The notes beneath the pieces are model-generated. The model did no database searches. It was not told the DNA's origin and saw only the letters and a list, made by a program, of their open reading frames with translations. 64,000 nucleotides of DNA from Carcharhinus longimanus (taxonomy: Eukaryota), in contig JASCQW010000032.1 in NCBI GenBank assembly GCA_030264375.1, forward strand, positions 31,197,022-31,261,021. The letters run 5' to 3'. Positions within the stretch are counted from its first letter, which is position 1. Every line of letters begins with the position of its first letter. Shown here one piece after another: positions 1-64,000 of this stretch. A program made the position numbers and the translations under genes.

Positions 1-299
1 TAGTTAAGTCGGGCAGCATGGTCAGTGCAGGCTTGGAGGGCTGAAGGGCCTGTTCTTGTGCTATCATTTTCTCTGTTCTTAATAAAGCATAAGAAATTCT
101 CCTAGCTCCCAGCTGTTTGTTTTTTGCTGACAGGAGATAGTGGCTTGTTTGCTAACGGCGGGATTCCCTTGTCCTGACGCTGTCAATGGGAATTCCCATT
201 GATGTCACCCCATGCCAGCAGGAACCTGCAGTGGGGGAGGAGGGGGTGGTGCGCTGCTGGCGGGACTGGAGAATCTCGCCTGCATGAATGGCCAGAGAA

Positions 300-930
300 T
301 TCCGAACATCTTACCTGAGGCTTTATTAATAGGGGCATGCAGTACAAGAACAAGGAGGCTATGTTGAACAAGTGTAAGACAATAGGCCACCCTCTTCTGG
401 AACATTGCCTCCAATTCTGGGAGTTGCACTTGAGGAATGATGTGAAGGCACTGGAGAGAGTGCAGAATAGATTAATGAGAATAGTTCCAGGGATGAGGAA
501 ATTTAGCTGTTAAGAAAGATGGGAGAAGTTAGGATTATTTTCTTTGGAGGGGAGAAAGCTAAGAGGAGACTTGATAGATATTTTCAAAATCATGAATGGT
601 CTGGACAGAGTAGAAAAGGAAAAAGTATTCCCACTTGCGAAGGATCATGATCGGGAGGGCACAGGTTTGATGTAAATGGCTGAAGAAGCAAAAGTGAGAT
701 GAGGAAAGTCTTTTTCACTTAATAAGTGCTTAGGATCTGGAATGTACTGCCTGAGAGTGTGGTGGAGGCAGGTTTGATTGAGGCATTCCAGACTGCTTAC
801 CGAAAAGGGAGAATGTGCAGGGTTATGGGGAGAAGGAGGAAGAGAGGCATTAGGAGGTGTGCTCATTCAAAGAGCCAGCACAGACACAATTGGCAGAATG
901 GTCCCCTGCACTTTAACAATTCTGGATTCT
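300..930 (+). mobile_element. Degenerate CR1/HER1-like LINE 3' fragment
   Basis: Decayed ORF2 C-terminal motifs (LEHCLQFW, ALERVQ, LGLFSLE, IFKIMNGLDRV, IWNVLPESVVEAG) typical of CR1 3' ends; boundaries approximate. Confidence 0.8.
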
Positions 931-3900
931 GTGTCAATTTTATAGCAACTGGTTTGAAGATGGAACAACTCAACTATAAATAATGTGTCTGACTGGCTTT
1001 CTGTTGCATACAATTGACAGTTCCATTTTAATTTATGTTGTCAGGTTTTTAAAATCTGGTCCTTGGAACTGTTTATGGAATGTTTAAGGAGAATCAACTG
1101 TTCCGTATGAAATTTCCAACGAGAAAATATCAGTTTGAAACCATTCAGACTGATATCAGCATTAATATAAGAAATGTAAGGAGAATAATCACAACGTATA
1201 AGTCATATAATTATTCTTGTTTGTTCAATAAATTAGCTGATTGCTACAATCTCATAGAGATCAATAACTTTCAAAGAAAACAAGGAACTTCCACTTAGCT
1301 GGATAGATGACAACATGATTTCACATTTTAAAACTTTTACTCTAACATAAGACTTAAAGAATGAGTGACTAAACATTGAAGTTTTAAAGAGACATTGGGT
1401 AAGATTTTATGAAAAGAATTCTAAGCAGTGAACGAAAATGGGGAAGTTTCAAGCTCATTTTGGGTGAGTTTGAGAATGCAATCTTATGGCACTTAGTGCG
1501 AATAATGTGCCGGGATGTGGTTCTCGCCAGTAGGGAGTGGGGTGGAGTCTCAGTTTGTTGGAGAAGCTGCCTGTTGAGGTCTAGGGTGCCATTACACACT
1601 TCTCCGAGTGTGTTGGGAGATCATCTGCCCACCCCTCCACCACCCACCCCACTGAAATTGGGACTCCCCCCCCATGGACATCACCACCAACCTGCTGACT
1701 GGTCTTTCTACAAAGCTCCCTTCCTCCCTGATTGCTAATTACTCCCCCTTCTGCAGATACCCCCTCCCTCTCACTGACCTCNNNNNNNNNNNNNNNNNNN
1801 NNNNNNNNNNNNNNNNNNNNNNNNNNNNNNNNNNNNNNNNNNNNNNNNNNNNNNNNNNNNNNNNNNNNNNNNNNNNNNNNNTCACTGACCTCTCCCTCTT
1901 CTGCAGATTTCCTTCCTTCCCTCACTGATCATTTCCCCCTTCTGCAAAGTTTCTTCCCATTCACCAAATGCCCTCCAGAGTTCCCTCTCTCCCCAATTCC
2001 TTCCCCTGCAGCGTTGCCTCCCTCCTACCCCTGCAGAGCTTCCCACTTGTCTCCCCCCCATCAACCCCGTCATGGCTCTGTCCCACTCTGGCACTGACCC
2101 CACTCTAATTCCGGCCCTTGGCACTGCCCTGATAAATTTATGGACAGTGCCAGCTTGCCTGGTGGGCAGTGCCATGGTGCCAGGCAGGCATGGCCAGGCT
2201 GGCACTGCCCCATAGGCACAGCTCAGCCCTGTCTCTGACCCCCAGGGGCTTAAATAGCATCTGATTTCCCCCTTCCTCCCCAACCCCTGACGAGGCCATC
2301 ATATCTGGTTCCTATTGGTGGATACCATCTGTGATTCTCATCGGGAAGGACCTTGGCTGGTGAAGTGGTTAAGGTAAGTAAGTCCAGATGGTAGGGTCCA
2401 GGAGTTGGTAGTCACATTTAAATAATGTCATTAATATTTAAATTGGCTTCCTCCTGGGCACAAAGTTGATTCTGCTGGCAAGACAGTGCTGGTAAGATCA
2501 GAGGAAGTGAAAAACTGGGCACGAACCTGATTTTTCACTTCCCACCCAAAAGTCAGGCAGGATGAGGTTGTAAGATCATAGCCATAGGGTTCAGGTGGAG
2601 GCATATAGATAGATATCAAGTATATGAGGGTCATAGGAGGGTGGGGCATGAGTTGGCATGGATGGGATATAGGGAGTAAGGGGTAGTGTGAGGTGGGGAC
2701 TGGAGGGCTACTTTTGTGCAATTAATTTGTTGACAAAATACCAGAGCACCAAGGCAGGCATTCCACGCATACCATTTCAGTACCCAGCAGCCTTCAAACT
2801 CTTTCTGGGGTTGCGTGTCACGATTCTCATTTCCGATCAGCATTCAGCACATATCCTCGCCAACCTCCCCACTGGAATCTGAACTTCCGGGGNNNNNNNN
2901 NNNNNNNNNNNNNNNNNNNNNNNNNNNNNNNNNNNNNNNNNNNNNNNNNNNNNNNNNNNNNNNNNNNNNNNNNNNNNNNNNNNNNNNNNNNNGTCACGCT
3001 TCTCATTTCCGATCAGCATTCCGCACATATCCTCGCCAACCTCCCCACTGGACTCTGAACTTCCGGGGCACTGTTCTCCACGTTGGGATTGTGGAGTCGG
3101 GAATGATCTTGCATCTGCACTCCGTAACAGGGAATAAAGATTCAGACCTCATGCTCTATCCACTGTTGGCACACCCATTAAAGTTGATGATTGCGTCGCA
3201 TGTGTGATACAGTGTGAGTGCAGGACCCAGAAGTTATCTGAGAGTGATGTGCCTGATCCCAATTTGAAAATCCAGCTCCAGAGTTTCCCCCTTGCCTGTC
3301 ACCTCTTTTTCCAGCTCCCCTCATGTCCGTTGCTGTTGCCAGCACCATTAGCTTACCTGCACAGCTGGAGCGCATTCCCTTCCAATAATTCTCTCATTTC
3401 CTGCCTGGTTAAATGTACATTTCAACGCCACACCAAGACTTACGTTGACTTTAATGCCGCCAATTCTTCCAAGATAATTGCAGCGGAGGCTGCCAAAGGA
3501 ATCGTGGGAGGTGCAAGCATTCTGTAATCAGAAGGCCATGGTTAGCACTGAGGGAATTTTTTTTATGTCCGTGCTAACCAAGACGTGGAATTGTGGAGGC
3601 AGAACCAGGAGCCGGCAGACCAGCTCACGTGCTGAAAATTACAGTCATGACTTTTAGGATGGTGGAATTTCTTCTCGACATTTTGGCTAAGATTAAGCAT
3701 CAGATCAAGCCCCAGATGGGGCGCAATGTCTTTTTTTTTTGTCAGCTTGGATTTCATATGTCTCTCTCGTGGGAACCATGAATTGGATTCAGTTGGATTT
3801 TGAATGCTGTTTTTGGAGCAAACAAAGAATGGATTTAGGTTTGTCTGGTCCACACTGAGCATTACCTTTGTAACTTTAAGGATGCAGTAAAAGAATAGAA

Positions 3901-5824
3901 CAAAGGGTTTCTCTTTCCACCATCTTTAGAGTGGGTGGTGACACCCCCCCCCGCTGATACTGCCCACCTTGAAGCAATATTATGCTCCAATGAGCATTCA
4001 GTGGCTTCAATTAGGAGGTAGTCCTGCCTTAGCGAGCTGCCTGTCGATCTGATTGGCCAACAGCTCCATAGTACGTACAGCGCCAGAAGCTTCAGTGGCT
4101 AAGACTGGAACTGCCAGCAGTCCCCAGAACCAAAGTCCGAGGATTCCTGGACCAGGTAAGATTTGGGAGTCTCTGGGTGGGGAGGGAGGGAAGNNNNNNN
4201 NNNTGTGGGGGTGTGGGGGTGGGTGGGGCGGCACGGCCTAGGGGATGGAAGAAAGGCATTATCATCTCTGTGGAGAGGTTGGTGAAGGAAGGGAGGTCCT
4301 TCGGCTACCAGGCCGTAAGGGGGTTGGGTGTGGTAGGGGTGGGGGCTGTTGATGCAGGAGCTCTTTCCTGCCTGAGGCTTGAACCTGATTAATTTTTGGG
4401 TGTATGCCACAGGGTCCCACCAGCTTGAAAATTGAGTTTGGGCAGGAAACTGCCCTGAAGTGGTCAATAATTGGCCACTTATGGGCCTCAACTGGGGCAA
4501 GGACAGGAAGGCTTAAAATTACATAGAGGTCAGAGCCAGTGGGAAGCCCATCCGAGGAATATTATGCTCACCCATACCTACAAATCTGCTGGCAAGTGGA
4601 TGAAAATTCTACTCTACATGTTCTATCTAAGGGGCCATTGGACATAAAGTGGGTATATGCAGGCTTAATAACAAAAAGCTTACGAACTACAGATGTAACA
4701 ATAATAGAATAATTCAAATTCAAGATTACAACTTCTTCCAGAGTGTACAGATAAGGGTATTTTAGCTCAGTTTTAACAGCCCAAGGAAATTATTCCTGAT
4801 TTCAATTCCTGTTTCAAATTAAACTGAGTGCTGACATCTGGATGCTGAAGTTTCACTCCAGTTTTAGCTTGTTGAAGCCAAAATGTTCAAAGTGCCAAGT
4901 GTGTTTTAAACATGACCAATATTAGGTCAAAGTCGGTGAGTTTTGATACTTTTTAAGAACAATTCTGTTTCCAGGTTGCAGACGACCTGCCAATACTTGT
5001 GCATTTTTCTTTACAACGGTCACAAAAGCGATTTGATACAGGATGCATTTTAATCAAACTCGCCTTGAAGTTATGAATAAATACGATTAAAGGTTCCAAG
5101 CCAATCTTTTAATGAAAATTGTAATAAGTCTTCGGAGGCAGAAGTCACTTCATCAAGATCTCTACAATTCCTATAGCAGTAAACAGAGTGCTATCAGTCA
5201 GCAGTCCCAGAGGAACTGACATTCCCGGTTAAATGTGAGGAAAAGACTCCCTGTTAGCCCATCAATTGACTCCTTAATCAGAGAGTTCATATTCCAATAG
5301 ACCAACCTCAATGGCCTGATTGAAGTCATTTAAAATCTGCCAGCGTCTGTAGAGAGAGGCTAGAGCTCTGTCGAAAAGGATCAACCAGATTTGAAACATT
5401 GGTTCTATTCTCTCTCCACAGATGCTGTCAGGTATGCTGAGATTTTCCAGCATTTTCTGTTTTTGTTGTGAGAGAGAAGTAGTGGCAGACGGAGCGGGAG
5501 AGTGCTGACAAAAGAGAATTCTTAATTAACTTAATTGTTGGGAGCGAGGGAAGTTAACTTCGATGTTTTAAGTTGATATTACATTTTATGAGTGCTGGGT
5601 GTCAATTTTTATTTGTATTTCTTTCTCCGCAGTTTTGGTGAAGTTTGAATGAAGGTTGGTGGCAGGAGGCCGCTGCCTGGTGATAGACCTGTTCCAGGAA
5701 TTACCAGGTGAAAATCTGCCTTAGTGCACCCATCAGGTGCAGAAAGAGAACTGGAATCGGAGGCCTGGTGATCTGACAGCTCATGTGACTGTTGTAAATG
5801 GTCACTTGCATTTACCTCAGAATC

Positions 5825-6277
5825 CATAACTTGGTACGGCTCCTGCTCTGCCCAAGACTGCAAGGAATCACAAAGGGTCGTGAATGTAGCCCAATCCATC
5901 ACGCAAACCAGCCTCCCATCCATTGACTCTGTCTACAGTTCCTGCTGTCTTGGAAAAGCAGCCGGCATAATTAAGGACCCCCACTCACCCCGTACATTCT
6001 CCCTTCTGTCTTTTTCCTCTTGGAAAATGATACAAAAGTCTGAGGTCACGTACCAACTGACTCAAGAACAACTTCTTCCCTGTTGCCATCAGACTTTTGA
6101 ATGGACCTACCTTATATTAAGTTGATATTTCTCCACATCCTGACTATGACTGTAACACTACATTCTGCATTCTCTTGTTTCCTTCTCTATGAACGATATG
6201 CTTTGTCTGTATAGCGTGCAAGAAACAATACTTTTTACTGTATCCCAATACACATGATAATAATAAATCAAATCAAA
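5825..6277 (+). mobile_element. Rex1/Babar-like LINE 3' fragment
   Basis: ORF 5880..6125 (AQSITQTSLPSIDSVYSSCCLGKAAGIIKDP) followed by a 3' UTR ending aataaatcaaatcaaa. Confidence 0.7.
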
Positions 6278-6349
6278 ATATCCGTTAAATGTACAACGAA
6301 ATGAAGACTGTAAGAATGCCCAACACAATACCCCACCAACAGTAATCAG

Positions 6350-6640
6350 CATAGAACCATTACAGTACAGAAGGAGGCCATTCAGCCCATTGAGTCTGTA
6401 CCAACCACAATCCCACCCAGGGCCTATCCCCGTAAACCCACAAATTTACCCCTCTAATCCTTCTGACCCTAGGGTTAATTTTAGCGTGACCAACCAACCT
6501 AACCCGCACACCTTTGGAGTGTGGGAGGAAACCCAGGCACACATGGGAAAAAAAATGCAAACTCTGACCTGAAGGCTGGAATTGAACCCAGGTGCCTGGA
6601 GTTGTGAGGCAGCAGTGTTAACCACCGGGTCACCGTGCTG
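6350..6640 (-). mobile_element. HE1-like V-SINE
   Basis: Reverse complement shows a tRNA-derived head (gtggttaacactgctgcctcac...gggttcaattcc), V-domain (ttcctcccacactccaaag...gttaggttggttgg) and CR1-like tail. Confidence 0.85.
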
Positions 6641-7184
6641 TCCAGGAAATTAGATCCTGTGAACGACAGTGAGAGAAACATTGAATAAAGTCCAAAAAAG
6701 GGAAAGTTTTGCTATAAGTATTTCAGGGTTTTTGAATAGATTACCAGGGCTCAATGCAACTTGATAATATAAATAATTTCCAGAGGGATTCAGACAAAGT
6801 TTTGCTGATAACACTGACTTGGAGCCATGGGTAGTGGACTATTTTATCTTAATTTTTTTTTAGACCTGGAGCAAGAAAACGGGTGTATTGTTTATGCCAA
6901 CACAGAACTGTGAAGCAATTAATCATTTCTGGCTTCTACTGCGTTGGCAGTTAATCCTAATCCAGGTCATTCTCCACAGCCATCTGTCTCTTGGACATTT
7001 TGGGCCCTCTTCAGACTCGAGGGAGCGAATGGCCTATTCCTGCTCTTCTTTATGTTCATACGTTCTGAGATGCACCTCAGGAGTTTCCAAACCGGGGGTC
7101 ACGACCCACAACGGGGTCACGGGACAAGCAATTGGGGTTACGAGATCCGGGGCAGCAAGTGCAACTCTGGAGTAGAGACTTAAA

Positions 7185-7503
7185 ATCATGGAATCCCTAC
7201 GGTGCAGGAGAAAGTCATTTGGCCCATCGAGTCTGCACTGACCACAATCCGTTCCAGGCCCTATCCCCATAACCTCATACATTTATCCAAGCTAGTCCTC
7301 CTGACACTAAGGGGCAATTTATCATGGCCAATCCACGTAACTCGCACATCTTTCGCATTGTGGGAAGAAAGTGTAGCATCTGGAGGAAACCCATGCAGAC
7401 ACAGGGAGAATGTGCAAACTGCACACAGACAGCCAGCCAAGCTGGGAATCAAACCCAGGTCCCTGGCGCTGTGAGGTAGCAGCGCTAACCACTGTGCCAC
7501 CCA
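7185..7503 (-). mobile_element. HE1-like V-SINE, near full length
   Basis: Same head, V-domain and tail; head reads ggcacagtggttagcgctgctacctcacagcgccagggacc on the minus strand. Confidence 0.9.
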
Positions 7504-8147
7504 TAGTGGACTCCCCCACCANNNNNNNNNNNNNNNNNNNNNNNNNNNNNNNNNNNNNNNNNNNNNNNNNNNNNNNNNNNNNNNNNNNNNNNNNNNNNNN
7601 NNNNNNNNNNNNNNNNNNNNNATTGACTTTAAATGCCTTATGAAATGGCCAGTAAGCCACTCAGTTCAAGGACACTTAGGGGTAGACAATAAGTGCTGCC
7701 CCTGCCAACAATGCCCACATCCCATGAATGAGTTTGTTTTTTTAAATTAAGTTTTAATACCTGTGGATACATTCTAGGTCTAAATCTTTGTTGCACTATA
7801 AGATGCAAAATTGTGTGCAATTTAATCAGATGGATATGTGAATTTTTGTTAAATAGATGAAACTATATTTGTTTGTTTTTATAAGAACAACATAAAGCAC
7901 TGTCAATCATTGATGTGAAAATATTGCTTCATTCACTCCCGCATTCTGTTTTATTTTTGTTTTGAAGTGGAAGCTAACATTTTTTTGAGGGATAGGGAAT
8001 TTTCACAGTTCCTGATCAAAGAGGAATTGAGCACTCTTCACTTTGAGTAGTCAGGATCAGATATAGCACAAAGGAGATGTGGAGTTAATCTCTCTCTCCT
8101 CTGCCTCATAAGTATGCCTCAATCTTAACCTCTGCTGCACTAATTAT

Positions 8148-8535
8148 AGAATCCCTATCGTGCAGAAGGAGACCATTTGGTCCATTGAATCTGCTCCGAT
8201 CTTTTGAGGACCACCCCACCCAGGCCCAATCCCCTGCCCTATTCCAGCAACCCAACAAATCCACCATAACTAATCCAGCCACTCCACACACTAAGGGGCA
8301 ATTTAGCATAGCCAATCCTGCACACTTTTGAAGTGTAGGAGGAATCTGGAGGATCTAGAGGAAATCCATGCAGACACATGGAGAATGTGCACCTGGCATG
8401 GCAGACTGCTTCCATGATTATCGGTGAGTTGCCTCTGCGGTTGCAACCGACAGTCACCTGAGGCCAGAATTGGAATCTGGTGCTGTGAGAGAGCAATGCT
8501 CTGTGGTGGAACAGCACTAATCACTGTACCATCGT
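8148..8535 (-). mobile_element. HE1-like V-SINE with a ~55-bp internal insertion
   Basis: SINE sequence interrupted at ~8388-8441 by a segment matching 23430-23483 in reverse. Confidence 0.8.
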
Positions 8536-9894
8536 GCTGCATTTTCATCAATCATCCTGTGGTAAAACTGCTAAATGGATACTTTGGTGCTGCAGGCCTT
8601 TTGAATTTATTGTCCACAACAATTAAGATTTTCTTTATAAATCAATCAAAGAATACAAAGTGAAAGTAGAATTTTATGATTTTTTTGTCACAGTATATGC
8701 CATGAGTGCAAGTGAATGTTGATAATGGATCTATACCTATGATTAAAGATACTATCCAATAGTGTTAGCACCATTTTAATACTGTCTCCTTATCTTAATG
8801 CATGGTCAGAAATCCTGGCCTTTAACAAGGAGACAGCTGTATTGTCTCCACCTGGGAAGGAAGGTGCAAAAATGCAAGAGCTGAAATATGTTGGGGATTC
8901 TGAGCAAGAGCAAGGGAGATCATTCTACCAGTTACCAGGATTTTATAGCAGCAAATCATTGAGGAATTACCAACTGTCCCAAAGATTTCAAATACATTTC
9001 TTTTAAAATGTGTGATTTCACTTTCATCGTGTTCCCCTTCCCATTTAGGACCACGTAGGAAAATTATTCATCATGAAATGTTATATCATGTTTGGCGCAA
9101 AAGATAATTCATTGTGTATGTTTTAACTCAAGTAATAAAAAATCCTGGCATGTTTGAATCCTAATGCATATGATATTCACTGGCAATTTATCACTGTTGA
9201 TTAGGTTTTAAGTGCATTGGGCCCAAAATGCGCTGTTAAAATTAAAGCACCACTATTATTTAAAGTGTAAATGCTCAGCAGCTTTAGCCTAGGGACCAGG
9301 AAGTTGCTGTCAGATATCCACTGCTCTCTTATTAACTTTGTCAAAATGGACACCTTGCTGATGACTCCCCTTTCAAATTCATTGGGCATTAAGTTACTTT
9401 ACTTTTACTGTAGATGTGGTAAACTTGCTACAGTAAGTTAATTCAAATAATTTCTAAGTAAAAGTTTAACGATGACACTGTCAGTCAGACTTTTTGGCAC
9501 TGAAAATTAATAATTACACATGTAGAGTTTAATTCCTTCAGATTTTAATTGCTGTTGGAGAGTTTTTTAAAATATTAAATTAATGTTTTTTTTCTGCCTC
9601 TTTTCCCCTCTCTCTTCACCCAATATTCCTTTCCCTTTCTTTATTTCTCTTTTTAAACCTGATTTAGCATTGTATTCACCCATTCTAAAGATTCAATTTT
9701 AACTCTATGGAAATAGGTGCATTTTGAATCGGTTAGAATTGGGCCCTAAGTTACCTGATAGGTTATGCAGATATACAATTGGTCGTCTTGTTTACTGTGG
9801 GGCATGATGCCCTGTAAAGAACATCATACCTGAAGTTGGCAGTGTAAATCACCATGGAGATTAAACATGTCAGGATAAGTTGAACTAACAGATG

Positions 9895-11610
9895 GTGCCA
9901 TATTAAATATATTCTAACTGATGCATCCTTTGGTTCTGTCTTCATAAAAGAGGATGCAAATGACACAAGTACCACAAATGTTGGAGAACACAGGGTGTAA
10001 TGAGGGGGAGAAATTGGAAGAAGTCTGTATTGGCAGGGAAATGGTATTGGGGAAACTGATGAGATTAATGGCTGATAAATTCCCAGAGCCTGATGATCTA
10101 CATCTTAAAGTACTTAAGGAAGTGGCCCTGGGAATAGTGGATGCATTGCTGGTCATGTTCCAAGATTCTGTAGACTCTGGAAGTGTTCCTATGGATTGAG
10201 TGTCACTACTGTAAGCCCACTATTTGAAAAGGGAGGTAGAGAGAAAACAGGGAATTATAGACTAGTCAACCTGACATTATAGCGGTGAAAATGCTGGAGT
10301 CTATTGTAAAAGATTTATTAGCAGAGCACAGTGGCAGGATTGGATAGAGTCAGCATTGATTTATGAAAGGAAAATCGTGCTTGATAAATCTACCAGAATT
10401 CCTTGAGGATATAACTAGTAGAGTTGATGAGGGGCAGTGAGTGGATAAGGTTTATTTAAACGTTCAGAAGGCTTTTGCCAGGGTCCACGTTAAAGATTAG
10501 TATGTAAAATTAAAGCACATGAGATTGAGGGTAGCATATTGAAATAGACAGAGAAGTTGTTGGCAGACAGGAAACAAAGAGTCGGGATAAACAGATCTTT
10601 TTCCAAGTGCCAGGAAGTAAAAAGTGGAGTACTGCAAGGATCAGTGCTGGGACCCCACCGATTCACAATGTATATTAATAATTTAGATGAGGGACCTAAT
10701 CTCCAAATTTGCATATGGCTCCAAGCTAGCTGGGAAGATGAGCTGTGAGGAGGATGCAGAGGTACTTCAGTCTGGTTTGGACAAGTTGAATGAATGGGCA
10801 AATATATAACAGACACCATATAATACAGATAAATGTGAGGTTATCCATTTCAATAGCAAAAACAGGAAGGCAGATTATTATCTAAATTGCTATAGATTGA
10901 GAGGAGGAAATGTGCAACACAATCCAGGTGTCCTTGTACATCAGTCGCTGAAAGTTATCATGCAGATGCTGAGAATGGTGAAGAGAATTCTCTCGCCTTC
11001 GTAGCGAGAGAATTCAAATACAGGAGCAAGGATGTCTTGTTGTAGTTATACAGAGCTTTGGTGAGGCCACACCTGGAATATTGTGTGCAGTGTTGGTCTC
11101 CTTATCTGAGGAAGGATGTTCTTGCTATGGAGAGAGGGCAGCAAAGGTTTACCTAGTTGATTCGTAGGATGGTACGACTGAAATATATGGGGAGATTGAG
11201 TTTGTTAGGATTATATTCATTGGAATTTAAGAGAGTAAGAGGGCATCTCGTAGAAATGTAGAAAATTCTAACAAGGCTACACAGGGTAGGTTAGGAAGGA
11301 TGTTCCCAATGGTGGAAGAGCCCAGAACCAGGGGCCATGGATATGGGGTAAAACATTTAGGACTGAGATGAGGAGAAATTTCTTCACCCAGAGAGTGGTG
11401 AAGCTGTGGAATTCTCTACCAGCTGTTGAAGCCGAAACACTGTTTATTTTCAAGAAGGAGTTAGCTATATCTTATCGGGCTAAAGCAGTCAAAAGATATG
11501 AGGGGAAAGTGGGAACAGGTTACTGATTTGGATGATCAGCCATTATCATAATGAATAGAAGAGCAGGCTTGGAGGGCTGGATGACCTACTTCTATTTTCT
11601 ATGTTTCGAT
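9895..11610 (+). mobile_element. 5'-truncated, frameshifted CR1 LINE (~1.7 kb, RT domain and 3' end)
   Basis: Fragments [57 protein letters not shown]; tail ctacttctattttctatgtt. Confidence 0.9.
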
Positions 11611-11637
11611 ATTTGTTGACCAGCTAGAATCAATCTT

Positions 11638-11928
11638 AAAAAAAAGTTAAAAGTTTATTTATTCATCGCAAGTAGTCTTACATTGACACTGTAATGAAAT
11701 TATTGTGAAAATGATCAATGAATACTATAATGGCCTTCCATAATTTAATATGTGCATTTCATGCAATATTCCTAGTGACTCCTTAAGGTAGTAGAAAAGG
11801 TGGAGTGAAGTCCTTATTGACTTTTAATTGGCCACTTAAAGGCCTCAAGAGGCCCAAGGGCAGGCAAACATTTTACCTACCCACCCCTAATATAGAAGAC
11901 AGGCCAGGAGATGGTAGGAAGGCAGAGG
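11638..11928. repeat. Left arm of a ~290-bp inverted duplication
   Basis: Aligns by eye along its length to the reverse complement of 13736-14020. Confidence 0.9.
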
Positions 11929-12369
11929 GGCATTTATTAAATCTCTGAATATAAAATGTACACCCGATGCAAGCAGCAATGTGATTGACTGTCACCTTTT
12001 AGAACAATGGGCAGGATTTTCCACACAAACTGTTGCATCTTTCACAGTGGAGGCAGCCCGCAGTTGGCCAACGGTGGGGGAAGGATCTTCTGGTCCTACT
12101 GTTGTCAATGTTGAATGCAGTCTGTGCCACCAGGAAACCCACCAATTCCAGCCAATGTTTGGATTATCATCAAATTCTTAAAATTTTAGACTATTTATTA
12201 ATACCTTGTGCAGCCTTTGACTATTTAATTACAGACAGAGCGCGAGAGAGACAGGCAGACAATGATAGTGATATCTGGATGGTTCATGGTTTGTAACTAC
12301 TGTCATCTCATCTACCCACTTTGGTGCCTTCAATTAATCAATTAAAACTTTCTTCCCTAAGTTTCGTAG

Positions 12370-12675
12370 GATAGAATCCCTATAGTGCAGAAGGTGGCCA
12401 TTCGGCCCATTGAGTCTGCACTGACCACAATCCCATCCAGGCTCAACCCCTGTAATGTCACTTGCTTATGCTACTAACCCCCTGGCACTAAGGGGCAATT
12501 TAAAATGGCCAATCAACCTAACCTGCACATCTTTGAACATGGGAGGAAACTGGGACATTTGGAAGAAACCCACGCAGACAAGGAGAGAATGTGCAAACTC
12601 TATACAGACAGTGACCTGCAGCCAGAATTGAACTCAGGTCTTTGGCAGTCCGAGGCAGTAGTGCTAACCAATGTG
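12370..12675 (-). mobile_element. HE1-like V-SINE
   Basis: Reads tail (agaatccctatagtgcagaagg), V-domain, then head (gaggcagtagtgctaacca) on the + strand. Confidence 0.85.
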
Positions 12676-12746
12676 TTTCCAAAGGATATACGCTGAATAC
12701 ATTTTCAATGGAAATAGCGACACTTCAAGGCCAAGTAACTTCTTTA

Positions 12747-12950
12747 GAAAATGCTGGAAAATCTCAACAGGTTTGGCAGTGTCTCTAAGGAGAGAAAAGA
12801 ACTGACATTACAAAGGTTTGACAAAGGTCATCTGGACTCGAAACGTCAGCTCTTTACTCTCCTTACAGATGTTGCCAGACCTGCTGAGATTTTTTCCAGC
12901 CTTTTTCCTCTTGGTTTCAGATTCCAGCATCCGCAGTGATTTGCTTTTCT
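12747..12950. repeat. Quasi-palindromic ~200-bp interspersed repeat (possibly Penelope-derived)
   Basis: gaaaatgctggaaaatctca...tgctgagattttttccagc; related copies at ~5365-5465, 21200-21325, 30140-30265 and 46543-46752. Confidence 0.7.
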
Positions 12951-13735
12951 CAAACTAACTTTTTTATTTTGTGGGGATAACATTTTTAATATAAGTCCAG
13001 TCAGAAATAGAATGGAGCATTGTAAGGCAAACAAAAGATATCCTGGGGTACGTGATGAGCATCGGGAAAATGAAAATCCATGAGGAAGACAACTTGTCAA
13101 GGATAGATGATGTGGGATGTAAAGTTTGATGTATTTTCTGGAGATTTCCTTGATTTGCTTCTGAAGGTCCAGTGAGATACTACATAAAAAATATTCTTCA
13201 GGAAGTTGAATGGGGCAAATAGAGTCCAGGGGTGAGTTCATTATGCTTAGTCTGCAGGAGGAACGGGCTCAGTGAAAGGAATAACCTTTCTTATCGTTCT
13301 GCTCCATTTTTTATCATCTTCTCTTGATGTAAATTTAAATTTTTTATGCCTCACATCTGGTCTGAATTTGTGGAAATAATGTTTAAATTTCCACGTTAAT
13401 GAGACCTTGTTATTCAGCTGTTGGGAATTCTTTCCTTTGAGCTTCTCGGCTCACTCAACTGAAGACCCCCACTTTCTACTCTTTCCAGATTACTGACTGG
13501 AATAATATATATAGAGGGTCCTTGGCTCCAAACAAAACATGCGTTAGTGGTGAATCATGCATTAAGTATGCATATTTTTTTAACTCTTTAACCTTCCAAA
13601 GGCAAACATATTCAGACACAAAGAAAACCCCCTAGCTTTAAAATGTCTTCTGCCTATTGTGAGCTTTGCCATCTACATTATGGGCTGAATTTTACGGTTG
13701 ACCCATTTGATTGTAAACTAAAATGGGAAGTCTCG

Positions 13736-14020
13736 CCTCTGCCTTCCTACCATCTCCTGGCCTGTTGCTATATTAGGGGCAGGTAGGTAAAATGTCTGCC
13801 TGCCCTTAGGCCTCTTGAGGCCTTTAAATGACCACTTAAGAGTCACTAAGGACCTCACTCCACCTTTTTCTACTACCTTAAGGAGTCACGAGGAATATTG
13901 CATGAAATGCACATATCTAAATTATGGAAGACCATTGTAGTACTCATTGATCACAATAACTTCATTACAGTGTCAATGTAAGATTACTTGCGACTAATAA
14001 ATAAACTTCTAACTTTTTTT
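13736..14020. repeat. Right arm of the ~290-bp inverted duplication
   Basis: Reverse complement of 11638-11928. Confidence 0.9.
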
Positions 14021-17000
14021 CTATGTCCTTATTGGTTAAGTGCTGACCTCTACATCTTTCTTGCCTGCTTTTGTTACTGGATGGAATTCTCCCCACCAGC
14101 CTGCGGTGGGTTTGGTGGTGGGCAGGTGGAGTGAATCTGGCAGGAGCCAAAAATTTGGAAATCCCAAAGGCAGGTTAATGGCGGGTTGGTCTTCCCATTG
14201 GAAGGTGGCACAAGTGCCATTTGCGCTTCATGAATGTTCATTCAAACATTTGCCCGCCAGCATCCTGTTAGGCCTTTCAGTCTTGCATCACACTAGCAGA
14301 ATTTACATTGGCATAAAACTCACTTGCTAATGAGAGGCATACAAAATACTCGCCACATATTTCTGGGTGAGTGCAACAAATTTCTGTCATAATGCTGTGC
14401 TCCTCCTGATGTACACAATTCTGTTGAGGCAAACCAGTTCCTGCCCTCTATCTCCATGCTGAGCTGGTCTTCACGGACAGCACCGTGCAGCTGGACCCAG
14501 GGAACATGCTGTGTCACTGAGTCAGATCAGTATTGTGCCTGGGGTTGGCGACTACAGGGGTTTAATTAACCCTGATGCCACACAACAGTGTCTACCTGGA
14601 TAGCATTGTGGTGTGGGACCCGTGTGGCCACCACAGCAAAGGTCAGAAGTTTGTTTGTGGGGTGGATTGTGAGGTGAGGCCGGGGGTTGGGGAGTGTGAC
14701 CTAACAGACAATCGGGGGCAATGTAGAAGGAGGGCTGTGCAAGAAGTGGGGAAGGGAAGGGTTCATGATGGCAAGCAGAGGGGCAAGGAGGTGGATGAAC
14801 AATGAAAGGCAGAAGGAAGACTGAGGGTAGGAAACTGGATCCTGACAAGGCTGCCTGAAAAGCTCTCAAACAACGGGGTCAGAGCGATACCACATCGTTT
14901 ACTGGAAGGGTATGCACGAAGGCTCCAGATGCAATGGCACCAGAGAATCCCAGTCATGAACAAGGATGGCGATTTTTGGTATTAGTGTCAAAATGGGAAA
15001 ATTCTGCCTGTTGTTTCATAGTTCATAAAACTAATTGCATTCTAGTAAAAATTCTACCTAATTGCATTGTATTGAAATGTATTTGTAGCAAAGCCATTGG
15101 TTCAGTCCCTCATTTACCGTGCTGTAAACTTCCAAAACTGAAAATTTAACCATAACCTTGGCTCCAACAACCCGTCAACCTCCCCTCCCCACAACCGGTC
15201 TTCCAAACATTCTAGATATGTCTTCCTTTCCACCCAACCCGTGCTGCAGGTTTGAACACTTCCCTCAAAGTTGCTTTAATACTCTATTTTTCATCTAAGG
15301 CTTCAAAAAGTGAAGCAATAAATATTCTTAACGTGCCCTCTTCCTCTGATCTCTGTATCTTTTGCCCAAGTTGTGTTCCCTCCCAAAATAATAGAAATGG
15401 AATGGAGGTGTTAAACACAAGCTTTATTACAACAAGTTTTAATAGAAATAATTCTCCAATTTTTAAAATCTATTTCAAATTTATAATTAGACGTTGCTTT
15501 CGAATTCACTGACAAATTACGTTCTAATAATTATTTTCTACATTCCAACTTCTAAGCTTTAGAAGATTTTTCAGAAATTGACTTCAGAAAAGCATTGATA
15601 AAGTCCATCTATTATACTATTAACTGGTACCTTCCTTGCTCATAATACCCCTATAAAAATTAGCATTATAAGCACTTTCGTATGTTTGGAAACACATTTT
15701 ATAAATGAATTGTGTAAGAGCTAATGATGAAATTTGGTTTCCAATTCTACTGTGGATGTGAATCAAAGTTTGTTTTAAACATATTTATTGTATTGTTCAT
15801 GCTGACATATGGAAATACCTCTCCTATCTCAATGCTGGGCATAACATATTGGCCAGATCTTCCAGTCTCTAGGTTGTTGGAGATTGAATACATAACCCAA
15901 GATCTGTGTTGGGACCCTGCCGAAGTCCCATTGTTCTGAACTCCTTGGGAATTTCCCAGGGACTTTGAATTTCCAATTGACAACTCCCCTGCTCTTCAGG
16001 AACCACCACTAAAGTCTCTGACTCGGAGGTTGAGTTGGAGTCTTCGGACAGTTCTGTGAAACTTACCTGGCTAATTACCCAGGAAATATTAGACAAAAAG
16101 TACTCGGTATAACTCATGAGTAACTACAGACCTGATGCCCAATCACTCACGTCAATCCCAGAGTAACATCTCTCCCACTGCACGACTCCCTGATTAACTC
16201 CTACTACTACTTGCCCTGACCACTCTGATTATCCCGACTCAGCTACCTCCCCAACCCCATAACTAACTATCGATCCAAATTATCCATCCTTAACAAGACA
16301 TAACTATCCCCTCACCCACCACCACCAGACTACACCTTCAACCCAACATAATTCCCTTCTGAGTACATTTGCCTATCTGATTTGACTACCCTGCACCCCC
16401 TTATAGATTCACCCACCTATCACACTATGCCCACCCTACACACTGGCCATTCCAGACAGTTAATGTTCTACCCATCTGCCACTTGCAACCCCACTCATAC
16501 CACTCTAACACCCGCCACCCTAACCCCCTGCCAATCTACCCATTACCATCCTGCCCATTCACTTATTCATCTGATTGCCCATTCACCCGTTCACTAAGAT
16601 TCATTCAGGATATTTAAACCCACCATATGGCAGCTGGTGCCATTAAGCTGAGATGTGATTTGTCTTCCCCCAACACTACAGAAAAGCAATGGAGCGCTAT
16701 GTGGGATTTAAGCTCCATTTTTCTGAGGCAGCTGGCTCAGAAGACTCGGCCAGAAATGCAGAACACCTTTGTGGCATTGAAAATTTTGAGAGGAGTGGCA
16801 ATCCGGTAATGGTTGCTGCTTTGTGGAGGATCCTGGCTATATTTATTACAGAAAGAATCGTGACAGACTGCATTGAACTGGATTTTAGTTTTGCAGTTGT
16901 CAGCCAATTAGGATTTTTCTTATGTCTGCTCAACAGCAGAGAATTATAGAAGAATACAACACAGAAAAGAAACTACTGATCCCATTGGGCCTGTGCTGGA

Positions 17001-17118
17001 CATTGATTTGGGTTTTACAGTGACAATGATGGTGAAAGTATCATTACCCCACTGAAACAAACAGCAGCTTCTGGAGTTCACATCTGCACAGAATAATGCA
17101 ACACTCCAGAAGCTACAG

Positions 17119-18430
17119 CAGGGATTCCCAAACTGTGGGTTGCAATCCTGAGCTCCGTCCCACCTCTCAGGCAGCAAAGGGGACTATTATGATTAGTATA
17201 AAGTGGAAAGTGCACTTCCTTGTGCACTATACAGATGAAGCATATGTACATAGAGAAGAAAAGAGAGAGTGCAGAATGCAGTGTTACAGTCATAGAGAGG
17301 GTGTAGGGAAAGATCAGCTTAATATGATGTAGGTCCATTCAAAAGCCTGATGGCAGCAGGGAAGAAGCTGTTCTCGAGTCAGTTGGTACTTGTCTTCAGG
17401 TTTTTGTAAGTATTTCCTGATGGAAGAAGGTGGAAGAGAGTATGTCTGGGATACGTGGGATTCTTAATTGTGCTGGCTGCTTAGCCGAGGCAGCAGGAAG
17501 TGCAGACAGAGCCAATGGATGGGAAGCTGCTTTGGATGACGGACTGGGCTTCATTCACAACTCTTTGTGGTTTTTTTGTGGTCTTGGGCAGAGCAGGAGC
17601 CACACTAAGCTGTGATACAACCAGAAAGAAAGCTTTCTATGGTGCATCTGTAAAAGTTGGTGGTAGTCGTTGCTGACATGCCAAATTTCCTTCGTCTTCT
17701 GAGAAAGTAGAGGTGATGGTGGGCTTTCTGAACTGTAGTGGCAGCATGGGGGGATCAGATTGTTGGTGATCTGGACACTTAAAATCTTGAAGATCTCGAC
17801 TATTTCTACTTCGTCCCCATTGATGTAGGCAGGGGCATGTTTTCCACCATGCTGCCTGAAGTCAATGACAATCTCCTTCGTTTTGTTGTCCTTGAGCGAG
17901 AGATTATTGTCGTCGCACCAGTTCACCAATGGAGCAGAGGCTCTGGTTCATGGATCCCTTGGATCAACGCTGCCAAATAGCAGGAGACAGTGAACCCAAT
18001 GCCTGCCCCCTAAAGGCTAAAAGCAACTTTTAGTGCGGTGTTCGAGTGGGCCAGGGGTGTCTTTGCACCGAATTAGGACACTAATCACAGCTTCAGCTTT
18101 TACTATATTTTTGCTCTTGCCTGCCTTTTGTAAAAGCTCATTAAACAGGGATAATGATTAAGGGGTGTGTTTGTGCGCACGTGTGTGTCTGTGTGTGTTT
18201 GGCACAAATCTAAACGAGCACATTAAATAACAGCATTCTCACAAAGTGCTTTCCAACACATGTTTGTATTTATGTGGTGTATGGTATGTGAAATACACAG
18301 ACTTTAATATTTATAAACCAAATGTTACCATGCTGTTTTACTGCTGCTCTATTTCTTCTGATGTCTGGGGTCATGCTCATTTTCGGAAGTTAAAATGGGG
18401 TCACATTGGAAAATAGTTTGGGAAGTACTG
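17119..18430. mobile_element. hAT (Charlie-like) non-autonomous DNA element hosting a nested LINE fragment
   Basis: Termini cagggattcccaaac ... gtttgggaagtactg are imperfect inverted repeats; 8-bp flanks agctacag / gtctagag resemble a decayed NTCTAGAN-type target duplication. Confidence 0.55.
17190..17930 (-). mobile_element. Rex1/Babar-like LINE 3' fragment
   Basis: ORF 17555..17929: WCDDNNLSLKDNKTKEIVIDFR...YINGDEVEIVEIFKILSVQITNNL; same family as 5825-6277. Confidence 0.8.
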
Positions 18431-18587
18431 GTCTAGAGGGTACACTGTTGAGGCACCTCCAGAATTTGATGGGTTTGATGTAGGAAGTCTTGTAACACAG
18501 GGGTAGTGTACACACCTCAGGGCCAGGAACTCTGGGTTCAAGTCTCCCATGAGGACTCGTTAGCTGCTGAAGAAGCATTTATACCAT

Positions 18588-18905
18588 GGCAGCACAGTAG
18601 CACAGTGGTTAGCACTGCTGCTTCACAGCTCCAGGCTTGGGTCACTGTCTGTGTGGAGTTTGCACATTCTCCTCATGTCTGTGTGGGTTTCCTCCGGGTG
18701 GTCCAGTTCCCTCCCACAGTCCAACGATGTGCAGGTTAGGTTGATTGGCCATGCTAAAATTGCCCTTAGTGTCCTGAGATGTGTAGGTTAGAGGGATTAG
18801 TGGGTAAAAATATGTAGGGATATGGGGATAGTTCCTGGATGGGATTGTGGTTGGTGCAGACTTGATGGGCTGAATGGCCTCTATCTGTACTGTAGGGATT
18901 CTATC
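18588..18905 (+). mobile_element. HE1-like V-SINE
   Basis: cacagtggttagcactgctgc...ctcccacagtccaacgatgtgcaggttagg...tgtagggattctat. Confidence 0.9.
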
Positions 18906-18914
18906 TATTGGAGT

Positions 18915-19230
18915 CTACAAGTTTGTGAGGTGGTTTGATGCTGAAAGGACATTTCCCCTTGCAAGAGAGATCAAAGCTACAGGACAGAGTTTAAAAATTA
19001 TATTTTCTTTTTCTATGAGTGTTGATGGTCTATGAAATTCTCTTCCACAGAGAACAGTGGCAGTTGGATCACTGAATATTTTTAAGGTTGAGTTGGATAG
19101 ATTTTGGTTGACAAGAGAGTAAAAGGGGAGGCAGAAAAGTGGAGTTGATACTACACTGGTATGAGTTATCATCTTACCAAATGATGGAGCAGGCTTGATG
19201 GGTAGAATGGTCTTCTCCTGCTGCAAATTA
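18915..19230 (+). mobile_element. CR1 3' fragment
   Basis: tgaaattctcttccacagagaacagtgg...gatggagcaggcttgatgggtagaatggtcttctcctgct. Confidence 0.7.
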
Positions 19231-19309
19231 GTAAGTAAACTCAGTATAGAAGTACCAGTGTTTCATGAGAGTTCCTGATGGTGTGAAACTCAGTCACTTG
19301 GCATCCGTG

Positions 19310-20567
<1,258 letters not shown>

Positions 20568-21144
20568 CTGGGAAGGAAATGCAAGAAGCCAAGGAAAATC
20601 AGTGTAAGTGATTGAAGGGTTCTGGTTTATCCTGGGAAATTAGATACACTGCACTCTCTCAGACTGCACATTCCCAATTCAGCTATCAGACACAGCACTG
20701 GGCAAAACTGTCAAATCACAGCCCAAGCTTCTGGGAAAGACAGAGGCCTTCAGATAAAAGCTACAAAGAAAACATTAAAAGACATTAAATGTGCCTCTGT
20801 CTCTAGTGACCCATCAACAAAACTCAGCCTATAAATCAGAAGAGCTTCCAATAAACACATTCAATATCCAACACACAGCTTCAACCAAACAACTCAGCAC
20901 TCTGACAGCTCTCAGCCAATAAGGGAGAGAACGCATAATAAACCTACCCATAATACCCATGTCAATCACTCCAGCCAGTTCTGTGCAGGTGCTTTCAGAC
21001 AGATTCTCATCTGCCCAGAACTAAACCTGTTGGACTTTTCACCTGGTGTTGTGAGACTTCTTACAGAACAACATTACCCATGCTGCATATGGCCTTGGGC
21101 CTAGGCAGTGAGGAGTGGCAGTATGGAATCAGGGGAGCCAGCCT

Positions 21145-21183
21145 GCGATGCTTGATGGGAGTTGTAGTTCTGCCATGCGCAGT
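21145..21183 (-). promoter_or_regulatory. ZNF143/THAP11-type ACTACAnnTCCCA motif plus NRF1-like site (probable promoter of the ZNF pseudogene)
   Basis: Minus strand: ACTGCGCATGGC-AGA-ACTACAACTCCCATCAAGCATCGC; a donor-like site (CATGG/GTAATG) follows at 21078/21077. Confidence 0.6.
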
Positions 21184-21469
21184 GGCGGTTGGAGTTCAGC
21201 ATAAAAATAAATTACTGCAGATTCTGGAACCTGAAACCAAAAGAGAAAATGCTGGAAAATCTCAGCAGATTGGGCAGCATCTATAAGTAGAGAAAAGAGC
21301 TAATGTTTTGAGTCCAGATGAGCTTGCTAGACCTGGAGCGTGAGCCCAAGCAGGTGGATCAAATTGAAAAACAGAGATTGACCCTTGGTAGGAACCAGAG
21401 TGATGGCAGTGGGGAGATTCACCATTTGAGGAGATTCTCTGTATACAACTGAAGGATCCCAACTGTCCA

Positions 21470-21653
21470 CATTATGTATTCATAATTTGAAGAGGGAACT
21501 GAATGTACTATGTCCAAATGTGCAGATGATACAAAGTTGGGTGCAAGGGTGAGCTGTGAGAAGGATGCAGAGATGCTTCAACGTGATTTGGACAGGCTGA
21601 GTGTGTGGGCATATTCATGGCAGATGCTGTATAATGTGGATAAATGTAAGGTT
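21470..21653 (+). mobile_element. CR1 RT fragment
   Basis: ORF 21510: SKCADDTKLGARVSCEKDAEMLQRDLDRLSVWAYSWQMLYNVDKCKV. Confidence 0.85.
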
Positions 21654-22288
21654 CAATACATTCAATATTTTGGCATTAACTACTTCCTGTGGTAATGAAT
21701 TCCACAGGCTCACCAGTTTTTGGGTGAAGGAATGTCTCCTCCTCTCCGTCCTAAGTGGTCTACCCCAAATCCTCAGACTGTGACCCCTGGTTCTGGACAC
21801 CCCCACCATTGGGAACAATGACCCTATATCTACCCTGTTTAGTCCTGTTAGAATTTTATAAGTCTCTGTGAGATCCCCCTTTATTCGTCTGAACTCCAGC
21901 GAAAACAATCCTAATCTCATCGATCTCTCTTCATACATCAGAGCTGCCATCTCCGGAATCAGCCTGGTAAACCTTCGCTGCACTCTTGAGAAATCAAGAA
22001 CATCCTTCCCAGAAAAGGAGACCAAAACTGCACACAATATTCTAGGTGTGGCTTCACCAAGGCCCCTGTATAATTGTAACAACGCATCCCTGCTCCTGTA
22101 CTCCAAACCTCTCGCAACGAAAGCCAACATACCATTTGCCTTCTTTACCGCCTGCTGCACCTGTGCGCTTACTTTCAGTGACTGGTGCACCCAGATCCCT
22201 CTGCACACTTCCCTCTCTCCAGTTTACAGCCATTCAGGTAGCAATTTACCTCCTTGTTTTTGCTTCCAAAGTGAATAACATTTATCCA
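21654..22288 (-). mobile_element. CR1 ORF2 C-terminal fragment in the opposite orientation
   Basis: ORF 21615..22208: HQSLKVSAQVQQAVKKANGMLAFVARGLEYRS...RVQRRFTRLIP...LWNSLPQEVV. Confidence 0.9.
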
Positions 22289-22351
22289 ACTTATATTTTC
22301 AATGCAGCAACATTCTCCACTCGTTTTCCCTCCCCCACCCCCGGCACTGAC

Positions 22352-22491
22352 CTGTTCCATTCTCCGCCCTCTCCTGGGAACTCAGCCATGCATCGCTGGC
22401 CCCGTCGCACCTCCTCGCCCTTGAGGAAAGGTTGCTCCTGTGTGATGACGGACAGGGCGTTGAAGAGTTGGCACATCTTCACGTAGGTCTC
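22352..22491 (-). other. tdrd10: Isolated 140-nt coding-like exon resembling the TDRD10 Tudor domain
   Basis: Acceptor ctctctgtctctacccag/GAG; open frame ETYVKMCQLFNALSVITQEQPFLKGEEVRRGQRCMAEFPGEGGEWN(R); donor AACAG/gtcagt. Resembles recalled human TDRD10 (ALHQNMQALFSTLAQAEEQQPYLEGSTVMRGTRCLAEY..GHAWNR). Confidence 0.7.
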
Positions 22492-25400
22492 CTGGGTAGA
22501 GACAGAGAGGAATCAGTCCCGTTAAATCCCAAACCTGATGGGAGGGTCGATGTCCACCTCACCACATTCCTTGCCAAAAGGAGGAATTCATACTTCTACA
22601 CCTTTCACAATCGCAGGATATCTGAAAGTGCCTCNNNNNNNNNNNNNNNNNNNNNNNNNNNNNNNNNNNNNNNNNNNNNNNNNNNNNNNNNNNNNNNNNN
22701 NNNNNNNNNNNNNNNNNNNNNNNNNNNNNNNNNNAGTGTCCTGAGATGTGTAGGTTAGAGGGATTAGTGGGTAAATATGTAGGGATGTGGGGATAGGGCC
22801 TGGGTGGGATTGTGGTCGGTGCAGACTCGATGGGCCAAATGGTCTCTTTCTGTGCGGTAGGGATTCTGTGATTCTAATTGGACTGAAAATGTGCCTGAGA
22901 ATCCTTCCACCATCCTCAAACCTTCTCCAAAGGAAACAAAAGTGTGCAAAAAGGCCACAAAAAATGGAATTGATGTGAAGTCCCACTCTTATGTTCTTAT
23001 TCTCATTGTAAAAACACTTGAACAAGCTATACTTTGTTGAAGAAGGTGCATCTGGGTTTTAACATTAACAAACTTCATAATTACAAATATTTGAAGGTAC
23101 ACATTGCATTATGGCTGGAGCATTGCAGGAGAGGGGCCGTTATACTATTTGTGGTGGGTAGAACCCCTTTCGAAATACCCTCCCCCCCCATCCATCCAGC
23201 CCCCACCGTGGCGATGGAATTTGGTTCACGACATTGACGCCTTATCAGGTCGAAAGGTCCTGGGGCCATATTTATAGTCTGCACTATTGCTTCCACCTTT
23301 GGCCAGACTCTGTTCCATCTTTGCCTGCCAGCCCCTCTTCCCTTCCTCGGTCGACCTCCATGCAGCTCGCATTGCCACCACCTGGCCTCAAGCATAGGCT
23401 GGCATTTACAGACACTCCCCAAAGGGGGCACCGCAATGACAACTCGCCGGTAACCATGGAAGCAGCCTGCCATGCCAGGTGCACACCACTTACGTGTGGC
23501 ACTGGCTGGCGCTGCTGAGACTACAGAGCTGCTAGCCAATCTGATTAGCTGGCGTCTTTCTGAGGCGGGGGTGGGGTTTTATGGCCTTCCTCGTCCCGAA
23601 AATGTAAAACCCCACCCGAGGTCCACGGGCCTTCCCATTGTCTGCCCTTCGACCCCAGATTCTCATAGTGGGTGGGGCGATAAAATTCCGGCCAGGATCT
23701 TTTGCCTGATGAGGGGCAGAAGTCCGGCCTCCAGCCAATCAATGCTGCTCAGAACATTAAATGGCTTTGGGGCTGTTGTGATTGGTGGAGATATTTATGA
23801 TGTTGACTCTGTATGTGGTATCTGCTGCGAAATCCTGCCCATTTAATGCTAGATATAAAATTCAGGATTGTATTTGTCTTTTTGAGGTTGTACATACTGC
23901 CATCTTCAACAGCCTGTCTATCTACATAACACAGTCTCTAGTCGTCTTTTGTATTTAAAAGCTAATTATTTAAGATATACTTTACCCCCTTACTCTCACC
24001 TCCAAACTACACAAATCTGTATTTNNNNNNNNNNNNNNNNNNNNNNNNNNNNNNNNNNNNNNNNNNNNNNNNNNNNNNNNNNNNNNNNNNNNNNNNNNNN
24101 NNNNNNNNNNNNNNNNNNNNNNNNATCTGTATTTGTCCTCAAACTTTCAAATACCTAAACCAGATAAGAGAGTAGTTGTATGGGACATCAATGGTGGCCA
24201 TACATGGTGCTGGTCATTTATTCCAGTATTTTATAAGCTTATTTTCATTTGTTTCAGCACATGATAGATTCAACTCTTTGGGGACAACTTTGAGCCCACA
24301 TTCTCCATCTGCGGGAATGGAGGCGCGCAGTCAAGATTTGAAAAGCGCCATTTGCATCGGCAAATTTCTGAGTTCCAATCTTACTGGCCCCTCACCGGTG
24401 GAATAATCTGAAACATGCTACAGGGCCACAGAAAACTCATTTTAATACATTATCATGTCATTAGCGAGCACTCTCTTCAGGGCTTCTCCCTTCACTGGAC
24501 ATCCAGTAGGCACTGGTGTGACGCCACGACAGCCCCCATTTGCAACAGCTCTACATAAGCATAAACCTGGTACCTTCACCTCCGAGGGAAATTTTGGAAG
24601 TGGGCGCTCAGGCGGCCAGCACCCGCCATGGTGTGCACAGCTCAGGGGGCATCAGAGAGGACGCAGGGAACACAGATAAGTTCAACTCAGGGCCGGGGGT
24701 CCCATAATCACACCAGTTCAGGGAGAGGGGTCGAGAGGGGTCACTTGGAGGCCTTACCTTCCCTTCATGTTAGGGTGCCCCTTGCACTAAAGGCTGCTAA
24801 TGCTTCCTGTGCCCACTTTGCTGGGTTCCTGTCCATATCACAGTTGAGGCAGTGTCTTTCCTTAATGGGGGCTGGTAAGAGGGTGGATGGGACATACACT
24901 CCCACCCTCACACTCTACAGAGATGAGGCACCAGGTGAGCGCAGTGTTTCCCCCAAGCATGAACAGACAGGGTTTAGGCTCCGTTGGTGAACAAAGTGAA
25001 ATTTAATGCCAAACTTGTGTTTTTCCTCTGGGTGTTCTGGATTCCTCCCACTGTCCAAAGCTGTTCAGGTTAGGCAGATTGGCCATGCTAAATTGCCCCT
25101 TAGTGTCCCAGGATGTGTAGGTTGAATATTGTAAAACGCTTAACAGAGCTAATTGAATGTTACGATGCAATCTGGAATATTATAATACTGTGCAAACACT
25201 CCCAATGGATATCTTCACCATATGGAAACCTATTTCAGAAATGCAGGTATGCACTGGCCCATGATTGTTCAACCATTCATTTTGATGATTGAAAGGCTCT
25301 TGGGATGCTGTGCATCAGATTCCTGACATGCAAACCCAGCATGTGGTAAACTCCGCACCGTAAGGACGCACTTCTAAACTTTTCCCTGGCAAATCTATGA

Positions 25401-26055
25401 AGTCATGCTAAGGCTTCTTAATGCATTGGTCAGATCATACTTACAGCGCTGTGCTCAGCTTTCATTGCAACATCTGAAAAATAAATATTCAAGAACACAC
25501 ACACAGAACATTTCAATCTTTTCCCCATCTTGGCAACAAGCCGGCATCCTGCTATTCGTGATTGCGTGAGAAAATTGGGAGACTGAACTGAGTCAGGATC
25601 ATATTGTTTGAGCCTGAGACAATGTCAGTGTGACCAGAGGATCTCCTTACTTTTATAACTGTGATGAAAATGCATCCATTCAAGCCCCATTTTCAGAATA
25701 TGAAAAGTAACTATTTCTTTACTGAAATCAAGTGATTTTAAAAGCAAAAAAAAACAGAACCCTGCTAGCCTTGTCTCCCAGTTTTCTGTCATGCTATGGA
25801 TGATTGTCTATTATGTGGCACTAGGCAGTAGGGTGAAGCTGACAGGTAGCTGAGTGTGGGACTTCATTGTTGCTACTGTTCTTGACAGAAGTCTCTTTGG
25901 TACAAACTGCAAATCAACAAAACAAATGTCATTAGCGAGCACTCTCTTCGGGAGTTCTCCCCTCACTGGATATTCAGTGGGCGCTGGCATGACATCATGC
26001 TGCCCCATTTACAACAGGTCTATATAAAGCATAAACTTGGTGCCTTCACCTGTGA

Positions 26056-26445
26056 TGGCACAGTGGTTAGCACTGCTGCCTTACAATGCTGGGGACCCAG
26101 GTTCGATTCCTGGCTTGGGCCACTGTTAGGGTGGAGTCTGCATCTGTCAGTGCATTCTCTGCATGGGTTTCCTGCCACAGTCCGAAAGACATGCTAAATT
26201 CTCCTTCAGTGTACTTGAACAGGCAACAGAGTGTGTTGACTAGGNNNNNNNNNNNNNNNNNNNNNNNNNNNNNNNNNNNNNNNNNNNNNNNNNNNNNNNN
26301 NNNNNNNNNNNNNNNNNNNNNNNNNNNNNNNNNNNNNNNNNNNNCCTTCAGTGTACTTGAACAAGCAACAGAGTGTGTTGACTAGGGAACTTTCACAGAA
26401 CTTCATTGCAGTGTTAATGTAAGCTTACTTGTGACAATAATAAAC
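26056..26445 (+). mobile_element. V-SINE variant with the alternative tail, gap-interrupted
   Basis: ggcacagtggttagcactgctgcc head; tail cttcattgcagtgttaatgtaagcttacttgtgacaataataaac. Confidence 0.75.
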
Positions 26446-27139
26446 TTTTTAAAAAAATGCTTTCAAAGTAAATAGCCTACAAGCTAGCAGAGGTATCACG
26501 TGATATTTTTGAAATATAAAATTAACATCCTAAATGCAATCCATTTCTCAAAAAGCAGCATCTGTGAGCTGATGATGTTTTAAAAATCGCATCGGGCGTG
26601 GAAATTCCAAAACCTTTGAATAAAGTGACTGAATTATAAAATTGTGCTAACCTCAAACCAAGGAGCATAATTATGAACCCAATAGAAATTCGGACTCTCT
26701 CATCTCCATGGATTCCATCAGCATCTGTGATCTCTCTCTTCTCTTAGCCCTTTTGTATAGCATAAACCACTAGGCTCTTATTAAAGAGATTATTCAATCC
26801 TTATGGAAAATCCAGATCGACTTTCAAAAGACAGCAAACCATTCTGAACATATGGAGCTCCTAAAAGAGGAAATTCCATGGAGATGAACTTTATGCTAAT
26901 GATTAATTGTCTTCTGATGCATTTTAAATGCTATTGCATCAAACATTTCAATCGCTTATAAGATTATTTTTGGATTTTTTTTGTGGGCAAGCAATTAATG
27001 GCCCTTGAGACTGAAGCACCCAGGAGCTATTACAGGATCAAAATTCGTTACATCCTTATTGCATTTTTTCATCTCAATGAGAAAAAGAAATACTTCTGTT
27101 GATCTACATTTGGAGTTTAGGTGACATATGCTGAGATTG

Positions 27140-27555
27140 GACAGGCTTAAGTTGTTTTTGTTGGAGCAGAGAAGACTGAGGGATGACTTGATTGAGGGTA
27201 CAAGATTATGAGGGGCTTGGACAGACTGGATAGAGAGCAGCTATTCCCCTTAGTTGAAGGGTCAATCACGAGGGGACAAAAGTTCGAGGTGAGGGGCAGG
27301 AAATTTAGAGGGGAATGTGAGGAAAAACCTTTTTGCACAGAGGGTGATGAAGGTCTGGAATGCACTAACTGGGAGGGTGGTAGAGGCGGGTTGCCTCACG
27401 ACCTTTTAAAAAAACCTGGATGAGTTCTTGGCATGACATTACATACAAGGCTATGGGCCAAGTGCTGGGGAGTGGAATTAAGTGGGAGGTCTTGTGTGCC
27501 AGTGTAGAGCTGATGATCCAAAGGGCTGCTTCAGCACTGTATGATTCAATGATTC
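27140..27555 (+). mobile_element. CR1/HER1-like 3' end
   Basis: ORF 27208: MRGLDRLDREQLFPLVEGSITRGQKFEVRGRKFRG; tail gcactgtatgattcaatgattct. Confidence 0.85.
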
Positions 27556-30500
27556 TACACGTAACTTTTTTTTTAGGACCTACCCTTTCTCTCGGTGTGA
27601 GTAAAGCTTTCCTCCTTAAGTTACAGTCTGACTCATGAAGAAACACATATGGGCGCATATAAGTTGACAACTTTCATCCTCAGCTGTAGCTATCCCACTG
27701 ACATTCCTCACCAGTGAAAGCAAACAGATGGCACATATAATGGGTGGCTGCTCTGCCCATGTCAACATGGGAAGATTAACCCCATGTTGTGAATCCCCAA
27801 TTAGACACCAGATAGAACCATGCACTTCAATAACTTGACTTCAGCATGCAAGGGTGAAGACATTTTGTGATAAACATTGTTACATGGGAAGCTCAAGGGA
27901 ATACTCACATGCACTGTCAATCCAACCCCATTCTCTCCAGAGTGAAGTACTATAGGGAAAACATCTCTGGGAGATGTTTATTTTCTCAGCCCCACAGCCC
28001 GTCAGGCGAGACCCAGGACGCAACTTTCTGAAACCATCATCTCAGTTAACTCACCTGCCTTCTGTAACATTTGGTTTTTTGCCAACACCATGGGCCAGAT
28101 TTTCACTCTTGTGTTGGGACCTTGGCCTTGGGAACCTTTCTACAGTCAGACAAACACAGCGGGTGGAATTCTCCCCCAAGATTTCTAAGTGTTGAATTTA
28201 TGTGAAAACTGGAGTAATTCACACTGGTTTTCTTCATGGGAGTTCAGACTAGAATCTCCCACACTCTGTGCAAAGCGCGAATATCATTAAATTTCAGGGG
28301 GTGGGCCTATTCCTGCTGGAGAGGTTGAAATTAGTGTGCTGAGTGGGCTGTAGCACATGCACCCATCTGTCAGTGCATGCACTGCCAGTGATCGCTAACC
28401 AGCCCCGCGACCCCCACAACGATGGCTCTCCAACATCCCCCCATGGCCTGATTGCCATTTCCAGGTGCAGCCCGAACCCTTCTCCCACCACCCCCGCCAC
28501 TGATTCTCCCCTACGGTTACAGCTCCACCACCGCGGCCCCCCCCCCCCCCCCCCCCCCCCNNNNNNNNNNNNNNNNNNNNNNNNNNNNNNNNNNNNNNNN
28601 NNNNNNNNNNNNNNNNNNNNNNNNNNNNNNNNNNNNNNNNNNNNNNNNNNNNNNNNNNNNNNNNNNNNNNNNNNNNNNNNNNNNNNNNNNNNNNNNNNNN
28701 NNNNNNNNNNNNNNNNNNNNNNNNNNNNNNNNNNNNNNNNNNNNNNNNNNNNNNNNNNNNNNNNNNNNNNNNNNNNNNNNNNNNNNNNNNNNNNNNNNNN
28801 NNNNNNNNNNNNNNNNNNNNNNNNNNNNNNNNNNNNNNNNNNNNNNNNNNNNNNNNNNNNNNNNNNNNNNNNNNNNNNNNNNNNNNNNNNNNNNNNNNNN
28901 NNNNNNNNNNNNNNNNNNNNNNNNNNNNNNNNNNNNNNNNNNNNNNNNNNNNNNNNNNNNNNNNNNNNNNNNNNNNNNAATTTGCTTTTCCACTCATCTT
29001 CGTGTCATCAGCAAATTTCGTCACCCTACACTCAGCCCCCTCCTCCAGATCATCTGTATAAGTGGTAAACAGTTGAGAATTTTCAATCAGAATTTTCAAA
29101 TCGAGGCATTGCTGGGCTGGGAGCCAATATAAATCACTGAGTACAAGGATAAGAGATAGCAAAGCTATCAAGTGTTAGTTTTTTTTTAGTAGGAGGTCAC
29201 TATAATGCCAACAATATCGTACTTGCCTATTATGCTTCAAAATTTATGGGTATAAAATTCTGTCATTATATTTTCTGAGTCTGTGGCTGGGATTTTTTTT
29301 AGCCCTCTCACCAAGCCACCCCCCCCCCACCGAACAGTTAATAGCCATTTGCATTCTTTGCTGGTCGAGCCGCAGTGGGGTGCCGCTTTCAGTGGGACCA
29401 GAAGATCTTGCCGGCGGGAAGTGCTGGAAAATCCCAACCTCATCGACAGCACATTAAGCATAATACAGCAAAGCTACACGGACCTGTATCGCAGAGGCTT
29501 CACCGAGAGGCTTGGACTGCTTAGAAAGTTCAGAAATTGTAATCATTGTAATAATGGAAAAAATTATAATGCTATGCCTTGCCTCAAAAATATTTCCGCC
29601 CATTAGCAAGGTTTGGAATTGCCTTGCCTGAAAGAAATGATAGGAATGTCAACCAAAACCCAAATTTGCAAATAATCTGTGTATATATATTTTTATCCAG
29701 GGTCAATTGTACATCACTGAGTGGGAAATTTTGCTCACTTTACTCCTCATTCTTGAAATAAGGAGACACTGGTACCATTTATAGCACCATTTTTGGACAA
29801 GTCAACTGGAACTTCTCCTGGTGTATAAAACAGTCTTATTATATCCTGCGATTACTTTTTACAGCATTATAAATTCATCACCCATACAGAATAGTTTCTC
29901 TGGGAATGAATTACCCTCAACGGCACTTCCAGGTTAATATTCCAAAGGTGAGGCAAGTGATTTGACTTCCAACTTCTGCCTCAGCCCTGGCCACAGACCA
30001 GGAATTGGGAATTCTTATCCCAGTCCGAAAACTTGAACCCTGGCATTTAGAACTGATCAATTCAATAGGAGGTTTCTGGCACTGTCTAGTTTCACGCTTT
30101 TCTTTATAATTCAGTGAAGAGAAATCAATGGAAATGAAGGAAACTGCAAATGCAGGAAATCTGAAATAAAAACAGAAGCTTCTGGAAAATCCTCAGCATG
30201 TCAGTCAGCATCTGGTGCGAGTGAAACCAAGCTCCTGACTCAGGTCAATGATCTTTCATCAGAACTGGAAATAAAACATTAACGCAGTAGGTCGGAAGAA
30301 TCCCATGGCAGCTGATTCGTGGGGTTTGTGCGAGGTTTGTGCCCCGCTTGCATCTCCCAGCACCGGATCTCCGGCAGCGTCTGGTTCATACTAGAAATCG
30401 ACAGGGAGATGTGGAAATGATCAAATAATAATGTGCATATAATTTAAATGAGATTAGCGGGTCTAGGACTGAAGTGTTTGAGCTCACTAGCACCTCCATG

Positions 30501-31944
30501 GAATGGAATGATATTCACATTTGGAAATTCTTAAACAACCCCCTACATTGAGAAGAAACTGAAACATTACTACTTAAATAGGTTGCCCAATTCATAAATA
30601 AAAGTCACTATATGATTCTGCTTTTGATGAAATTAAATAAGAGTTTAAATTCCTAGTGATCAACTTAAATGAATTTTGCAACAAGATTTAAAGTTTTTAG
30701 TCTTTTACTGTAACAAAGAGCAACATTGACTAAATACTACTCAGGCAGCACCTAATGTTCTAAACTACAGAAAAGATAACTCTTATTAATGTGTTAACAT
30801 AACCAATAACTATTTGTTAATGTATATACTATACAACATGCTCGCCACAGGATTACAGTCTTAATAAAAAAACCTGAACATTTACTCCAAGCTTCTGAAT
30901 GGTTCACATTTCCCTGTTTCACTGAGTTGTAAAGTCCAGAAACCATCCCAAGTTCTCTCATCCAGTCCGCTGAGAATTCCCAAACTGACTTTCAGCAGAA
31001 CGTCCAATCCAATGATTTCTTCTCCTGGCCTCACCAGGACAAATCTCCACATTTTTTGGTTTGCTGTGGGATTTGTTCCTTCAACCAGAGACCATCCTCA
31101 TTCTGCATTCAGCCCGGTAGCTCACAGAGGACTGGCAGGCTTCCTTCCTCTGCTGACCACACCACTCCAACCTTTCCCTCACTTACTGTTGCACATTCTG
31201 TTCAAATCCTCTGAGATGGAAAATCTGTCCACTGTCAGCTCAGCTGTTCCTGCCTTTGTTTTCAGTTTTGAACATTTTGCACTTTGTTCTCAGCAAATCA
31301 CAATCTGGGTCCCTGGTCTCTGTAGGACCAAGCTTACAGGCTTTCCATTGGGCAGAACCCACCATAGATCACATGACATTTTTCATTATTCCATTTTAGC
31401 ATTGATTAAAGAGACAGTTTAAAACATAGCAATCTTTAAAAAAACCTTGTATTCTTCACCTTCTATGTTCCTTCTCCCCTTTGTGCTCTACGAAAAGTAT
31501 GTTTTGTCTGTATAATGTGCAGGAAAATATACATTTTGCAGTATCCCAGTACATGTGACAATAATAAATCAAATCAAATATTTATAATTCTTCTCTTTCA
31601 TAATGGACCTTCCAGTGTTAGAATCTTAAATGGTTTTACCAAAATAAAATTGATTTATTTGTAGATCTAGCTTCCTTTCCTGGAAATAACAGCAAAGTTT
31701 AGAAAGTAACAGCTAAACTACTTCTCTCACAGAGTGCATTTCTAACAGTATATACCTGCCTCTGTTTCTGTTTGTTATTTTTAGGCGATCAAAAGAACAT
31801 TGCATTGGTGGGTTTTCTACAAATTAATGCAATAAATAAACAATAAAATCCTTTTTCCAGTAGCGGTATGTATACTGTATGTGATTTGTGTAAAGCAAGT
31901 TGAATATTCCAAATAATTTCCCTTTTTTTTCTTGTTTTCGTTAG

Positions 31945-32154
31945 ATCCTTTAAGCTGCACTCAATACGGCACCTCCTACCAAAACAAAGATGTCTGGAAA
32001 CCGGAACCCTGTCAAATCTGTGTGTGTGATGAAGGGATAACACTTTGTGATGAAATCACCTGTGAGGAACTGTATGACTGTGATAGACCTATAATTCCAT
32101 TCGGAGAATGCTGTCCCATATGTCAATCTAGTGAATCAGACCGATATCCTGAAA
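31945..32154 (+). CDS. col5a2: Fibrillar collagen (COL5A2-like) exon 2, VWC domain, 210 nt, phase 1-1
   Basis: ttcgttag/ATCCT...GAAA/gtaagt; [70 protein letters not shown] has the 10-Cys clade-A collagen VWC pattern. The symbol is the best recalled match; orthology is not proven. Confidence 0.95.
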
Positions 32155-33564
32155 GTAAGTGACCTGCATTGTTTTAAACCATAAAGATTATTAAACATTT
32201 GGAATTCATTTTTCTTTCATTCGCATGGGATACTGATGTGGAAGCTGAGAATTCTAAAATTTCCTTCTGCAAGCATATTCTGTGATCAACAGTATTATGT
32301 ACACGCATAGACTAGGGTTGGGAATGTTTTGGACTTTTAGCCACTCTCCACATTTTCCCATCCCACCGCGATGATGCCCACTGCTGGCAGGGCCAGAAAA
32401 ATCCCACCCTCAGAGTTTGAAGTTCCTCTTCAAATAATTGTGCAGTATCTCTGGCTGGAATTTTCTCAGCCCTTTGGAATTGGACATGGCTGAGGGAAGG
32501 CTGGCAAAAAGACACAGGTATTTGTCGTGAGAATGGCTAATACTTTCCGCCATAGAGCCCTTTTGCCAACAGCAGGAAAATTAGCGGTTTGAATGCCTCC
32601 TCATGGGAGACCTGTTGGTGGGACTCGGCAAACTCTTTGTGGGATGCAAGGGCAGACCCTCCCCTCTCCTTATTTCATGACAAAACCACCATTAGTGCTC
32701 AGCAACCCCTCTTCCCCTCCCCTCCAGTCACTGTGGCCCTTTGCCTGGTGCCAGGATTCTCAAACCCCACTAATGTGTCTTTAAGGACACCAGACCTTTG
32801 AGGCATCCTTTCCTTTGCCTCAGCAATGGACACTGCTGCCGGTGACACTACTGCTATTGAGCAGGCAGCTCTTGGGTCTGAGTCTTTGCTTGTGGCAGGA
32901 TCTTCCAGTCCCACTGCTGTCAACGTGGTTTCCCATTGTTTGCACCCTCCGTTGTCAGTGTGCCCATGGCAGCGGCTCACCGTTGGTGGGATCAGATGAT
33001 CCCACCAGAGGGGATAACCAGAAAATCCTGCCCTAACTTTTATTAATTATTGGTCCAAAATAAATGGTCATCAGCTACCATTTTGTTCACTCCCTTAATC
33101 TAGTGATGCTTCTTTGTAATTTGACATCCCCAGCGACATTACTTGCTAAACCACTGACCTTTGCATCATTGGCAAACTTGGTTTATTCTGCCCTAAGCGT
33201 GTGATCTTACCTGCCGTTCACATCACACTCCCGCTACAGCAAGCTCGGAGAATTTGATGCCCATCCAAATCTCTGTTCACTGCAGTGAGATGAGATGTGA
33301 ACGGTGATAAGATTCCACCCTAAGTCTTTAAAAAATAGTTGCGGTTCCATGGTAGACCTTACTGGATGGCATTATGAAGGAATGATTTAACATGTAGATA
33401 TCTTTGGCTTGTGTTCATACCAAAATCAATACTAGCATTGTTTTTAGTGGATTTTGCAATTTCCCCAAGTATGCAGAGTAATCTATATTCTATACCCCAG
33501 CTAGAATATGTTAGAAAGTATTGTTAATTATATTAGTGGATGAATATTTAAAATAGCCCATGGA

Positions 33565-33840
33565 ACCATAGAATCCCTCCAGTGCAGAAAGAGGTCATTT
33601 GGCCCATCAAGTCTGTACCAATTCTCCAAAAAAACATCCCACCCAGGCCCTCCCCTCCCCTCTCCTTCCATTCCCTCCCCTCCCCTTCCCTTCCCTCTTG
33701 CCCTCCCCTCCTCTCCCCTCCACCTTTATCCCATTAACCCTGTGCATTTTCGATGCCTAAACCACCTAACTTACACATCGTTGGACACTAAGGTGTAATT
33801 TAACTTGGCCAATTCAGCTGACTTGCACATCTTTGGACAG
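33565..33840 (-). mobile_element. HE1-like V-SINE fragment with an internal (CCCCT/CCCTT)n tract
   Basis: Tail agaatccctccagtgcagaa, polypyrimidine tract at 33650-33722, V-domain. Confidence 0.7.
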
Positions 33841-33894
33841 ATGACAGATGACATTGTGCTATTAGCCTGATTTTGGGTGTCACAATGTGCGTGG

Positions 33895-34470
33895 GTGACA
33901 CAGTGGTTAGCACTGCTGCCTCACAGTGCCAGGGACCCCGGTTTGATTCCTGGCTTGGGTTTGTGCGGAGTCTGCTCTTTCTCCCTGTGACGTGCTTGCT
34001 AGGTGCATTATGTTGTTCAGAGAGGTTGGATAAGTTTGGGTGGTTTTGGTTGGAGCAGAGAAGATTGATGGGCAACCTGATCGAGGTGTACAAGATTATG
34101 AGAGAAATGGACAGACTGAATAAGGAGCAGCTGTTCCCTTTAGTTGAAGGGTCAGTCACAAGGGGATACAAATTCAAGGTGGGGGGCAGGAAATTTAGGG
34201 GGCATGTGAGAAAGAACTTTTTACTCAGGAGATGGTGACAGTCTGGAATGCGCTGCCGGGGAGGGTGGTAGAGACGATTGCCTCACAACCTTTAAAAATA
34301 CCTGGATGAGCACTTGGCACATCATAACATTCCTAGCTATGGGCCAAGTGCTGGTAAATGGGACGGTCATTAGGTGGGATGGGAGATGGGAGGTCAGGTG
34401 TTTCTCACGTGTCAGTGCAGATTTGATGGCCCGAAGGGCCTCTTGTCCACTATATGATTCTATGATTCAT
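33895..34470 (+). mobile_element. V-SINE head joined to a CR1 3' end
   Basis: SINE head to ~33995, then ERLDKFGWFWLEQRRLMGNLIEVYKIMREMDRLNKEQLFPLV and a tatgattctatgattc tail. Confidence 0.8.
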
Positions 34471-35249
34471 TTTTTGCCAAGATGAAACATTAGATATTGA
34501 CCTGATACTGATGACAATTAATAAACCTATCTTATTGTGTGCATGTTCATCCTCTTCACATCACAATATCAACCACTACACCTTGAGCAGTACATATAAG
34601 CCCCAGTGGTCAAATTTTTTTATTCAGCTGTGGGACATGGCCAGCATTTTTTTGCCCATCCTTAGTTGCCCTTGAGAAGGTGGTGGCGAGCTGCCCTTCT
34701 TAACTCGCTGCAGTCCATGTGCTGTGGGTGGACCCACAATGCTGTGAGGGAGGGAATTCCAGGATTTTGACCCTGTGACTGCGAAGGAACGGCGATATAT
34801 TTCCAGGTCAGGATTAACTAAATTACAACATTTCTCTTCTTCTGGAACAGTTGCCTAAGATGGCATTGTTTTGTAAGCTCAGCAGAGGGCACCTCATGCA
34901 CTGGTTGTAGTACTAAGGTGATTATAAATGGTGCATAGGAAACAACATTTCCCCATAACATACCTTTTACATCAATATATTAGTCCATTCAACAATGGTT
35001 CACAAATAATTGCCTGTATTCTGTGTACAATCATTAAAATTTAAATGCCAACCACTCAATCCCAGTGGAGAACCTGTTCTATTTCTAAATTAAGTCTATT
35101 TCTACAGTTTATTATCTGGAGAATTATTGATTGGATTATATGAACAAAGAAACAGTTTATCAACAGGATAGTCAAATGTTGCAATAATTCTATTTGCCAA
35201 ATATTTAAATTCTAAACAATGGTTGGGAATTTACTTTAAAAAGGTTCAT

Positions 35250-35585
35250 GTCATGATACTTGTAACCCCCATCATTTTGCCTGGGTTTGCAAAATCCTAC
35301 AAACTATTCTGCCTTGAGACAATTCACACCTTTTTAATTTGTGATTGTCCCTCTCTCCAAGCACACTGTTTGTACCTGCAAAGACTTGATTACCTGTAAA
35401 GACTTGCATTCCAGCCATTCTTCACATTCCAATCTGTTACTATCTTGCAATTGTGTCTTTGCCTATATATGCCGTGTTTGTGAGCTAACCTCCACTCACC
35501 TGATGAAGGAGCAGTGCTCTGAAAGCTCATGATTCCAAATAAACCTGTCGGACGTTGACCTGGTACTGTGAGACTTGTTGCTGTG
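35250..35585 (+). mobile_element. Interspersed repeat end (Penelope-like terminus)
   Basis: cacctgatgaaggagcagtgctctgaaagctc...aataaacctgtcggac; a short related piece lies at 21022-21063. Class assignment uncertain. Confidence 0.45.
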
Positions 35586-36384
35586 TCCACTCTAAAAATG
35601 CAGCAATGTGGGAGACAAGCCTGCAACATGCATTTGAAAATGAAGGCTTGAAGTTGGCCGGAGACTGTGAGCATCAGGCTGCGTCTCTCTAATACCAGTC
35701 TGGCACCACAATGCAGTTCACCCATTGGAGTCTTTGAAAATTCAACTGCTCTAACATGAAGCTGGCCTGAGGGTAAGTCCAACATGGGGCTCCAGCAATG
35801 GATTGTGATAAAGCTGGTGTTGCTGAAACAGCATGCCTGCATGGAGGAAAAGGCAGGTATCCAAATGCGTTCGAGACCAGCTGGCAGTGAAATGAAGTGA
35901 AGGAAATTTCTGAACTTTTATCATTAAAATTGATTCTCCCCAATTAATGAAAGGGAAACATTTACTGTAAGTAAAAATAGAACTAAGACTTACCTATTCC
36001 TCCGTTGCCTCCAGTGGCTCAGATTTGCAGAACTCGGCATCAGAGTTCGAAAGCAAGCATTATGTTCAAGGTGGGTGGTTCAGGAAACCAACTCTTGCTT
36101 TAGGCTGGCACACACTGAGCAGTTCTGGAGAAAACTGAGTGTAAAAAATTGGCCCCCCAACTTCCATTGCTCATTCGGAACGGATATGAACCATTTGCTC
36201 TCCATCCGTCCCTCAGAACATAACATCAAGAGCATTTCCCTTGCTTGCATTCCAAAATGTACTACATTAAAATTTATTTGTCTCAGTCACAAACATTCCC
36301 ATAACCAAACATGAATCTTTGATCAATGTGCTTTGATATTAAAAGAATATGTTTCTAATATGAACCATTTTTCTTTTTCAGTAG

Positions 36385-36398
36385 GTAGAGGAGAAAAG
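36385..36398 (+). CDS. col5a2: Collagen exon 3 micro-exon (14 nt; 17 nt if the upstream CAG is used, start 36382)
   Basis: ttctttttcagtag/GTAGAGGAGAAAAG/gtaaga; converts phase 1 to phase 0 giving (S)RGEK, cf. human COL5A2 GRGRK. Confidence 0.88.
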
Positions 36399-37667
36399 GT
36401 AAGAACATTTTGTAAATATTCTACTGACATAAAAATAAATATTAATTTTGCAATTGTAAGAAGATTGCGATGCGTAACTTCTGTTTTAAAACATTGGATG
36501 TAACATCTGTCTCGGGAGGGTAGTGCAGAATGGGCAATGATACACTCTGTCATAGACTAAAAACTGGTTGTAAATGAGATTTGCTGGTGTCCACTTTATG
36601 CTATCACTCAAGTCAAATTTCATCACATCGTATTTCGATTTCCAACATCCAAGAGACTACAAAAGACAATCATGCATTTGTTGTTTAGGATGGAAATTGA
36701 AAAGGGAATCAGGCAAAGTTTGTGAAAGTTTTTTTTATGACAATAATGTTGGCTGCATGAAGATAATTAGATACCAGTGGTGATCATTAATGGAGTCATT
36801 TGTGCTGGCTTTTTTTTTTATTCACTCGTGGGATGTGGACATTGTTGGCTGGGCCAACATTTGTTGGCCATCCCTAATTGCTCTTGAGCTGAGTGGCCTT
36901 TCAAAGACTATGGATCTGGTATCGCATGCAGACCAGATCAGGTAAAGAAGGCTATTCCTTCCTTCGAAAGTCAGCAAACTAGATAGGTTTTTTACAATTC
37001 ACAATGATTTCATGATCATCATCAGACTTTTAATTTTAGATTTTTATAGCCACGGTGGGATTTGAACCTAGGTCTCTGGATTACTAGACTAGTGACAATG
37101 CTACTATGTTATTGCTTCCTGTAATTGTTCCTCTACAGCTGAATATAGGATTTGGTAAAAGATTAACATTTAATGTGCCCAATCATTTGCTCAGAAAATA
37201 TCACATATGCACCATTTTCAATGTTTATTGAATTTGTGCCTGTTGGACTCTCTCTGTCTTCGTAAATATGAGTGTCAGTGAAGAAATGACTCTTATTACT
37301 TTCTCACACTGTTTGATGTTAAAATATTGGCTGATATTTTACGACCTCGTAAAATCCCGCCCAAGGCCAATGGAGAATTTCTGTGAGCCACACCTGCCCT
37401 GATTCTGGAGCGGGCCATTAACTCAGAAATTGAAAAGGAAAGATAAGAATGATTAGAGGGGGCAGCAGACTTGCAGCCTGACTTGTAAACATGGAGGTGT
37501 AGGGTCACATTAAAAATCCAATTAAAAATCTCAGGCTCATCATACAATAACACCGGTAGGTAAAAATTATGTTCCAGTTATGTATGAAAGGATTACAACT
37601 TGCGGATAAAGTACTTGTGGAAACAGATGGTTCTTCCAATCTGAATCAATTCTGCTCTCTCCAACAG

Positions 37668-37700
37668 GGACAGAAAGGTGAGCCAGGTGAAGTCCGCAGA
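37668..37700 (+). CDS. col5a2: Collagen exon 4 (33 nt) GQKGEPGEVRR
   Basis: ctctctccaacag/GGACAG...CGCAGA/gtaagt. Confidence 0.95.
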
Positions 37701-37968
37701 GTAAGTGATTTAAAATGCTTTTTATTTTAATGCTTTCCTGGCTTATCCATTTTTTGGCCTGTTTGATACATTTGTTTTTGTATTATGTGACACATTTCCG
37801 AAGCTATACAGTTAAATACCTAGAGTAACTCTTTAATGTAAACAACAACAGAATACTTGAGTAACTTTAATGGAAAAAGAAGAACGAGAATTTCAGACAC
37901 AAGTAGAACTATTGATACCTTCTACTGTTACTTTGTGGCCTCTCATTGATTCTTTCCATGTTTATCAG

Positions 37969-38001
37969 GTTGTTGGAATACGAGGACCTCCAGGTGCAGC
38001 A
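37969..38001 (+). CDS. col5a2: Collagen exon 5 (33 nt) VVGIRGPPGAA
   Basis: tttatcag/GTTGTT...GCAGCA/gtaagt; cf. COL5A2 VTGIRGRPGPA. Confidence 0.95.
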
Positions 38002-38164
38002 GTAAGTGGTACCTTAATATCTTTGTGCTCTCCTAAGTATTAATCGAAAATTGTACATAAAATCACGTCTGAGTATTAATCTTCAATAAATCAGATCAAC
38101 AAAAATATTAACAATTTAAAAATGTGTGTCAAAACTTTCAAACTGGAGTGCTGCAACAGTGAAT

Positions 38165-38812
38165 AGTGCATGTGCATAGATCCCTGAAAGTTGGCACCCA
38201 TGTTATTAGGATTGTTAAGAAGATGGTGAGTTAGCTTTTATTGGTAGAAGGATTGAGTTTAGGAGCCATGAGGTCATGTTGCAGCTGTACAAACCTCTGG
38301 TGCGGCCGCACTTGGAGTATTGCATACTGTTCTGGTTGCCACATTATAGGAAGGATGTGGAAGCATTGGAAAGGGTGCAGAGATTTACCAGGATGTTGCC
38401 CACTGTGGTAGGAAGGTCTTATGAGGAAAGGCTGAGGGACTTGAGGCTGTTTTCGTTAGAGAGAAGAAGGTGAAGAGGTGACTTAATAGAGGCATGTAAG
38501 ATAATCAGAGGATTAGATAGGGTGGACAGTGAGAGTCTTTTTCCTCAGATGGAGATGGCTAGCATGAGGGGACATAGCTTTAAATTGATAGATATAGGAC
38601 AGATGTCACAGGTAGGTTATTTACTCAGAGAGTAGTAAGAGCGTGGAATGTCCTGCCTGCAACAGTTGTGGATTTGCCAACATTAAGGGCATTTAAACAT
38701 ATGGATGATATTGGAATAGTGTAGGTTGGATGGGCTTTAGATTGGTTTCACAGGTCGGTGCAACATCGAGGGCCGAAGGGTCTGTACTGCCCTGTTATGT
38801 TCTATGTTCTAT
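38165..38812 (+). mobile_element. CR1 3' fragment
   Basis: ORF 38276: [35 protein letters not shown]; tail (tgttcta)n. Confidence 0.9.
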
Positions 38813-40433
38813 GAAGTCCAATTTTAAGCCTGATTTTTGTATCAAATAGAGAAAATAGTTTAACAAAATAAAGATAATCATTTGTATTTTACTTTCCAAT
38901 TCCCTTCTCAGGCCCAGTGGTGCACTAAGGCAGATCTTGTCTGTTTCCATTGTTAGCAATTCCCAGAACAAGTTGCAAGACTGTTGCCAGGGGCTTATAG
39001 CTTGAGGGGCACCAATCCACATCAAGCATGGCTGATCAGGGGTCTCTCCTACTCTTACAGCCAACCATTAACATGTTGAAAAGGATTTGCAGGTTGACAC
39101 TCAACCCGTTTGATTGCTTTACGAATGCATCTTCTTTGGCCATCAGGACCTGGGTTGGGAGTCGAATCCGGAGCTTCTAACTCAGGGGCAGGGACATCAC
39201 CCACTGCACCACAAGACTTCCTCAACTTTGCTCCTAATATATTCTAATTAATTGAAATTTCTGATCGTGACTTTGAGCCCAGACGTATTTTTGTCTCTAT
39301 TGCTTGGTTCTTGCAACCATGCTGCTTACTAGAGAACTCTGGATACATGCATGTTTGGATACATGCATATTCAGAGTTGTCAATATCAATTGCATATTGA
39401 AACATTAGACAATGGGGTAAGGGAATTTCTGTTCTTCAGACAATCATTCTAAGGTCAGATAGGTTTACCAAAGTCCCTGGAGTTTGACACCATACTGCAT
39501 TTACACCTCCCATGTGATAGTAAGGTAGCACGTTACATCTTTCCTGAATATTAGTTCCATTGAAGCCAGCCCTGCCCACAAATCTTAATGGCCCATCCTA
39601 CACCAAAGTAATGAGCATCGCGTGTTTCCACTGTGACAAATTGGTTCATGGAGGGTTTTATGTACGTGATAAAACAAATGAGTTTGAGTGGTAACTTGAA
39701 CCATATCTTCACTGCTGCAACCCTCAGCCACTTGAAGTGCAATTTATGCTCATACTGCTGACCGCACCCAAAGCAGAAACCCTTTGAAAAATTCCTTTTA
39801 CTGTACTGAATTTTTTTTGTGTAGATTTCTGGAGCTAAAGGAAATTCTTGACTATTTCCTTTGCCTGGCTTTTTCAGAGACAGTTTAAGAATCCTCGGAA
39901 CCCTGGTCACCAGGAGTATTCATTCACAACGTTCTGCAGTGCGCAAATCCTTTAAAACACAGAAAGGTTAATATAGTATGCACAGACTGCAGTAATAAGA
40001 CAATATACTGCATTTAAATAAACCTGATCCAGCTTGCATCAGCTTGAACATATAATGGAGATAGGGAACAGCATGAAGCAATTGTACAAGACATATTGAT
40101 GGCACAAATGGCTCATGTAGAAAGTGGAGTACGAAGATGGTAAACAGGGTGGTAGCTGTAATATTTGGGAGGGAAAAGGTGACTTTGAAGCTATGGTGCC
40201 CAAAGTTGTTCTTCATATGGAATTTTTTTGTGTTATGTCTGTATTTTACAGATTAGTTGATCACAGATTAATTTGCTGTTATTAATTAATAACTCATTAC
40301 CATTGTAACATGCATCTGGTAGGGTGGCAGAAAGGGAACCAGACTAATGTCAGTCCTTTTCTCATTTTTCTTTTCCTATATGTTGTCCTCAAAATGGAAT
40401 TTATTGTAAAAAGAAACTTGTTTATTTTTGCAG

Positions 40434-40487
40434 GGACCACCAGGTTCGCAAGGACCGAGGGGCCTAGAAGGGCCAAAAGGACCACCC
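40434..40487 (+). CDS. col5a2: Collagen exon 6 (54 nt) GPPGSQGPRGLEGPKGPP
   Basis: tttttgcag/GGACCA...CCACCC/gtgagt; cf. COL5A2 GPPGSQGPRGERGPKGRP. Confidence 0.95.
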
Positions 40488-40914
40488 GTGAGTAATGATA
40501 TGATTCTTTTCAACCCACACTCTATACAGAACATGTGATTTGTATCATAGCAAATAGCCTGAAGTGACTCAACCATGACTAATAGTATGCTCCAGAGAAG
40601 CTGGTAGGATTCTTTTCATAACCAATATCATATTATGAAATGACAAACTGCAATTATCCTAATATTACAGACATGACTTTAGAAGAGATCAAGAAAAATA
40701 GAAAATCATTTAACAATAGGTTTTCTTGGTTCGTCCCATGGTTGATTTTGTGCACAAAGCACCATAGTGGTTGGAAATTGACAATTTGTTTGCTATAGCT
40801 CAAGGATAGAGTGAATTCATATGAGAGGAGAGAAAGCAAACCTGGGAATTTAATCAAAGCTTTGCAACTTTTCCTAACACCTTCATTCATTCTTGGAAAA
40901 CATTTTGTCTGTAG

Positions 40915-41016
40915 GGTGTGCCTGGTCCACCTGGAAGTGATGGCGTGCCTGGAATTCCTGGAGAACCTGGCCCTCCTGGTCCACCAGGACACCCCACTCA
41001 TCCTGGAATGCCTGGT
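40915..41016 (+). CDS. col5a2: Collagen exon 7 (102 nt) GVPGPPGSDGVPGIPGEPGPPGPPGHPTHPGMPG
   Basis: tgtctgtag/GGTGTG...CCTGGT/gtaagt; GHPTHPG matches COL5A2 GHPSHPG. Confidence 0.95.
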
Positions 41017-41326
41017 GTAAGTATTTCCAAAGCATAAGCTTTGTCTTTGAGGGTGCTCTGAATTCTATTAACAACTAATTTAAGGCTATTAGTTAGGCTC
41101 CTATCGTTGCTCACTTACACTTGATGGAAGCTACATATATTCGTACTCAGGGAACTGTCAGCTGTAGACATAAGAAATCTGTCATTTTTTTTGAATAAAT
41201 CCAACAATGAGAGACAGTAGAATGCTTGGTGCATTATCCATGGCAATGTCTCATCCACTCAGAGCCAACTTGCTAACCAATCAGAATGACTTTTCTCATA
41301 GTGTAAATTGTTGTTCCCTTTGAAAT

Positions 41327-42537
41327 TATTACTGTCACAAGTAGGCTTACATTAACACTGCAATGAAGTTACTGTGAAAATCCCCTAGTCGCCGCACTCC
41401 AGCAGCTGTTCGGGTACACTGAGGNNNNNNNNNNNNNNNNNNNNNNNNNNNNNNNNNNNNNNNNNNNNNNNNNNNNNNNNNNNNNNNNNNNNNNNNNNNN
41501 NNNNNNNNNNNNNNNNNNNNNNNNNNNNNNNNNNNNNNNNNNNNNNNNNNNNNNNNNNNNNNNNNNNNNNNNNNNNNNNNNNNNNNNNNNNNNNNNNNNN
41601 NNNNNNNNNNNNNNNNNNNNNNNNNNNNNNNNNNNNNNNNNNNNNNNNNNNNNNNNNNNNNNNNNNNNNNNNNNNNNNNNNNNNNNNNNNNNNNNNNNNN
41701 NNNNNNNNNNNNNNNNNNNNNNNNNNNNNNNNNNNNNNNNNNNNNNNNNNNNNNNNNNNNNNNNNNNNNNNNNNNNNNNNNNNNNNNNNNNNNNNNNNNN
41801 NNNNNNNNNNNNNNNNNNNNNNNNNNNNNNNNNNNNNNNNNNNNNNNNNNNNNNNNNNNNNNNNNNNNNNNNNNNNNNNNNNNNNNNNNNNNNNNNNNNN
41901 NNNNNNNNNNNNNNNNNNNNNNNNNNNNNNNNNNNNNNNNNNNNNNNNNNNNNNNNNNNNNNNNNNNNNNNNNNNNNNNNNNNNNNNNNNNNNNNNNNNN
42001 NNNNNNNNNNNNNNNNNNNNNNNNNNNNNNNNNNNNNNNNNNNNNNNNNNNNNNNNNNNNNNNNNNNNNNNNNNNNNNNNNNNNNNNNNNNNNNNNNNNN
42101 NNNNNNNNNNNNNNNNNNNNNNNNNNNNNNNNNNNNNNNNNNNNNNNNNNNNNNNNNNNNNNNNNNNNNNNNNNNNNNNNNNNNNNNNNNNNNNNNNNNN
42201 NNNNNNNNNNNNNNNNNNNNNNNNNNNNNNNNNNNNNNNNNNNNNNNNNNNNNATTACTGTCACAAGTAGGCTTACATTAACACTGCAATGAAGTTACTG
42301 TGAAAATCCCCTAGTCGCCGCACTCCAGCGGCTGTTCGGGTACACTGAGGGAGAATTTCGCATGCCCAATCCATCTAACCGGCACATCTTTTGGACTGTG
42401 GGAGGAAACCGGAGAGCCTGGAGAAAACCTACTCAGACATGGGGAGAATGTGCAGTCTCTGCACTGACAGCGACTCAAGCTGGGAATTGAACTCAGGTCC
42501 CTGGCTCTGTGAGGCAGCAGTGCTAACCACTGTGCCT
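41327..42537 (-). mobile_element. V-SINE variant split by an assembly gap
   Basis: Tail appears on both sides of the N run; head ggcacagtggttagcactgctgcctcacagagccagggacc on the minus strand. Confidence 0.8.
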
Positions 42538-43921
42538 CTGTGTCTGTCATTTAAAGGTGAGGTCCTGTAAATAATGGCCTATTCTTTCCTTCCAGTCAAG
42601 TCATCTCTCTTATTTTGTGACCTAAACACCCAAGATTCTTATTCCTAAAGCACTTTAAGAGTCTGTATTAATAATCAAGTGTTAGCAATATGTCCGTAAT
42701 TATAACAGTTACAAACTTTTGTGTTCCAGATCACATTTCCAACATTCTGAACATATCTATTAACAAATTAATTATTCTTTAATTGTCTCACAATTAAGGC
42801 TTTTCTACTTAACTAACCTAGCTGATGTCCAATAATGCGGGTTTAGTTTTTCTTTCAAAATGGCTTCCATCAATTTTTAGTCGAAAATGCTCAAGGACAT
42901 ATTAATTCAAATGACAAAATAGTAGTCATACTAAAACTAGTGATTTTGAAACTACCAACAGTGTACTTAACTGTCAAACCAGTTGGGTTTCTAGTTTCTA
43001 TAAATTGCTATTCATGGATTGTGTATCAGTTGTTTTTTTTTACTTGTTCTATGCAGCCAACGTTCACTACATTGCATTCACTTCAAACAATGCTATTACA
43101 TGTTGCTGCATTTTTCACACCAAACCACCTGATTGTCACAGAAACTTTCCACATTGGCATTTTTTTCATCAGATTGTACTAGTTTCTAGTTATGGAGGAT
43201 GGCATTTTTTGTTGAATGGAGTTAGAGCCCGATTGTGTAAAAGTCGATCTCATGTAAAAGTCATATGAGTTTTAGGCTGAAACACACATTGTTTTTCATG
43301 TACCTCATGTGTGATGAAAGAATAATCTCTATAATTGCATCTAAAAGCTCAATTCATCACTTGTTAGAGCAATTACACATCCCATAATTCCTCCAGCTTG
43401 TACTTGTCAATGAAGGCGAGAAGAATATATGGAACTGGTTTTGACTTTTTGGGGGAGAAGCCATAAAAATTGGAAGACAATGATGAACAGTGCACTTGGG
43501 ACTAGCTTAGGGGTTTAAAAAAAAGGGGTGGTATGGACAAGTTGGGCCGAAGGGCTTGTTTCCATGCTGTAAATTTCTATGACTCTATGACTTAGAAACA
43601 GGATATGGTGACCAGCTTCCAGAAAAAGCTTTATGTAAATAAATCCCCAGTCTTGAATCCTCCTCAATCATCATCCTTGGCCTTTCCGCACAGCGAGAGG
43701 AAGACTCAAGCCTTGCCAATTGTCCCCTTCAGAATGCTGAGTCAATGCAAGCCCTCTGCATTGAGGTTTAGGTCAAGGGCTGGCAGCCGTCAGAATGACA
43801 TTTTTAAACAGCCCTTCCCTTCCCTTGGCTCCGAACAGTATTTAAACCGCAGATCCAGCTGATAGTGCTGCTTTCTTTCCCAGGGTGTGGGAGTTGGCGG
43901 ATGTTCCTTAGTAAAAACACG

Positions 43922-44257
43922 CAGAATCCCGTCAGTGCCAAGAGAGGCCATCTGGCCCATTGAGTCTGCACCAACTCTCTGACAGAGTATCTCACCCAGT
44001 CCCATTCCCCGTAACCCTACATATTTACCATGGCTAATCCACCTACTTGTCTTGGGACACTAAGGGACAATTTAGCATGGCCAATCCACCTAACCTGCAC
44101 ATCTTTGGAGTGTGGGAGGAAACCAAAGCACCCAAGCAGTGGAAACCCATACAGACAAGTGGAAAACGCGCAAACTCTGCACAGACATTCACGCAAACCG
44201 GAATTAAACCTGGGTCCCGGGCGCTGTGAGGCAGCAGTGCTAACCACTGTGCCACCG
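43922..44257 (-). mobile_element. HE1-like V-SINE, full length
   Basis: Complete head, V-domain and tail on the minus strand. Confidence 0.9.
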
Positions 44258-44946
44258 TACCACTTCCCGGTTTTATGCACTCCCTTGCTGCTGGGAAATG
44301 TGCAGCAATGGTTTGCTGTCGGTGAGGCTACAAGATCCTGCCGTCAGGAACAGCTTGAAAGTTCCGGGGATGTATGTATTTGTAGCATAATGCAAGGAGC
44401 GGTCGTCTTACAAAATGCTCCTGGAGATCCATCTTAATTCTCAGGAGGTCCAACTTCTTGCTTCTTGGGTCAGTGATATTGGGCCCCTTTTCAATATGGC
44501 GGCTGGATATGATGTCACCAGACCACCCTCCCCCCCCAAACCCCCCCACCCGCACGGCGTGCTTTGCAGTGGCATAGGTGGCCCGCCATTGATTGGCGAC
44601 GGAAGCTTTTAATCCCACCACCGTCAACCGGTTTTTCCCTTTGTTGGCACCCTCCACTGCCAGGTAACCTGTAATGGAACGGGGGGGAGGAGGGGTGGGT
44701 GGGGGGAGGGTGTCCTTGGCAGGTTCGGAAAATCCCGCTGGCAGGGACAGCTGGAAAATTTTGGCCAAGAGAACAATGGCATGCACTGTTTATCTCACGT
44801 CGGATACTCATAACATACACATAACAGTCATTTTAACTTATTAAGCCTTCTTACTCAGTGTATTTGACTATCGTTTTATCATTCGGCTGTCATCCCTGTT
44901 CACTGTAATATGCAGCAGATTTTAACTCCTGCTTGCCCTCTTACAG

Positions 44947-45024
44947 CAACTTATGTCTCAGATAGCTGGCGGTGATGAGAAATCTGGTTTGCGTGGCCAT
45001 TTAGGAATGGTGCCTGGATCTATG
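44947..45024 (+). CDS. col5a2: Collagen exon 8 (78 nt), N-telopeptide: QLMSQIAGGDEKSGLRGHLGMVPGSM
   Basis: ccctcttacag/CAACTT...TCTATG/gtaaga; DEKSG telopeptide lysine; cf. COL5A2 [25 protein letters not shown]. Confidence 0.93.
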
Positions 45025-46542
45025 GTAAGACAGCTTTTAAAAGTATTTTGTTGCGTGTTCAGTACATGATAGGACTGCTTAAATTATGGCACAGAATGCA
45101 ACACACTGTCTGTTCTGTGAAAATAAATACAACTCACTATATCAAAAATATATATTAGTTAGCTCGGAAATTGGAAACAGCACTTGAATATCTTACATTT
45201 TGGGCAGAGTGTTACGTCCAGCAAAAAAAAAAAACAGCGTGTTCCCCTCTGGAGAAACATGTCAGTTTATCTCCCCAGATCTTACAACACTAAAAATATC
45301 AAGGAGGCATGTTTCATGCCATCATGTAAAGGAGCGGGGCCAGCAAATCCCAGCTGCACTGAAATCAGGCACTGTGTTTAAAGGACACCCTGATCAGAAT
45401 AACAATAAACTTCTCTCTAGCCCACCACAGAGATCTCAGGGGCAAACACTCCCCCACCCCCCGCAGCCCCCCGAGATGAATAAAGCTGACTTTNNNNNNN
45501 NNNNNNNNNNNNNNNNNNNNNNNNNNNNNNNNNNNNNNNNNNNNNNNNNNNNNNNNNNNNNNNNNNNNNNNNNNNNNNNNCCTTTTCCCCACCCCCCCCC
45601 CCCCCCCCCACCACCGAATGCAGGACCTGTCCCCCTCCCACTGATCATTGGTCCCCTTCACCCTAGCCTGCGCCCACCTCCCCCCTTGCCACTCCAAATA
45701 GCCAGGGCCAGCATCTCCCGCTCCCCCATCCGCTCCTGCCCATCACCATGGACAAATGAATTCCACTCCACACCCCTCACCCCACATGAGGCTCCCACTG
45801 GGCCTGACCCTTGGCAAAGGTTGGCACTGTCAGGGTGTGGTGCCAATGAGGAGTTCAATAAATTTTGAAAAAATAGTCTGTAGCATTAGTTTTCCAAGTA
45901 AATATTCAAGAATCACAATGAGCAGAATAAAACAATTTAAAAGTTAATATATTTTCTATCGTGTTCAGTCACGTCCAGTTCTTGAGTACTATGTAGCCTG
46001 CTAATACTCAGAAATGTTACCTGAGATTCACATACACGCTCGTATTAGAAAATGTGCTGGACACAACCTTGCCAAAGGAGTTTGGGTGTGTGCCTAATGA
46101 CTGCCAGCAGCATGCAAAGCAGATTATGAAGGCAGTTAATGTGCACTGATGATTTGATACCATTGTTGCCGGTTTTGAATGCCTCACTCCACCTATACTC
46201 TTTCCTAATCTTGCTTAACTTAACATGATATTAAAAAACATAAAGGATCCACACCTCCATTTCCTGGTGAACAAGCCCATATAAATGAAATGAAAATACA
46301 AGACATATACCCTTCACTATATTTTTGTGGTTTGCTCCCATTCAACACTGGTGGTTTCAGCAGTCTAGCATGGATGTTTAGCATTGTCAGTCAGTGGTGC
46401 TTGTACTGTCAGTGCAGCAGGAATAATTTTTTACAACATTATTTTGAAGGAAATTTTATGACTGTTTTTGTTTAATACGGGGCCTATAGACGTCCCAAAG
46501 AGGAGATCGTGAGACTTGTATGATTAACTGTTTATTTTTGTT

Positions 46543-46752
46543 AGAAAATGCTGGAAATTCTCAGCCCGGCTGACAGTATTTGTGAAGACAAAACAGAGCC
46601 AATGTTTCAAGTCTGGATGACTCTTCATCAGAGCTCTGTCATCCAGACTTGAAATGTTGGCTCTCTTCTCTCTCCACAGATCTGCTGAGATTTTCCAGCA
46701 TTTTCCATTTTTCTTTTAGATTCCAGCATCTGCAGTAACTTGCTTTTATCTC
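46543..46752. mobile_element. Quasi-palindromic ~210-bp element with a 16-bp target-site duplication
   Basis: Flanked by actgtttatttttgtt at 46527-46542 and 46753-46768; internal inverted arms. Confidence 0.8.
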
Positions 46753-47254
46753 ACTGTTTATTTTTGTTTGTCTATTAATTTGTTAGTTGGTCTAGCTATT
46801 TACAGATCTCAAGTTACTGTCTTGCACAGTGCTGCTACCATGTAGACTGATTGCTTACACTGTGTTCTCTCTGAGTTGTTCTCTCAGAGTCTATTACGTT
46901 GTAACTCTATACATCATACTGTGGGTGCTGTTATTCTTCAGTCCCATGCTAACCCTTGCTCTACCAAGCACCTTTATGTTACAATGGCATGAAGGCACTC
47001 TCAGTTGGAAAATTCAAGCTGCAGTGTCCCAAATCTCCAAGGTTGGTTAGAATATTCACATAGTACACTGAAATCGAAATGGATTTGGAATCACAGGATT
47101 TGGAGACCAATTAATTACATTTGAATTACAATAAAAACTGAGGCAAGCCGAACTCCTACATTTGGCCCCTGCCACAGGATGGAAATGACTCTTATCAAAG
47201 TCAGAAATGACATTTTATGTGACTATGATAAAGGTAAACTTTCCCTCCTCAATC

Positions 47255-47590
47255 CCTTACCTTAATCCCATCTCAGCCATCTCAAGATGAAACCCCCATC
47301 TGTGCCTTTGTTACTTCTCCACTCAGCTGTTCCAGCGCATTCCTGGCTACTCTCCCACATTCGACCCTCCATATACTTGAGGTCATCCAAAACCCTGCTG
47401 TCCATGTCTTAACTCGCAGCTGTTTCCGATCACCCCAGCGCTGGCTGGTTTTAAGATTCACATTCTTGGTTTCAATTTCCTCCAGAAGGGATTCATGGTT
47501 CATGGCCCTTGCTATCCCTATAAATTTCTCCAACCCCAAAGCCCTCTGAGTTACCTGTGCTTCCCTCTTTCTGGCCTCCTGTACATTCCC
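47255..47590 (+). mobile_element. L2-like LINE fragment
   Basis: Decayed reading ICAFVTSPLSCSSAFLATLPHSTLHILEVIQNPAVHVLTR matches the L2 motif HAFVTSRLDYSNALLAGLP...QNSAARVLTR. Confidence 0.7.
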
Positions 47591-48900
47591 AATTNNNNNN
47601 NNNNNNNNNNNNNNNNNNNNNNNNNNNNNNNNNNNNNNNNNNNNNNNNNNNNNNNNNNNNNNNNNNNNNNNNNNNNNNNNNNNNNNNNNNNNNNNNNNNN
47701 NNNNNNNNNNNNNNNNNNNNNNNNNNNNNNNNNNNNNNNNNNNNNNNNNNNNNNNNNNNNNNNNNNNNNNNNNNNNNNNNNNNNNNNNNNNNNNNNNNNN
47801 NNNNNNNNNNNNNNNNNNNNNNNNNNNNNNNNNNNNNNNNNNNNNNNNNNNNNNNNNNNNNNNNNNNNNNNNNNNNNNNNNNNNNNNNNNNNNNNNNNNN
47901 NNNNNNNNNNNNNNNNNNNNNNNNNNNNNNNNNNNNNNNNNNNNNNNNNNNNNNNNNNNNNNNNNNNNNNNNNNNNNNNNNNNNNNNNNNNNNNNNNNNN
48001 NNNNNNNNNNNNNNNNNNNNNNNNNNNNNNNNNNNNNNNNNNNNNNNNNNNNNNNNNNNNNNNNNNNNNNNNNNNCTTATTGAATGGCGGGGCAGGCTCG
48101 AAGGGCCAGATGGCCTACTCCTGCTCCTATTTCTTATGTTCTTATGTTTTCAGGACAAATGAAGCCATAAAGTCCTGTCCAATACTCTTTAATCTGCCCT
48201 AAATAAACACACCTCCTGAGTTTGTCCTGGAAATGGTCGTTATGGTGTAAAGCTAGTGGATTTCCCTGAAAATTGGATTGATTGGATGAATCCATTATCG
48301 AGCAGGTGGTTCGCCCAGGCTAGGGTAGGGCCAATGATCAGGGTAGCCAATAATGCTCAACTGAGGCAATTTTTCAAAGCCATCTTGGCTTTTGGGCTCA
48401 GATCAAGTGTCAGATCAAGCCCAGGATCGGGTGCAATGCCTCATCTTGTCAGCTTAGATCAAGTTTGTTCCTCTCTCATGGGAACAAGCAACTGGATTCA
48501 ATTTGTTTTTCTTGGATGGAATAACAATTTACAAACAAAAGAATCCATTATCGTCATAAGACAGACTAATATAAACCTCCTGCATTAACATCTTATCTGT
48601 TCATTTTGATGTACCAACTAATTTAGTGTCTTGCGATCAAAATTATATCAGTGCAGCCCAGAATGGAAGAGGCTGACTGAAACGGCTTATCCTCTGAAGG
48701 AGCCATTATCATTTATCTCCTGCAGTCCTGTTAAATTCCTACTGGTAGCAGAGTCCATTGCTCTCTTAGAAGACTGACAGAGAAATAACCCAAATGAAAA
48801 ATTCTGCAAAAACACTACCTTGTGTGATAAACCTCCACACAGAATCAATACTCATTTCATTTGTTTCATCACTATTTGTGACTTTTGCTTTCTTTTCTAG

Positions 48901-48945
48901 GGTGAAGTAGGCTCAAGAGGAGCTCCAGGATCCCCGGGACCAGCA
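48901..48945 (+). CDS. col5a2: Collagen exon 9 (45 nt) GEVGSRGAPGSPGPA
   Basis: tcttttctag/GGTGAA...CCAGCA/gtaagc. Confidence 0.95.
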
Positions 48946-50589
48946 GTAAGCATTTTTTTTATTAATCATTTCAGTGTATTCCAATCAGGGATTGGATGGG
49001 GCAGCAATTTATGCTTGAACTGTCATGGATTCACTAATGTGAACTAAAGTTGAATGAGATTTGTTTGAAGTTCTTGGGTCAGATTTTCCAGCACCGCCGG
49101 CCCCCCCCCCCCCCCCCCCCCACCCCACCTCCTCCCCACCCCCCGCACGGTGTGTTTTCCGGTGGCGAAGATGGCTCACTACTAATCGCCAGCAGAGCTT
49201 CTGGTTCAATTGTGATTGGAGAATGAGGGTAAGGGTTTGGAGTGTTTGGGTTGTTAAGTGTGTAGGTGGAGGTGTGGGTAGAGTGGGGAGGGTGTGTTTG
49301 CGGCAGCAATGTGAGGAATGTGCTGCTGCTAGACATGATCCCGGGAAAAAGGGATAACAAGGGGCAGAATTTTCCAGCCCCTTCTCACTGGAAGGACCTT
49401 CTGGTCCCACAGATGTTGACCTGCAACCCTCCTATGTGGGCTTCCTAGAGATCGGCGCACAATGCAAAATGCCATTGACGTTGGCGGGACTGGAAGATCA
49501 TGCCACCAGCCAATGTCGAGCTGACTTCACTTCCGGAAAACACGCTGCGGGTTTTGGGGGGAGGGGTGAAAAACCCTACCTGGGGCATCAAGGCCAAGAA
49601 ATTTCTGGAACTACTACTTCTCTGGTGTGAGGCCACCAGCAAAAACCAGATTTACATACACAGCGAAGTAATGGCAGCAGAAATGGAAGCAGCTCTGAGG
49701 AAGCTCTTAGTCAAAATGATATTATCTTCCTGTGGGTTAAATGGACCAATACAATATGAGATCTCTTTTGTGACTGCTCTTCACAATATTTCACTGAATT
49801 ATTGTTAAGTTAATTGCTTTATTGTTTAATTGTCTCGAACTTGTAACTGTAGACATTTGGGTCTCAATTTCACTCTATCATGTTGTCCTGATATGAGGAA
49901 ACCTTTTGCAAATGGTGGACTTGACCCTCAGTTATTTTAAACGTGTGGCTAAGTGCTGGGCAGCAAGACCACTGGGGAATCGATCCTCGCTCCAAAACAG
50001 GAAAAGTGCCTTCAGCAGCTTACATGCCTGGTAAATTTTGCTGTCAGATAAAGCAGCCAATTGGCCTCCACTCCCGCAATCACCCATGCTGGGAAATTCA
50101 ATTTAAAACACATTTGCAAGTTGCTGGCCAACACTTCACAGCTCCTCCAACCTGAAGGAGCAGCCCCACAGTCTGCTCGGGAAATACATTCAATATAACC
50201 ATGCAAAAGAATGTCACAAACTGATTTTAACAGGCCCAGTATTTACCCGTTTCCATGTAAGAATTTGATTCACCTTAATACTTCAGTCTAAAAATAGCTG
50301 CAAGTATTGAAAATTTTTCTTAAAATAAAACAGGAAGCATCAGGAATTACATAAACATTGAAACACCAAATCTATGCTGTTTCCCTGAGGACTCAGGTGA
50401 CCTGCTGCCAGTTATGTTGGGAACTAAGGATAGACAATGTTAAGGAAAGACATAATAAAGATGTTCAGAGCAATATACAGTTTTGACATGATAATAATTG
50501 GCCTATTAAGGGTCTCAATTGGCCTAAAGGAGGGTGGGTCACCCGCCACCTATCCAGTGGGGACAGAAGGATAATGGACACATCACCTT

Positions 50590-50900
50590 ATAGAATCCCT
50601 ACAGTTCAGAAGGGATCTTCTGGCCATCGACTGTGCACCAACTCTCCAACACAGCATCCCATCCAGGTTCTATCCCCATAACGCCATGTATTTCCCATAA
50701 CCTACACATCTTAGGACACTAAGGGACAGTTTAGCATGACCAATCCACCTAACCTGCACATCTTTGAACTGTGGGGAGGAATCAGAACGTTTGGAGAAAA
50801 CCCATGCAGACAAATGTGTAAATTCCACACGCTCATCCCAAGACCTGAATTGAACCTGGATCCTTGGTGCTGTGAGGCAGCAGTGCTAACCACTGTGCCC
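50590..50900 (-). mobile_element. HE1-like V-SINE
   Basis: Head, V-domain and tail on the minus strand. Confidence 0.85.
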
Positions 50901-51269
50901 CACTCTGCTGCCCTAGCATCCTACCCAATTTTACATTTCCCCGATACCCCAGTCTGCGCCTGGGATGGGCGTAAAGCTGGCCTGCGACACATTTAGTTGG
51001 AACCAGAAAAATATTTGAAAAGAAAGAAGGATGCAGCAAAAGAAGATTTGAGTCAAAGATCGGAATTTTCTCATCCCCCATGCCACAGGAATTGTAACGG
51101 GTAGGACACGGACTATGCAAAGGTCTGTTGACCTTGGGCAGGATCATCAGGTCTTGGGGCAAAAGTGGCCAGAAAATGCCAGTCAAAAGCTTCAGCTGAA
51201 GGACTATTACTGACATGGACACAAAAGCCACCTTCTGTGTGGCAAATTCCATATGATATCTGTTGACTA

Positions 51270-51590
51270 TAGAATCATAGAGTCCCTACAGTGCAGAAGG
51301 AGCCAAATGGCCCATCGAGCCTGCACTGACAGCAATCCCACCCAGGCCTACCCTTGTAATCGCACATATTTACCTGCTAATCTCTCTAACCTACACATCC
51401 CTGGACACTAAGGGGCAATTTAATATAACCAATGCACCTAACCCGCACGTCTTTGGACTGTGGGAGGAAACCGGACCATCCAGTGGAAACCCACGCAGAG
51501 ACGGGGAGAATGTGCAAGCTCCACACAGATAGTCATCCAAGGCTGGAATTGAACCCAGGTTCCTGGAGCCGTGAGGCAGCAGTGCCACCA
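51270..51590 (-). mobile_element. HE1-like V-SINE
   Basis: tagaatcatagagtccctacagtgcagaagg tail; V-domain; partial head. Confidence 0.88.
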
Positions 51591-51699
51591 TATTGAATCT
51601 TTTCCCTTATCTTACGCTGAATGTAACCGCGTGCGGTATTTTGTAAATATACATTAGCCTTGTCTTTAAACATGCTTTCGTTTTGCTCCTTTCCAATAG

Positions 51700-51753
51700 G
51701 GCCCTAAAGGCTTGCCTGGCCCACCTGGGGAACCTGGTGACTTGGGAGCAATG
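51700..51753 (+). CDS. col5a2: Collagen exon 10 (54 nt) GPKGLPGPPGEPGDLGAM
   Basis: ttccaatag/GGCCCT...GCAATG/gtaagc. Confidence 0.95.
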
Positions 51754-51929
51754 GTAAGCCTTCAAACATTGTCATTAAAATGTGTACCATGCAGTGAGAG
51801 AACTTTGAAACCACTAACATGACACGTAACCAACATTGTAGCATTATGAGTACTTCAGATGCTTCTGTAAGTGAACGCAGCTGTCTTCCAGCACTGTGGG
51901 TAATACTTTTCTTTTCTGTTAAATGGCAG

Positions 51930-51983
51930 GGTGCAATTGGTAACCGTGGTCCTGAGGGACCAATTGGAAAACCTGGTGAAGAC
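51930..51983 (+). CDS. col5a2: Collagen exon 11 (54 nt) GAIGNRGPEGPIGKPGED
   Basis: aaatggcag/GGTGCA...GAAGAC/gtgagt; cf. COL5A2 GPIGSRGPEGPPGKPGED. Confidence 0.95.
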
Positions 51984-53595
51984 GTGAGTAGATTTAAAAA
52001 AAATACATTTATTCAATGCCTTACTGGTTTGCTCTCAAAGAAGAAATAAATTCCACAATGTGCCAGTATCATTATTCCAGCTGGTGCACCATTTCCCAGA
52101 CGCAGTAAATAATTTGTGCCATCTCATGCTTAATGGTTGATGTTGTGAACAAAGCTTCACAAGCTAGGGTAAACTGAACTATATGGAAAAGAAAAAATAA
52201 ACACCAAAGAAGCTTTGAAAAAAGCACATTTGGTGCTGCTAAACAAGTCCAGGTTTGTGGTGCTCTAAGTCACACTCCTGAATGGATATGTGATACATAC
52301 CGAGCTATGTTTTATTTTTGAATCAGCTAGGATGGAGTCAATGGCCGGAATTTTACCACCTCGCCCGGCCCAGAATCGGGGAGCTTGCAGAACACATTCT
52401 CTGTTGGCCTCGGATGGCATCTTATGAGCCTCAGGTGGAGCAGTAGTAAGATTCCGGTGAACTTGTTTTCAGACTTACAGAACTGAAAACACAATGGTGT
52501 GAATTTCCTCAGAGATTGTCCACAAAAATTGTTGGAAGATCCACAGAAACCTAAAAAAATGGGATAAATACAGCCCAGAGTTGGAATTTTGCATTCCCAT
52601 TTGCCTTGGGTATATTTGGTGACAGGAGCATAAAATCTCACAAGAGGCCCAAAACAGTTACCCATTTAGCGGGAAATCTCGTCATGATCCCCCTACCAGT
52701 GACATAACAGAATTCCAGACATTCAGCACTAGGAACCAGATTAGAATAAATTTAGATCTAATTATCAGACCTCTATCCTGATAAATACTCTCTTCCCCCC
52801 CCATTACATTATCTGTTCACGCTGGCAAGAGGGCACGATGTGAATTATGACTGCTCACCCACAGTGTGCACCTATTGGGCAGAACCCACCAGAGGGCTCA
52901 GCGGGTGAGTGCATCACTCAGGAGTGAGAAGATCACGCCTCGGAAGTACCTGGGCACTGCCCCTGACGTTGCCTCTGATGCTACTGGGGGGTGCATTGAG
53001 GATGTGTGTTGGGTACTGGCCCAGAGGGGGGAAGGTGTGTGGGTGCAGTGTGCATGGGGGAATGGAGGGGTGGTGAATGGGGAGGAGGGTATTCTGCTTT
53101 AAATTTTTTGTATCAAGCCGGCTTTTGAAAAGGGTTTCTGATCTTTAAGTTGCAGGCGGGGTGCATTTAATCAGAGCCTGCGGGTGGGTCCCACAACATC
53201 AGGGTCCCAGCATGATGTTGTGGGACCCACCCTTGGATTTTGTTTTATTTTAGATTTCCTCATGATATGGCGGACAAAGTTGCCATTGTGGCCGATGGTT
53301 GCAATACTGCAATAAAAACAGAAAATTCTGCCCCAAATCTCTGTTATTTTTCCAGGTTTCTTGGTCTCTTCCACTCAATTGCCAATGGATGATTGTGAGG
53401 TTCCCTCCTGCATGAAAATTCACCTTCAATACATACTTGAAGAGTCCAGAGAATATTAGAGTGGGCTGGTGGATAGCTTTGAAGGAATGTTTTAATTATA
53501 AAGCAAATATAATGAGTGAAGCTATCCACTCTCATTAAATACCGTGAAGTGACGATTATATTAATCTACGGACTAAATTTCTTTTATTTCCAAAG

Positions 53596-53649
53596 GGTGA
53601 TTCTGGAAAGCCAGGGCGTGCTGGTGAGCAGGGATTCCTTGGACAGCAG
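53596..53649 (+). CDS. col5a2: Collagen exon 12 (54 nt) GDSGKPGRAGEQGFLGQQ
   Basis: tttatttccaaag/GGTGAT...CAGCAG/gtaaag (AAG acceptor). Confidence 0.93.
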
Positions 53650-54672
53650 GTAAAGGAGCCTGTCGATTTTAAAAAGTGGCATTGATCACTGGAGCCTGAT
53701 AACCACAAAATCATTGAAATCAAGCAGCTGGGGCCACATGCAGAAATAGGGCCAAGTGGAGGAGGGATGGCAAAAAAAATGGCCGCCGAACAGCAACGGT
53801 GCAAGTCACGTCTTTGTTTCCACCGCCTACCATTCGTGTAAAGTGTGGGAAAGGGTGTGAGGGAGGAAGCCCCCACCACCCGACCTCACCTAATGGGTCA
53901 CCTTGCAGGATTTTCACTGGGGCTGGTAGGTGGCTCCTGCAGGCAAGAAGAGGTGGGAACCAATACAAATGTGGGGCACAAGGACAAGATTCTTCTTGAA
54001 AAGTATGTTAGTGGATTTAAGAATGGCATTGAAGGCATGTTCACGTTGAGGGAGGTCATTAGCTTTGGAGTGTGTGATAGAGCCAGAACAACAGATCCAT
54101 ATAAGAGGCATGTTTTGGGTAGTCATTGATTTTGATTGATTCTCGGTTGGGGAGCTCATCTCTGCATTTTTAAGTGCCAGCAACTAAGGTTCAGACTTGT
54201 TGTTGCTAAGGAACTCTTGAAAAGAGGTAGACGAGATGGACCCTTCAGCAGGCCTGCTCCGAGTCTGTACCCATCTTGGGATTTCTGATTGAAATGGCAA
54301 GTCCAACTCCAGCCCAAAATGGGGCCTTCCACCGGGAAATTCCCAGTGACAGATGTAGGTTTGTGGTGCGGAGCCATTCCAGCCTCCCAATTTCCATCTC
54401 TGATGCCAAAAACCGATCCCTTGATATTAGATTTAACTGCAAAGAAATGTTTCATGACTTTCAATTTAATAGATCTTGATCTCCATTCTTTATAAAAAAT
54501 AAAAACCCCTGCATTGGAGAAACAACTAAAAGATAGGTGAGCTAAATAAGGAATTAGTTCTAATGAAGCAATACATTAGATTGGTGGCAAGAGTCGATAT
54601 TTCCATTTTTAAAATGTTGATATCAATAATACCCATAATCTTCACAATCTATTTCATGAGGTTACAAGGAAA

Positions 54673-54990
54673 CGGCACAGTAGCTGAAGTAGTGACCACA
54701 GTGATTAGCACTGCTGCCTCATAACCCCAGGGACCTGGACTCGATTCCTGGCTTAGCTCACTGTCTGTGTGAAATTTGTATTTTCTTCCTGTGTCTGCGT
54801 GAGTTTCCTCTGGATGCTCCAGTATCCTCCCACAGTCCAAAGACGTGTGGCTTAGGTGTATTGACATGCTAAATTATCCCTTAGTAGCCCAGGATGTGTA
54901 GGTTAACAGGATTGGGAGGTAAATATGTGCGGTTATGGGGATAGGGCCTAAGTGGGATTGTTGTCAGTGCAGACTCAATGGGTTTCTATG
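54673..54990 (+). mobile_element. HE1-like V-SINE
   Basis: cagtgattagcactgctgcctc...ctcccacagtccaaagacgtgtggcttagg. Confidence 0.85.
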
Positions 54991-55475
54991 ATAGCCAGTG
55001 GAGTTGTGCATTGGATCTGGATCTACACAACTAATTTAACAGAGATGGTTCTTTTCAGCAACGTTAAAGTTACAAGGAAAGATTGTTGCTGATGCGGGTA
55101 GATAGAAAGGGCTGATAGAGCCATGGAAATCGTGGGAAAAGTCTTACATCCTCCTTTCTTCCTGAGATTAAACTGACATTAATCAAAAGGGACCTATCAC
55201 TGGCCAATTGTAGCTGCGGCCCATCTTGGGCTATACTCCCTGTAAGTATACAAATCGGCATCTTACGCATTCAAAAGGATACAAGGGAATCCCAATTTGG
55301 CTGTTATCTTACTGGCTTTATAATCCAGGGAGCTGGACTAAGACTTCAGACAGATGAGTTCAAATCCCACCACATAGTGGAATTTCAATTCAATTCATTA
55401 CATTAATCTGGGGAGAAGCAAAAGTTAGTCTCAGTAATAAAAACATAAAATATTGAATAAACTCAGTGGTACGTT

Positions 55476-55660
55476 GGCACAGTAGTTAGCAGTCCGCCTC
55501 ACAGCGCCAGGTACCTGGGTTCAATTCCGGCCTTGGCTGACTGTCTGTGTGGCATTTTCACATTCTCCCCATATCTCCATGGGTTTCCTCCGGGTGCTCC
55601 GGTTTCCTCCCACATTCCAAAAATGTGCGGCTTAGGTTGATTGGCCATGATAAATTGCAC
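55476..55660 (+). mobile_element. V-SINE 5' part
   Basis: ggcacagtagttagc...ccgggtgctccggtttcctcccacattccaaaaatgtgcggcttagg. Confidence 0.8.
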
Positions 55661-55999
55661 TCTCCTGTGGAGGGTGAGTGGTGGTTGGAGACCGCACCAT
55701 TGAATAGTGAAACAAGTAAGCCGAGAGATTGAATGGGTTGCACAGTATGAACCCATAATTGAGGGCACTTATTGGAAGACTTTTCACAAGGTGATGTTTG
55801 AATAATGTAGACAACACCAGCAGGTCTAGTGGCCCTAAGTCCTGGGGGTTCTAACTCTTAATGGCTGGGGGGTATGTGCAGAGTTTCACTCCTGCATTGA
55901 GAAGCGGGAGAATAACGGGCACAACCAAATGAAGCAGGAATGCAAGAGCTAGAGCAGTAGAACCTCATGATGTTGCAAGGGGATGTGGACTAGGAGGGC

Positions 56000-56440
56000 A
56001 CATAGGAGCAAGAATGCAGTCTAATGCCCACAGAAGGCACTACCCAGCTGAAAAAGCTTCATGGAGATGTCAAGAAACCAGTATCCCCAGAGAGTGCAGG
56101 TGGGAGTGAGCATATAGTGAATGGTGGGGGAGATATTGAAGCCTATGGGATGTGGTGGCCATCCGTTGCCAATGGCAATGATGGTGATTGTGCAGCTCAA
56201 CATTTACACTGCAGGATCATTCCAGGGATTATCTGGGGACACTTGGTGGATCTCCCAATTGGTGAATCTTCATGGCGTTAAGCAGTTAACAGATGCCATC
56301 ATGGAAGCGAGGACGGGGCAGTACATCAGATATTGCACCAATGAGGCCAGTCAGGCTGAGAGGGTGATCAGATTCAGGGTCATTATTGGCTTCCCTCAGG
56401 TGAAGGGGTAATTGAGTACATGCCTGTGGCCAGCAGGTCT
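56000..56440 (+). mobile_element. PIF/Harbinger transposase fossil (HARBI1-like N-terminal part)
   Basis: ORF 56121..56411: HPLPMAMMVIVQLNIYTAGSFQGLSGDTWWISQ...VKQLTDAI...GQYIRY...SQAERVIRFRVIIGFPQVKG fits the Harbinger pattern L.F.A.GSFQ...GD..GISQ...V.DA...FI.F...GFP.V.G.IDC. Confidence 0.75.
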
Positions 56441-57664
56441 GCAACATAGCCTGAAGCCTTTGAATACAGGTAAAGATTTCACTCACTGAATATTTAATTA
56501 GTTTGCAGCTATCTCCCTGGAAAAGGGTCTTGCAGATTGGTATACAGTTCACGGGAAGTTGTTCTGATATTTTTAAATAGTCCTAGGTGTCTCAGCTCTC
56601 CTGTCCAGCTGAATGCCCCTATGGGAGGATTCTTGGGCTTCCAATGTGAGACTACTCTGTGGTTCGTTGTGGACAATGGTTCCTGGTCATGCCCTATCCT
56701 TGTGCTGACCAATTTGCTTCACATCTTATGGCACTATTTATGACCTGCGGGCTGCTATGATAAATGCCATTAGATTGTACCTGGTCATTGACACGTTTCT
56801 GGTAATGTATTTAAGCCATGACTTTCTCAGTGACCTCCAGCCAGGTTTTATTTGTGGACCATGCTCATCTCCTCTCCTGTCTCCTGGGACCAGCACCTCT
56901 CTCCATTCCTCTGCCACATACGTACCTCACTAAATATTGGAGTTCTGACTTCAGCCTTTCCTGTTTCTCTTGTTCAGCTTCTCATCTTTTTTATGCAGCT
57001 ATTACTAGCTGCCCGTTAAATATGGCATCTTCCTCTGACATGCTGAAACTTCCTCGCACCCGCCACAACCTATTGGCTTGTTCTCCCCGACTGTCAGTTG
57101 TTAATGAGCTTCAGATGAGAAATGCCCAAGGCTGGCCCACTACCCACCATTTGTGGCCACGCAAATTTGACTCCATTGTGGTGAATTCTTTTTAATTGGG
57201 AACATCCACCCATCACCTTTATCTAATCTGGTCTATTTGTGACTCCAGTTCCACAGCATTGTCATTGGCCCTTAACTACACACTGGAAGGTCTCTCAAGC
57301 CACTTGATTGTATTCAAGATGGCAGTTCACCACCACCTTCTCAAATGCAAGTAGAAAAGGGTCATTAATGCTCCCCTTGCCAGCCACACTCTCAACCCAT
57401 GTAAAAACAAAAATAAAACTATATCCTAACTTACGCAGCTTGCAAATTGCTTGACGGGACAATTTTTGTCGTTCAGTATTCATTGACATTGATTACAATA
57501 TCGTATTTGTGACCTTTTAAAAGAACCACAGGTACCTAGAACTGAGCTAGCATTTTTTTTGTCCAGCTAATTAAGTGTACTGAGGGCTGGCGAAGAAAGA
57601 TATGGGAGATGGCTAAATCAATAATAGAACTTCCATTAATCGAACTGGAACCAACCTTGATGCA

Positions 57665-58046
57665 ATAGTAACACATTTTGTCTCCAAGTAAAAGGGTTGT
57701 GGGTTCAAGCCCCTTTCTTTAGATTTGAGCACATTATCTGCAAAATTAAAGGAGGGCTATGTTATTGGTATGCCATCTCTTAGGTGAATCAATGAACTAT
57801 GCTCCTATTGGCAAACATGGGTATAACAAATCCTACATTGACATTGGTACTTGAGTGTTATCTTGGGCAATATTTATTCCAGTCAACATCATTAATGGTT
57901 ATTTGGTTGTCTATCTTGTTGTTTGTGGGACCATGCTGTGCCCAAATGAGTTACAAATCTCTCTACACTCACTACGGAAGCAATACATTTGCTGTGAAGC
58001 ATTTTGGTCATAAGAATTGCTATATAAACGCAAGTTTGTTCTTTTC
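57665..58046 (+). mobile_element. SacSINE1-like Deu-domain SINE, old
   Basis: ggttgtgggttcaagccc...tttgagcaca; Deu-like ttgtttgtgggaccatgctgtgcccaaatg; tail gctatataaacgcaagt. Confidence 0.65.
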
Positions 58047-58162
58047 AAGATGACCACGAGTCCAGAAAATATCAGCAGTCACATTTTTACTCCTTCTTGA
58101 TACATAAACAACCTGAGTGACTATGTGTATTCTTGGACATTAATATGTTCCTATGGTTTCAG

Positions 58163-58216
58163 GGTTCTCGAGGTTTCCCAGGTGCCCCTGGTCTGCCTGG
58201 CATCAAGGGTTTGAGG
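58163..58216 (+). CDS. col5a2: Collagen exon 13 (54 nt) GSRGFPGAPGLPGIKGLR
   Basis: ggtttcag/GGTTCT...TTGAGG/gtaagt; contains helical Lys87. Confidence 0.95.
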
Positions 58217-58437
58217 GTAAGTAAGCATAATACAAGCTTAATTTCACAGTCACAGTACATCCGTTGACATAGCAATAAGTGTGTGCTGATATGCTACAAT
58301 AGATTAGCTTGATAACCCATTCCGTAAGAGAGTGATTTATGTATTTTCAACATTTGTTCAAACAACTGATTTTGTTAATATTAAGTATTTGATGGAAAAA
58401 CTTTAATTGACGATCTTTTAAAAATTATCTTTCACAG

Positions 58438-58491
58438 GGACACATGGGCCTGAAAGGACATAAAGGTGAAATTGGAGCTCTAGGCCAGAAG
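58438..58491 (+). CDS. col5a2: Collagen exon 14 (54 nt) GHMGLKGHKGEIGALGQK
   Basis: tctttcacag/GGACAC...CAGAAG/gtaaca. Confidence 0.95.
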
Positions 58492-59078
58492 GTAACAATT
58501 TAACATTAATCTGGCAGAACTGCACATCTTGTTCACTGAAATTACAATGCAGATCATCAAAGTATGCAAGGGCAATGGATTTGTCTAAAGTTCTTCCCCC
58601 ACTATTTTAACAGAGTTATCAATCAATTTGTTACATTAATAGTGAAGGATTTTAGCCAAACAAACATTTAAGCATTTGTGCATTGGTATCACACAGCAGT
58701 TCTGAGGGCAGTGTCCTTGAAACCACATTGGCAGAACATTGCTTAATGTTCTGTTGTACAACGTTTTGACTACTAGGCATTAATATTCCTGAGGAAAATA
58801 ACCCAATGTTCTACAGAATGTCAGTTAAAGTTAATACGGTATCTATTCTCCAATCACACAAAAGAATTGTGTTGCTCTTCATTCAATTAATGCAGCAAAA
58901 TGCCTTTCAACGGTGAGTCTTCAAGAGAAATATTCAACAGAATATTTGAGAAAAGTACATTTTCCATTCAATTGTCTTAACTTAATTTGCAGAAAACAAC
59001 ACTCTGTTAAAATTAAATCTCAGCTGGTAATCAAATGAAGGGATTGTGAGCGAATGTGTTTTTTTATACCTTTTGTAG

Positions 59079-59123
59079 GGTGACCATGGTTCTATTGGTG
59101 CAATGGGTGCCCCAGGTTCAAAG
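59079..59123 (+). CDS. col5a2: Collagen exon 15 (45 nt) GDHGSIGAMGAPGSK
   Basis: ccttttgtag/GGTGAC...TCAAAG/gtaagt. Confidence 0.95.
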
Positions 59124-62100
59124 GTAAGTTTGCTGTTATATAAGTTTTAATAGAAGTAGGAATTTTATTCAAAATCGGCTCCCTTTCATTTTTTGTAAGA
59201 GCTTTCAACTTTTGAATGTTTCCCTTCAATTCATCATCCAGGTCTAGCTGTGAGGGAAATAACTCGGAAGAGCTATGGGGATAGAGCAAGGAAACAGGAC
59301 TGATTGGATTGCTCTACAGCTTGATGGGCTGAAGGGTTGCATACTGTGCTGTAATGACTGCATGACTGCAAGTTTGCCAGCACTTTGGTGATGGGTTAAG
59401 AGACAGGAGATTGTCACAGGAAATCAATGGGCAGAGATTTCCCATTCTGCCCGCCACACAACAAGCAGGACAGAAAATTTGGTGGACCATTTAAAGGTCC
59501 GTTGACCTTGATATTGGGGTGCATGTGGCTGGAAAATCCCACCCAATATCTTCCCACCACTGAGCCATTTTGTCAGAGACAGGAAGATGGTGAATTGGCC
59601 TTCCATCGGGAACCCAATTGAGTCACTTGAATGATGGATCAAGGACCACTTTTTCCCTGTCAGAAAGACCTTGCGTTGCTAGGGGAAACCACCCAGTAAC
59701 ATCCTAGTGAGATGCAGGATAATGGGTGGGGGGGGGGGGGTCTCGTTTTTTGGGCATACTCTGGCCCACAGATGCCAGGCCGGTGGCAACCGCCACTCCT
59801 GTGGCAATAGGCTTCCAGTGGATCACAAAATCCACTCCCCCCCGCCCCCCCCACCCTGGCAAACACCCCTTCTTATTTCTCTTTGAGGGTGCCTTGATCA
59901 TTGAAGTACCCTCACTTTGTACCTGTAACATCAGCAATAGCCACCAGTAGAGGTGGTGCCACTGAGCTGCCAACCCACTAATTGGACCAACAAAACTCCT
60001 TAAGGTGGACTGTCATCCTTCATTGAGAGGTACAAAGCTAAGGAGTGAGCTAGATGAGGAAAATAAATACTAACTACATTACTGCAGATGAACAATGGAA
60101 CATTCATAAATAAAAGGTAGTAACTATGCAGAATAAATCATACCATTAAAAACAAGGTGAATCGATCAAATTTCAGGACACTGTGGATAAATAAAGAGGC
60201 TAAAACAAATAAAATGTAGGAAAGGCCCTGTAATAATGCTAAAGATAAGAGATAACAAGAGAAAGTAGGTTATAAGAGGGATATCAAAAGTAAGGAGGTA
60301 GAATGAGGCAAAGATCTCAACATGTATTTCAGATTGGTACTATCATTCAACAAATATACCAATTAAAAGAAAATTATTAAATATTAGGGGGAATTATACA
60401 TGGTAGAACTAAGATTTATAGGTCTACTTATCTCGAGCCAATATTTAAGTTGATGGCTTCTATAGAAAGTTCAATGGCACTTTTCTGAAGTTATTGAAAA
60501 ATGGTCAAAACAAAAAATAACCCTCTACCCTCACCCCCAGCCACCCATATACTTCCTAGTCTCCATCCATCCATACCAACCTATGTCACCATGTGCCCCA
60601 CTCATTTCCTCATACCCCTAAGGTCATTCAATTTCTCCTTGATCACCCTCAATGGACCCCCATGCTCCCTGTGCCAAAATATGCCCACCACTCATCCCAA
60701 TGGTCGTTTATAGCCCCTATGCCAACTTTTGCCAACACATGGCACCCATCCATGACCCTTTGCCCTTACACTCTCCATGCCAATTCACCTCTATTCTACA
60801 ACCACTTGGAGATGTCAATCAAACTGTTCATTTAACAGCCACTCCACTGTGATAATGTTAGATTATAAAAGCAGTCCTGCAGCATAAATCCTATAATGAT
60901 AGCTGTCAGGCTTAAGTAAACAGAGTGACATATCAAGCACCAATTTTTGTTAAACTCCACACTTCTTTAAAAATAAATTAAAGCCCAGCAGAGTTAAATC
61001 TCTTGATAGTTTTGACAGTTCCAATAAACTTTGATAGTTCCAGTGAGAGTTTTGACAATTATTTGACAACTTGACGAGTTCCAATGAGTTTATGATAATT
61101 ATGTCTACATTTAATGATCCCAAAGAGAACCTGATCTGTCCAAAAGGATGCTCTTCCTTTGCCAAAGGGTCCCAATCCATCTACAAAGGAGTACCTTATA
61201 TCGGCAAACAAATCCGCAAGGTTCAAATCTGTTCTTCATTGCCAGGTTTAATCTGCACACTTTGGGTTTCAAATGTCTGCATCACCAAAATCACACATGG
61301 ATGGAGGCAGTGGCTGATTGTCATGGGCAGCTGCCTTCATGAACCACAGATGCGTGAGTTATAACCTACCCCCATTCCGCGCCCCCCTCCCTGCCAACTA
61401 CAAAAACAGCAGAAGCTGGAATCGGGGTAGGAGTTCCAGATTTGGGTTTCTGAAAGCATTTGCGCACAGACGGTGAGCCTCTCTGCCATCGCAAAACTTC
61501 AAGCCCAAGGCTCCAAACACTTTTAACAATTTGTGTTCATTTGACAAAGTGATTTATTCAGCATATTTCACTGATATATGCAATGAATTGTAACATCTAT
61601 TGCCCAGCAGTATATGGTTGAATATTTGAATTCATTTAAAATGGTATTTAAAGGTTTACTATTGTCAGGTAGAACATATTCAAAAACGTTTACAGCAACC
61701 TCATTACAATGACCGATGACACATGTTGATGGGAAACGATCGTACTTGCTAGGAACAGGTTCTGAAGCTGCAGCTGCAACCAAAAATAACTTATGCAGAA
61801 ATCTTAACCCATTCATGATAACATAAGTAATATAGGTCTTCCACTGACAAAGAACAGTACAGCACAGGAACAGGTCATTCGAAGGCCGAAAGACCTGTCC
61901 TCAGATTGCACCGAGCCTGATTTGCCATAATAATGTTCATTTCACCAGAAAGAATGGAGAAAACTGCACATAAGTAGAGAGAAAGACGTCTGCTTGTTAT
62001 TTACTTGAAAATTCATGCAATCGTCCATAATAACTAGGGTGGAATTCTGGAAGCCATGACTGTAGGAAACTATTTCTGCCATTCTTGCTGGGATTCCTTC

Positions 62101-64000
62101 TGGAACGTTCCTGCAGTGGAAGCTATGATAGGAGGTTCAGACGTTCAGTGGGAATTCCCCTCCACATTGCCCATGGTATCAGTGATGCCTCTGTACAGCG
62201 GTGAAGTTGAGCNNNNNNNNNNNNNNNNNNNNNNNNNNNNNNNNNNNNNNNNNNNNNNNNNNNNNNNNNNNNNNNNNNNNNNNNNNNNNNNNNNNNNNNN
62301 NNNNNNNNNNNNNNNNNNNNNNNNNNNNNNNNNNNNNNNNNNNNNNNNNNNNNNNNNNNNNNNNNNNNNNNNNNNNNNNNNNNNNNNNNNNNNNNNNNNN
62401 NNNNNNNNNNNNNNNNNNNNNNNNNNNNNNNNNNNNNNNNNNNNNNNNNNNNNNNNNNNNNNNNNNNNNNNNNNNNNNNNNNNNNNNNNNNNNNNNNNNN
62501 NNNNNNNNNNNNNNNNNNNNNNNNNNNNNNNNNNNNNNNNNNNNNNNNNNNNNNNNNNNNNNNNNNNNNNNNNNNNNNNNNNNNNNNNNNNNNNNNNNNN
62601 NNNNNNNNNNNNNNNNNNNNNNNNNNNNNNNNNNNNNNNNNNNNNNNNNNNNNNNNNNNNNNNNNNNNNNNNNNNNNNNNNNNNNNNNNNNNNNNNNNNN
62701 NNNNNNNNNNNNNNNNNNNNNNNNNNNNNNNNNNNNNNNNNNNNNNNNNNNNNNNNNNNNNNNNNNNNNNNNNNNNNNNNNNNNNNNNNNNNNNNNNNNN
62801 NNNNNNNNNNNNNNNNNNNNNNNNNNNNNNNNNNNNNNNNNNNNNNNNNNNNNNNNNNNNNNNNNNNNNNNNNNNNNNNNNNNNNNNNNNNNNNNNNNNN
62901 NNNNNNNNNNNNNNNNNNNNNNNNNNNNNNNNNNNNNNNNNNNNNNNNNNNNNNNNNNNNNNNNNNNNNNNNNNNNNNNNNNNNNNNNNNNNNNNNNNNN
63001 NNNNNNNNNNNNNNNNNNNNNNNNNNNNNNNNNNNNNNNNNNNNNNNNNNNNNNNNNGGCGCGAGAGGGCAGGTGGACAGTCCTTCCACCGTGTTGCATC
63101 TTTATGATAAATGCAGCAGATTTCTCGACAGTTTAAGTGTCAGGGGTTCAACACTAACCACACCAGCTGTCATCTCAGGGGAGCCTCCCATCTTTACCAA
63201 GGGTGAAAGGTTAAATTATCATGGGGAATCTCTTGCCTGCTGTAACTTTGGTGGAAGATTTGTGGTTATCCCAGACACTGTGTTACTGTTATTTCTCTGG
63301 GGTTTATTACATTTTGTCCCCTAAAGTTACTGAGAACAATGAGGAGAAGACAGTTGAAATGATTGTTATAAGTGGAACTATCCTCTCGTTGTGTTAAAAT
63401 CTCACTGAAATCAGCCCAAAAATCAATCAGATTTCAAATCGATAGAATTACTTCATATTTATGACAGAAACGAGAAAATGAACTATTAAATATTTCTGTA
63501 GCCCTTTCCCTTTTCACTATGCAATAGCTGACATCCCTATGTATCGATTCATGAGGGTCATGCTTTTCAAATATTGAACTCTGAATGAATCATCTATTAA
63601 CGAGATGAAATGAATGAATAAAAAACATCAACAGTGCAATTCACCGTGAAAGGACTAAAGCACCAGTACTGCAGTCAATATGTGTTTCACCTTCTTATGA
63701 TTCAAACTTATGTGACGTTTGAAAGATATTTTAGCAGTGATCATTGGTGTGCTCTGCCTTTCTGAAGTCATTCAGAACTTGGCGAGTATAGTTTCCCATG
63801 TTACTGCTGATCGCATCAACTTTGTTCAGTGAGTGGATCTGATCCAGGGGTTGCAGAGCAGAAGGTGTCTAATCCCAGCCAGAAAACTTAATTCAAGCAT
63901 TTTGCTGCCAACAACTATCTCCTCAGCACCTGTTCAGCAGATCTTTCCTTTGCCAGTTTCTCTACAGATTACCTTGGACCATTTCCCTATTCATAAGAGC

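Follow-up and report, generated by a model that had tools for sequence, protein, structure and literature searches.

A tdrd10 exon assembled within a collagen intron of Carcharhinus longimanus very probably belongs in a gap of the native tdrd10 locus

A lone coding exon lying antisense inside a collagen gene invites the question of whether it was copied or moved there in the animal or put there by the assembly. We examined this for a stretch of 64,000 nucleotides from the shark Carcharhinus longimanus (contig JASCQW010000032.1, here C32), referred to below as the window. A preliminary description had reported there an orphan, TDRD10-like Tudor-domain exon, for which it offered three origins: a recent copy, a selected exon or a misplaced contig.

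An intact exon assembled in a collagen intron

The exon occupies positions 22491-22352 on the minus strand. It is 140 nt long, runs from phase 0 to phase 2 and encodes 47 residues free of stops. On its upstream side a single-copy intron flank (22492-22634, minus strand) carries a polypyrimidine tract and an AG acceptor and stops at the end of the contig; the acceptor is pyrimidine-rich and ends in CAG. The downstream flank (22296-22351, minus strand), also single-copy, contains the AG/gtcagt donor and a G-rich tract. Both splice signals and the phases thus agree with the preliminary description. Its account of a GC- and CpG-rich, stop-free segment encoding this same peptide was likewise accurate, as the exon has a GC content of 0.593 and contains 8 CpG where the window averages 1.8 per 140 nt, and at least 8 CpG were counted in 18 of 3,193 sliding windows when the window was scanned.

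Database searches confirmed the proposed identity. All 12 protein matches, from 17 candidates, were shark TDRD10-like proteins, with 85-96% identity and a best E value of 2e-22; judged from the sequence comparison, the match is not due to chance. The peptide corresponds to residues 212-258 of a 345-residue protein of Mustelus asterias (P0003), to which 45 of 47 residues are identical. In P0003, Pfam places an RRM_1 domain at 40-104 and a TUDOR domain at 211-305, so that the exon supplies the first half of the Tudor match. It has the same place in the RRM_1 and TUDOR protein of Scyliorhinus torazame (P0002), and its sole difference from these shark relatives is its assembled position, on C32 instead of in a gap on another scaffold, C8. 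Searched by itself, the peptide gave nothing useful in Pfam, PDB or the ESM Atlas, and a 46-residue piece had no Pfam match. A search of a representative library returned three matches, namely shark TDRD10, an unnamed relative at 79% and a weak match to a repeat protein, which was dropped since that protein is unrelated.

The collagen gene lies on the plus strand and the tdrd10 exon is antisense to it. A von Willebrand factor C (VWC) exon, exon 2 of a clade-A, COL5A2-like collagen, is found at 31945-32154 (plus strand) and marks the end of an intron 1 of about 135 kb; it is followed by Gly-X-Y exons of 45, 54 and more nucleotides. Upstream of the window, at a distance of about 103.6 kb (C32:31093421), there is a likely signal-peptide exon 1, whose gtaagt donor is in phase 1. 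With exon 1 upstream and the VWC exon at 31945, the tdrd10 segment is therefore in collagen intron 1 as assembled. A second VWC collagen exon (C32:31681900-31682064, minus strand) belongs to a gene converging on the collagen of the window from 450 kb away, as we would expect of a COL5A2/COL3A1 pair. From this neighbour and from the exon pattern that we take to be that of COL5A2, we infer that the host is COL5A2. In a database search, the collagen matched other VWC collagens; no match was named COL5A2, and none was a shark COL5A2. The preliminary description was right about the antisense position within a collagen gene, as assembled, while the COL5A2 name that it used is inferred. A decayed C2H2 zinc-finger array, with repeated HTGEKP-type linkers, stops and frameshifts, also lies antisense in this intron (19380-20140, minus strand), and was present in all four public sequencing runs compared.

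The tdrd10 locus on scaffold C8

A tblastn search of the window with 12 shark TDRD10 proteins gave this exon alone below an E value of 0.1, in line with the earlier observation that no neighbouring tdrd10 exons are present. The remainder of the gene is on scaffold C8. Full-length P0003 gave ten matches in the genome, six of them exons at C8:2155629-2170809 (minus strand) and three weak ones elsewhere; residues 209-259 matched the window only. A local tblastn search on C8 raised this to nine tdrd10 exons at E < 0.05, together with a weak one at the 5' end; the exons follow one another in the expected order. The window exon, first described as an orphan, is not one biologically; the rest of its gene is on C8 with a run of Ns where it belongs. 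This run, 3,202 Ns at C8:2157635-2160836, separates the exon that ends with residue 211 (C8:2161865) from the one that begins with residue 258 (C8:2157375).

The native neighbours fit the exon of the window. Upstream, the coding sequence breaks off in phase 0 at a gtaagg donor, and downstream it resumes in phase 2; insertion of the window exon in silico joined both neighbours in frame and matched the orthologues. Because 140 is not a multiple of 3, leaving this exon out of tdrd10 shifts the frame ahead of the second Tudor half. Beside its own 45 of 47 residues, the native neighbours have 46 of 50 and 48 of 52 residues identical to P0003, and a comparison over 13 proteins gives the same picture. 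By these alignments the window exon is conserved as much as its native neighbours, with no decay.

No second copy of the exon was found in the assembly by DNA or peptide search, although a copy within the C8 run of Ns would be invisible to both. The sole DNA match of 22290-22634 in the assembly (G000) was the window itself, and the peptide gave two matches, of which the window was the only significant one (the other had an E value of 9.6). The preliminary description had named an exon missing from the native locus as the sign of misassembly, and this is the outcome obtained: a single copy, absent from its native position, with a gap at that place.

An SH2 gene whose best matches are SHE lies head-to-head with tdrd10 at C8:2180441-2214370 (plus strand). 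In three sharks (Mustelus, Heterodontus and Chiloscyllium plagiosum), the contigs recorded for SHE and for TDRD10 have identical lengths, and this synteny is present at the C8 locus and not at the window position; C8 is the syntenic tdrd10 locus. The SHE protein of sharks and rays has about 640 residues, compared with 420-500 in most tetrapods, and a long first coding exon. With SHE as a control, no displaced exon was found, and displacement is therefore not the rule at this locus. With the queries used, the exon for residues 139-161 of tdrd10 was found neither on C8 nor elsewhere in the genome; the interval in question (C8:2162015-2164420) contains a 100-N gap.

The composition of the exon and its flanks resembles that of C8. 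The 100-base flanks have a GC content of 0.47 for the window exon and 0.46-0.545 for all nine native tdrd10 exons, as against 0.285-0.37 for all 11 collagen exons, and tiles reaching the GC content of 22298-22634 are found in 30 of 168 cases on C8 versus 12 of 510 on C32. The CpG observed/expected ratio is 0.66 in the window exon and 0.58-0.98 in the large native tdrd10 exons. This similarity accounts for the retained CpGs, which had been taken to suggest one of the three origins and need no special cause. The two regions also differ in their completeness. In the C8 region 66,762 of 140,000 bases are N (48%), in 48 runs, with a GC content of 0.496 and a median piece of 1.35 kb, whereas a 204-kb region of C32 has 17,639 Ns (9%), a GC content of 0.428 and a median piece of 3.2 kb. 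Withheld sequence also reads as N, but with 48 such runs in 140 kb, the evidence points to the Ns at the missing exon being an assembly gap.

Repeats and public contigs beside the exon

A gap-free contig of 15 kb (7622-22634) contains the exon, and the piece that bears it is bounded on both sides by a repeat or a gap. To the right, 143 bases from the exon, is a 100-N scaffold gap (22635-22734). To the left is a LINE fragment, presumably of the CR1 family (fragment B, 21652-22295, minus strand), which is of high copy number, contains the C-terminal part of the reverse-transcriptase ORF and has no 3' tail. It meets head-to-head a second fragment, for which we assume the same family (fragment A, 21453-21653, plus strand), attached in turn to the AT-richer sequence further left. 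Fragment B is 83-86% identical to the 39 other top copies shown and fragment A up to 91% identical to other copies; the nearest copies of A are 67-74% identical to B, and those nearest to B are 75% identical to A. On these identities, the two fragments are assigned to different subfamilies. Both lack their 3' ends, and the 3' break of A and the 5' break of B nearly coincide in element position. Fragment B has the same sense as tdrd10 and lies downstream of the exon. As the exon is on the 5' side of an element without a 3' tail, the arrangement is not that of LINE 3' transduction.

Contigs from four of the 21 listed public runs (X1, X2, X3 and X6) were aligned to window positions 19000-22634; these contigs are short and cover the window side only. 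None of the listed runs is recorded as holding RNA, which does not bear on expression. Run X2 matched the window without any difference over 1,572 bases in four unique contigs, and is probably of the same species and possibly the source sample, in which case it is not independent. The exon and its upstream flank travel together on public contigs, two of which run 219 and 386 bases past 22634. In three of the four runs (X1, X3 and X6) the exon contig extends 30-45 bases into the 5' end of fragment B, and the junction between exon flank and fragment B is therefore real. A contig of X6 (21242-21542) ties the unique sequence on the left to fragment A. Among the contig pieces listed none bridges 21542-22253; contigs break at repeats, and we do not count this as evidence.

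In each of the four runs, the depth of the exon contig (22253-22634) is roughly half that of unique contigs further left. Summed across 22416-22537, depth amounts to that of one contig per run (4.29, 5.27, 4.67 and 6.01), while unique contigs left of the exon mostly have depths of 7-14, with one X1 contig at 4.5. A second copy in the genome or the contigs, as a duplicated or transduced exon would leave, was not found. The single version in each of the four runs, with a depth that is low rather than doubled, is a hint in the same direction, contig depth not being a copy number. We favour GC bias as the cause of the low depth. The SHE-TDRD10 region is, we assume, that of human 1q21 and chicken chr25. 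X-linkage or hemizygosity is not favoured, because the shark X is orthologous to chicken chr33 according to one study (PMC11406177).

Explanations for the assembled position

Taken together, these observations make it very probable that the exon is the single, intact tdrd10 exon missing from the C8 gap, and that an assembly error running through the neighbouring LINE repeats put it in the collagen intron. The exon itself is real and ordinary; its location in the collagen gene is most likely false. Of the three origins first offered, the evidence favours the misplaced contig. In the animal, the exon would be flanked on C8 by those encoding residues 162-211 and 258-310, splicing would be in cis, and the product would be an ordinary RRM-plus-Tudor TDRD10 protein. 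The TDRD10 family has a presumed germline role. A contig-extension, gap-filling or scaffolding step may have crossed from a LINE in the collagen intron into one in the tdrd10 intron, with extension then stopping at a repeat or gap near 22630. Because the X6 contig ties the left sequence to fragment A and the exon contigs enter fragment B, the false join would most likely be somewhere in 21543-22253. The misplaced block would then measure about 0.4-1.1 kb, which fits the native gap of 3,202 Ns. Some observations speak against this course of events. Among the contigs aligned to the window, none was seen to link the exon to either edge of the C8 gap. The longest exact overlaps between the edges of the C8 gap and the window are 17-32 bases, the longest of them lying elsewhere in the window; the false join would sit inside a gap-free contig and not at a run of Ns; the coincident breakpoints of two LINE subfamilies are not predicted by a random chimeric join; and the control gene SHE has no displaced exon.

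In a study of draft assemblies (PMC9516821), missing exons and Ns in coding sequence are the commonest false gene losses and are tied to GC content and repeats, with translocation-type errors among the rarest. Our case is similar in its GC-rich, repeat-rich and gap-ridden small scaffold and in an exon absent at a gap and found elsewhere; it differs in belonging to the translocation type, rare in that study. Nested antisense genes and transduced exons in large introns also place an intact exon antisense in an intron, here one of 135 kb. They differ from the present case, which has no other exon, no second copy and no LINE 3' tail beyond the exon; as further tdrd10 exons are on C8 and none is in the window, this is not a nested antisense gene.

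An assembly error could also have its join further left, so that several kilobases, or the whole 15-kb contig 7622-22634, would come from the tdrd10 intron with both LINE pieces native there. This would explain the coincident element positions of the A and B breakpoints, and the contigs listed do break at 20246-20314, 20638-20676 and 21238-21242; a block of up to 3.2 kb would fit the C8 gap. Fifteen kilobases are too many for it, however, and the sequence at 7622-21450 (GC 0.418, CpG ratio 0.235) is like C32 (0.428 and 0.28) and unlike C8 (0.496 and 0.438). Contig depth, moreover, shifts between 21542 and 22253 in all four runs, and we give a join further left little chance.

That the assembly is right, and the exon truly on another chromosome in a collagen intron, either as a LINE-carried copy of pre-mRNA or as the sole, trans-spliced copy, is very unlikely. 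In the case of a duplicate, tdrd10 pre-mRNA or DNA with the exon and an intronic LINE would have been copied into the collagen intron, for example if a CR1 reverse transcriptase primed on the intronic LINE, which is sense-oriented, and the native exon would be hidden in the C8 gap. The sense orientation of fragment B downstream of the exon would allow such a route, and the gap would conceal the native copy. Yet each of the four runs gave one contig version at low rather than doubled depth, 3' transduction is excluded by the missing 3' tail of B and the exon on its 5' side, and the exon shows no decay relative to the native exons; we consider a duplicate highly improbable. Least probable of all is a cut-and-paste move to another chromosome, after which tdrd10 would be broken or would depend on trans-splicing for its completion. 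Taken at face value, the assembly does have a single copy, on C32, but a sized gap lies exactly at the missing exon on C8, the C8 exons found are open and conserved, loss of this exon frameshifts the Tudor domain, its splice sites and flanks are intact, and it is kept in place in twelve shark proteins. For a vertebrate gene to depend on trans-splicing between chromosomes would be extraordinary. Were the location real and the copy unique, this would be a vertebrate germline-type gene with a relocated exon or with interchromosomal trans-splicing, which nothing here supports.

If the exon was indeed misplaced from the C8 gap, tdrd10 would be called frameshifted or pseudogenic in this assembly, as searches of the locus did not find two of its exons, and the collagen intron would contain sequence foreign to it. 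The significance would then be one of annotation only, in the mending of two gene models. It would also call for caution with other GC-rich orphan exons found at contig ends in this assembly, since these can be pieces of small, gap-ridden scaffolds that were misplaced. Among the other shark proteins, P0002 is shifted at its C-terminus and in P0010 the end of the RRM is duplicated internally; this suggests that tdrd10 is subject to problems of annotation or assembly in further sharks as well.
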